Origin: Octopus sinensis
Lineage: Eukaryota
Length of the DNA stretch: 64,000 bases
Assembly (NCBI RefSeq): GCF_006345805.1
Contig: NC_043005.1
Span: 88,846,001 to 88,910,000 of the forward strand
Direction of reading: 5' to 3'
A program made the position numbers and the translations under genes. Below the pieces are notes generated by a model. The model worked only from the letters and a program-made list of their open reading frames with translations. It searched no databases and was not told the origin of the DNA. This document shows, piece by piece, positions 1-64,000 of this stretch. The first letter of the stretch is position 1, and each line of letters starts with the position of its first letter.

Positions 1-201
1 GGCAAGATTAACTCTAACGTATTGCAGTCGGACTATGGCTTAGCTGGCCGAAACGTCGAAGTCACTGTCTACAACATTCTTGCTTTAGAATAATAAATAT
101 TCATTTATATATTATTAACATATATACACACACACGCGCGCGTGTGTAGAGTTATCATTATTTCTAATTCTCTCTAAAGGAGAGTACGGCAGCGGTACTG
201 G

Positions 202-446
202 ATATAAATTGTTATCGCCAAGCTAACATGGCAGTCCCCTTGCTGGTCAGATAAGAGGCAAAGACCTCAAAACTAGTCTGTGGATGCCAGCCCAGCAAGG
301 GGAAGCTGCTGACCTCCCTTGTTCGAAGGTTATAATGGACACAGGTTTGTGTGTCACATAGCTAGCTAGAGGCGAAGGCCTCTTGGAACTAATCAATGGC
401 AGCATTTGTCCTATTTATCTGGACTGCCATGTTAGCTTGGCGATAA

Positions 447-456
<10 letters not shown>
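202..456. mobile_element. MITE-like element
   Basis: Perfect 27-bp inverted repeats gttatcgccaagctaacatggcagtcc at 211-237 and 421-447, extendable with one mismatch; abuts (TA)n. Confidence 0.65.
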
Positions 457-502
<46 letters not shown>

Positions 503-596
503 GACAAAGAACAATTTTTGCCTCTTTTTATGGAGACAAAAGGCTTTTTAAGACTGCAAAAGTGTGCTCAAATGAAATTGAGACAGATTAGAAATA

Positions 597-1143
597 AAAA
601 AAACATTGATTAGAGAACAGACATCAAATTCGAGTCGACGACTTGATATAACACCATACTTCCATACATTTGATCGTATATAAATATAACCATAACCTTC
701 AACATATAAAGAATACATATATAAAAAAAAAACACAAAAGGTAAAATATATATATAAGCATATAAAAATACAGATAACTGCCTATCACAAAGTTACACAA
801 TTGAATAAAAATTCTAAAGTGTGTCAAGCAACAAAAAATCTAAATAAAATATGAATAAACTAAATTTTTTATTATTCCCCTGAATTAAAAATATGTCAAA
901 AAAGTTCATTTCATTAAAACCATTGGTAGGCTGGAGTTAAAGTTTTTTAGTCAATTGATATTTTTATTTAGGTTTTTAGTTGCATGACATGCTTTAGAAT
1001 TTTTAGTCAATTGTATAAACCTTCTTGATAGGCCGTTCTATATATTCGTATTTTTATTTGCACATATATTTTTTACCTTCTGTGTTTTTTTATATATGTA
1101 TTCCTTTTAAATCCATGTTTGTTCTCTAACCAATGTTTTTCTC
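597..1143. repeat. Diverged AT-rich inverted repeat
   Basis: About 597-865 aligns to the reverse complement of about 944-1143 (aaacattg.ttagagaaca, gcctatca, aaattctaaag, ctaaataaaa). Confidence 0.6.
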
Positions 1144-1268
1144 TATATATACATATATATATAATACATACCAGAGTAAGCACATAAATGCGAAACAAGG
1201 TGGAAAAAATAGTGCTCGAATACCAGAGGTAGAGTAATATGCTTTATTAAAAAGCAGCAAAAATATCA

Positions 1269-1317
1269 CAAAAACTGTTACTCAGAGTTTCACGTTCCCA
1301 TTTGTCAGACAGTTTTG
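1269..1317 (-). ncRNA. Minimal type I hammerhead ribozyme motif (core mutated), PLE-type terminal repeat
   Basis: aaaactgt-CTGACAA-atg ggaa cgt-GAAA-ctc t gagTA-acagtttt; one substitution from CUGANGA. Confidence 0.7.
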
Positions 1318-1727
1318 TTTAGAGTGGAACAAAAATAATGTTATAAGCAAACATACAATTAGCTTGATAGATACACATTTAAAAATGGTTTTGTTTCATT
1401 GGTCTTTTCAACTAACGGTTTTTCCAATGACCGGTTACATGCAATGAACAAAATTCAGTATAAAATCATCTTATTATAAAATCGAAGAAAACCTTACATC
1501 AAAAATAGCTTATAAAGAAGGAAAGAGTCTAAATACCCAGGGTCAATAATTATTTGCAAAATATTAATCAATACATTAAAAGTCATATCTGTTAAAAAAA
1601 TTTTTCTTGTTGGGTTACATATACATTTAGCAGTATATGCACATACCAAACCATCTATAATATACATATATACACTAAAACATACACATGTACATAGCTA
1701 CTTACATATACAAGCATATATAGGCAA

Positions 1728-1759
<32 letters not shown>

Positions 1760-1913
1760 CTAAGCAATAAAGGGTTTGGCAACGAATTGCCTTACCACAT
1801 ACCGAATTTAGAAATAGCAGTCAAAGAGTTATAGCTATTTCTTATGCCGAAGACTACTTGGTGTAATTGATAATTATTCCAAATTAATTAATTTCACCCT
1901 TCATTATTACGGA

Positions 1914-1962
<49 letters not shown>

Positions 1963-2014
1963 TCAAAATAAGCAACAAGAATGACTCCGGAGTCATTGTT
2001 GTTGCTTATTTTGA
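1963..2014. repeat. 52-bp palindrome, one mismatch, no spacer
   Basis: tcaaaataagcaacaagaatgactcc|ggagtcattgttgttgcttattttga, directly after (TA)n. Confidence 0.9.
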
Positions 2015-2172
2015 TTATAATCACCCCACGAATTTTTATGGATAACACCATACAGAATTCTGGTGCATCTTAATTAAGTACCATATTCATTTGAATCTAA
2101 ATTTTTGCTGAACTTATATATATATATATATATATATACATGTTTACAAATGCACACCCACGCACACATTTG

Positions 2173-3068
2173 CTAGCCGAGATGCCCGGCATTGCTAGGG
2201 ATTAAAATGGAAATAGCTTGTATATAACATATTACAGTTATGTTGAAACAGGTGATATGGGAGAATGCAGCATTAACAACAAAACATTTGTGGAGTAAAT
2301 GCCGGGCTAATCCGACTCAGTAACATGCTATGCGACCGTTTGGAGTATTTCAGACCCTAACCTGTTATGGAAAACTGGAGATGGGGGTTATGTGATTTTT
2401 GAACGCACCGAAATTTGCAGCAGTCAGCACTGTGTCTAGCATCACCCATCATCTGAAATTTTAACACCTTCTTCAGGTTTGTTGCCCTACATCACTCATA
2501 AAGTCAATTTGGAGGAACTGTGGTTGTTCATTTGTGGGTAAGATGGAACCAATGAGGTGATAGATCTGCCCTTGAACTTTGACGTCGGTGTAAATTCATG
2601 TTTATCTATCTTCTTAGATGTACCAAACGATGTCATTTGAAATACAGAGTTGTATTGTCTGATATTGTTCAGAAAATCCTTTCACTGGAGTGAAGTGCCT
2701 TCAAGAAGATTCATAAGAGTAGTGCTGGCAATGTTACCTGACCGCCTGAGCAACACATACCATTTGTTCCATTTGAAAATTTTAAAGCTCTACATAAACG
2801 ACAATTTGTGCTCAGCACACCAATTTGGACAGAGTTATCATTTTTATAAGAATGGGATGGATCTTGAGAAAATCTCATCTCTCTTCAAACACAATCCTCC
2901 TTGCTTTATACTTGTTTCTGGAGAGATTACATCTTTTCTGTGTTTCTCCCGCTCATTCCATAAAAATTTATTTGAAGAGAGCAGAAATTGAAAGAAGAGA
3001 AAGCGAAAAGGACAGAGAAAGAAAATAAAAGATGTATGTACGTCTATATGAAATGGACAGGTGTGTGC

Positions 3069-3147
<79 letters not shown>

Positions 3148-3398
3148 TGACAAAGAAAGATAGAGTGAGTGAGTGAAGGTGTGTGTCGTGATGATTGATG
3201 TCTTTTAAGGTACACCCACATATACAGAATGTGACGTCATCGTATAACATGTTTATGAAAGTTGATTTATGGAAAAGATTATAATGTTAAATTTTTGAAA
3301 TGCAAATATGTGAATGGAAATTAAGTTTAATTTGAGCTTTAAAATTATCTCGCATTACAATAGAGACATAATATCGAAATAATGTAAGATATAAGAGA
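2173..3398 (-). mobile_element. Non-autonomous Helitron
   Basis: Minus strand starts TCtcttatatc and ends with a GC-rich hairpin (ccctagcaatgccggg) plus CTAG; termini resemble the other Helitrons here. Confidence 0.65.
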
Positions 3399-4084
3399 TT
3401 GTTATGGGTTTGCATTAGGCAAGAAGTTGGAAATTCTTTTGGCCCATGACACTGCATTGACCTTCGCTTTTGTATTTGACGACTAAGTATTTTATTTCGA
3501 TTTTATGTATATGTGTATGTATGAGTCAATGAGGGAGACCTCTACATGGTAGCTAGACCTGGTAGAAATAGCAGCCAAATCTCCCTCAAAACACCCTACT
3601 GTCTTAATCCGACAATTCTGACTATTATGTAGTTTGAATGAGAAACTGTAACTAAAGATTAAGATTATTAACCCCAAAAGGTTATGCGTTTTAATAGCAA
3701 TCAATTTTTTCTCTTTTTTGCGTAGTTTTTCCTGTCGGCTGTGAAAGGTGAAAAGGGTTAAGTTGGACGGTGTTAAGTAGTGGAGATGTTGGGTGATTGT
3801 ATGTGGTGGTTACTTTTGATTGTTTCATCTCAATTACGATAATTGATTGTTAACGAATCTTAACAGTGTGTATATACAACTTCAAGTAGAATCGGACATC
3901 AAAAGAAAGACAGAGAGAGGAAAGAAGAGAGACACCATAGCGACGGTTTTGGCTAACTGTCATCCTGTACTACCCTTTTTAGTAGCGAAATGGTATGTGC
4001 TGGCTGTCTGAGTAAACTCCTTGCTTTTAATGGCGGAAAATATAAGACAAAAAGATTACAAAAATAGAAATTTTCACTTTGAAA

Positions 4085-4776
4085 CTAACACCCTCCCACA
4101 CCCTCAGGGTTGGCACTGTCAACGTTGGCACACTGAAATGGTCTGGTGAGATTGTTGAGATGCTTGAATGGAGATTTGTCGATATGTGCTGCATCGAAGA
4201 AGTAAGATGGAGGGGAGGTTCCGCTAGGTTCCCTACAGGCAAAGAACACACGTACAAGATTGTCTGGGCAGGGAACACTGATGGGGTCGGGGGCGTGGGT
4301 ATACTTCTTGCGGAGAAATGGGTGGATAAGGTGATTGAGGTAGTCAGAGTATGCGACAGAATACTTAAGATTAGATTAGTGCTTCATCATGGGTTAGCAA
4401 CCATTATCTCAGCCTATGCCCCTCAGCCGGGGCTACCGGATGGGCAGAAATACCGATTCTATGACACCCTACTGCAGATTACCACGTTGACGAATGACAG
4501 GGACCTTCTCTTTGTGGCTGGTGATTTCAATGGACATGTTGGACAACACGCAGGAGGCTTCCATAGCGTACATGGAAGCTATGGTTTTGGGTCCCGCAAT
4601 GAGGAGGGAAACAGACTGCTGGAGTTCTGCGATGCAAATGATCTCATGGTTTGCAATACCAACTTCAGGAAACCTGCCAAGTGGATGCCCAGAAGATGAC
4701 CAGCATGGAGGAGAAGGGTCTGGAAGCTTAAACATCCTGCGAATGGACAGGGATTTAGAGACATATTACTTGAAGC
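4085..4776 (+). mobile_element. RTE-clade LINE fragment (APE endonuclease)
   Basis: ORF 4079-4699: [35 protein letters not shown]; near-identical to 16110-16950. Confidence 0.92.
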
Positions 4777-5580
4777 GTAATAATACATATACATACCTAC
4801 AATACACACACATAAATATATAGAGACATATCTACATCATAATGTATATATGCAAACAATTTTTTAAAAATAGTGTTCGGTGTGCATAATTTTGTAAAAT
4901 AATGAAATTGTACATTAATTTGGTGTAACATAATTAAATACGTGAGTAAAACTAAAACTAAAACTAAAACTAAAACTAAAAATAAACCTCGGCAAAGCTT
5001 AAGCTTAAAATAAAAAATTTAAATATTTGAATTTTAAATTTTAGAGTCTGAGAGTAAAGGGTGGCTATGAGAGAAATCCAGGTGAGCTGATATGGAGACA
5101 GGGATGCAGGCAAACACACCCAAGCAGCTTTACCTGTATCACTAGCTCTCTGTCTCTGTGTGTGTGTGTGCATATGAATGTATATATATACACTTGTGTG
5201 TCCATATTTGTGTATATATTTAAACTATTCGTCCCAGATCCGACCTGCGATAGAAGCACCTGCCAGGGTCCCAGGTATGGTTTAATTAGCATGTAAATCA
5301 CTGGGAATGAAGGACCCCTATTTCTTGTCAGAACATCCTCTTAGGCAAAGGTAAACTTGTATAAAAAAGCATTGAAGTGCAGTTGGCTTCTGGTCATCTC
5401 AGCCTCTGTTGTGCCTCTGGTTTTATGGCAGTTTGCTCAGAAAAGTGGTTCTTCTCGAAACAAATCTATGCACAGGAACTTCTTGGACTCTCAGAACGTT
5501 TGCAAGGAAGATTTGAATTTATGAAGTGGTCATGCTCGGTCATGAGTTAACATTCACCACCATATATACATATACAAGTA

Positions 5581-5615
<35 letters not shown>

Positions 5616-5688
5616 AAATATGCAAAAATGCAAAATGTAGTGCAAGCACTAAACACACTAGCGTGCAGATACGACACACAGAACTTAC

Positions 5689-5792
5689 CTGTCTGATAAA
5701 ATTCCACAGCTGACCATGGCACAAAGGTAGCCGATGAAGTAAAACGTAAAGGTGTGCCTTGCCAGAATCGCATCATCGCAAACGAGATTTAG
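5689..5792 (-). CDS. Internal exon (104 bp) of an SLC22/organic cation transporter family gene (gene B)
   Basis: Acceptor tttctcattgcag| and donor ag|gtaagt; reads LNLVCDDAILARHTFTFYFIGYLCAMVSCGILSD(R), matching the SLC22 xxLVCD...GxLSDR(FGR) exon. Confidence 0.9.
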
Positions 5793-6188
5793 CTGCAATG
5801 AGAAATAGGAAAACTATTTAATGTATACATTTTATCATTTTGATAATAATAATTTTGTTTTGGAAATGTAGAAACAGTGTTTCTTGGAGACCCCTTTCAT
5901 AGTCAGTGTGTATTCAAAGGACTTTGTTGTAGGAACAACGGTCATGTGACACTCCCAGAATCGATTGTATAATATGGAAGGAGCCACTATCAAAGGGACC
6001 ACTGTTCATTGGCTCTGGAACAGTGCGAGTACAGCCACTAAAATTTGGTGGTGCAGGGGCAATGAAAAGGCGTTAAACGATCTCCTAAAAAGCTTCATCA
6101 CCAAAACGAATGAGCATAAAATCATTTTTGGGTTGATTTGAAAAATTATCTTTCATGATTGAATGTATCCGATTTGGTTGATGTACAA

Positions 6189-6275
<87 letters not shown>

Positions 6276-6666
6276 TTATTATAACTGAGTTTGTTTCAAT
6301 ATTAAGATTGAAAAAAGATTGAATTCATTTTATAAAATATTTTGGACCTGGGTTTGCACCCCTAAGCAAATTTCATTCCTGCACTTATGTCACTGTTGGT
6401 TGTTAATCCAGAATCTTTTGTGTGGAGGGACTTTGTTGTAAAGATTGTTTTCAAGAATTAGCCTCAGAATCTATTCTGACCCAGGAGTTATATGGGAAAT
6501 ATTATCAATAACCATTGCCAGAACACTTCACGCTATGGCGACAATGTCTTGGAACCACAATCAATATCCTGTCCCAATATACATTGCATCATAGAGATGT
6601 ACTTTTGTAGAAAACTATCAATAAAACTCCAGAACGTATTCCATTTTCTTCACTCTTTCACCCTCC

Positions 6667-6840
6667 ATATACTCAGATATCTCCCTGGATAAGATGGTGT
6701 CTATGCCCATATATCTCCCTGGATAAGATGGTGTCTATGCCCAGATATCACCCTAGATAAGATGGTGTCCATACCCATATATCACCCTGGATAAGATGGT
6801 GTTTATACCCAGATATCATCGTGGATAAGATGGTGTCTAT
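6667..6840. repeat. 34-bp minisatellite, about 5 copies
   Basis: Unit atatctccctggataagatggtgtctatgcccag. Confidence 0.9.
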
Positions 6841-7866
6841 CTTTGTCCTCGACCTTGTCAACCTTGGGTCTTGTAGGAATTATCCTAAACCCATTCTGCC
6901 AGTTGCCATGGTTCTCATCAACTCCTTTGGTATTAGGCATAACCCTGCAACCTTCCATTTCCACTTTGATGCCAGTTGATGACACCTTCAGGTCCCAACT
7001 GTCCCTTATTCTATGATTTCTCTTGTTCAGGCCTGAATTGTTGACCTTGGTAATTGATGGGATTTTAAAGGATGGCAGAGCGTTCAGTGCTGTGTAAAAG
7101 AGTTATGATTGTTAATTAGTAGTAAAGTGACTGGTGGTTCCAGACAGTAAGAAATAGAATTTTTCAACCATCTTCCCTTTCTCTAGCATCATGGAACTTG
7201 ATTTGGTGGGTTGTAAGTCTTTCTTGGTAAGGTATGTCTTGCAATATTCACCAACTGTTTGGGACTAATGTCACCAATGTCAGCTATAAATACTCTTACT
7301 GGGGGCTGTCCAACCCCTGACTTAGACGAGGATCTCCCTTATTTCGCCTTCGTCCACTTGGTAACTATATTTATGGCAAGGGCTAACAGGAGAAGAACTG
7401 ATGCTTGTCTGATGATTTAACTCCGAAGCGATCAACAGTCAGAAATTCCTGAAGAAATCAAAGATCGGGTGGACACATAGTGATGGTGCAGTGTACATTC
7501 TGTTTTGCTTTTACACATGCATGCAAACACATGCGCACATATGAATAGGATCTTACGACTGAATTGAAAATAGAATTTAGGGGCAATGTATATAACAAAG
7601 ATCTTGGTAGAACATAACAACCCTAGCTAATTTATATACATTGATATCCCAGCCTAATTGTTTAAGCTATCCTCATTGGATACTTAACATATACACACAA
7701 ATACTACATTCATAGTTCCCGACATTTGCGTTTCTATGTGTACATGTGGCAGTAATACTGCATTGGTGTGTACATCTAATATTAAGCTTCTCATGATGGT
7801 TGTATACATGTACAATAATTGAATGCTGTGACCATGAAAAATCTTTCTTGCATGGTTCTGTAGGTG

Positions 7867-8020
7867 CAGGCATGGCTGTGTGGTAAGAAGTTTGCTTCCC
7901 AAGCACATAGTTCTGGGTTCAGTTCCATTGCATGGCCCCTTGTGTAAGTGTCATCTATTGCTTCAGGTCAACAAGTCTTGTGAGTGGATTCGGCTGACGG
8001 ACACTGAAAGACACTTGTCA
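7867..8020 (+). mobile_element. Degenerate tRNA-SINE (same family at 21637-21780 and, on minus, 59145-59295)
   Basis: tggctgtgtggtaagaagtttgcttcccaa...ctgggttcagt head. Confidence 0.65.
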
Positions 8021-8091
8021 TATATATGTGTGTATATATGTGTGTGTGTGTGCATGTATGTGTGTGTGTATGTGTGTGTGTGTATGTCTGT

Positions 8092-8460
8092 GAGGCGCAA
8101 TGGCTCAGTAGTTAGGGCAGTAGACTCGCGGTCATAGGATTGCAGTTTCAATTCCCAGACCGGGTGTTGTGAGTGTTTATTAAGCAAAAACACCTAAAGC
8201 TCCATGAGGCTCCAGCAGGGGGTGGTGGCAAACCCTGTTGTACTCTTTCGCCACAACTTTCTCTCACTCTTTCTTCCTGTTTCTGTTGTACCTATATTTC
8301 AAAGGGCCAGCCTTGTCACACTTTGTGTCATGCTGAGTCTACCCAAGAACTACGTTAAGGGTACTCATGTCTGTGGATTGCTCAGCCACTTGCACGTTAA
8401 TTTCATGAACAGGCTGTTCTGTTGATCCGTTCAACTGGAACCCTTGTCATAACCAACAAA
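8092..8460 (+). mobile_element. tRNA-derived SINE (head 1 + tail A)
   Basis: A-box tggctcagtagtt, B-box gtttcaattcc; head and body shared with 53612 and 61461. Confidence 0.85.
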
Positions 8461-9425
8461 GTTCCAGACAAAGCCATTAGAGCAAAGGAACAGGCCTGGA
8501 AAGCCTGGAGGGATGGGGGTAGCAGGAACTGTACCAGGTAGCCAAAAGGGAGGCTGGGCGGCAGGTATGCATAGCCAAGGGTGAAGCAGAAAAGAAGTTT
8601 GCCAATGTCCGGCGATGTGAGGACCAAAGAACTGAGGTATTTCGGATTGCTAGACAGTGTGTGAGAGAAAATTGTAATGTCACAGGAGAGAAATGCGTCC
8701 GCATGGATGATGGTGCACTTGCTTTCAATGTTTCTGAAAAGAAAGAGACTTGGAGAAGCCATTATGAGAGACTGCTGAATGTGGAGAATGAATGGGAGGA
8801 GGGACCATTAGAGGGACCAGCTATCCCAATAGACAGCTCCCTAGTAGATAAAGCAATTAAGGGTATGAAGCCAGGAAAAGCCCCCGGCCCATCTGGAATC
8901 ACTGATGAAATGCTTAAAACATCTGGTGGTGTGGGCTGTGGGCTATGGCCTAGTCACCTGCATTGTAAACCAGGTAGTTCATAATGAAGTTATACCCAAT
9001 GACTGGCGTAGCAGCACCATAGTCAAGTGCTACAAGGGTAAAGGTGAAGGTCACGGAGAGGGTCAGAGCCCATCACATTAGGGAGAGAGTCTGCTTAGTT
9101 GAGATGCAGTTTGGTTTTGTTCTGGGTAGAAGCACCACTGATGCCATATTCCTGCTTCGACAACTGCAGGAAAAATACCTAGCTAAAGATAAACCCCTCT
9201 ACATAGATTTCGTGGACTTGGAGAAAGCCTTTGACAGGGTCCCCCGGTCCCTTATCTGGTGGGCGATGCGGAAACTGGAGATTGACGAATGGTTAATAAG
9301 GGCTGTACAGAGCCTATACAGAGAAGCCGTCAGCAAGGTTAAGATTGGCAACGAGTATAGTGAAAAATTCCGGGTAGAAGCAAGGGTCCACCAAGGTTCT
9401 GCGCTCAGTCCCATTTTATTCATCA

Positions 9426-12417
9426 CTAGCAGAATTGCCCGGCGATGCTCGGGGCTGAGTTGCTTGAAAGTACTGTTAATGATTGCACTGAATTATGATG
9501 ATTATTAAGGCAAATATTGATATAAGTTTACGGCGAATGAATATATTTGTAAGTGTATAGAAAGCCGTGTAAAAGGGTTCCTACCCACTCGTAGAATGGT
9601 GTAAGAATTGAATGCGAGGTTGCCTTGAAAAGAGCCATGTTATTGTTCTCATAATTGTAAGAATTTGATAGTCGTGGAAGGCGGTGTAAAACGTTCGCAG
9701 GTGAATAGGGTCTCTTCGTTTTCCACGAACGGCAGCGCATGTGCTGTTACAAAACTTCATGATGTGTCAAAAGAGAATGGATGCCCTATGTAGGCAAGAG
9801 GGGAATGAAGCATGGGTAAGTAAATATGGGTAATTTATAAAATATAGAACAATAGCATCTACTCACCATATGTCAGACAGGCAAGACTGTAGTGGTGCTG
9901 AATAGATGAATCACAACACAGTGGTAGAGATGTTTTCATTGATGGGCGTTATGATTAAATTTGTTGTTGTATAAAATGATCTGTTGCTTAGTTTCCAAAG
10001 TGTATGTTGCGATCGTGTTGTCGCTTATGTAAACTTTAACAGTGAGAGTGTAGATGTAGGGGTAGATGTGTCATGTAAGTTGGATATAGAAGATGAGGCT
10101 GGTGGTTTGATGATGAATGGATAGAAATAGAGGTGAGCGAAGGACAGGTGTTTGTTAAGTGTGAATTAATGTCATGAAACGCCTAAAAATGTAAATGCCA
10201 TCATAAAAGAGGGTCGTATGTAAGTGAAATACTAACGTGTTCGAAAATGATGAAATGTAGTAATCCTATAAAACCTCCTTGTACACAATGTTTTTTTGTT
10301 TTTCGTTGAGGAACGAATGCGAAAGCATCACTGTTGCTGCCGACACGCGAGCAGGCAACATAAAGCTTACCCTGAGAGAAACATGGCTCTCCCAAATGTA
10401 TTCCCGCCACAGACAGTGTTTGACTCTGCGCTTTGTTAATTGACATTGCGAAACATGGCTTTACTGGGAACTGGGACCTCCGAAATATGAAAGGTAGGTC
10501 TACTCCTGATGGGAAAAGATGCATCCTAGGTATGAGCACAACGTTGCCTCGACCGCACCCTGTGATAATGGTGGTTTCAATCGGATTGGGAGATAAGGAC
10601 TTAACGATCAAACGTGTGCCATTGCATTGTTTTGGGGGAACCAAATTTCTAATGAGCATTATAGGGGCACCAACTTTAAGTTTGAGAATGTATGGTGGTA
10701 GTCCGGGGAGGGGGCTCAAAGGAATTGAGTACCTCTATTGGATAGTTGATGACGTCCTCTGGGTCAAGAGTTGTATCGATAGACTTATATACATAGACAT
10801 TCCCAGGAATGAGTTTTAGCATTTCATCATTAATATGGTGAACAGTTTTATTCCTCGGGGCCAGAATAGCCCTTTGGCCAATCCAATCCATATTCTGGTA
10901 ATTAGCTTGTAGATCTGGGAACACTGCATCTCTGAGATCAGAAGGCGTTTTAACAATGGTACAAATGGAATCGATGGCAATATTACCATTTTCATCCCCT
11001 GGTATTTTGCCTTCGCCAAGTGCAAGGAGGGTGTGAGAAAATGCTGCAGATGTGATATCACGTTGCATATGAGCACGCATATTGGTGTGAAGTTTGAGAG
11101 TCTTCACCAGTGGCCACAATGTGGATGACTTAAGACACGCACTTACTGCATCAGCTCTAGTCCCTTTGGGAATAACGGGAAGTGCTTATCGGAAGTCCCC
11201 TGAAAGAAGAAGTGTTATACCTCCCATGGGAGCTGAAGAGTGTTTGATGTCTCTGAGAGATCTATCTAGTGCCTCAAGAGCACCTCTGTGGCCATCGTGC
11301 ATTCATCCCAAACGATAAGCTTGCATCGTCTGAAGACTTCTGCCTGATCGGATCTGTTACTGATGTTGCAAGTTGGTGTCTCAGTCTTCGCTAAGTCAAG
11401 CGGGAGCTTGAAAGTGGAGTGAGCTGTTCTGCCGCCTGGCAACAAAGTAGCCGCAATTCCAGATGATGCCACAGCTGGGGCAATGCCTTGTGTTCGCCTA
11501 ATCTCTGCCAGTATCAATTTGTTGACAAAAGTTTTCCCAGTGCCCCCAGGAATGTCCAGGAAAAAATCCCCCCAGCTTTGGCCCGGACTGAATTAACAAC
11601 GGAGTTGTAAGCGAACTTCTGTTCTGGAAGGAGCTTTGGCTATTTGTCGGCTATGTACTCGGCAAGCTCGTCAACATTAAAACATGTCTCACGCAGCAAA
11701 TGTGAAGACAGAGTGTTTGTGCCTTCCCGGTTTGTTGAAGGTAGGCCATAGACCGGCAAGGCAAAACCGCCCATATCAAGTACAGTATCTTCGAACGTAG
11801 TTTGTTACCACACAGCCACACCTGTCCCTATGTATGTGTGTGTGTGTGCGTATGTGTGTATGGGTAGATATATTATGTATGTATATATGTGTATATATAT
11901 ATGTGTGTACATATTACATGTACATCTATATATATACATCTACACATAAAATACAAAGTTATATCTTGATATCGCTAGTGATAACAATACTCAAAATATA
12001 TAACAGACTGGAATTGTAGGCCCGTCTCTTGCAATTTCGATCAATTGGATCTTGTCCTCCCTCTTGTATAGAAGTGTACGGCTGCAGCGAAATCCATTTT
12101 TGGACTTTCTTCTATCGAAGGCATTTTAACAAAAAATGCTTCCGTAAAGACGGTGAACATATTGTCAATTTCCCCAAACAGGGACACAATTCAATTTTTA
12201 AACAATAACCAAAGCCCCTTCTCCGAAAGGGAGAGGGTTACGGTTTACAATTATTTAACAAATGCAACACAACAACGTTTCTCTGACGAGGAACCAACAA
12301 ACGTGATTACAATAGTCAAACAGTAATAATAATAACAAACCTTTTTAATTTATCCCCATTTATGTGAAACCACTTATTCAAGTTCAAGTCATTGATGCAA
12401 TTTTATACGAATTGCTA

Positions 12418-12462
<45 letters not shown>

Positions 12463-12893
12463 ATAAGGGTTAAAAATTGAATATTAATTTGATTAATATG
12501 AATTGAAAACCAGTGGTGTAGCATATAAGACCATAGCGGATCTTCCTCTAGCAAAAAGGATGACCAGTATTAATGGCTCATCCCTGTTATATAATACTTT
12601 CACTTTAATAGTTTCACACTTGCAAAGAAAAAGTAGGAGAATGTGTGGTGGTAATAGCAGGAGTAAACCACTTGAAATGAGAGAGGCAAATCGTAAAATA
12701 TTGAGTTTTCTCGAATTTTTGCTTAATTGGGGTCAAATTGAAAAAAAACTTTACATGCCATGACCCAATCGAATCTACTTGGAAAAAAATCATAGGTAAA
12801 TTCCAATTGAAGAAATTCTATAGTGTAGAATTGTATTAAAAAGAAACATGGGAACAGGCAGAGAAAATCTGCCTTTTATGATAAGATAAGAGA
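9426..12893 (-). mobile_element. Helitron carrying a disrupted PIF1-like helicase (about 10260-11800)
   Basis: 5' TC at 12893, 3' hairpin plus CTAG at 9426, inserted between A and T; motifs GGRTAHSTFKLP, IVWDECTM, RAILAP, GLPP..L.LKVG, QFPVKPCFAMSINKAQ, YVACSRV. Confidence 0.92.
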
Positions 12894-13106
12894 TAGTCCT
12901 CCAGGCAATAACAGAGGAATTCAAAACGGGTTGCTTCTGGGAGCTCCTCTATGCTCAGAGTGAAAGGTAGAGTATACGACGCATGTGTGCGAACTGCCAT
13001 GCTTCACAGTAGTGATACATGGGCTGTGACTGCAGAGGACATGCATAGGCTTGAAAGAAATGAAGCTAGCATGATCTGCTGGATGTGTAATGTCAGTGTG
13101 TACATA

Positions 13107-14397
13107 CGAGGGACGCTCAATAAGTAATGTCACTGACCCACTTGCAGTTGTTTGATCTAGCTGAAATTTTGCATGTGCAATTATTCATATCTCTACAGAT
13201 TAAGTAGTAAATTACAGGTCCATACTAATTGTGGTTTCTGATTTACAGGTCTTTAAACTGAGTCAAGTGTGAAATGGAGCCTGTTGAGTGTCGAGCAGTG
13301 ACCCAGTTTTTGTATTTGAAAGGACGCACACCACGGGAGACTTTCGATGAAATGAAAGTAACTTATGGTGATGATGCCCCATCATATGACCTTGTAAAAC
13401 GCTAGCATCATGAATTCAAACATGGTCGGAACTCTGTGGAAACAGCTCCCAGATCTGGTCGCCCCCTTCTGCCATTGATGAGGCATTTGTCCGTCAAGTT
13501 GAGGCTGCCATTTTGGAAGATCGGCACATAACTATTCGCCAAATAGCCCATGAGGTCAAGATTAGTACCGGATCTGTGGAAACTATCATTCATGACCATT
13601 TGCATATGCAAAAGGTGTCTGCCAGATGGATTCCCAGGTTGCTCACACCTTTCCAGAAGCAAGAACGCGTCGAGTACTCGAGGATTTATTTGGAGATGTG
13701 CAAGAAGATGAGTCAAAATTTTTCAAAAGACTGATTACACAGGATGAAACCTGGGTCCATCACTATGATCCAGAGACCAAAGCCCAGTCAATGCAGTGGA
13801 AGCACCGTGACTCACCTCCTCCAAAGAAGGCAAGGGTGCAGCCCTCCACTGGCAAGGTCATGCTCACAGTCTTCTGGGACCAGGACGGAGTAGTGATGAC
13901 AGATTTCCTGGCAAAGGGTACCACAATTACAGGAGCTTATTATGCTTCACTTTTGATGAAATTAAGAGAAGCTATCAAAATCAAGAGGCGGGGCAAGATC
14001 AGCAAAGGCATCCTCCTCCTTCAGGACAACGCTCCGGTCCACAACTCGCGTGTCGCCAGATCAGAAGCACAGGCGTTCGGCTATGAAATCCTCCCCCATC
14101 TCCCCTACTCTCCTGACCTTGCACCCTCTCATTTTCACCTCTTCTCAGCCATGAAGTTGTTTTTGAAAGGAAAGCGTTTCCCAGATGATGCAGCCTTGAT
14201 TTCTGAAGTCACGTCGTGGTTGGAGGACCAAGCTGGGGTCTTCTACAAAAACGGTCTCCAGAGCTGCATCAAACGATAGGAGAAATGCGTAACTCCGAGT
14301 GCTTCCTATGTAGAAAAGGACTAATAACTGTGCCAAGTTTCGTTGCTCTACTGTTATGGGAAGTGGGTCAGGGGCATTACTTATTGAACGCCCCTCG
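13107..14397 (+). mobile_element. Full-length mariner element (1291 bp) with pseudogenised transposase (13274-14324)
   Basis: TIRs cgagggacgctcaataagtaatg / cattacttattgaacgcccctcg, TA duplications; WIPR, DETW, QDNAP, YSPDLAPSHF (third catalytic D to H); stops and frameshifts. Confidence 0.95.
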
Positions 14398-15103
14398 TAC
14401 GACAGAGTGTAAGCGCACTGAGGGAAATGCTGGACATAAGAAGCATTGGATGTGGCGTGCAAGAGAAACGTCTGAGCTGGTATGGTCATGTACTACGGAT
14501 GGATGAGGAGAGATGTGTGAAGAAGTGTCACTCTCAAACAGTTCAAGGAATCCGGAGTAGAGGTAGACCCAGGAAGACATGGAATTAGGTGGTCAAGTAT
14601 GACCATCGAACATTGAGTCTCACAGAGGCAATGATGAAAGACCGAGACCTCTGGAGATATGCTGCAACTACGAAGACTCGACAAATAACGTGAGTTCATG
14701 GCGACCTGCTGTGCTTGAGGAGACCTATTGAATCAAGTACATCAACATCAAAAAATCAAATGGAAATTGTAGTTGTGATACCTGTGCCGATGGCACGTGA
14801 AAAGCACCATCCGAACGTGGCTGATGCCAGTGCCACCTTGACTGGCTTCCGTGCCGGTGGCACGTAAGAAGCACCAACCGATCGTCGCCATTGCCAGCCT
14901 CCCCTGTCACCTGTGCCGGTGGCACGTAAAAAACACCCACTACACTCACGGGGTGGTTGGCGTTAAGAAGGGCATCCAGCTGTAGAAACACTGTCAGATC
15001 AGACTGGAGCCTGGTGCAGCCTCCTGGCTTCCCAGACCCCGGTCAAACTGTCCAACCCATGTTGGCATGGAAAACGGACGTTAAACGATGATGATGATGG
15101 TGA

Positions 15104-15169
<66 letters not shown>

Positions 15170-15203
15170 ATATAAATAGAGAGAGAGAGAGAGAGGGAGA
15201 GAG

Positions 15204-15447
15204 AAGAAATGGAGGAAAAATAACAATGAGAAGTGGGTCTTTGGTGCTAAAAACCATTATTTAATTAGTTAAGAAAGGTAAGAGTGAGTTTACAGCTGTT
15301 TCTGTGTACTTTGCTGTATTTACCTCAGCATGGTACACAGAAACAGCTGTAAACTCACTCTTACTCTCACCTTGCTTAACTAATTAAATAATGGCATTTT
15401 TTAGCACCAAAGACCTACTTCTCATTGTTATTTATCCTCCATTTCTT
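15204..15447. repeat. Fold-back inverted repeat with about 105-115-bp arms containing half a hammerhead
   Basis: 15204-15309 is the reverse complement of 15333-15447 with few differences; each arm has gaaacagctgta. Confidence 0.9.
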
Positions 15448-15849
15448 ATCACCTATACACGCATTAAACTACGGTTTACCTTTTGAATTACCCGCGGATG
15501 TATACCTTATAACAAGGACCATACCTGCTGAAGTAATTACCAGGAGTGCCTCTGGATACATTTATCCCTTAGAGGATTTAAACACCTCTACCTATACCTC
15601 CCGTTCATGTGCTCCTGTTTCTGCGTAGATCATAACCCCCCACCCATTCGTTCCTTATTATCTATCTATTTCCTTACCATGTAAATATAGTTCCGATAGC
15701 TTCGTCTCTCTTGTTTGTCTTAAGGTCATGCATATCCGTTAATCGTCATATTTTATTTATTTTATTCAAGTTTATCGTTTCGTTAATTCATTCTCTCTAA
15801 ATTTGTCTAACCATAGTATACAAGTGCAGAAGACGATGCTCTCGTCTAA

Positions 15850-18632
15850 ATTTGCTGGTTCGCGGTACACCCTCCCACCCCTCCATACTCACCGGAAGTT
15901 TCTATCCTCTGTCATCCTTGGTTGTCTTCCGCGAACACTTCTAAGGGCCTCTGCCATCCCCTCACCTACCTAGGGTTTATTGATCATATGGCGCATAAAA
16001 ATGGTGTAGTGTATGCAGGTTGTAGTCTAGTGTTTATTTATGAATTCTGCCAAATGCAAGCTTTCTTTTCACGTACACGACACTGCTGTCCCTCATCCCA
16101 GGGTCCACAGGCCCACACCTCTCACACCCTCAGAGTTGGCACACTCAACGTCGGCACACTGAAAGGTATGTCTGGTGAGATTGTTGAGATGCTTGAACGG
16201 AGACGTGTAGATTTGTGCTGCATCCAAGAAGTAAGGTGGAGAGGAGGTTCCGCTAGGCTCCTCACAGGCAAAGAACACACGTACAAGATTTTCTGGGCAG
16301 GGAACACTGACGGGGTTGGGGGCGTGGGTATACTTCTTGCGGAGAAATGGGTTGATAAGGTAATCGAGGTAGTCAGAGTATGCGACAGAGTACTTAAGAT
16401 TAGATTAGTGCTTCACCATAGGTCAGCTACCATTATCTCGGCCGATGCCCCCTCAGTCGGGGCTACCTGATGGGCAGAAAGACCGATTCTATGACACCCT
16501 ATTGCAGACTACCTCGTTGACGAATGACAGGGACCTTCTCTTTGTGGCTGGCGATTTCAATGGACATCTTGGACAACATGCAAGGGGCTTCCATGGCGTA
16601 CATGGAGGCTATGGTTTCGGGTCCCGCAATGAGGAGGGAACCAGACTGCTGGAGTTCTACGATGTAAATGATCTTATGGTTTGCAATACCAACTTCAGGA
16701 GACCCACCTATCACCTAGTCACCTACCTTCCTGGCAGACATATTAGCCAAATTGACTACATCCTCGCAAGAAAAAGGGAAAGAGGGCTACTTATAAATGC
16801 CAAAAAATTCCCCTCAACATAGATTAGTAGTTAGTGACTTCGGGATCAGGGCTAAGTGGATGCCCAGAAGAAGACCAGCTTGGATGAGAAGTGTCTGGAA
16901 ACTTGAAGATCCTGCAAATGGACAGAGATTTAGAGACGTATTACTCGAAGCCTTCAACGAAATAGAAGGGGATATAGCTTCACATAATGTGGAAGAAAAC
17001 TGGAGGTTTCTACGGGACAACCTGCTGAGAGCCACTGACCAAATCTGTGGATGGTGCAAAGTCCCAGCTCGACTCAAGGTAACGTGGTGGTGGAACAATG
17101 TTGTTGACTGGGCCATTACACAAAGAAACAGGCTTGGAAGGACTGGAGGAACGGTGGTAGCAGGGAATTGTATCAGACTGCCAGGAGGTTTATTTAGCTA
17201 GAGGGGAAGCAGATAAGAAAAAAATTGCCAATGTTCTGTGCCGTGAGGGCCAAAGATTTGAGGTATTTCGTGTTGCAAGACAGTGTGTGAATGAGAATCG
17301 TGGCGTCGTAGGAGAGAAATGTGTCTGCACGGATGGTAGTTCACTTGCACTAGACGAGGTTGCAAAGAGAGAGGTTTGGAGAGACCGCTATGAAAGGTTG
17401 CTGAATAAAGAAAATGAATGGGAGAAAGAGATTCTGCCGAATGTCGACCCAACAGAGAGACCAGCTATCCGAATTGACAGTACCTTGGGAGATAAAGCAA
17501 TTAAGAGTATGAAGACAGGGAAAGCCCCCAGCCCATCAGGAATCACTGCAGAGATGCTCAAAATATCTAGCAGTGTCAGCTATAGCCTCGTCACCCGTAT
17601 AGTTAACCAGGTGATACACGAAAGAGTCATACCCAATGACTGGTGAGGCAGCACCATAGTCAACTGCTACAAAGGTAAAGGTGACGCTTTAGATATAAAT
17701 AATTACAGAGGTATAAAGTTGTTGGATCAAGTAATGAATGCTACGGAGAGGGTCATAGCCCAACTAATTAGGGAGAGAGTCAGTTTGGATGAGATGCAGT
17801 TTGGGTTCGTGCCAGGGAAAAGCTCCACTAATGCTATATTTCTGGTAAGACAGCTGCAGGAGAAATACCTAGCCAAAGATAAACCTCTGTACCTGGCTTT
17901 CGTTGACACGGAGAAAGCCTTTGACAGGGTTCCCTAATCCCTTATCTAGTGGTCAATGAGGAAACTAGGAGTAGGTGAATGGTTAGTGAAAGCTGTGCGA
18001 GCCATGTACAGGGACGCCGTCAGTAAGATGAGGGTTGGCAACGAGTACAGTGAAGAATTCTGGGTAGAGGTAGGGGCCCACCAAGGTTAAGTCCTTAGCC
18101 CTTCCTATTTATCATTGTCCTCCAGGCAATAACAGAGGAATTCAAGACAGGATGCCCCTAGGAACTCCTCTATGCTGATGACCTTGCTCTAATTGCTGAG
18201 TCACTATCAGAACTAGAGGAGAAGTTTCAGGTGTGGAAGCAAGGTTTAGAATCGAAGGGCCTTAGAGTTAACCTAGTTAAAACTAAAGTCCTAATAAGGA
18301 AGAAGGTAGACAAACCACAAACACCTTCAGGTAGATGGCCCTGCTCGATCTGTAGAAAAGGCGTAGGTAGAAACTCTATAAGATGTACCCAGTGTAAGCT
18401 ATGGGCACATAAGAGGTGCAGCAATATCAAAGGAAGACTAACAGACTGGCCCTTGTGCCAGTGGCATGTAAAAGCACCCACAACACTCTCAGAGTGGTTG
18501 GTGTTAGGAAGGGCATCCAGCTGTAGAAACTCTGCCAGATCAGATTGGTACCCGGTGCAGCCATCTGGTTCGCCAGTCCTCAGTCAAATCGTCCAACCCA
18601 TGCCTGCATGGAAAGCAGACGTTAAACGATGA
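15850..18632 (+). mobile_element. Near full-length but degenerate RTE-clade LINE
   Basis: APE (16110-16850), RT (KAFDRVP, LYADDL), a Cys-rich CSIC..CTQC..HKRC segment, deletion near 18445, 3' tail ending gatgat. Confidence 0.93.
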
Positions 18633-18839
18633 TATATATATATATATGTATGTATGTATGTATGCATGTATGTATGTATGTATGTATGTATGTATGTATG
18701 TATGTGTGTGTGTGTGTGTGTTTGTGTGCATGTATGTTTGTATTTGTGTGTGTGTTTGTGTGCATGTGTGTGAGTATGTATGTATGTATGTGTTTGTGTG
18801 CATGTGTGTGAGTATGTGTGTGTGTGTGTGTGTGTGTGT

Positions 18840-19050
18840 GAGCTTGTTCCCTACCACTGCTTGACAGCCGATGTTGGTGTGTTTATGGCCCCGCAATTTA
18901 ACAGTTCAGCAAAAGGGACCAATAGAATAAGTACCAGGCTTTATGAAAAAGCAATAACTACTGGGGTTGATTCGTTCAAGTAGAATTCTTCAAGCAATAC
19001 CCCAACATGGCCACAGTCTAATATCTAGAACAAGCAAATGATAAAAGATA
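18840..19050 (+). mobile_element. SINE 3' portion (same family on minus at 44620-44810)
   Basis: gcttgacagccgatgttggtgtgttta...aatagaataagtacc...actggggttgattcg...catggccacagtc. Confidence 0.65.
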
Positions 19051-19647
19051 AGTGAGGTAAATGCTTATCTCTGAAGGTTGCAAAGTCTGGATCAAAATTA
19101 TATTGAACAAACGAGTGAAAAGAAGTTGGTCTAACGTTAAATATTGCAACGGCCCCCCTTTTTATAAAATGCAGATGCCATGAAATTGTATCTATTCACA
19201 CAGTGACAAGTTCTGAATTCTTCTTCATATATCTTTAACATTTCAATGTTTTTTTTTATTATAAAAGCTCTGTGTCAACTAAAGCAAAAATTATAACTTG
19301 CTGTATTTTTTATATTATTGAGAAATTTTCAATAGTCAAGATTTGAAGAGGTAAAGTGTACTTCTTTCTATAAACAACTTGAATGCTTCTCATGGTGCAT
19401 AGCTAACAACTTTATACACACACAGATGGTATATGAACATTAACACACATATATGTATAAATACATACACACATTTATGCGTGTATACTTCAATATATAC
19501 ACTCATATATTTTAGTAAGATAACAGGGTAATGCTGTTTGTAGGATTGACAGAGAGAAAGATGAGAAGAAATAAAATAAAATAAAGCAGGATAGGATACA
19601 ATATAGAGGGGAAGTGAAATGAAAGAAAATAAAGGGAAAATATAGAA

Positions 19648-20152
19648 CTAGCAGTATCGCCAGGCGTTGCTCGGGTTTGTAAGGGAAATAACTATATAAG
19701 CATTTTTAGAGAGTTACTTCCCTTATAGATGCCAATTTTCTTAGCCATTTCTGTTTTGGTGTCTTCAAGCCATGAAGTCGTTGTTCTAAAAGAACGAGGT
19801 CTCCTTGACAACGCTTTACGACGTTGATTTCCTTACACTCCCTTCCCCACAGCTTCACGAGGGAGGGAAGAAGGGGGAGAAGCAAATAGGTGCAGGTGTG
19901 ACCATGGACGCCAACTCCGCCGCAATCGTCACACGAAAAACTATGCATTAAAATGGAATAAAAAATGATGTTAAATTATTTTTAAAATCGTAGACTCATC
20001 GTAGACGCGCGCTAATACTCAGACGGGCTCAATATGAATCACGACTATAAGATACCCGAATTTGGTTAAACTGCACCGCAAAATGTGGGAGTAGTTAGGA
20101 ATCTAAATCGAAGGGGACAGACACTCACGCAACTACAGTTTTATAATATAGA
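19648..20152 (-). mobile_element. Non-autonomous Helitron
   Basis: 5' TCtatattataaaa; 3' cccgagcaacgcctggcg hairpin plus CTAG; flanked by A and T. Confidence 0.85.
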
Positions 20153-20204
20153 TATAATAAAAAGGGAGCAGAGTAGAAGGAGGTTTAAGTTTCTGTAATA
20201 GGTT

Positions 20205-20295
20205 GGAGGGATATAAAGGATCACAGTTATAAAGGGTCACGGATTAAAGGACCACGGATATAAAGGATAACAGATTAAAGGATCATGGCTATAAA
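20205..20295. repeat. 15-16-bp minisatellite
   Basis: ggatataaaggatcac-like unit, about 5 copies. Confidence 0.75.
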
Positions 20296-20462
20296 TGCTT
20301 TAATGGTTTGTAGATATAAGTGTTTTAAAAGTATAAAAGGCATGTGGACATAGAAGTAGATTTAAAAGTAGACAGGAAATAGGTAGGGAGATGGAGAGAC
20401 AGGTAGATAACTGGGTTGATAGACAGACAGACAGAACAATCTATCTTTATCTACACACACAC

Positions 20463-20509
<47 letters not shown>

Positions 20510-20536
20510 TTTATTAATAAAGCTGCAATACTTTCA

Positions 20537-20584
20537 CAAAAATGGTTCTTCAGAGTTTTATGTTCCTGTTCGTCAGATAGTTTT
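20537..20584 (-). ncRNA. Degenerate hammerhead motif, same family as 1269-1317
   Basis: aaaactat-CTGACGA-acaggaacat-aAAA-ctctgaag; GAAA box mutated. Confidence 0.5.
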
Positions 20585-20671
20585 AGATAAATAGATATGT
20601 ATCTTGGTAGGTAGATAGAAGGATAGATAGATTAGCTTACATGTGGCATGTGACTTTCAAAATAACCTTAC

Positions 20672-20893
20672 CTGACTGGTGATTGAGGGTGTGTGTTGGT
20701 TTTATCATAAACCCAAGAACTGCACTTCTGTGCAGTTCGATTTCCATTTTCTGTGGTATTGGAATATATCAAACATTTTTCATAAACCACCTCTCCTTCA
20801 TCCTCACTCTTTGGAATATATTCGTTGATCAGTTCTTCGTGGATTTCACTTTGGATTTTATAAGTGTCGTTGTCGTAACCAGGAATAGCACAC
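20672..20893 (-). CDS. Exon encoding the large extracellular loop of SLC22 gene B (apparent 1-bp frameshift near its 3' end)
   Basis: Acceptor attttcctag| and donor cag|gtaagg; reads (R)CAIPGYDNDTYKIQSEIHEELINEYIP...EKCLIY...QKCSSWVYDKTNTHP, then SITSQ in a shifted frame; 222 bp where 223 is needed to join the 104-bp exon. Confidence 0.88.
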
Positions 20894-21844
20894 CTAGGAA
20901 AATATACAAAATAGGTTTCTTTGATCTTTCATTTAAATTTAGTTACATCTTCTGTAGCTTTCAGCCTTCAGGGAGAGGGGGAAGGAAAAAGTCGAAGAGA
21001 GAAAGTGTATGTGTGTATGTGTGTGTGTATAAATGTGTATATATATATATATACATACAGTGTATCCCATAATGGTTGGATGCGTTTTATTTGTAATTTT
21101 TGTATTTAATGCACTTGTTCTTATATCTATGTATGTGCCTATGAACATGTATCTATGTATATGCATCTATGTATCTATGTATATGTGTGTATATATATGT
21201 ATCTATGTATCTATGTATATGTATTTAAATTACTTATAAACAGACATAACAGAAGTAAATAGATGCCCTTATAATCATTAAAATACGAAATAGATTAAAT
21301 TAAACTTTCAGAATATCACTTCTGGAAGCTCATATCTTTTTATTAGAAAAATCTACATAGTGCTGTATTTCGAGTCCTTCAGAATGCTGCCAGTTGGTGG
21401 TGATGGCCACTTTGTAAAAGTGGTGATATTTTGAAAGTTAAATTCCATGTATTTCAATTTTTCTTTCCATTTTATTCCAGCAGGAAAAGCTCGTCTTAAA
21501 TGGCCGAAACCAGTTCATATTTTCTTTGCTTTTTGCCATATTAAAGCTCACTAAGCATTTCCATCTTCTTTAGTTTTTCAACACACATGCGCGTGCACAC
21601 ACACACACATGTGTATATGTGTGTGTAGACACATAACTGAGTGGCTGTGGCAAGAAGCTTGCTTCTCAACCATATGATTCTGGGTTCAGTCCCACTGAGT
21701 GGCAGCTTGGGCAAGTATCTTTTACTATAGCCTCAGACAGAGTGGGTGGATTTGGTAGATAGAAACTGAAAGAAGCCCAGCATGTATATATATGTATATG
21801 TGTGTGTGTGTGTGGGTGTGTTGTGTGTGTGCGTGCGTGTGTGT

Positions 21845-22670
21845 GCATGATGAAACCCGGAAACTCGCAATAAAAGGCTCCAAGAACTAAAACAAGCACT
21901 ACTGGCCGAAGAGGGATCGATGAATGAATCCATTGGATACACCTTTTTCTGGGAAGGAAAGATCCAAAACAAAGACCACATCCACAGCAATAGACTTGCC
22001 ATCAATACCAAACTCTTCAAACAGATTTCTAATCTTCCGACTGGCGTCAATGGAAGCTGATGAAGATCCGCCTCCCCATCAGCAACAAGCGGTTCATCAC
22101 TATCATCTGCTCTTACGACCCCACCATGACATCCACGGAGAAAGCCAAGGAGCAGTTCTACACCAGCCTGGACACTCTTCTATGCACCACGCCTGCCATT
22201 GTCAAGCTCATTCTGATGGGTGATTTCAAGGCCGGGGTTGGCAGTGACTGCAACAAGTAGAAAGCACGCTGTAGGCAAGACGAACAGCAATAGACTCCTT
22301 CTGCAGAGCAAGTGTGCAGAACATGAACTGCTCATCCCAAACAAAGTCCCCAGGCAGGCTGATATAGAAGAACACGTAGATGCACCCCCGAGCCAAACAG
22401 TGTCTTCTTATAGACTACATCATCACCCGTCGATGAGACAGCTGTGAAATCCTCACCACCAGGGCAATGCTGGACGGACCACCACCTTGTTCAAGTTAAG
22501 CTCAACACTCGCATAGTCCCCCCCACATCCCAAGCACCCTAAGCTCATCAACCAGGCCTTCAACACAGCAAGACTCTTGCCTATTCAAAACAAGTAGGAC
22601 TTCCTGAACAGCCTTGATGCAGCAGGTCTGCTTACTGGAAGGCCAGAGGGAAAATGGAACCAGTTCAATG
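21845..22670 (+). mobile_element. RTE-clade LINE endonuclease fragment, second family
   Basis: YTFFW-like segment, LMKIRLPI, TIICSYDPTM, EQFY, LILMGDF..VG, IDYII. Confidence 0.8.
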
Positions 22671-22757
22671 ATTGAAAGTCACATGTAAAACAATTGTAAA
22701 GAAGATGTCTTGATCAGACTTACCGCAGCCATGAAGGTTGTTCCCCTGTCTCGATTA

Positions 22758-23205
22758 TTTCTTATTTCTTTATTGCCTACAAGGGGCTAAACATAGAGGG
22801 GGACAAACAAGGACAGACAAAGGAATTAAGTTGATCACATCGACCTCAGTGCGTAACTGATACTTAATTTAGCGGCAAGCTGGCAGAAATGTTAGCACGC
22901 CGGGCGAAATGCATAGCCGTATTTCGTCTGCCGTTATGTTCTGAGTTCAAATTCCGCTGAGGTCGACTTTGCCTTTCATCCTTTTGGGGTCGATTAAATA
23001 AGTACCAGTTACGCACTGGGGTCGATGTAATCGACTTAATCTGTTTGTCTGTCCTTGTTTGTCCCCTCTGTGTTTAGCCCCTTGTGGGTAGTAAAGAAAT
23101 AGGTACTTAATTTATCAACCCCGAAACGATGAAAGGCAAAGTCGACTTCGGCGGAATTTGATCTCAGAACGTAACGCAGACGAAATAACGCTAAGCATTT
23201 CGCCC
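22758..23205 (-). mobile_element. SINE interrupted by an antisense copy of its own family
   Basis: Pieces 22758-22871 and 23104-23205 are the reverse complement of the inner SINE. Confidence 0.85.
22872..23101 (+). mobile_element. SINE with target-site duplication (further copies 29959-30192 and, degenerate, 52020-52230)
   Basis: TSD tacttaattta at 22861-22871 and 23104-23114; gagttcaaattcc B-box; taagtaccag..actggggtcga core. Confidence 0.9.
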
Positions 23206-23291
23206 GTGTGTGTGTGTGTGGTGTGTCTGTGTGTGTATGTGTTTCATGTGTTTTAAAATATTTTCAATGAGTTATAATTATTATTATTATT

Positions 23292-23797
23292 GAGTGAGAG
23301 AGTGGTGCATGCCACCAAATTGACACTGGTAAAATATACGAAGCCCAGTATACCATCATGACTACCTGTCTGATAAGGGTACACTACGCACATGCATCAC
23401 AGCCATATGTGCATGACATGGTGATCTCATATCAAGATAAACAGCACATGACCTTACAGGTGGGGCCCAGTTAGAATTTTGTTCAGGTCAAGTAGCCCAT
23501 TCCCTCAGTAAGGGTTGAACAAAACATCCATGTTTCCAGGGATGAATTATCCAAACCCCAAAGAATCCCTCTCAACACATGGCTGTGATGCTCCCCCACT
23601 ACTTCTGCTTGTGATCAGAGATGCACATATCGTCAGCCACTAAGGGTCATGCTGAACTGGTGAAGATCAACAGCTGACAGCAAATCAGTGGTATTGAGTG
23701 TAGCCCATCTTTTATACAATACAATGTACATGATAACACTTCCAACCAGTTAAAATCAGAAGCCATGAGAGCCACTGCCTGGTACTGCATCGGGGCT
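23292..23797. mobile_element. About 0.5-kb non-coding interspersed repeat embedded in (TTA)n, copy 1
   Basis: Collinear with 26705-27259 and with the partial copy 23831-24260. Confidence 0.85.
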
Positions 23798-23944
23798 TTT
23801 ATTATTATTGTTGTTGTTGTTGTTGTTATTGAGTGAGAGTAGCCACACCATCAAAGAGATGCTGATGTATGAATATATGTTTTTATTAGCCACAGGGCTG
23901 CACACAGATAGAACAAATTACAAGGTAGAGCTTTTCTTTTGAAG

Positions 23945-23990
<46 letters not shown>

Positions 23991-24261
23991 TAAAATAAAA
24001 ATAAAATAAAAAAGGGGGTCGATCAAAAGGATGTAAGGAGAGAAAGGAGGACAAACAAAAGGGGGGGTTCAAAAAAAGGGGGAGAGGAAAAAAAATTGAT
24101 CATATACAAAGCCCATATACCTATCCATTGCACGCAGTGATAAGGGTGCACCAGGCACATGCTCACAACTATATATGCATGACATGGGCCTCAATCAAGA
24201 TAAACAATGCATGAATTTGCAGGTGTGACCAAGTTAGAATTTCTTCAATTCAAGTAGCTTC

Positions 24262-25195
24262 GTGTATGTATGTATGTATGTATGTAAGTAGATGTATGTA
24301 TGTTGTATGTATGTATGATTTATGTTGTATTATGTATGTATGTAGTATGTATGTATGTATGTATGTATGTATGTAGTTGTAGTATGTATGTATTATGTAT
24401 GTATGTAAGTATTATGTATGTAGTATGTATGTATGTATTTATGTAGTATGTAAGTATGTATGTATGTATGTTATGTATGTATGTATATGTATGTGTTGTT
24501 GTGTATGATGTAGTTATGTATTTATGTATGTATGTATGTATGTGTATTATGTATGTATGTATGTTGTAGTATGTATGTATGTATTTAGTGTATGTATGTA
24601 TGTATGATGTTGTATGTATGTATTAGTATGATGTATGTAGTAGTATGTATGTATGTATGTATTATGTATGTATGTATGTATGTAGGTATGTATGAGTAGT
24701 ATGTAGTATGTATATATGTATGTATTTATGGATGTATGTATGTATGTATGTATGTATGTATGTATTATTGTATGTATTTATGTATGTATGTATGTGTATG
24801 TATGTATGTAGTAGTGTGGACCTTGAGAAGTGTTTTTTATAGTCAAGCTGACCAAATGGAGTTGATTGGTAGACGAAAACTGATGAAGACCGTGTGGTGT
24901 GTGTGTGTGTGGGCGTGTCGTGTGTGGGTGTGCGGGTGTGTGTGCGGTGTTGTGGAGTGTGTGCGTGTGTTGTGTGTGTCGCGCTGCGTGGTGCGTGGTG
25001 GTCGCGCAGTGTGTGTGTGTGCCTGTGTGTGTGAGTGGGGCTGGTGTGTGCGTGTGCGTGCGTGTGCGTGTGTGTGTGTGTGAGTATGAGTGACTATGAG
25101 AGTAGATAGATAGTAGACACACAGACAGAAGTAGTTAGGCAGGTAGATAGATAGACAGACAGATAGACATAGAGACAGACAGATAGTAGATAGAT

Positions 25196-25246
<51 letters not shown>

Positions 25247-25488
25247 GAGATAGAGATAGATAGATAGCTAGATAGGCGAATATATATATATAGAGATGAG
25301 ATATATATAGAAGAAGATAGATAGATAGATAGATAGATAGATAAGACATACAGACAGACAGATAGATAGTTAGGGCAGGTAGATAGATAGACTGACAGAT
25401 AGACGACAGACAGACAGAGATATATAGGCACGAGGAGAGAGAGAGAAAGAGAGAGGAGAGAGAGGGGGAGAGAGAGGGAGAAGGAGAG

Positions 25489-25522
<34 letters not shown>

Positions 25523-25525
25523 GAG
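24262..25525. repeat. Compound microsatellite block (TATG, TG, GATA, TA, GA)
   Basis: Direct inspection. Confidence 0.95.
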
Positions 25526-25754
25526 TGATGTCATCAGCTGGTAATTCAGTTGATTCTTATTCTTATAAGAAACGTGGTGATGAATGCGACATTCTTTGAA
25601 TAGGTGGTGTTATGTTCTGCTGAGCCATGAAGGTCGTTACAAACTGACGTCATAAACTTATGGCAGGTCATAAAAAAAAACAGGACGTGGAGTTTATTGT
25701 GACGAGCGAGATATATGTTAGTTTACTGGGCCATTCATTAACGAAGGGAGGCCA

Positions 25755-26410
25755 AGAAGGCTGAGGGTGTCTGGCATCACTCACCAAGTCCTTCTGTGAG
25801 CCGATCTCGGCATCTGCGGCTTTATATAGCACTATGGTAAGTCCTCACTGGAATTTGCATCACCAGCTGGAACCCCTATCTTGCCCAGGATATAATCATC
25901 TGGAAGCCGTTCAGCGACGTGCAACCAAAAAAAGAATACCCTCTATCAGGCTGTCAATTCTGAACGCCTTACTTCCATGGGCATGGACACATTGAAACTC
26001 CGATGTCTGGCAGCTGATTTGGCAGACACCAATTAAAATTATCAACCATCGTAAAACAATAACTCTGAGCACATTCACAAACTCCACCTGTCTAACACCC
26101 GTGGACATATTACAAAAAGTAAGAAAACAGCACAGCTCCCATGCTTTAGGAAACATTTTTCACGTTGAGAGTTGCTGAAGCATGGATGGAACAAACTGCC
26201 GGCATCAGTTGTTAGTTGTCGGCACTGCATCCTTCAAATTCCATGCTTTCTAGATAGATTCGCCACATACCACCTGATTTTCTCCCCTCCATACACACAA
26301 GCAGTACCTGACTCATGCATTGTCCGCTTTCCAGACATTTGTACATTACTGCATTAACTTTATACACACTTTCTGACAAGTTGTGGTGCACCTGGACACT
26401 TTATACAAAA
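25755..26410 (+). mobile_element. CR1-clade LINE 3' fragment
   Basis: Frameshifted LYSTMV.PHLEFASPAWNP...HLEAVQRRATK and FF..RV...WNKLP. Confidence 0.85.
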
Positions 26411-26561
26411 TTTCATTAGATTATGATTATTATTAGTATACTACTACTACTAATACTACTATACTACTACTAACTACTACTAACTACTACTACTACTATT
26501 ATTATTATTATATTATTATTATGTATTATTATTATTAATAATAATAATAATAAGATTATTC

Positions 26562-26602
<41 letters not shown>

Positions 26603-26704
26603 TAATAATCCGAATACTAATATTATTATATAATAATAAAATAATAATAATAATATAATAATAATAATATAATAATATTAATGATTATTATTATTATTAT
26701 TATG

Positions 26705-27259
26705 GAGTGAGAGAGAGAAAGCAGGCATGCCATCAAAGTGACACGGGGGTAAAATATACGAAGCCAATATACCCATCATGACTACCCGTCTGATAAAGTA
26801 CACCAGGCACATGCATCACACCATATGTGCGCGACAATGGTGATCTCATATCAAGATAAACAGCACATGACCTGCAGGTGGGGCCCAGTTAGAATTTTTT
26901 TCAGGTTGAGTAGCCCATCCGCTCAAAAGGTCCCTGAATAAGGGTTGTTTAAGGATGTTGAAGAACCACCCATGTTTCCAGAGGTGAATTATTCAAACCC
27001 CAAAGAATCCCTCTCAACACATGGCTATGTGATCTCCCCCACTACTTCTGCTTGTGATCAGAGATCACATATTGTCAGCCACCAAGGGACATGCTCAACT
27101 GGTGAAGGTCAAACAACTGACAAGCAAATCAGTGGTATTGAACAGAATATTTGCTGTAGCCCATCTTTATTACCAAGACAAACAATGTACATGATAACAC
27201 TTCCAATCAGTTAAGATCAGAAGCCATGAGAGCCACTGCCTGGTAAACGCATCAGGGCA
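26705..27259. mobile_element. About 0.55-kb non-coding interspersed repeat embedded in (TTA)n, copy 2
   Basis: Same ends gagtgagagag... and ...gcatc.gggc, flanked on both sides by TTA repeats. Confidence 0.85.
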
Positions 27260-27286
27260 TTTATTATATTATTATTATTATTATTA

Positions 27287-27319
<33 letters not shown>

Positions 27320-27321
<2 letters not shown>

Positions 27322-27970
27322 TATGTTTGACTTTTGCTTAATTTTGTACAAGTTGGCTTCAAGTCTCACCCAGAGACCTCAAGAGACAACAGGGTTGGAA
27401 GTTCATATTGTTGTTATGCCTAGTGTGCCATATATTTGGGGGGTGGGGGTGTTGTACTAATGAATGTCTAAAAAAAAGTTTTTTTTTTTTTTTTTAAACC
27501 GAAAATTATGTTTGTTTTAAACCTTGAGATTACATAGAAGTATTTTGCGTAGGATATGAGCAGTTCCCATGACACTATCTTTTGAATTTCTGCCCATTTT
27601 TGGGTTTCCTGGTATCTGAGTTAGGTAGCTATCAGCCCCTTTTGCTATCATTCCCAGGGCACCTATGACAACAGGTATTGTTTTAGTCTTCAGGTTCCAC
27701 ATTTTGCTGATTTTCTATTTCAAGATCTTTATATTTGCTCAGTTTTTGGTAGGTCTTGACAGATACGTTTTATCGATTGGGACAGTCATATCAATGAGGA
27801 GGCATGTTCTTTGTTTGAAGTCTTTCATATGATGTCAGGCCTATTTGCATCTATATTTCTGTCAGTTTGAATGGCGAAGTTCCAGAGGAGTGAGATGTGG
27901 TCATTTTCAAGCACTGGGGGTGGTTGTGTTCCCCACCAGTTTTTGTCATGGGGCAATCCAGGTTTTTACA
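27320..27970 (-). mobile_element. R4/Dong-type LINE 3' fragment (restriction-like endonuclease)
   Basis: RPDII...CLLIDM, KYKDL, MWNLKTKTIPVVIGALG, GTAHILRK; both ends in (TAA)n. Confidence 0.85.
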
Positions 27971-27971
27971 G

Positions 27972-28008
<37 letters not shown>

Positions 28009-28454
28009 TATTATATTATTATTATTATTATTATTTTATTTAACTGCAACACAAGCTGGGTTTCTTTTCTGTTGTCTCAGATATTTCTTGAAAGCAAGTG
28101 GCCTAGTGGTTAGGGGATTGGGTCATACTTGTTGATCGTGGTTCGAATCTGCGAGGGAGATTGCGTTGGCTCCTTGAGTAAAGTGCTTTATTTCACTTTG
28201 CTCGTGTACTCAGAGGGAGAGGCCCTTTATTACCAACACTTTTTTAGTAGGTAGAAAGTTACCATTCGATGGAGTCCTGTATCCTCAGCTTAAATAACTT
28301 TTAAAAACTAGGTAAGCTTGGGTTTCATGGTCCACAGGCTCAAGTTAGGGACAAACTAGAATATTTTGGAACCTAAAAATTTTGTAGAAGAAAAGCCTCC
28401 TCCACACATACATATTCATATATGACACACAAAACAAACGCACACATGTGTGTG

Positions 28455-28882
28455 TGGAAGGTGCCAGTTACAATCAAAGACTCCATCAAATGCCAGGAGA
28501 GAAAACTAGAAATAGTTGATAACTTCCGTTACCTAGGTAACCAAGTCAGTATTTGGTGGATGCTCTGAGAGCATAGCTGCTAGAATAGGAACAGGCTGGG
28601 CAAAGTTAGAGAGCTCCTACATCTGTTGGTAACAAAGGGTCTCTCCCTCAGAGGGAAAAGTAGATTGTACGATGGCTGTGTGCAAAAGCCATGCTACACG
28701 GCAGTGAAACATGGGCTGTGACCATTGAGGGCATGCGGAGGTTTGAAAGAAATGAAACTAGTTGGATGTGCAATGTCAGAGTGCATGTATGACAAAGCGT
28801 AAGCCTCTTGAGAGAAAATGTGGTGTGCAAGAGAGACAAACGCAGTGGTATGGTCATGTGATGCATATGGACGAGGACAGCT
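28455..28882 (+). mobile_element. RTE LINE fragment, post-RT region
   Basis: LEIVDNFRYLG, RIGTGWAK, MLHGSETWA, WYGHVM. Confidence 0.85.
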
Positions 28883-29171
28883 GTGATTTTTATCATTCTT
28901 GGTAAATGTTTTGGGACACAGCAAGCCAATGGTTGTTCTGTGTGCTCACCATCTGTTCATATTGGAGTTTCCAGCACAAATGCCAAGCAGTACAGCGTGT
29001 CATTTCCAATTTCTGGCATAGTGAATTGCACCATGGTGCTGTTTTTCTTACAGACGGTGCCCAACTGACCCGACTATACTGTTTAGTTGACAAAATAAAA
29101 AAAACAAAAAAACAATACACATGCACGAAATTAAAAATATAAAATGGTGACAATTTACCCATCGCACTCTG
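28883..29171 (-). mobile_element. Tc1/mariner-like terminal fragment
   Basis: Minus strand TA-CAGAGTGCGATGGGTAAATTGTCACC terminus; truncates the RTE. Confidence 0.45.
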
Positions 29172-29275
29172 TATATACATGCATACATACATACATACTC
29201 CATACACACACACATACACACCTCACACATACACACACACACACCCACACACACACACACACACACACCCACATA

Positions 29276-29319
<44 letters not shown>

Positions 29320-29373
29320 TATATATATATATATATTCTTAAGTGAATTGAAGAATGGTGAACGAAAAGATTG

Positions 29374-29493
29374 AACGAATTCCTTTTATTGTCATTCTAC
29401 CATGTTTCAAAAGCCACTTTTCCCAAATTCTTATTAATATAATGATACCATATTTGTGGCTTTCCTCTTCAGGAAAAAAATAGGAATTCCGTT
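29374..29493 (-). ncRNA. Type I hammerhead ribozyme, tandem copy 1
   Basis: ttc-CTGAAGA-ggaaagccac..gtggctttt-GAAA-c atg GTA-gaa; distal ggaattcc/ggaattc stem. Confidence 0.75.
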
Positions 29494-29538
29494 GAAGCAG
29501 AAAAAATGAATTGAAGAAATGGAGTTGAACGAAGATTG

Positions 29539-29657
29539 AACAGAATTCCTTTTATTGCATTCTACACATGTTTCAAAAGCCACAATTTTCCAAATTCTGA
29601 TTAAATAAGGATACCATATTGTGGCTTTCTCTTCAGGAAAAAAATAGGAATTCCGTT
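29539..29657 (-). ncRNA. Type I hammerhead ribozyme, tandem copy 2 (core intact)
   Basis: ttc-CTGAAGA-gaaagccacaat[31 nt]attgtggctttt-GAAA-c atgt GTA-gaa; stem I extended by aacggaattcct/aggaattctgtt. Confidence 0.85.
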
Positions 29658-29683
29658 GGCAGAACAAAACAGAACAGAGGCGC

Positions 29684-29737
29684 AGCAAAGCAATTTGAAC
29701 GAGGAGGCTCGAGCCTCCTCGTTCAAATTGCTTTGCT
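29684..29737. repeat. Perfect 54-bp palindrome
   Basis: agcaaagcaatttgaacgaggaggctc|gagcctcctcgttcaaattgctttgct. Confidence 0.97.
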
Positions 29738-30246
29738 ATATATTTATAGTCCACAAATGAGATCAAGAGATTCTCCGTGTAGAAGACAGTGCTCAAAAGA
29801 TTCAAACTTAGATTCTGATGTTTTTACAAGGGATCAATTCCATGGGATAAAGAATGGGTATAGGGACCAGGTTGAATGGATAGAACAACACAGGATAAGC
29901 AACTTTGATACACCAAATGTATTAATTGAATTAAGTGATTAATACACTTAATATATTAGGGTGGTGAGCTGGCAGAATCGTTAGCATGCTGGAAGAACTG
30001 CCTAGCGATATTTCGTCTGCAGTTACATTCTGAGTTCAACTTCCACCAAGGTCGCCTTTGCCTTTCATCCTTTTGGGGTCGATTAAATAAGTACCAGTTA
30101 CACACTGAGGTCGATGTAATAGACTTAATCCCTTTGTCTATCCTTGTTTGTCCCCTCTGTGTTTATCCCCCTGTGGGCAATGAAAAAATAAATATATTTC
30201 ATATATTGATGCATCTAATTTGCTTATCCAAATAATTGCTTCTGTA

Positions 30247-30613
30247 TCTCTCTATATATAAACGGCAAAATGTCTGTGGTGTGTGTGTGTCCTATATACA
30301 AATCCACAATTTTTCAGTTAGAGGGCTCACACTTTCTATGGTCATTCAAAATCATCAAAGGATGGTCGTGCACATCTTTACATTCCCCAGTCACCCACAA
30401 AGCCTTTACAAAATCAATAGAAGTGACTTTTTTGTGAATTTTGTATCCAAAACTCAATCAAAATGCCCGAAACTTGATACACCAATTGAATGCCAGCTAG
30501 CTGTATGGGATTGGTCGGAGATTTGGACAGTACTCGCGTGAATGTTCGCACGTACGCAGCTGTATATACATGCACTAGCACTATGACCCGGTGTTGCCGG
30601 GTCATAGTGCTAG
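30247..30613 (+). mobile_element. Non-autonomous Helitron
   Basis: A|TCtctctatatataaacggc ... hairpin plus CTAG|T. Confidence 0.85.
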
Positions 30614-30819
30614 TATATAGATAAGTATATACAAGCATATAAGTGTATAAATATATACATACATGAGTACCTGCAAGGTGTATAAGAATCCGCTCTTTTA
30701 TTCTGCAGACGTAATATCACCTGCTTTTTTTTTATTCAGGATATTTTCTGAATGATCAGTCAGGTAATTCACAATTGCAACAAGAAGAATAATTGTGAAG
30801 TGAATCACCAGCTGTTCCC

Positions 30820-31369
30820 TCATACATGCATACATACATGCATACATACATGCATACATACATACATACATACATACATACATACATACATACATACATG
30901 CATGCATACATACTACATACATACATACATACATACATACATGCATACATACATACATACATACATGCATGCATGCATACATACATACATACATACATAC
31001 ATACATGCATGCATACATACATATATACATACATACATACATGCATGCATGCATACATACATACATGCATACATACATACATACATACATACATACATGC
31101 ATGCATGCATACATGCATGCCTACATACATGCATGCATACATACATACATACATGCATGCATACATGCATGCATACATGCATACATGTATGCATACATGC
31201 ATATATACATACATGCATGCATACATACATGCATACATACATGCATACATACATGCATACATGCATACATGCATACATACATACATGCATACATTCATAC
31301 ATACATGCATACATACATGCATACATGCATACATACATACATACATACATACATACATACGTGCATACA

Positions 31370-31403
<34 letters not shown>

Positions 31404-31508
31404 CATACATACATGCATACATACATGCATACATGCATACATACATACATGCATGCATACATACATACATACATAAATACATGCATACATACGTGCATAC
31501 ATACATAC

Positions 31509-31539
<31 letters not shown>

Positions 31540-31598
31540 CATACATACATGCATACATTACATACTACATACATTACATACATACATACACATACATG

Positions 31599-31630
<32 letters not shown>

Positions 31631-31806
31631 CAACATAATGCATACATGCATACATACATACATGCATGCATACATATATACATTTAACATGCATACATGC
31701 ATACATACATACATGCATGCATACATACATACATACATACATAAATACATGCATACATACGTGCAGACATACATAACATACATACATATATACATACATA
31801 CATGCA

Positions 31807-31838
<32 letters not shown>

Positions 31839-32141
31839 CATGCATACATAATACATGCATGCATACATAGTTACATACATACAATTACATGGCATACATG
31901 CATACATACATACATGCATGATAAATATATACATAAATACATGCATACATGCATACATACATACATGCATGCATACATATATACCATAACATACATGCTA
32001 CATGCATACATACATACATGCATGCATACATACATACATACATAAATACATGCATACATACGTGCATACATACATACATACATACATACATACATACATA
32101 CATACATACATACATACATGCATGCATGCATGCATACATAC
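30820..32141. repeat. (TACA/TGCA)n microsatellite, 1.3 kb
   Basis: Direct inspection; source of the HTYI/MYVC ORFs. Confidence 0.98.
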
Positions 32142-32713
32142 TTATGTTTGTATCCATGTATAAACATGTGTGTAGTATGTTATATACGCATGTCCTGACC
32201 TTGTGAAAGAGGAACATGTGTTCAGTGGACATATCATCAGCTACTCCTATTCACGAGACAGTCTGATTCATCTCACTTGAAAATCACGTTTCTAATAATG
32301 AAATATACCACCAGCATTGTGTGTGTGTGTATGCGTGCATGTGTTGTGTGTGTGGTGTGTGTGGGTGTGTGTGTGTGTGTGTGTGAACTTAAGTCAGTAA
32401 CTGGCTCCAAGACACGTGACATCTTAACTAAAAAAAATTTACTTAACATTACTTAAATCAATTAAAAAATTTATTTATATTTGTTTAATTTAATGATTTG
32501 TAAATATTTTCACACGTTTTATTTGATTTTTCCTCTTCAGTATTATTCTTTTTAAGGGTTTTAAAAAATATCTTTATGCTTTTGCATATGTTCACTGACA
32601 CTGGAGGAATTGATTGAATTGATTGAGTTTATTTTTTTCCTTTGCATCTTTGATAAAATGACAAAACTCAAAACAACATTAGTTGAAGTAAGTCCCCCCC
32701 CACACACACATGC

Positions 32714-32742
<29 letters not shown>

Positions 32743-32744
<2 letters not shown>

Positions 32745-33080
32745 AGGAGACCCCCTTGTCGTGAATGACACATGAGATTGCACCTAGAATGTTACCCTCC
32801 GAGGCACAAGTCAGGGCAAGGCTGTTTGTTGAAGACCAGCAGTCACCCATGCATACCAGCTCCACTTCTCCACGCCACCGATGTTATCCAAGGGAAAGGC
32901 AATGGGGCCGATACAGCTTGGCACCTGTGACATCGCAACTCATTTCTACAGCTGAGTGAACTGGAGCAACGAGAAATAAAGTGTCTTGCCCAAGAACACA
33001 ACACACAGCCTGGTCCAGGAATCGAACTCGCAACCTCACAATCATAAGCTCGACGCTCTAACCACTGAGTCATCACCTTC
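32743..33080 (-). mobile_element. tRNA-derived SINE (head 2 + tail D)
   Basis: tgactcagtggttagagc A-box, gagttcgattcc B-box, tgtgttcttgggcaagacactt body shared with 53364. Confidence 0.85.
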
Positions 33081-33109
33081 ACACACACACACACACACAC
33101 ACATATATA

Positions 33110-34002
33110 CAAGGTGATATCACCATGTTCTTGGACTAGTTCTGTAGCATGCCAACAGATGGCAGCACACAGTTGCATGCACAGTGAGAGTTAACGCTGA
33201 CCTTTATGAGGCAATGTGCAAGAAAGTAACATCACTGTTTTACTCACACCAGTTGCGATGCTTTTGTGTTTTGTGATCACGTGTCTGCTGCCATCTGTAA
33301 TTTTGTCCTGAACAGGAAGTTGGAAAAAAGAAGGCCTATGTGAAAATTTGCATTAAAACTGGGGTAGTCTGCTACAAAAGACATTGAGCACATGTCTGCA
33401 GGTTATGGGTCATGTGTAATGTTTCGAGAGGCACAGGTGCTTTCAAAAGGAAGAATGTCCTGGGAAGCAATGAGCAATCTGGAAGACCTGCCACAAGTGT
33501 TACTCCTGGAAATGTGGAATGGGGCATCAAAGAATTCATCCCCAGGGTCAGACGATCAACCGAGAGTTCTACTGCAATGTTTTGAAGCATCTGAGGGAGG
33601 AGATTAAGCAAAAGCAACCGGATGTCTGTGGAACGTGAAGAACTGGATTCTTTAAGACCACACTGCATCCTGTAACCAAGCTCTCAGTTCTCACCAAAAA
33701 CAGCTGCTTGGTATTCCTTCCACACCTACTAACCTATTTGCCAAATTTAGCACGTCAAACTTCCATTTCTTCCCCCAATATGAAATGCAGCTCAAAGGTC
33801 ACTGTTAGTGCTATTGTCGAGATCAAGAGCAAATTACAGAAGGTTCTTGACTCCTTATGGAAAACAACTTCCAGGCTGGATTCCAAAAATGCCAGTAATG
33901 CTGAGACTGGTGTATTGCTGTGCAAGGTGACTATTTCAAAGGTGATGATGTTAAACTTAGGTAAATAAGTTATTTTTTATTAAGCATAACTAGTCCAGGG
34001 AC
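33110..34002 (+). mobile_element. Internally deleted, degenerate mariner
   Basis: Inverted ends ggactagtt / aactagtcc; remnants of KEFIP.GQTIN..FY and of the PHxxYxPDLA region. Confidence 0.7.
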
Positions 34003-34239
34003 CTCATGGAGGTGAGGTGGCTGAATCTTTTCAAGCTTTGGGCCTCATGGAGACCAAGTGGATGAGTTCCTTTCAAGTGTGGGACCTTACAGAGACAATG
34101 ACCATGACCTTTGGCATTATATATGCTCAGGAGAAGATCCAACAAGCTGAGTGAAAATTGCAGTCTTGGCAGATACAAGCGTCATGCAAAATGGCACCTG
34201 TGGCTGGTTGCATGTAAATGCAACCTGGTGTCACGCAAA

Positions 34240-34430
34240 TGGCACCCATGCCCACGGCACGTAAAAGCACCCATTGCATTCTCAGAGTGGTTGGCATTAG
34301 GAAGGGCATCCAGCCATAGAAAACCATGTCAAATCAGAGTGGAGTCTAGAGCAGCCTTCCAGCATGCCAGCCCAGTCTGACAACCAGCCCATGCCAGCAT
34401 GGACAACAGATGTTAAATGATGATGATGAC
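34240..34430 (+). mobile_element. RTE 3' tail
   Basis: ggcacgtaaaagcacc...ggttggcattaggaagggcatccagc...gttaaatgatgatgat, as at 14920-15105. Confidence 0.8.
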
Positions 34431-34689
34431 ATCTTCATCAACATCAGCTGGCACTGGCATTGACCACACTTGAATGGTGCTTTTACATGCCACCAGCACA
34501 GGTGCCAATCTGGCGGGTACTGTCATCAGCCACAATGGCTTCACTTGTTTAACAGGTCTTTATATATGTATATACATACATGTATTATATTATATCGTCT
34601 ATATATCTATCTATCAATATATATATAAATATATATACATATTATATATATATATAATATATATATCACATATACATATATATATATAT

Positions 34690-34738
<49 letters not shown>

Positions 34739-34973
34739 ATATATATAATAGATAGATAGATAGATAGATAGATACATACATACACGTATATATATTACAA
34801 ATAAGAAATGGAGAAGCACAGGAGTTGGTTCATCAGCTTTAGGATATTAAAATGTTGACTTATTTATTTATTAAAACGACAACCATAATAGCATATATAC
34901 ATATGTACATTATTCAATGCATATAAGATAATAATACAAGTAGTTATTAAAAAACATGAATATAAATTATTAA

Positions 34974-35100
34974 AATCACTTACAGCTGTTTCAGCCAATG
35001 GATAATAGTAACTCATTGTGCCTATATAAGTCAAGTGTATTGAGGTGGTAGGTAGTTGAAAAGACGTACTTATATATATCCCTAGGCCTCGTCAGAGATT
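34974..35100 (-). ncRNA. Hammerhead motif with a long stem II insert
   Basis: aatct-CTGACGA-ggcc[about 88 nt]ggct-GAAA-c agct GTA-agtgatt; stem I imperfect. Confidence 0.65.
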
Positions 35101-35157
35101 ATAAAGTACAAAAAAATATAAAATATATATATGAAACAATATACACGCACAAGTTTT

Positions 35158-35198
<41 letters not shown>

Positions 35199-35269
35199 TA
35201 TATATATAGATATACACACATATATATATATAAACATAACAATTCATACATACCGGTCAATATATAAAC

Positions 35270-35585
35270 ACAAAAACCGGGAAAATAGTCACAAACGCGA
35301 ATATGAACTGCAAAAGCAGAAATTTAATTTACTGCATCAAATGCCCAAATTGTGAAGAAATATATGTAGGTCAGACGGGAAATGCACTATCAGAACGCTC
35401 ATGTGTACACCGACAACAGATTAGAGACCCAGAGGTCCGTCAGATACCTTTGAGTAACCACCTAGCAACATGTGGTCGGAAAATATATATAATATTTCCA
35501 TTTACAAATTACACAGCCCAAGTGAAATCGAGAGGAAAATCAGAGAAAAGAATTTTATTGATAAATTCGAATCCAAGCTAAATAA
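35270..35585 (+). mobile_element. Penelope-like element GIY-YIG fragment
   Basis: NLIYCIKCPNCEEIYVGQTG..L.ER...HRQQI; homologous to the C-terminus of 61889-62689. Confidence 0.9.
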
Positions 35586-36232
35586 GCAATAATAATAATA
35601 CTTAGAGGTACTACTTCTACTGCTACGACCATGACCATTAACAACAACAACAATACTAAAGGTGATCAAGATGATATAGTAGCAGGAAATGATCTTATTT
35701 AGGGTTAAAAGTTCTATTGCCACCACATCACCACTAGCAACAGTAATTAAGGTGCTGACAATGATGATGATGAGAATTGAAATATAAAACCCCTGACAAA
35801 GGCTATTTACAACATTTCTAAAAACAGCCCAACAATTGCTGCCTCGGCCAGGGTTAAGATACAGGACTCTTGACATGTTCAACAAAGCGTGACGCCTAAA
35901 CAATCAGCTTAAGTAATTGAATGATGCTACACACTGATTTGTCAGAATACAGTTTGCAAAACCTAGCAATCTGGAGACACAGGTGTATTTAAGGCACAGA
36001 TTTAACCATCTCGCTACAGTCAAAAATTGTGAAGCATGACTGTCACCACTGCTACATGAACCTGAAGATTGCATAATTTAATGCATGAAAGTAATAGTTC
36101 AATCAGAATGAACATTCAACATATTATTATCTTATTTGTTTTATTATATTATATTATCTTATATTATATTATTATAAGATTGTAAATAAAACGTGAAAAT
36201 CAGACAAGGTTGGAATTCCTGTTATTAATATA

Positions 36233-38660
36233 CTAGCAGCATAGCACGGCGTTGCCCGGGTATGTAAAAGCCCTAGTTGGCAACGACTAATCCCGATCTA
36301 GTCCTTCCTTCTAGGGAACGAAGGCGCATGTGTAGGTTGCAATGTCTTCTCTTCACTCCAATACTTCTGTGTATACGACGTTCCTAGCTGCCCCTTTGGC
36401 GAAAACATGAAAACATCATTGCGCCTCCCAACACGTGAACAGCCCAAGTAGAGTTGACCGTGGGCGAAGCACTGTTCGCCCAAATGTAACCCAGCGACTT
36501 GTAGCGATTGGCCTTGGGATTTATTGATGGACATTGCGAAGCAGAGTTTAACAGGAAACTGAGAATGCCTGAAGTGGATTGGTAGGTCAGCGCCCGGCGG
36601 TTGAAGGTGCATGCGTGGAATGAAGACGCCCTCTCCCTTCTCACAACGGTAAGTATTGTTGCCGTTATAAATGTGGTGCCAAATGTTTCATAACCAGATG
36701 TGTGCCGTTGCACAGTTTAGGTGGAACCAAATTCATGATGAGCATAATGGGCGCACCGACTTTTTAACTTCAGGATGTGTGGCGGCAAGCCTGGCGGTTC
36801 AAGTGAATTCAGGAATTCAACAGGATAATCGGCAAGCTCGGCGGGGTCTGCTGTCCTATCTATAGATTTGTAGACGTGGACATCACCAGGAATAGCTTCA
36901 AGTAGCTGGATATTGATGGAGTTGACGGTTGTATATTTGGGGGCGAGAATAGCTCTGCCTACCAGCCATTTTAGGTCGCGTAGATTGTTTTGTAGGTCGT
37001 GGAAGACAGCGTCCCGGAGGCTAGCAGGGGTGTTGTCGACAGTGGTGCAAAGTGAGTCCAATTGAACGCAGCCCGTCCGCATATTTTCACCGAGCGATAA
37101 AGGTCCCTGGTGAATGCAGCGGATCCGCAGTCACCAATCAACTGCGCGCGCATGTTAGTTTGTAGGTGCAAGGGCCGCACATGTGCCCAAAGAGCTGACG
37201 ACTTATGGCACGTGCGCACGGCATCGGCACGGGTTCCTTTTGGAATAACAGGTAGAGTCTGCTGAAGTCTCCTGAAAGAAGTAAAGTAAAGTCAATCCTC
37301 CCATGAGTGTGCCGTAGAGTCTCTGATGTCTTGCAGGGACCTGTCCAGTGCCTCAAGGGCGCCTTTGTGTGCCATTGTGCACTCGTCCCATACGATGAGT
37401 TTGCATCTGCGCAGAATGTCGGCCTGTTCTGAGTTCTTGGCGATATTGCAGATAGGTGACTCGGACTTTGCTAGATCGAGCGGGAGTCTGAAGGCAGAGT
37501 GGGCGGTTCTGCCACCCGGAAGCAACGTGGCCGCGATACAGAGGAAGCTACAGCTAGGGCAATGTCCATGTTGCGTCTGACCTCCGCCACAATTAGTTTC
37601 GTGACGAAGGTTTTTGCCAGGGTCGCCAGGTGCGTCAAGGAAGTAAATCCCCCCACGTTGCTGTCTGACAGAGTCTACGATGGTGTTGTAGGCTATGCGC
37701 TGGTCTAGAAGCAGTTGTGGTTCATTATCATGGACGTACTGGTGCAGTTCCTCAATGCAGTAGAAAGTTTCGCGTAACAATTCAGCAGACATAACATTGG
37801 CGTGTTCACGTGTGGGTGGTGGAAGGCCGTAGTCCGTTAAAGTAGAGCCACCATATCGATGACAGCGTCTTTCGAGTTGAATAAGCGCAAAAATGTAAAT
37901 GAGGTTGGTGAACGTGATCTCGACGGTAGGGCAGTAAGCTTTGGTTTGTATGTGGGATACCTTGAAGATTAAGTCTAGATTTCCTCCTGTGGGTTGAATT
38001 ATCGATAGCTGTTTGATAGTTATTTGGGGGAGTAAGAGAGTTAAAGAAGGTCGAGTTGCGTCCCCTAGACAGTCTGTGGTTTGTGTTTAATACACAAATC
38101 GGTTTGCTATGTGTGCCACATGATTTAATTAACCGATTTTTTCTGGTAATAAAGTATCCTATTGGAATAAAAAGAGCCATATAGCTCCTTGGAGCAGACA
38201 TGATGCTCGCTGTGAATTAAAAAAAAATTCCTGCCAATTTGTTAAATATTGTCGAAAATATGTCATCTTGAATTTGAACGCGATTTCCCAAAATGGCATG
38301 ATTTTATCGATTTTTTCTGATGGTAAGGTATTTCATGGAAAACTAACGTCAGAATTAAGTTCCTTAGGGTAACATTAAGCTTCACTATGAGCTTGGTGAA
38401 AATTGATTGCAAGAGTTGCGAAAACTACAACAGAAAATGTGTTGCATATGAAAAGCTTAGATTCTCGACCCCATGTCGAATTTATAAATTTTTTCAGAAC
38501 TGGGGAAACTTTCCAAAATTTTCGCTGCGTTAGTTTTGAATTATGACATTGGGCTATGTGTGTGTCAAGTGTCATCAGAATCGGTAGAAAGCCGTGGTCA
38601 GGGTGAGGGTACAACCTGACAGACACACAGACAGACAAACTGCTTTTATATACAGAGAGA
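36233..38660 (-). mobile_element. Helitron with a disrupted PIF1-like helicase (about 36380-37900)
   Basis: 5' TCtctctgtatataaaagcag, 3' hairpin plus CTAG, A|T flanks; FLDAPG, GGRTAHSAFRLP, IVWDECTM, QFPVKLCFAMSINKSQGQS, HGQLYLGCSRV. Confidence 0.92.
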
Positions 38661-38729
38661 TTCTTCTATACACAATCACACACACCCGTATATATATCTA
38701 TATAAACACATATATACACATATATGTGT

Positions 38730-39344
38730 ATATGGTCTGCTTCTTGGTATCCTTCTGGCCTCAAGCCTAAAGTCACTAATGACTAGCCTATGCTGGGAAG
38801 TACATTCTTCACCCAGGAGGGTCTTTATATTTAAGAGCAACCCTGCATCCCGGTGTCTGGTGAGGATGAAATCAATCTGGCTTGCAGAGTCCCCCGATTG
38901 ATAGGTTATCAGATGGCTGTCTGGCTTCCTGAAGTTAGTGTTGCAGATTAAAAGGTTACATGCATCACAGAACACCAGTAGCCTGGTTCCCTCATCGTTT
39001 CGGGTGCCAATACCATGGCTACCGTGTACCCCAGTGAAGATATCAGATTGCCGCCCAACATGCCCATTAAAGTCTCCAGCCACAAAGATGAGGTCATTGC
39101 CACTCGTCTTTGAGGTAGCCTGTAGAAGGGTATCATAAAAGTGGTCCTTCTGATCATTTGCTAGCGCCGCATGTGGGGTGTAGGCGGAGATAATTGTAGC
39201 TGTGCTGTTCTGCAGGACCAGCCTGAGCTTAGGCACTCTATCACATACCCTAACAACCTCTATGACTCTATCCACCCGTTTCTCCGCAAGGAGTATGCCT
39301 ACACCCCCTACACCATCCATGTTACCTTGCCAGAAGACTTTATA

Positions 39345-39346
<2 letters not shown>
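38730..39346 (-). mobile_element. RTE LINE endonuclease fragment
   Basis: [33 protein letters not shown]. Confidence 0.92.
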
Positions 39347-39391
<45 letters not shown>

Positions 39392-39491
39392 ATGAATATA
39401 TATGAGTGTGTATATACATATTTATATATGTGTGTGTGTATGTATATATATATACACATATATACACATATGTATATATATGTATATATCT

Positions 39492-39620
<129 letters not shown>

Positions 39621-39944
39621 CGAAGTTAGTTCAGTATATATGCGAAGTTAGATCAGTGAGCTCTATGTGACATTGGAAAATTTATATAGGGTGCTATTGA
39701 TTTAAAAAATAGATACAGGGGACACCCCAGTATAAAAAAATCCCACGACATTCACATCATACATTAAACACCTCAAAGAGTCTAACATTGAGTATAATTA
39801 AAGATGGTCGATAATTACTGAATCAACACAATATACCACACACACTAGGTGGTATAAAGGAATCGAGGAGCATCGAACCCAAGAACTCATTCTATTGAGG
39901 TCTCTTTTGTGATGCTGGTAATATGGGGATGTAAAGATACCAAC

Positions 39945-40268
39945 ATTAGTTGGCAAGCAATGTATAAAAACTTAGATAAAAGTTAGATATGTTTCGAGCA
40001 AAGATTGGTCCAGGCCATGTCTAACTTAATAGCACCACCTGATAGGATTATCTAAATCCTTTTTAAGTCAAGTTTTGTTTATGGTCCATTCAAGTAGTGA
40101 GTTCTTGTTGAAGGAGTTGTATCCAGGTATGGGTGGCTTATCTGGTATTCCTTGAAGAAATCTGTCCAGACTCCGTTTAAAGGTGATGGGATCCTTTTCC
40201 TCTTTGATCAGTTTTAGGACAACGTTAAACAGGGCAGGGCCTGTTGAGGAAAAGAAATTATGTCGCGG
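39945..40268 (-). mobile_element. LINE ORF2 C-terminus and 3'UTR (CR1/L2-group-like); probably continues at 42780-42812
   Basis: Minus strand RHNFFSSTGPALFNVV..IK...FKRSLDRFLQGIPDKP..PGY....NSL. Confidence 0.75.
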
Positions 40269-40760
40269 ATTTCCTCACGAATGAATGTAAGAATTGCTTT
40301 CTCGTAGAAGTGGCAATGGTGAAAGAGGCGATCTGGAAGACAGGGATGAAAGGGATTAGGACAGGCAACTTCATATCTGGCCTCGCTTTAGTGAACTTCT
40401 TTAAGTTTCACTTGAAAAGAAAAGTGGAGCTGGAAAGAAGGTGTCTGTCTGAGAAGGTGTTTAAAAAACGATGGATGCGTGTTGCACGGATGTTGGGTGT
40501 GAAAGGCCCTGTGTGAACACGTCATAAAGGAAAAAAACAAGGTGTCGATGGATGAAAAGACAGGGCTCGTGGGGGGGGGGGGGGCGGAGCATACCAGTTT
40601 ATTTTTCTCTCATTGGTTTTTAGTGTTTGTAATTATCGTTTTTGTGTACCATTCGATTAATCATATACACCAATTTAAATTTTTATATCTCATTTGTCGA
40701 CCCCAAAGTTTGTTTGTGCTGTCCCCCTCTTTGCTCACCCCTTATGGAAAATAATAAAAC
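40269..40760 (+). mobile_element. 3' end of a Tx1/L1-like LINE (ORF2 C-terminus, 3'UTR, AATAAA)
   Basis: AMVKEAIWKT...FFKFHLKRKVELERRCL....FKKRW.RVA resembles Tx1 ORF2 C-termini; aataaa near 40753. Confidence 0.7.
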
Positions 40761-40891
40761 TCGCTGTATAGTGCCTTGGGGCGTTGTTATTGTGTGTACG
40801 TGAGTTAATGTTGAAATATTTATTGAATTGTTGTTCAAATTGTTACCATTGTTGATTCTGTAATTGTTGTTTTGTTCCCCATTGTGGGGAG

Positions 40892-42277
40892 ATGGAAAAG
40901 GCGCTAGGGGAAGGCCCAAGTTATGCGGCCGTAACTGGCGAAGGAGTAGACGTGCAAGAGTTGGAGGTCCGCGAGTTAAAGTGGAACCTCGAAAGGTGAA
41001 GAAGGAGTGTGAAAAATTAGTCACAATGGAAGGAAGTACTTTGAAGCTGAAGCCACCCGAGGAGCTATCTACGAATGTGACAAAGAGAACAGTAGTGTAC
41101 AAAACCATGAAGGCAGCCACTAGGAAAATAGAGGTTGCCCCTATAGCGGTAATAGAAGAATGTATCAAAGACATAAAAAGATACACAGCATTCGTTACAA
41201 GAGGAAGAAGATATGCGACTGTGGAGGTGCGCTTCGCAACGGAGGAGGAAGCAGTTAAACACTCCACGGAGGCTATAAGATCGGAGGAGTGGGTGCTCTT
41301 GCCTTCGTACTGTGGCAAACGTGTGGCCAAAGTACGAGTGGATAAGGTGCCACCCGAACTGAAGGAGGCATGGCTGATGACAGCCATAACGTATAATATG
41401 AAAGAAGGAAAGATTTTGAAGGCCACGAGGACCCAGAAGGTGGACTACTGGGTTTATGGAATTGAATTGACTATACAGGCAACAACGGAGGATTGGAACA
41501 GTGTGGGGGATGAGATTGTCCTCCCAGAAGATGTGAGACTGAGAGTTACAGTGGAGGGTAGGCCGCCGATATGCTTTTCATGTGGAGAAAAGGGCCACAT
41601 GAAGGCATGGTGCACCCAGAAAAAGCAACAAGGAGAGCAGGTGGAGAGAGAAGAGAGCGTGGACCAGGTAGAACAGGTCGAGGCAAAGGAAAAAAAAACA
41701 GAGGATGATTTTACTGTGGTAAAAAAAAGAAGGAAGAGCGGAGGGAAGGGATGTCCGCCAGAGAAACAGAAAAAGAAGAGAGAAGAGATGAGAAAAGAAA
41801 CTGTGAAGGAGGTCAGCAGGAAGGAAGACAAAAGGGTGACAGAGAAAGAAAGTAAAAGAAAGTGGAGCTACAAGTAAAGATACCAGTTGTTCCGGTGGGA
41901 AAGGATTCGGAAATTCAACTGGCCGAAGAAGAGATGGAGAGACTGTTTAGAGTGGAGGAGGAAAAGAGAGAACAAAGAGTTCAAAATAAAGGAAGGAAAA
42001 TACAAGGAGGAAATGGAGTATGGTATTACGTGACCTACCCAAAGAATGTAGAAACAGAGAAGAAGATAGTCAAGTTTAATGAAATAGTAAGAGTGAAAGT
42101 AGCATCATACATATATGCAGAGGATATGAAGGCGATAGTGATAGAAAAGGAAAACTACAAGAAACTGGAAGAAATGTGTGGAGATAGTACTGACCACCAG
42201 GAGTGAGGGTGGATTTCAAAGAATTGCCGCCAGTTGTGGATTTAATAGAAATCGAACCATTGAAGAAGTACTATTAA
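40892..42277 (+). pseudogene. Tx1/L1-like ORF1 (gag-like, CCHC knuckle) with about 3 frameshifts and no ORF2 downstream
   Basis: ATG 40892 MEKALGEGPSYAAV; RRM-like region (EVRFATEEEA, VRVDKVPPE); VEGRPPICFSCGEKGHMKAWC; charged linker; further coding-like sequence to 42277. Confidence 0.85.
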
Positions 42278-42821
42278 AAAGAAAATATGTTTGTTAAATT
42301 GAGAGAAAAAAAGGAAAGAAAAAAGAAAAAGGTAAAAAAAAATAAAAAAGGGAGAAAAAGTAAAAAAAAAGTAAGAGTAAAGTGTTTTATGCTATGTTTA
42401 AAAAAAGTAGTGAAAAATCGAAGACCAATTGTAGATAATGTATATAACGGTTCAAATGGTACCGCATGGAAGTGGGGCCCATGCAACCATTTTCATTTTT
42501 TATATAATTTCATCTCATTTACATTCGTTTATGTTTTTTGTCCCCACTGTGGTCTTGTCTGTCCTTGTGGTGTCCCGTCTGTGTTTGGGGCTTTATACCT
42601 AATAAAGAAATCCTCCAATTGAATTGTCACCTTGGGCGTTGTTATTATGTTTACGTGGGTTAATGCTGAAATAATTATTGAATTGTTATTCGAATTGTTG
42701 CCATTGTTGTTCAAATTGGTGTTGTCTGTCCTTGTGGTGTCCCCTCTGTGTTTGGGGCTTTATACCTAATAAAGAAATCTGTCACCATGTAGTGCCTTAC
42801 TTGATTTTACCCGGAGAAAGG

Positions 42822-42912
42822 AACCCTGAGGAAGGAAACGTTTTTACAGAGTGAGGTGAATTTGGACTATTTCCTACAAGCCGTTAAAACTTTTGTGAAA
42901 CGGGCGCAGGTT
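42822..42912 (+). ncRNA. Possible degenerate hammerhead with branched stem II
   Basis: aacc-CTGAGGA-aggaaa..tttcct-acaag..tttgt-GAAA-c gggc GCA-ggtt; cleavage triplet non-canonical. Confidence 0.35.
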
Positions 42913-43468
42913 TGGACAAATACTTTCAATCGTTTCTCTTAATTTATTTTCTAGCTTCATGATACCCCTTATATATTTTAGGTTTTTATGTTTATCTTGT
43001 TATATTTCTTATTTATGTTAATACTTCTATATTGTTATCCTGAAACTCCTAATATAAATATGTGGATATTGGAATGGAATAATACCCCATGTCCTACATG
43101 TGAATTCTGAATTTGCTTGTGTGAATATTTTAAGAGAAATATCTGAAATTTTTATCGTATAGCAAATTTTATTAATCGTTAACTCATATACGGGTGAAAA
43201 AACAGTTGTACTATATAGTGGAGCTTTACCTCCATTAAAATTCTCGTATTATACATACATTCATACACATAGCAATTTTATTCTAGTAGGTTTCAAGTTT
43301 GTATCTCATTTTTTCTCATTTTTTATGCCAAAGATATTTATTTATTCTGTGTTCTATTTTTTATATATCTGTTTATTTTCAAACTTTATATTTGTATCTT
43401 TAATTTATTTTAACGGAAACATACACCCCCAAACGCCATTTTGAAGTGTCGTCTTCCCTTCTTTTACG

Positions 43469-44151
43469 CAGAAGAACGACACGTATCTCGACCAGATTGT
43501 GACTTGCGATGAAAAGTGGATTTTTTAGGACAACCGACGACACTCAGCTCAGTGGTTGGACACCGACGAAGTTCCACGGCACTTCCCGAAGCCAAAATTG
43601 CACCAAAAGAAGGCCATGGTGACTGTTTGGTGGTCTGTTGCCGGTCTCATCCATTATAGCTATTTGGATCCAAGCGAAACCATTACGGCGGAGAAGTACT
43701 GTCAGCAAATGTATGAAATGCATAAGAAACTCCGACAACAGCCAGCATTGGTCAATAGATAAGGACCAATTCTTCTCCACGACAATGCTCGGCCGCACGT
43801 CGCACAATTGACCCTGCAGAAGTTGAACGAATTGGGCTGCGAAACTCTGCCTCATCCGCCATACTCACCAGACCTCTCGCCTACCGATAACCATTTTTTC
43901 AAGCATCTTGACAACTTCCTGCGTGAGAGATGCTTCAAAAACCAAGACGATGCCAAAGACGCCTTCAACGACTTCATCACCACCAGAACGCAGGATTTTC
44001 ACGCTACTGGCATAAATAAACTTGTTTCGCGTTGGCAAAAGTCTGTTGATTCTGATGGTGTTTCTTTCTATTAATAAAGTTTTGTTTGGGCCGAGATATG
44101 TGCATCTGAATTTAAAGGTTAAAAACCACAAGAACTTTCTTGATAACCTAA
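43469..44151 (+). mobile_element. Mariner 3' half (Hsmar1/cecropia-like), pseudogenised
   Basis: IVTCDEKW, VTVWW, LLHDNARPH, HPPYSPDLSPTD, right TIR ...gataacctaa|ta. Confidence 0.93.
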
Positions 44152-44804
44152 TAAATTAAAAAAAAACAGGGTTTGCTTACTCAATAGAGGGCAGAATATA
44201 TTACACGATATTACATGGTATTAATGAAATTTTGAAAATTCCATTTTTTTGGAAGCTGGATAAGAGATAACGTTTTAATTTCAAAATGAAATCGGGATCA
44301 TTTAGTAAGGGAGGTAACTATCTTTATAATAAGCGTACAAAACTAACAAAGGGAAATAACTCTCATATTTCTTAAACCTGATAATGTGGTTTTATTTTGT
44401 TAGTCCATGAAATTTGATGGTAGATTAACTTAAGGATAGGAGTAATCTCTGTAATCCAGTGGTTTGTTGGATAAGATTAAACATTTACCCTTGAATTACA
44501 GTGCATAGTCTGTCCTTTTATTGCACGAGAAAAATTTAAGAATAAAATTAAAATATTACTTTAACATCAGGATTTATATTTACACAACTGTAACGATTAT
44601 TTAAAATTCCTTTAATGGGTTCAGTGATTGGGCTGCGGCCATGCTGGAGCACCGCCTCTAGCCGAACAAATCGACCTCAAGACTAATTCTTTGTAAGCCA
44701 AGTACTTATTCTATCGGTCGCTTTGCTGAAACGTTAACTTTCGGGTACGTAAACACACCAACATCGGTTGTCAAGCGATTGGGGGTGGGACACAAACACA
44801 GACA

Positions 44805-44873
44805 CACAAATATATACATACATACATACATACATAATACAAACATACATACAAACATACATGCACACATACA

Positions 44874-44907
<34 letters not shown>

Positions 44908-44909
44908 CA

Positions 44910-44943
<34 letters not shown>

Positions 44944-44973
44944 CATACATACATACATACATACATACATACA

Positions 44974-45007
<34 letters not shown>

Positions 45008-45075
45008 CATACATACATACATACATATATACATACATACATACATACATGCACACATACATACATACATACACA
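44805..45075. repeat. (TACA)n microsatellite
   Basis: Direct inspection. Confidence 0.97.
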
Positions 45076-45094
45076 CAATTATAAACATGTGGGT

Positions 45095-47003
45095 AAGGAA
45101 TGATGAACATTCCATAGAGGGGGATTTGAGAGGTGAAGGGGAGGAAGGAATGTTGAACATTCCAGAAAACGGGATTTGACGGGTGAAGGGGAGGAAGGGA
45201 AGGGACGAATGTTGAACTTTCCAGAGAGGGGGATTTGATAGGTGAAGGGAAGATAGGGGAGGAAGGAAAGTTGAACATTCCAGAGAGGGGCATTTGAGAG
45301 GGGAAGGGGTGGAAGGGGAGGAAGGTATGTTAAACATTCCAGAGAGGGTGATTTGAGAGGTGAAGGGGAGGAAGGGGAGGAAGGGGAGGAAGGGGAGGAA
45401 GGGGAGGAAAGAATAATGAATACTCCAGAGAGGAACGAACATTCGAGAGGTGAAGGGCAGGAAGGAATGTTGAACTTTCCAGGAAGGGGGATTTGAGAGG
45501 TGAAGGGGAGGGAGGGAAGGGACGAATGTTGAACATTCCAGAGAGGGAGATTTGTGAGGTGAAGGGGAGGAAGGTGAGGAAGGAATTTTGAACAATCCAG
45601 AAAGGGGGATTTGAGAGGTGAATAGGAGGAAGGGGAGGAAGGAATGTTGAACGTTCCAGAGTGGGGGATTTGAGAGGTGAATAGGAGGAAGGGGAGGAAG
45701 GAATGTTGAACGTTCCAGAGTGGGGGATTTGAGAGGTGAATAGGAGGAAGGGGAGGAAGGAATGTTGAACGTTCCAGAGTGGGGGATTTCAGAGGTATCG
45801 CTGAGGAAGGGGAGAAAGAAATGTTGAACATTCCAGAGAGGGGGATTTGAGAGGTGAATAGGAGGAAGGGGAGGAAGGAATTTTGAACAATCCAGAAAGA
45901 GGGATTTCAGAGGTGACGCTGAGGAAGGGGGGAAAGAAATGTTGAACATTCCAGAGAGGGGTGTATTTCAGAACTGAAGGGGAGGAAGGAATGTTGAACG
46001 TTCCAGAGTGGGGGATTTGAGAGGTGAAGGGGAATAAGGGGAGGAAGGAATTTTGAACAATCCAGAGAGGGGGATTTCAGAGGTGAAGTGGAGGAAGGGG
46101 AGGAAGGAATGTTAAACATTCCAGAGAGGGTGATTTGAGAGGTGAAGAGGTGTAGGAAGAAATGTTGAATATTCCCGAGAGGGGGATTTGAGAGACGAAG
46201 TGGAGGAAGGGGAAGAAGGAATGTTGAACAATCCAGAGCAAGGGACTTGAGAAGTGAAGGGGAAGAAGTGAACGAAAGAATGTCCAACATTCCAGTGAGC
46301 AGGTTTTAGAGGTGAAGGTGAGGAAGGGGAAGAATGAATGTTGTACATTTCTGAGACAGGGGTTTGAGAGGTGAAGGGGAGGAAGTGGAGGAAGGAATGT
46401 TTCAAATTCCAGCGAGGGGTTATTTGAGAGGTGACGGGGAGGAGGGGGAGTAAGGAATGTTGAACATTGCAGAGAAGGGGATTTGAGAGGTGAAGGGGAG
46501 GAAGGAATGTTGAACATTTAGAGAAAGAGATTTGAGAAGTGAAGGGGAGGAAGGTGAGTAAGGGATGTTGAACATTCCAGAGAGGTAAAGTGGAGGAAGG
46601 GGAGGAAGGAATGTTGAACATTCCAGAGATAGGGGTTTGCGAGGTGAAGTGAGGAAGGGGAAGAAGGAACGTTGCACATTCCAGAGAGGGAAATTTGAGA
46701 GGTGAAGGGAAGGAAGGGGAGGAAGGAATGTTGAACATTGCAGAGAGGGGGTTTTGAGACATAAAGTGGAGGAAGGGGATGAAGGAATGCTGAACATTCC
46801 AGAGAGGGGGATTTCAGAAGTGAAGGGGAGGGAGAGGAGGAAGGAATGTTGAACATTCCAGAGGGGGATTTGAGAGGTGAAGGGGAGGAATGGGAGGAAG
46901 GAATGTTGAACATTCCAGAGAGGGAATTTGAGAGATGCAGGTAGGAAGGGGAGGAAGGAATGTTGAACATTCCAGAGAGGGGGAGTTTAGATTTGAAGGG
47001 GAG
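45095..47003. repeat. Purine-rich satellite, modal unit 59 bp, about 34 copies
   Basis: Consensus gaaggggaggaaGGAATGTTgAACATTCCagagagggggatttgagaggtgaaggggag. Confidence 0.97.
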
Positions 47004-47005
47004 TA

Positions 47006-47218
47006 TTGCGTGGTACTGATTGTGATACTGGTCACAAAATGGTTAGGGCCAAGTTCAAGTTCATGATCCGGAAGAAGAATCTTAGTGCAGGTGTACGAGT
47101 ACCAAAGAACATTGATGCAGAACAGCTAAAACAACCACAAGTTTTGCAGTTGTTTCAGAAGAGATGCAGCAATGTTCATTTTGGAGGTTCATGGCAATCT
47201 TTACGGGATGGAATATAA
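47006..47218 (+). mobile_element. RTE LINE fragment (end of the endonuclease)
   Basis: RGTDCDTGHKMVRAK resembles the RG.DC.TDH.LV motif. Confidence 0.6.
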
Positions 47219-47254
47219 AAAATGCTTATACATTCTAATTTTTCAAATCTACCG

Positions 47255-47703
47255 CAGAATACTACATGTCTCTGTTGGACGAACTACAGGAAGATTTGAA
47301 ACAGAAACACCGGGGAAAGCTGAGCCGTAATATCCTGTTCTTGCAGGACAATGCACCAGCACACACAACACATGAAACTACAGAAAACATGTGACTTTGG
47401 TTTCGAATAGGTAGTCCATTCTCCTTGCTCTCCTGGCTTGGCCCCCTCCGACTACCACCTCCTTCCACAACTGAAGAAAGTCCCCAAGGGAACAAAATTT
47501 CACTCCAATTCGAATGTGATCGCTGGTACCGACGCTTGGTTGAGGCCCAACATTTCGATTTCTTTTTAGAGGGTTTAAAAAAATGAAGGACCGCTGCAAT
47601 ATGTGTGTGAGTGTGAGGGGGGAATATGTTGTATAACATCACAATTAACTGATTCTTATGTATTTTCTTTTACCCAAAGCCAAGAAATTTTCAGCACCCC
47701 CTC
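47255..47703 (+). mobile_element. Mariner 3' fragment
   Basis: RGKLSRNILFLQDNAPAH, SPGLAPSDYHL, right TIR ttttcagcaccccctca|ta. Confidence 0.85.
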
Positions 47704-48496
47704 ATAAAAATCCTACGTCACAACAATTAGTTACCTATCTATAAAATATGCTTAACATTTTTAGAAAAAAATATGCGTGTCATATTATGTGAAAAGCAAT
47801 TACAATTAATGAGTTATTTAGAATTGAAGTATTTAAATGTTTTTCTATATTTGTGAGAACATTTCATTGTAAAATACCTTTATAATTCAATGATATTTAT
47901 TTAAAAGAAATTATATAATACCCCAAAGCAAAGATCACGTTTAAAATTACCAGTATTGTATGATGGTGCCTAACTAATAATGGACCCCATTAAATCATAC
48001 TTAGTGTTCCTATCCTTTGAATACTAAATGTGAGCATGGGACATGGACATTAAAGGATGATGATAATGATAATGAGGTTGAGGATGATGATGGCAAAATG
48101 ATGATGAGGATGATGATGATGATGATGAAGAATAAAGCGTATCGCCAGGAAAATAAATGCAGTTGGTGGCCAAGAATTTCAACGAGAATCAAAGGAATTC
48201 TTCATAATTTCACTATTTTTAACACAACGTGTACAGTATTTGTAGCGGGTGTGATTTATTACTCTTCGTTGTTTTTTACATTTTAAAATATTCCATTTGA
48301 GTAACTCGATTTAAAAGGAATAACATCAATGCCATTCCAACCGTAACAAACCAGGTGCAGCAATTGAATGACTTGCATAAGAAATAACTTATACATATTT
48401 GCATGGGCACATATACACATATGCATATGAATATATTTATTTGTTTGTGCATTTAGTTGAGTGCGCACAATTTATTATTTGCAATAATGACTTCAA

Positions 48497-49565
48497 GAAA
48501 CCAACCAGTCACCTGTTCACTTATTAATGTGGTGGCCACACAAAGCAAGATTGACTATATTCTCACCAGAAAGCAGGAAAGCTGGTTGCTTATAAACACA
48601 AAACCCTTCCCAGGTGAAGAGTGCAAACCTCGACATGTGTTAGTTAATAGTGAATTCAGAGTTCAGGCTAGAAAGACACCAAGAAGCAAACCAGTTTGGA
48701 AAAGAAAGATTTGGAAGCTTAAGGATCCTCTGAATAGTCAGAGATTTAGAGAGATTCTAAATGAAGCATTTGGCAAGGAGGGAGAGGAGGAGAAGATAGT
48801 AATATATGAATAACATAGAGGACAACTGGAGGTTCCTATGAGACAACACAATGGTGGCCACTGACCAAATTTGTGGATAGTGCAAAGTCCTCTCCACACC
48901 TATGGTGACATGGTGGTGTCCTTAAAGATGACACACCCAATGGTTGGAGTAGCAACATTATAGTCAACCCTACAAATGTAAAGGTGATACTTTAGACTGA
49001 GATAATTACAAAAGTATCAAATTGCTGGAACAGGTGATGAAAGTTACAGAGAAGGTCAAAAATTAAAAAGGGAGAGTCTTGATGGAATGCAGTTTGGTTT
49101 TGTGCCAGGAAGATGCACAACTGATGCTATCTTCTTGGTGAAGCTGCTTCAGGAGAAGTACTTTGCTTTTATTGAAATGGAGAAAGCCTTTGAGGGGCTC
49201 CCCTGCTCCCTTATCTGGTGGGCAATGCAGAAGGCTAGAGATACATGAGTGGCTGGTGAGAGCTGTAGAAACCAGGTAGAGAGATGCTGATTGTAAGGTG
49301 AAGGCTGGCAACGAGTATAACAGTGAATTCAGTGTACAGGTAGGAGTGTACACAAAGGATCGATTCTCAGCCCCCTTTTTGTTCATCATAGACCTTCTGG
49401 CCATAACAGGAATTTCAGATGTGTTGCTCATGAAAGCTCCCCTATGCTGATAACTTTGAACTTATTGCTGAATCACTACAAGAACTAGAGAAGAAATTTC
49501 AGGTGTGGAAGCAAGGTTTGGAATCAAGGGGCCTTAGAGTTGAGTTAGCAAAGACTAAACCCCTA
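48497..49565 (+). mobile_element. Degenerate, internally deleted RTE LINE
   Basis: SKIDYILTRK, FPGEEC, MQFGFVPG, EKAF, VWKQGLES; collinear with 16690-18300. Confidence 0.88.
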
Positions 49566-50728
49566 GAAAACCTTAATAAGAAGCAAGGTGTGATGTTTTG
49601 ACTTATGAAAATTTCAATTCAACTGCTGTTTTGTCTTATTTTTTACTTTTTTGTTTTGTTGTTTTGATTTTTTATACCTTGTTGTCAGGAATGAAATGGT
49701 TGCCTTTGTACAGTCTGGTTGAACATTCTTATGCAGCCTTTACCTTTTAAAGGGGCCCTGTACAGCTTTTTTACCTTTTTAAGGCAGCCCTGTGCAGCCC
49801 TTATCATTTAAAAAATCTCAGTATTGCCTTTTTATCTGTTAAGGTCACACCATACTTCCCTTATCCTTCTCCAAAGAAAGATCTTCCTTATTCCCTTGCC
49901 ATCTTTAGGGCTACTCTCTATAAATAAACAGTCAACAGCCACAGCATCACTGGGTTGTAGAGGACCAACAGAGGAAACTTGCTCTTCTTGTGTTGTATAT
50001 GTAGAACAAATCTGCTGAACGGAGGCCAACCTTTGCCAAGCTAGAACAACACCTGGAATTGAACTTGGCACTACAAGTTAATGAAACACTTGTCCATTTC
50101 ACAGTGCTGCCACTCCTTACTGCCAGTATGTTGTTCTTCTACTTTCATTTTTACAATTATTACCCCATGTTCTCAGGCTTGCATGTATAAACAGGATTTC
50201 ATTCATCCAGGGAATACTATTTTATTTGGTTTGAATCTTTTTCAAATGCATATACATACCCAGGTGAGTGTATGTATATATATATATACACACACACAAA
50301 GGAGTTTATGCACTTATAGCTTTTCTTCATTATGTATATACTTGTGCAACATTTCCTTCCACCAATTCTCTCTCTCTCACTCTCTCCCTTCTGGTAGGGT
50401 CTCCATTCATTTTCAAATCTCCATGCTATCTTAAATGATATTAAGTTATAAAGGTCTCTGTTATTATATTTATTATTACTTTTATTATTAGTATTGTTAT
50501 GCATTTATTTTCTTTTAAATTTATTTTCATATTTATTTTTAATTCTTATATTCCAATGTGCAATTAAAGTGTAAAGTTCTGTGGAAAATAGAATCAAAAG
50601 ACAAAACAAAAAGATTTGGAGGAAATGAATAAAAAGAGAGGAAACCATTCTTTGGGGATTTTCCGAATGGTTTGAGAAACTTTCTATCATTAAAACATTA
50701 GGGTTTTTCATTATTCATGTATTTACAT

Positions 50729-50824
<96 letters not shown>

Positions 50825-50860
50825 AATGGAGTTTAACGCAGGTATAATTCAAATAGTTTT

Positions 50861-50948
50861 ACTTCCGACACATGTTTCGAAGATTTCACTGATATTATTC
50901 AATAGAATAAAATGGTGTAAAGCAATGTAATCTTCTCTTTAGGGAAGT
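50861..50948 (-). ncRNA. Type I hammerhead motif with one core substitution
   Basis: acttcc-CTAAAGA-gaagatt[43 nt]aatcttc-GAAA-c atgt GTC-ggaagt; about 40 nt from a long (TA)n. Confidence 0.75.
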
Positions 50949-51218
50949 GAATAAATGAAACTCGTCAATAAGACATTTTAACTGAAAATGATGGATGTGT
51001 ATAGTGATTTACTGAACGCTATTAATATTGTTTGAAAATGTTATATGATATAACATCAGAAGTAACTTATAGAAAGAGGAGGGATATTTTTAGTGAATGT
51101 TAAATATAAAAGAAAATTAATGTTTAGATTATATATAATGATAGAGATTACTTATATGAACTAAAGGTGTTTTTGTCAATGTTTACATCTGTATACACGC
51201 TCTATAACCGTGCATACC

Positions 51219-51271
<53 letters not shown>

Positions 51272-53363
51272 TATCTATATACACTACCTTATAAGGGAAC
51301 CATTTTGATTAAATCCATTTGCACCAAAAAAACAAACAGATAAATAAAATTGCATGATTCTAACTAATTTGTTTTTTTTATTGTATTTTTTGTTTGGTTG
51401 TTTTATTTTGATTGTTTGCAAAAAATCTCATTTTGTTTTTGCTTGACCCTAGATGCAGGGTGTGTGTTTTCTGTGATTCTACTAATCCAAGGGTGGTTGA
51501 TAAATGGTGGTGTTAGAGGGTTGGACAAAGGGTGTTGCAGTGTCTGTGTTGGGTTTTGACATTCTGTGACGAAAGGGATGCCAAGTTGTATCAGGACAAC
51601 ACTGGTGCCATAGAGAGAGAGAGAGAGAGAGAGAAAGGGAGAGGAGACTAGAATACAGAGCTGACTGCTAGTGTTACACCCTGCCCCATCCTGTACATTC
51701 AGGTACATATGCACTGACCACTAAGCCATGCACCTTCGACAGGTAAATTAGAATAGCAGACATGAGACAGAGACTCCATTGTAGTCATTAGTAAAGTGAA
51801 GGTAACTGTTAATGTTGTGGGTCAACAGAATGAGAAGGTGAGGAGTCATTTTAAAGTATCAGTGGCAAGAAGTGCCACAAGGTGAACAGGTTGGTGGAAC
51901 CCAGTTAAAAATTACAGGGAGTCTATTGTAGGAGTGAGAAATGGGGGAGAGAGAAAAACAAATGAATAATGAACATTTGACAACCCCCACCCCAAATTGC
52001 TGGCCAAAATTTGAAATCCTTATTAGTAAAAGTTCCAGGTAACGAGATGCAAGAATTAGACAAAATGTTTAACTGCATCTCTTCTGGCTCTTGATGTTCT
52101 GAGTTCAAATATTGCCGAGGGCAAGTTTGGCTTTCATGCTTTTGAGGCTGATAAAATGCTGTACCAATCAAATACTGGGGTCGATGTAACTGACTAATCT
52201 CGTCCCCCCTTCCCCCTAAAATTGCTATCCATATGATTCTTAGGGGTGCCTGAAAGATTTGCCATTCAAATCTCTGTGTAATAAAATATCTCATACTTTC
52301 ATTATAAAAATATAATAAGATTTTTTAAGCATCAAATGGCTCGGAGGTTCCTTCAGAGGAAAACAAGAAATCAAAAAAGTCCAAAGGTAGAGAAAAGTTG
52401 AGGAACTCTGGTTTAAGCTTATGTGCAACACACAAATCACCAAAATTGCTAGTCTTCCAACTTTATTGGACAAAACTACAATACAAATAAGTGGGGGGAA
52501 ACGGTGAGAATTAAGCAGCGGAAAATGGGGAGGAGAAGGAAGCAAAGGGTGGTACACCCCAGACCAAATGGCACGTTCAACGGTGCTCTGTGGACTTGAT
52601 TGCAAAGGCATTGCTGTGGAGAATGGCCAGCAACACTTGCTTCAGCAGCCAATCCACCTAGCAGGGCTCATTTGTCAGGTGGACCACAATTATTCTGATT
52701 TTGTGGGGTAAATCATCCGTGCAGGGTCTGAGAACACCTGAGGTCACTACTGCAACCAGTACAAACTGATAGTGGCCGGTCAGGCTCCTGTATTTATCTA
52801 TTTTCCCTTTCCTCTGGGTTATGGATATTTATTCCTTGTGAGATGGCGAATGATAACATAATTTGATGGGGGATGTTGTTTTGTAGTGTCCGAATGGAAA
52901 GGCGGGCTTACTTAAAGATAATTCACACACAAATGAAAAGATGCTGAAGACTATTGTGAAATAGGAGAACAGATGTTTTATTCCATTAAAAATATTAAAT
53001 TGACCACACCAGATCAAATCAAGACAAGAGATTGGAAACAACAACAACAACAGTAATTACAAGAAATTCCATGGCATCATAATGTTTGGCGTTGTTTATA
53101 TTTACGAAGAAATGGTCGTGAGAAGAATTTCTGAAACATCTCAAATAACAAAAAATGCAAGCAAAGAATGATGTGTGTGTCTATTTATAATGTGTGTGTG
53201 TGTATGAGTGCGTGAGAGAGGGAGAGGGAGAGAAAGAGCGACAGAGAGGGGGAGAAAGAGAGGTGAGAGGGAGAGAGAGAGGGGGAGAGGGAGAAACAGA
53301 TGGAGTAAGTAATGTATTTGTGAGAGTTTGAAAAAAATCATCTCGTGTAGATTCATCAGACGT

Positions 53364-53607
53364 GGAGGCGCGTTGCTTAGTGGTTAGGGTGTCAGCATCA
53401 TGATCCTAGGATTGTCATTTCGATTCCTGGACTGGGTGACGAGTTGTGTTCTTGAGCAAAATACTTCATTTCATGTTGCTCCAGTCCACTCAGCTGGCAA
53501 AAATGAGTAACACTGCGATTGTCTGGCGTCCCGTCCAGCTGGGGAACACATACGCCATTGAAACCGGGAAACCGGGCCCATAAGCCTGGCTAGGCTTTAA
53601 AAGGGCG
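53364..53607 (+). mobile_element. tRNA-derived SINE (head 2 + tail B)
   Basis: gcttagtggttagg A-box, ttcgattcc B-box, tail ctggcgtcccgtccagctgggg...aaaagggcg. Confidence 0.85.
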
Positions 53608-53611
53608 TAGT

Positions 53612-53920
53612 GGAGGTGCAATTGCCCAGTGGTTAGGGCAGCGGACTCGTGGTTGGAAGATCGCGGTTTCGATTCCCAAACCAAGCGTTGTGTATGTTTA
53701 TTGAGCGAAAACGCCTTAAGCACCACAAGGCTCCGGCAGGGGGTGGTGGCAACTCCTGTTGTACTCTTTTGTCCCAACTTTCTCTCACTCTTCCTGTTTC
53801 TTGAGTAATGCTGTGATGGACTGTCATCCCGTCCAGCTGGGGGGAACACATACGCCATAGAAACCGGGAAACCGGGCCTATGATCCTGTCTAGGCTTGAA
53901 AAGGGCGCATAAATAAATAA
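53612..53920 (+). mobile_element. tRNA-derived SINE (head 1 + tail B)
   Basis: Head and body as 8092; tail as 53364. Confidence 0.88.
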
Positions 53921-54947
53921 AAAGTTCCAGTTGTGATTGGCTGAACATAACAAACAAAAGACAGTCATGTGATGTTTCATCCGAGCTGCCTGCTAGGCTT
54001 GCAGAAACACAGTAGTATAACCATTGGAATTCAATATTTTTTATTGTGAGACAAGTGGCCGGTTGGAAGATTGTGCACAGATACTGACAAGAGGGACATC
54101 ACATTATCTGGTAAAATAGGGGTCATTGATTGAATGAAATCCAAGCTTAAGGGGATTTGTCAAACAAATACATGTAAACATACACAAGATATTATGTAGT
54201 AGTTTGAGGGAGATTCAGCTACTATTTCTAACTGATCTTCCAGACATGCAGAGGTAGTAATATAATGTTGTTATAATAAATTTGAGGTAGTGATATCATG
54301 CTGCTATGAGGAAAGAAGCCATTCTGCTGTGGAGTGTCATCTCAGATGACAAGTCTTGAGGAGTGGCCATCAAATAGGACATGTGGAGTGGTGTGTGTAT
54401 ATCAGTTAAGCCAAGAACTTGCATGAAGTGGGGCAGCCAATTGCACATAGCATCCACATCTAGTGAGAAAATATTAGCACTGGCAGAAGGGTGAGTGATG
54501 TGGATCTGAGATGTTCAGGTTTCAAGTCATTATTGAAATAACCCTCTTTCAATTGATGCTGATGGATTCTGTTCATCTATTTACACGAAGAATAAAATTC
54601 TTAGGAGTCTGAAGGGACAAATGTTGAGTGAGAAGGTGCTTGAATTGGACCCTTAATTCAACCCTTACCGGCAAACACAGGTGGCCGGTCACTGGCAAAT
54701 TTTGGGTGGCACATTTATGGGAATCATCTTGACACTGTTTGGATGGTCATCAGGATTTGACATGGTTCAACATAAGGGGTGAAATGTTGCAGTGTAGACA
54801 TGCTTTTCTCTTTCCACTGTCCAGTCTACCCTCTATGTTCTTGTGGTAGCCATTGTGAAATGGGAAAGGTGGACTTGGTCAGAGCTTGACAGTTGCTCTT
54901 CCTCTATACTGTATCACTTGTTGTGTGCATCAAAACGTGGTTCTTGC

Positions 54948-55013
<66 letters not shown>

Positions 55014-55315
55014 TGTGTGTTGTTGTGGTTCTATTGTTCTTGTATTGTAATTGTATTGTAGTGGGTGTTTAGCCTCAAATCAATGCTCATAGACATTTAT
55101 TGTTGTTGATGGTGGTGTTTGTGTTGATAACCAATCCTAACTTCCCAGACAAATGTCAGAGAAGTTACCCTTGAAAGATCTACAGGTTTTCTTCACGTAC
55201 TTAACCCTTATGAAATTATTCTATTTATATTATTATCATTATTATCATTGCTATTTTTGTTGTTGTTTTTTCCGTAGTAGTAGTAATAGTTGTTGTTATT
55301 AAAATTATTATTGTG

Positions 55316-55372
<57 letters not shown>

Positions 55373-55374
<2 letters not shown>

Positions 55375-56390
55375 CTTCTTTGAATTTCGCTTCCAATTCT
55401 TGCTGAGTGTCTTCCCAACACCTAGAGCAAAGAAACTCATTGTATTCATTGGCAGGTCATCAAAATAAACACATCAGATTGTTCATTTACAAAGTCATGA
55501 GATAGAAAAAAGGGAAGAAAGACAGGGGAAAGAAAGAGATTAAAGAAAACAAATGAAAAAGAGGAAACAAAAACAATGAAAGGGGAAAAGAAAAGGAAAG
55601 AGCAACAATGTTCTTCTCAATACTTGTGACCAATTACCAGTTAAGACAACCTTTTGCACTTCCTGCAAGGGTAGTAAGCCAGGGATTATCCGCAAATCAC
55701 TTTCAGTTCCCTTTTTAATTATTCTAAGTTCTCCTACAATTACTGGTATTGTAACTGTCTTGATTTCAATCAGCAAATCTTTATATTTTCTGAGCTTATC
55801 AAGCTTTTTTGCCGAGATATTATGATCACAAGGTATGCTCATGTCAATCAGTGAACAGGTCTTATTGTTTTGGTCTTTCACAACAATATCTGGTTAATTA
55901 GCTTTGATGGTCTGGTCTGTACATACTGGAAAGTCCCAAAGGACCGTTACGTTTTCTCCCTCAGTTCCAGCCTCATGATGGTGCTTATACCATTTGTCAG
56001 CAGCTTTGATTTGATAATGCTGACATGTTAACTAGTGTGGATATTGACCAACTCTGTCATGTTTAGATTTATACTCTACTGGTGCTAAAACCTTACACCC
56101 AGAGATAAAGTGGTCCACTGTTTCAATCCCATCGTTGCAGTATCGGCACTTTGGGTCTGCACCATTTTTCAATACATTGGTTTGATAGTTCCAGATCAAT
56201 AAGCTCTGATCTTGAGCAGCCAAACTAAAGCCTTCGCTCTCTGCCTTTAGCTCTGTGCTCCATGGCCACTGAAGGGTGTGCTTCTGGTCTACATCAGCCT
56301 GTTTGCTAAGGGCCACATATTTGCCATGCAGGGGGTTTTGTTCCTAACTATCAACCAATTGTTCAAACGCTTTTTGCTTTGCCATTGATT
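55373..56390 (-). mobile_element. R4/Dong-type LINE 3' fragment
   Basis: LKAESEG..AAQDQ, CRYC...ETVDH...GC knuckle, HDRV, PDIVV, LIDMSIP, KYKDL; 3' end runs into (TAA)n. Confidence 0.9.
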
Positions 56391-56857
56391 TCATCATCAC
56401 CATCATCACCATCATCACCATCATCATCATAAGGGCAGCAAGCTGGGTGATTTGTTAGCACACTTTCAATTTCTACTTCCTCTTCTTTCTTTTAACAGTT
56501 ACAACAGCGAAAGCTGATTCAGTCATTTTCTCTAAACTAGAATGTATACTTTCCACGTTCATATTTGAATCTTCTGCGTTTCAATTATTTTTCTCTGATT
56601 TTACACAATCTCGAATTTGATGGACATATAGCGCTATAGAAGCTGACTCAAGAAATCTCTAGTGAGACTTTTTATTGATGTACCTGAAGAGAACCAAAAT
56701 GAGTCATGTGTTGTACGCAATAAAATCTTTTACACATCCATTTCCTATTTTATTAATGCAGTTATGCCGTCTATTGGCACGCTACAGAACAAGTCCGGAA
56801 CTTTCTGATACTACCGATATAAAATATATAAAGCTATATATATATATACATAATTAT

Positions 56858-57516
56858 AGTTATAGATATATACAATTACGAAGTCGAGACAAATATCACC
56901 AGCTGGCCGATGAAGGACAACGATCCTGAAATACGTGTCCCTAGATGCAGCTTCGGCAGCCGGGGGTGTTTGTCTCCCCTTCGTATATGTATATAAGGAC
57001 AGGTAAAAATGTTTCGAAGCCATCAGGAGGCGGTCGATGCTTCCTAGGGCTATACAGCGGTGGTGTACCCCCTACTGTCACGTTCTTGTTAGATTGACAG
57101 TATACAACCATTCTATCGCCCCACCACCGTACATGTCTCTACGAGAGATTTAGAAATTCAATATTTCTTATTTTGATAATCAGTGAGTTATAGATATATA
57201 CAATTACGAAGTCGAGACAAATATCACCAGCTGACCGGTGTCTGCTACTCTAGGCCGATAAAGGACAACGATCCTGAAACACGTGTTCCTAGATGCAGCT
57301 TCGGCAGCCGGGGGTGTTTGTCTCCCCTTCGTATATGTATATAAGGACACAGGGAAAAATGTGTCAAAGCCATCAGGAGGCGTTCGATGCTTCCTAGGGC
57401 TATACAGCGGTGGTGTACCCCCTACTGTCACGTTCTTGTTAGATTGACAGTATACAACCATTCTATCGCCCCACCACCGTACATGTCTCTACGAGAGATT
57501 TAGATATTCAATATTT

Positions 57517-57520
<4 letters not shown>
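56858..57520 (+). repeat. Tandem duplication (56858-57170, 57186-57520), each unit with a hammerhead-like motif
   Basis: Consensus of both copies tctagg-CCGATGA-agga caacga tcct-GAAA-c acgt GTC-cctaga (56905-56945, 57249-57293); flanked by (TA)n. Confidence 0.85.
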
Positions 57521-57600
<80 letters not shown>

Positions 57601-57616
57601 TATATACATATATATA

Positions 57617-57775
57617 ATGGTAGTATCAGAAAGTTCCCGGATTTGTTCTGTAGCATGCCAACAGATGGCAGCACATGGCTGTATGTGCAGTGAGAGCTAA
57701 TAGTAACTTCACTTCCCGAGCGTTAAACTAATACATCTGTATTATACTGCCTGTCTTCGTCTTGTGTTTTGTTGT
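57617..57775 (+). mobile_element. Mariner-family terminal fragment (inverted copy at 56758-56817; related to 33110)
   Basis: ggtagtatcagaaagttcccggatttgttctgtagcatgccaacagatggcagcaca. Confidence 0.7.
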
Positions 57776-57782
57776 GAATTCT

Positions 57783-57834
<52 letters not shown>

Positions 57835-58068
57835 GTGTATATATGTATATATATAAATACACACACGCACACTCACACACATATAAGCATATGCCTTTAC
57901 AATCCTATCGTGCATTATCATTTCTTGCGTTCACTTTTATGATCTATCTATCTATCTATCTGTCTGTCTGTCGGCGTGTCTGTTTGTCTGTCTGTCTAAC
58001 TGTGTGTGCTCATATTCATACATACATACATACATACATACATACATACATACATACATACATACATA

Positions 58069-58099
<31 letters not shown>

Positions 58100-58137
58100 C
58101 ATGCACACACACATATGTATATACATACATACGTACA

Positions 58138-58216
58138 TTAAAATTTTATATCCTCAGCAGATTGTCTCGGTTTCATTGGGTGAGTTTCTTCCTTTAGAAT
58201 CGCATCCTTTTTAGTA
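58138..58216 (-). CDS. Probable terminal coding exon of SLC22 gene A
   Basis: Long polypyrimidine tract plus ccag| acceptor; phase fits the previous exon; reads (A)TKKDAILKEETHPMKPRQSAEDIKF*. Confidence 0.7.
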
Positions 58217-58621
58217 CTGGAAGGGAAGAAAGAAAGAAAGAAAAAGAAGAAAGAGCCAATCAGACATTTAATGTTTAATATTTGAAATATGATGATAATA
58301 GTGATGATGATGATTAGGAGGACAATATTGTTATTGCTGATGATGCAGATGATGATGATAGTGATGATGATGATGACTATGATTATGATGACGATGATGA
58401 TGGTGATGATTAAGATTATTATTAAATCAATGATGTTATTTTTGTGAAAACCTTCCCTTCCACTGCTGTTGCTCCTGGGAGTTAGCTAGTCTCAGCTCAT
58501 ATCCATTCAGGTATCACTGACTCACTCGTTTTCCCCTCCTCTTTTCACTCATGAAGTGTCCACCCTTCATTGCCCTGCATTAAACCCCAGTGGCATTGCA
58601 AGGGCAGCCAACAAAAGGAGC

Positions 58622-59002
58622 AAAGCAGCAACCACATTTTAAGTGGGGAAAATGCGCTACTTTTGTTTTTTTTATCTGTTATTTCTTAATTGCTTCAAGC
58701 ATGAGACTGTGGCCATACTGGAGCACTGTCTTGAAGAATTTTTTGCAGTCTGCTACATATTCTGACGGTGCCCATTTGCTGAACCACTAAGCTCTGGGAC
58801 TATATATACTATATTGGTGTGTATATAGTCCCAGAGCTTAGTGGTTCAGCAAAAGGGCACCGTCAGAATATGTAGCAGACTGTAAAAAATTCTTCAAGAC
58901 AGTGCTCCAGTATGGCCACAGTCTCATGCTTGAAGCAATTAAGAAATAACAGATAAAAAAAACAAAAGTAGCGCATTTTCCCCACTTAAAATGTGGTTGC
59001 TG

Positions 59003-59006
<4 letters not shown>
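58622..59006. repeat. 385-bp palindrome (185-bp arms, 2 mismatches seen, 15-nt spacer)
   Basis: 58622-58806 is the reverse complement of 58822-59006; also shown by the mirror ORFs 58590(+) and 59044(-). Confidence 0.97.
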
Positions 59007-59045
<39 letters not shown>

Positions 59046-59860
59046 CGCGTATATATGTGTGTGTGTGTGTGGTTTGTAGATCCGATAGAGGTAGAATCAA
59101 CAAAAATGTACTATATCTATATCTATCTATATTTACATACATACAACAGGCTTCATACAGTTTCTGTTTACCAAATCAACTCATAAGGCTTTCGTTGGCC
59201 CGAGGCTATAATAGAGAACACTTTCTCAAGGTGTCATACAGTGGAACAGAACCTGCAACCACGTGGTTGGGAAGCAAACATCCTATCAGACAACCACTTT
59301 AATTTTTCTTTTGGAATCTTGTGCCTCTAAGAATTTTGAGTTCATAGTAACTGTTCTTTGGTCTTGCCCATGCTACAGCAAAGCTAACCACAACAGTTAA
59401 TCTTTCCTCTCCAGGACATTGTTCTTCTGGCACTTTCTCCCAGTGGCCATTCACTTACAACACAACAAGAGACATTCTAACGGCATCAGAGTAACCAAAG
59501 TTGAAGAGTTCCACAATGGCTATGGGCTCAGACCCTTACCCAAACAAAAAACTGCCACCAAGTAACCCAGATTATTTCTGACTGAGGAAACCTAGGGCCA
59601 AAAGCATTCCAGCCTTAAACAATCTGCTTGGTTTTTTTTACCATTGTGCCTCAATATTCAACGTGTCCTTCTTTTTCTTTAAGGTGACAGGGTGTAATTT
59701 CTAGCAAGTTGAATGATCAATTAAAGGCTGGCTTCTTGGTTCATAATGATGATGATGATGATGATGATAATTACTATGTTGTTGATAGTGATGGTTATGA
59801 TGATGATAATGCTAACAATGATGATGATGATGATGTTTAAATCATATAAGAGACACCTAC

Positions 59861-60024
59861 GCTAACTCCAGTTCTCCAGATTTGGTCAAATCATTGAAGT
59901 TATCCATCATTTTCCGGTTGTTTGTTTCGGGTAACAACAATGACAATAGCCCCGCGATTATGGAAAGTGCTCCCATAAGAACCATCGGCATTATTCGACC
60001 AAGCTTGCCAGAAACCAAATCTGA
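59861..60024 (-). CDS. Penultimate exon (last TM helix, LPET motif) of a second SLC22-family gene (gene A)
   Basis: Acceptor tttttttcag| and donor gc|gtaggt; reads SDLVSGKLGRIMPMVLMGALSIIAGLLSLLLPETNNRKMMDNFNDLTKSGELEL. Confidence 0.9.
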
Positions 60025-60166
60025 CTGAAAAAAATATACAGAAAAAGGGACAGCAATTTAAAAACATGTTTTGTTTATTTTGTTGTTGTTTGGCCCCAGA
60101 TCATTACTGAACAAGCACACTTATGGTCAAAGTTGTTCCCACCATGACCACCGTGTTTTAATTTCA

Positions 60167-60232
<66 letters not shown>

Positions 60233-60904
60233 CACGACGTCAAAAACCTTTGAACTTTACGTAAAACTGTTATTATTATCATCACTTTATTTTTACACTT
60301 CTAAACTTTTTCTGTATTTTCTGGGCTTTCCTTTTGTTGTCTCCTCCTTCTCTGGATGTCCTTACTCTGTTTTCTCTAGTCTGCACCCGTTATTTGTCTC
60401 CCTCTCCCTCCGTTCTTTTCTCTTTTCATCTTCTCTTCTCCCTTTCTCCCCACTTTCTCTCTATTTGTTCCATCTTCATCGTTTGTATTTTTATTTTATC
60501 TTCTTCTCCCACCTTGCATATATACTCTTCTCCTCACGCCTTTTTCTTCTTATTATTTATTTATTTATTTTATTATTTTATCATTTATTTATTTACTTAT
60601 TTTTAAAAATTCAATTTAATTTTTTTATTTTATTTAATTTTAATTTTTATTATTTTCATCTAACGCTTGTGCTTTTTTCTCCCCACACCCTTCGAATGTT
60701 TCCTTCCCACGTTTAATTTCCTTCCCGCCTTTTTTCTCCTCCTTGTTATTCCACCATGCCGGACTACAAGTCCTACCTCCCCACTCTTCACCACAGGCTA
60801 AAACATTACCTCCGCTTACTTCCTTCCCACTGCTTTCAGCCGTCCATTAACCCTTCTTTACTCATTTTCAAAAAAATCTTAAAAGGTGTGTGACCTTTCT
60901 GTCC

Positions 60905-61109
60905 GATGTCAGTCGCCATGATAAATCGTTAGCCACTACACACATTTTTTCTTTCCTTGTTTCTCTCTTTGTTTTTTTCTGTGTCCCTTTCTGTAGAAGA
61001 GAGTAGGCTCGAAACCTAAAAGACTTTTTCTATTCCTGAGCGTTATATATAATACATCTGTTTGTTTTGTACACCACCTGACTTCGTCTTTTGCTTTTTT
61101 TTGTAAACT

Positions 61110-61112
<3 letters not shown>
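60905..61112 (+). mobile_element. Probable PLE terminal-repeat fragment with a degenerate hammerhead-like motif
   Basis: gtAGAAGA-gag tagg ctc-GAAA-cctaaaaga, ending in (TA)n. Confidence 0.4.
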
Positions 61113-61149
<37 letters not shown>

Positions 61150-61151
<2 letters not shown>

Positions 61152-61461
61152 CACCGTGATCACCGTGACCGACCAGGCTATCAGATGTTGTTACACATCG
61201 CTGGTCACAATGCGCTTCGCATTGTTTTAGCCTTCAAATGACGCCACCCCGCTGGGTAAGCGAGCAGGCCAACAGAAGAAAGAGTGAGAGAAAGTTGCGG
61301 CGAAAGAGTACAGCAGGGATCACCACTACCACCCTGTCAGAGCGTCGTGGAGCTTTAGGTGTTTTCGCTCAATAAACAGTCACAACGCCCGGTCTGGGAA
61401 TCGAAACCGCGATCCTACGACCGTGAGTCCGCTGCCCTAACCACTGGGCCATTGCGCCTCC
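61150..61461 (-). mobile_element. tRNA-derived SINE (head 1 + tail C)
   Basis: ggaggcgcaatggcccagtggttagggc...ggtttcgattccc; tail differs from both 8092 and 53612. Confidence 0.88.
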
Positions 61462-61554
61462 ACACACATATATATATATATATGCATACATACATAGATA
61501 CATATATATATGTATATATATATATATATATATATGCATACATACATACATATA

Positions 61555-61588
<34 letters not shown>

Positions 61589-64000
61589 AGAAAATAGTAA
61601 AGAGTGAAAAAACGACAGAAGGCTTAAATGTTAAAAAATATATATATTTGCGTCAAAATGTCTGGAGAATATTGGAAAAATTTTTTTCCCTCCTTAAAAT
61701 GACATCATTTTATAATTTTTAAAGAAATACCGGTTTCGCAGTTAGCTCTTCAAATTTCTTGTGACTTAATGTTTATTTTTAATAACGTAATCCTTGTATT
61801 TTTGCTACGGAGAGTTCTAGATAAGGGAAAGTAGTGAGTGATTTCTTCCGGTGTAAGGGAGATAATCGCTTAAAAATTTTTTTTTCCTTTAGTGTGAATT
61901 TCTCTGTATTATTGAGTTCGGATAGTTGAGTCTGGGTTTGTACTTTTCAATGAAGAATGTTTCCTTATTTAGTCTAATTTGTGATGATGATCCGAAAGCA
62001 CATTGGTAAAATGGAAAGATTAAAAATTGTGGTTGTAGTTGCTTTGCGCATTTCTCAATGTGTTCACTAAAAGGTATCATTCTATATTCTGGGAATGCAA
62101 TCTGTTGTCGATGCAGTGTGCATCTACGTCTGAGTGATAGTCCCGTGGACCCCACGTAGTCTTGGTGGCAGCCCGAGCATTTAATGACATAAATTATGTT
62201 TTCAGAGGCACAAGTAAAGTTAGATTTGATCTTGAATTTCTGTCCCTCTTTAAAGAAGAATTCTGATCCTTCCAATAGGTTAGGACATGTTGCACAGTTC
62301 GATCTACCACATTTTTTTACTTTTGCATCCGTAATTTTAGAAGACAATTTTGCCTTTGTGAGAATCTTTTTAAGTGATTTAGGCTGTTTGTAGCTTTTAA
62401 TGATTTGGTGTATGTTTAGAATTTCCTTTAATTTTGGGTTTTTATGAAGTATTGGTAAATTCTGGGTGATGATGGTGAAAGCTTCTTTGTTTCTGGGGTT
62501 GTATGTAGATATGTAAGGTAGTATTTTCGGGGAAGGTGTGTTGTTGTGTTGAACTTTTCTTAAAGTTTCTATGTTGATTTCTGTTGCACGTCTGATCCCA
62601 TCCTCTATGAGTTGCGTTGGGTAATGTCTGTCAATTAAGGTGTTTTTGAGTTCTTGCAGTCTGAAGTTCCTGGTGTTTTGTTCTGACACTATTGTGCATA
62701 TCCTTCTTGCAAGGTTGAAGGGGATGTTTGTTTTAGTGTGTCTTGGGTGGCATGAACTAAAAAGAAGGTATTGTTTGGCGTCTGTGGCTTTGTAGAAAAT
62801 GTCTGTTTCTATTTTAAGGTTAATTTTTTAATTAGTATATCCAAGAACGGGAGTTCCTTTGGTTGTATTCCATTGTGAACTGTATATTTGGGTTCATGCT
62901 GTTCAATAGGTTTTTAAATTTTAAGAGTTTATCTGTGTTTTCATTCCAGAGAATAAAACAATCGTCCAAGAATCGTTTCCAGTTCTCTTTTATGTATTGA
63001 GAGAGGGGGTTTCCAAAGATTGATAAGGATTCCTGGTAAATGGTTATTTCCATGTATCCCATTGTTAAGTTCGCAATGACTGGTGCTGCCCTTGTACCCA
63101 TAGCAATTCCGGATTTTTGACGGTAAAATGTATTGTCAAACATGAAGTGGTTATTGTGTAGGATGAATTCAATTGATTTAGTAATGAATTCTTTACTGAT
63201 CCTTTTTGGTATTTCTTCCGGAAATTGGTCTAACCAGAACTGAATTGCTTCCAGTCCATAATTATGAGGTATACTGGTATACAAGTTGACTACATCAAAT
63301 GAAACCAGGATTGTTTCTTCCTTGGCTTTTTTTGGGAGGTGGTTTAACATATCTAAGTCATCTCTGATATGGCTATCGATATGTTTAAGGAAGGGTTTCA
63401 GGAGGATGTCCATAAGCAGACTTAGTCTGTGTGTTTCACAGGTTGGGCCAGCTACAATGGGTCGTAGTTTTAGGTCCCCCGGGTTGGGTGTGTGTATGTA
63501 TGTCTTTGGTGATTTTTTAATGGTTTCATTTATAATTTGACTTTTATGAATTTTTGGCAGACCATAGAAAAGGCTAGGTTTGCATTTGAAGTTTGTTAGG
63601 AAATCAATCTCTTTGGTTGTTAGTTCCTTTTCATGGGTTTTAATTAGTGAAGATAGAGTTTTCATTATTTTTTGTGGGGTGTAGTAGGTAATTTTTTCAT
63701 AATGTAGGTCGTCATCAAGCAAGGAAATTACAAGATTTCTGTAGTATGATGTATCCATTATTACAACTGCATTTCCCTTGTCTGCTTCCTTAATGGTTAT
63801 ATCCTCATCATTTTGAAGTTCTATCAGTTCTTTCCATTGTGTAGTGTTAAAATTTGGGTTAGCTTTCTGTTTATGTATAGTATGGTAGGGGAAGTTCTCA
63901 ATGTGGTTACAGAATTCGTCAAGATCTTTATTTCTTCCTCTGTGTGGGATGTGTTCACTTTCGTTCTTGACTAGTGATTCATCTTCAGTATTGAAACTGG
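61589..64000 (-). mobile_element. Penelope-like retroelement, nearly intact, running off the window edge
   Basis: Open from the edge: KEADKG, YGLPKIHK, LRPIVA, SFDVVNLYT, GIAMGT, RFLDD, then SCHP, CGRSNCATC, IIYVIKC..YVGSTG (GIY-YIG), stop at 61889; two 1-bp A-run frameshifts at about 62825-62860. Confidence 0.96.
61722..61760 (-). ncRNA. Minimal hammerhead-like motif in the 3' region of the PLE
   Basis: aagaaat-TTGAAGA-gc taact gc-GAAA-c cg GTA-tttctt; palindromic stem III ACCGGT; first core base U instead of C and one extra U. Confidence 0.65.

What the first reader, a model, noticed from the sequence alone, without database searches (positions are those of the whole stretch)
40269..42779. 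Composite Tx1-like insertion: ORF2 tail followed by an ORF1-only (HAL1-like) unit
Seen, in order: Tx1-like ORF2 C-terminus; 3'UTR with AATAAA; an 85-bp leader (about 40774-40855); ORF1 with SYAAV and a CCHC knuckle; an unrecognised C-terminal domain (GVWYYVTYPK...LKKYY); an A-rich tract; a second 3'UTR with AATAAA; the same leader again (about 42630-42710); a duplicated tail (42555-42612 = 42722-42779). No endonuclease or RT follows ORF1. Removing 40269-42779 rejoins a minus-strand LINE in frame (RHYMVT-P-RHNFFS), which suggests one insertion block without a TSD. Inference: either a gag-only non-autonomous LINE that arrays head-to-tail with its partner, or a LINE with reversed ORF order.
Basis: partly seen in the sequence, partly recalled or inferred. 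Interest (0 to 1): 0.75.

Follow-up and report, generated by a model that had tools for sequence, protein, structure and literature searches.

The report
Half-LINE stacked at a shared target
This is a dead copy of an abundant 1.8-kb jumping gene in likely octopus DNA that has an RNA-binding-type gene but no copying enzyme, and it sits in a three-deep stack at one spot of another repeat that full-length relatives also hit, so it likely borrows their enzyme and landing site.

Summary
Window 40778-42612 is a thrice-frameshifted copy of a genome-wide ORF1-only family. In 0 of 80 relatives does an endonuclease follow ORF1; 64 run into the same C-terminal domain. ORF1 is under purifying selection (dN/dS about 0.2 between subfamilies), 12 of 33 scored copies have target-site duplications, and the 3' tail is shared with complete L1/Tx1-group LINEs and a SINE. 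Complete partners have normal ORF order, so reversed order is rejected. The flanks are two different repeats, and the in-frame rejoin is chance. The 'repeated leader plus tail' is a second, internally deleted unit. The three elements are separated by copies of one target sequence from the right-flank repeat, a hot spot (4 of 13 other copies carry such a tail). ORF1-only LINEs and Tx1 targeting of other transposons are each published; I did not find the combination in print, but this scan noted it before on other DNA, including this genome.

The parts
39700..40266 (-). 3' end of an unrelated CR1-group-like LINE, 5'-truncated; left edge approximate. Not part of the stack
   Evidence: 40 matches at 92-100%; other copies continue differently; clade label recalled from the peptide, not tested
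40266..40762 (+). 3' fragment of an autonomous L1/Tx1-group LINE: ORF2 C-terminus (stop 40514-40516) and 3' UTR with the shared tail
   Evidence: matches ends of EN-RT elements at 62-82% aa; tail
40763..40777 (+). Target copy 1 (15-nt remnant of the repeat-R site)
   Evidence: paralogs read TGTAGTGCCTT or CCATGTAGTGCCTT here
40778..42612 (+). Unit 1: full-length ORF1-only element (leader, ORF1, A-rich tract, 3' UTR ending AATAAAGAAATC)
40892..42277 (+). ORF1 (about 460 codons): two RRM-like domains, CCHC knuckle, charged linker, C-terminal domain; frameshifted near 40980, 41853 and 42193
   Evidence: (other organisms differ at 41853 and 42193)
41950..42277 (+). C-terminal domain of ORF1, predicted ferredoxin-like alpha/beta fold; likely homologous to the end of autonomous ORF1
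42613..42633 (+). Target copy 2 (about 30 nt in older paralogs; 9 nt lost here)
   Evidence: L321, L322
42634..42779 (+). Unit 2: internally deleted relative, about 85-nt leader joined at TGG to the last 63 nt of the tail
   Evidence: junction found only at 5 places, all on C9
42780..42798 (+). Target copy 3, the original site in repeat R
42780..43424 (.). Downstream part of repeat R, an AT-rich ~1-kb dispersed repeat of unknown class; its upstream part is missing here

Best explanation
The region is a stack of three separate insertions at one site of a host repeat, and its centre is a dead copy of a genome-wide ORF1-only retrotransposon family that is likely copied in trans by the enzyme of complete L1/Tx1-group LINEs recognising a shared 3' tail. 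Shown: the family lacks ORF2, keeps ORF1 under purifying selection, makes target-site duplications, shares a ~50-nt tail with complete elements, and both kinds recur at the same site of repeat R. Inferred: the partner's endonuclease prefers that site; each insertion duplicates the target, so later elements land beside earlier ones and form head-to-tail chains; ORF1p coats its own RNA and helps it compete for ORF2p. Inferred later history: unit 2 lost its interior, the upstream end was lost or replaced at the junction with an unrelated LINE, and the stack was copied by segmental duplication on C9.
For: Next feature after the focal ORF1 in 80 loci of 8-10 kb: C-terminal domain 64, nothing recognised 12, another ORF1 2, UTR 1, RT fragment 1, endonuclease 0; 23 of 80 have a same-strand neighbour unit. 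Tree of 107 ORF1s: an 89-row branch (SH-aLRT 97) holds no EN-linked row, and the 8 EN-linked rows lie in a separate 11-row branch. dN/dS 0.21-0.24 (core, 72 rows) and 0.27-0.37 (C-terminal domain, 76 rows) at 18-40% divergence. Flanking duplications of 14-37 nt beat 50 shuffles in 12 of 33 scored units. Shared tail in 54 ORF1-side, 24 ORF2-side and 3 SINE rows. R site: 4 of 13 covering loci carry a tail within 50 nt, against 0.0005 expected per window; two are ORF2-bearing, one full-length with a ~21-nt duplication (L328). The same leader follows the same target end at C3 and C12 in other R copies. An organism-D contig bridges the ORF2-UTR/leader junction.
Against: No experiment shows trans-mobilisation or the partner's specificity. 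21 of 33 scored units gave no significant duplication, and 12 more had no callable end. Preference is partial: most close 3' ends lie at unrelated sites. The 80 loci were drawn from the 150 best-scoring ORF1 matches of 15,117 candidates, which favours the window's own kind. At least 4 rows of the tail alignment are SINE tails picked up by mistake. The 5' junction of the ORF2 fragment is lost, so its separate insertion rests on the target remnant alone. Pairwise dN/dS values are not independent.
Confidence: 0.85

Rival explanations
1. The ORF2 tail and unit 1 arrived together, by read-through transcription of an existing chain or by template switching during one reverse transcription, rather than as two hits on the site.
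For: ORF2 pieces abut ORF1-only units elsewhere (L145, L160, L245, L257). In L329 an ORF2 piece is fused directly to a truncated ORF1-only tail with no target copy between them.
Against: A target remnant separates the two here, and the same leader sits behind the same target end without any ORF2 tail at C3 and C12.
Confidence: 0.08
2. The apparent site preference comes from host-plus-insert composites being multiplied by the host repeat or by duplication, not from repeated targeting.
For: 17 loci share one exact tail/target junction in another host repeat; this stack itself has 4 duplicates on C9.
Against: At the R site the inserts differ in kind (ORF1-only and ORF2-bearing), tail sequence and junction position. 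At the other host repeat at least four different leaders or tails occupy a 30-nt stretch.
Confidence: 0.04
3. A LINE with ORF2 before ORF1.
For: The order in the window; 2 of 20 ORF2 tails are followed by an ORF1.
Against: Complete elements have ORF1 before EN; each half has its own AATAAA tail; ORF1-only units carry their own duplications.
Confidence: 0.01
4. One-off deletion of ORF2 from an ordinary LINE, inserted as one block in a single minus-strand LINE.
For: A frame-preserving join can be written.
Against: 0 of 80 relatives have EN after ORF1; the flanks belong to different families.
Confidence: 0.02

Closest known systems
HAL1 (half-L1) of mammals (PMC5753468, passages; primary paper Bao and Jurka 2010 not held)
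   Same: Non-autonomous L1-group derivative that encodes only ORF1p.
   Different: Invertebrate host; ORF1 has two RRM-like domains plus a CCHC knuckle; ends at AATAAAGAAA without a long poly(A); recurs at fixed sites in other repeats and forms chains.
HeT-A (Jockey clade) and Ag-Sponge (CR1 clade) (PMC5786205, passage)
   Same: ORF1-present non-autonomous LINEs; head-to-tail telomeric arrays for the Drosophila elements (PMC13534243, start of abstract; HeT-A detail recalled).
   Different: Partner is L1-group; arrays are dispersed over many chromosomes inside other repeats.
Target-preferring Tx1 families: Tx1L in Tx1D, crocodilian Tx1-Mar, Tx1-8_Crp, Tx1-4_AMi, Tx1-9_AMi (PMC4494074, passages and section 15)
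   Same: Preferential insertion into other transposons, including LTR elements.
   Different: Those are complete elements; here an enzyme-less family shares the sites, and its subfamilies track different targets.

Membership tests
ORF1-present non-autonomous LINE (HAL1-like) | Encodes ORF1p only, no ORF2 | tested here: met
   0 of 80 with EN after ORF1
ORF1-present non-autonomous LINE (HAL1-like) | Multicopy family that moves as a unit (target-site duplications) | tested here: met
   12 of 33 scored units; copies on many contigs
ORF1-present non-autonomous LINE (HAL1-like) | ORF1 maintained by selection after ORF2 loss | tested here: met
   dN/dS 0.21-0.31 among ORF1-only rows above 18% divergence
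ORF1-present non-autonomous LINE (HAL1-like) | 3' end shared with an autonomous partner | tested here: met
ORF1-present non-autonomous LINE (HAL1-like) | Mobilised in trans by the partner's ORF2p | not testable with these tools
   needs a retrotransposition assay
HAL1 proper (mammalian L1-derived) | Derived from mammalian L1 ORF1p | tested here: not met
   ORF1 is 2xRRM-like + CCHC and related to local EN-linked ORF1s at 27-39%; named homologues are from octopods
L1 group (partner) | ORF1 then ORF2 with APE endonuclease, RT, C-terminal zinc domain | tested here: met
   PF03372, PF00078, PF13966; best solved match L1 ORF2p E 2e-53 versus R2 3e-19
Tx1 clade (partner) | RT phylogeny with named Tx1 elements | not tested
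   no named Tx1 reference came; the label rests on recalled ORF1 architecture and on targeting
Tx1 clade (partner) | Target preference for repeated sequences | tested here: met
   preference is partial

The most novel reading that the evidence does not exclude
An old, diverse ORF1-only lineage in octopods has split into subfamilies that each keep their own landing site in a different host repeat although they encode no endonuclease, so the site would be set by the parasite's RNA ends or its ORF1 protein (through partner choice or target pairing), with complete LINEs, half-LINEs and a SINE forming a three-tier system on one tail.
Probability: 0.3. Interest if true: 0.75.

Novelty: new variant of a known kind. 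Interest (0 to 1): 0.45.

Why it matters
It extends the ORF1-only way of life, described from Jockey, CR1 and mammalian L1, to a target-preferring L1/Tx1-group lineage in octopods, and shows that such elements have kept their protein under selection for a long time. Why a parasite keeps ORF1p when SINEs use the same tail without it is an open question, and this genome holds all three tiers. If subfamilies without an enzyme really have their own targets, that would be a natural test of how non-LTR target choice is set. The window copy itself is dead.

Tried and rejected
Flank rejoin: rejected. A 14-nt pattern for target-plus-leader gave 33 hits against 1 control, but of the 30 loci read only 6 were relevant (4 of them C9 duplicates); many of the rest look like a SINE, so it is not used as enrichment. 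A DNA search meant to find empty copies of a second target was swamped by another abundant repeat. A strict pattern for tail-plus-R-site found only 2 loci: too tight for these diverged copies. Rfam found only microsatellite-driven matches below cut-off in the target repeats; R's class stays unknown, and a Penelope or CR1-derived origin was considered but not shown. C-terminal domain: no Pfam family above cut-off in 34 rows, no PDB sequence match under E 0.1, no usable Atlas hit, no Foldseek match at E 0.001. Expression: no RNA holder listed; two guessed-RNA runs gave only short low-depth contigs on ORF1, which says nothing either way. Branch-wise dN/dS was not obtained; pairwise values are used. 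Literature: searches found no description of Tx1-type ORF1-only elements in cephalopods (one search was swamped by unrelated 'half line' papers); PMC13282606 (first third read; term search) lists L1-Tx1 families but never mentions ORF1. Bao and Jurka 2010 and PMC85248 were not held; Repbase and supplements were not seen and may already list such families.

Full report
Setting. The window lies on contig C9 of a 2.72-Gb animal assembly. Named homologues of the ORF1 come from Octopus bimaculoides, O. vulgaris, O. sinensis and Argonauta hians, so the host is likely an octopus and the family reaches across octopods. Those named proteins were not checked for lacking ORF2.

Observation. The listed parts are present. 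The leader is repeated at 84-86% and the tail at 61 of 63 nt. ORF1 runs from 40892 to about 42277 with three frameshifts. The C-terminal domain is in frame in the paralog L014, and contigs of two other organisms differ from the window at the second and third break. This copy is dead.

The flanks are not one LINE. Of 18 other copies of the left-flank LINE, 16 continue with an SQHIGT-like stretch, 2 are cut off, and none continues into the right flank. The right flank is a different, AT-rich ~1-kb repeat (R). Its uninterrupted copies have their own upstream sequence, and it has no credible match to the left-flank loci. The in-frame join is chance.

The ORF1 unit is a family without ORF2. The ORF1 search gave 15,117 candidates, of which 150 were scored. 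I fetched 8-10 kb around 80 of the 150. The next feature on the same strand was the C-terminal domain in 64, nothing recognised in 12, another ORF1 in 2, the UTR in 1, an RT fragment in 1 and an endonuclease in 0. Six of the 80 have some ORF2 piece within 4 kb downstream, four of them behind the C-terminal domain. Selection by likeness to the window's ORF1 biases this sample.

Complete partners have the normal order. Among 20 loci fetched by the ORF2 tail, 4 retain ORF1 before EN, and only 2 have an ORF1 within 1.3 kb behind the tail. L154 carries PF03372, PF00078 and PF13966 and is closest to L1 ORF2p among solved structures. L1 group is therefore shown; the Tx1 clade label was not tested by phylogeny. 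In a quick tree of 107 ORF1s, an 89-row branch (SH-aLRT 97) has no EN-linked member, and the 8 EN-linked rows fall in a separate 11-row branch with 3 other rows, one of them ORF1-only. That could mean a second loss of ORF2, but long branches meet there.

The family moves and is under selection. Of 45 complete units, 12 had no callable 3' end; of the 33 scored, 12 have 14-37-nt flanking duplications that beat 50 shuffles, several at unrelated sites. Pairwise dN/dS is 0.21-0.24 for the core at 18-40% divergence and 0.53 among the closest pairs, as expected when decay after insertion is added; the C-terminal domain gives 0.27-0.37 in the same range and about 0.6 at both extremes. A ~50-nt tail ending in AATAAAGAAA is common to 54 ORF1-side rows, 24 ORF2-side rows and 3 SINE copies from the window; at least 4 rows are SINE tails picked up by mistake. 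Shared tails between non-autonomous elements and their partners are the usual sign of trans-mobilisation (PMC4494074, passage).

Protein. The model of a 460-aa intact relative is confident over residues about 20-220 and matches tandem-RRM proteins (best E 4e-5). A CCHC knuckle and a charged, disordered linker follow. The C-terminal domain folds as a small alpha/beta sandwich (pLDDT 76); its best match is Z 6.0, rmsd 3.3 over 70 residues among ferredoxin-like folds, which is generic. It aligns weakly with the ends of 8 autonomous ORF1s (score 25.5, best of 30 shuffles 15.6, probability 24%), so it is likely inherited rather than new.

How the stack arose. Older duplicates on C9 keep the spacers intact: about 30 nt of R's site after unit 1, 19 nt after unit 2, and about 15 nt after the ORF2 tail. 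All end at the same base. Units 1 and 2 have distinct leaders in each duplicate that keeps both, so they are separate insertions. The unit-2 junction occurs at 5 places, all C9 duplicates, so it is a local deletion and not a SINE family. The site is a hot spot: of 25 non-duplicate R loci, 13 cover it and 4 of these carry a tail within 50 nt, against 3 tails in 305,820 control strand-bases. Two of the four are ORF2-bearing; L328 is a full ORF1-EN-RT element with a ~21-nt duplication. The window's leader also follows the same target end at C3 and C12. Against strict specificity, most close 3' ends are at unrelated sites. A 509-nt contig of organism D spans 40339-40856 with 27 differences and 11 gap letters, so the ORF2-tail/leader junction is shared with another species label.

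Wider pattern. 23 of the 80 loci have a same-strand neighbour unit, and L145 alternates ORF2 tails and ORF1 units. Other subfamilies recur at other repeats: two adjacent sites near the end of one repeat (Helentron-like by recalled motif), a site just after the TATA box of an LTR-like repeat, a second site in R, and one unknown repeat. By eye these groups follow branches of the tree; I did not test this formally. 17 loci share one exact junction, which could partly reflect multiplication of a host-plus-insert composite.

Comparison. ORF1-only LINEs are known from Jockey, CR1 and L1 (PMC5786205, passage; PMC5753468, passages), and Tx1 families that prefer other transposons are known (PMC4494074, section 15). 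Seven searches did not find the combination or a cephalopod case, but the primary HAL1 paper and Repbase were out of reach. Earlier notes of this scan describe the same kind of element in this and other genomes; they are not independent evidence.

Verdict. A real, selected, ORF1-only family stacked with partner fragments by repeated insertion at shared targets (0.85). New variant of a known kind; interest 0.45.

Noticed in passing
window 22764-22820 (-), 23045-23100 (+), 30134-30190 (+): SINE-like copies end in the same ~50-nt tail as the LINE and the ORF1-only element.
   Followed up: partly
L328 (G000:C7:97691500-97701400), 2980-8070: Full-length ORF1-EN-RT element at the R site with a ~21-nt duplication; best candidate for the partner type.
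   Followed up: partly
L329 (G000:C17:2028000-2037900), 3124-4441: ORF2 piece fused directly to a 5'-truncated ORF1-only tail, then repeat R at another site; the ORF2 break lies about 20 nt from where the window's fragment begins.
   Followed up: no
L145 (G000:C3:102773700-102783600): Chain of at least six alternating ORF2 tails and ORF1 units over 8.6 kb on one strand.
   Followed up: partly
G000:C9 83.74, 83.80, 83.94 and 89.13 Mb: Segmental duplicates of this neighbourhood; the 89.13-Mb copy is inverted and 98-99.6% identical.
   Followed up: partly
L169, L175, L180, L187: ORF1-only units inserted just after the TATA box of an LTR-like repeat; class label recalled.
   Followed up: partly
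L199 (G000:C12:8073800-8082800), 2857-3774: Relative of unit 1 at the R site whose tail and downstream R lie inverted against the leader.
   Followed up: no
window 36700-38100 (-), 38700-39340 (-), 43435-44155 (+), 45135-47003: Helicase fragment of Helitron type, RTE-like endonuclease fragment, mariner transposase fragment (labels recalled from motifs) and a 59-bp tandem array of 32 copies.
   Followed up: no
L102, L108, L039 versus window 39785-39873: Repeat R's upstream part shares a ~90-nt block with the 3' UTR of the left-flank LINE family, although the coding parts do not match.
   Followed up: partly
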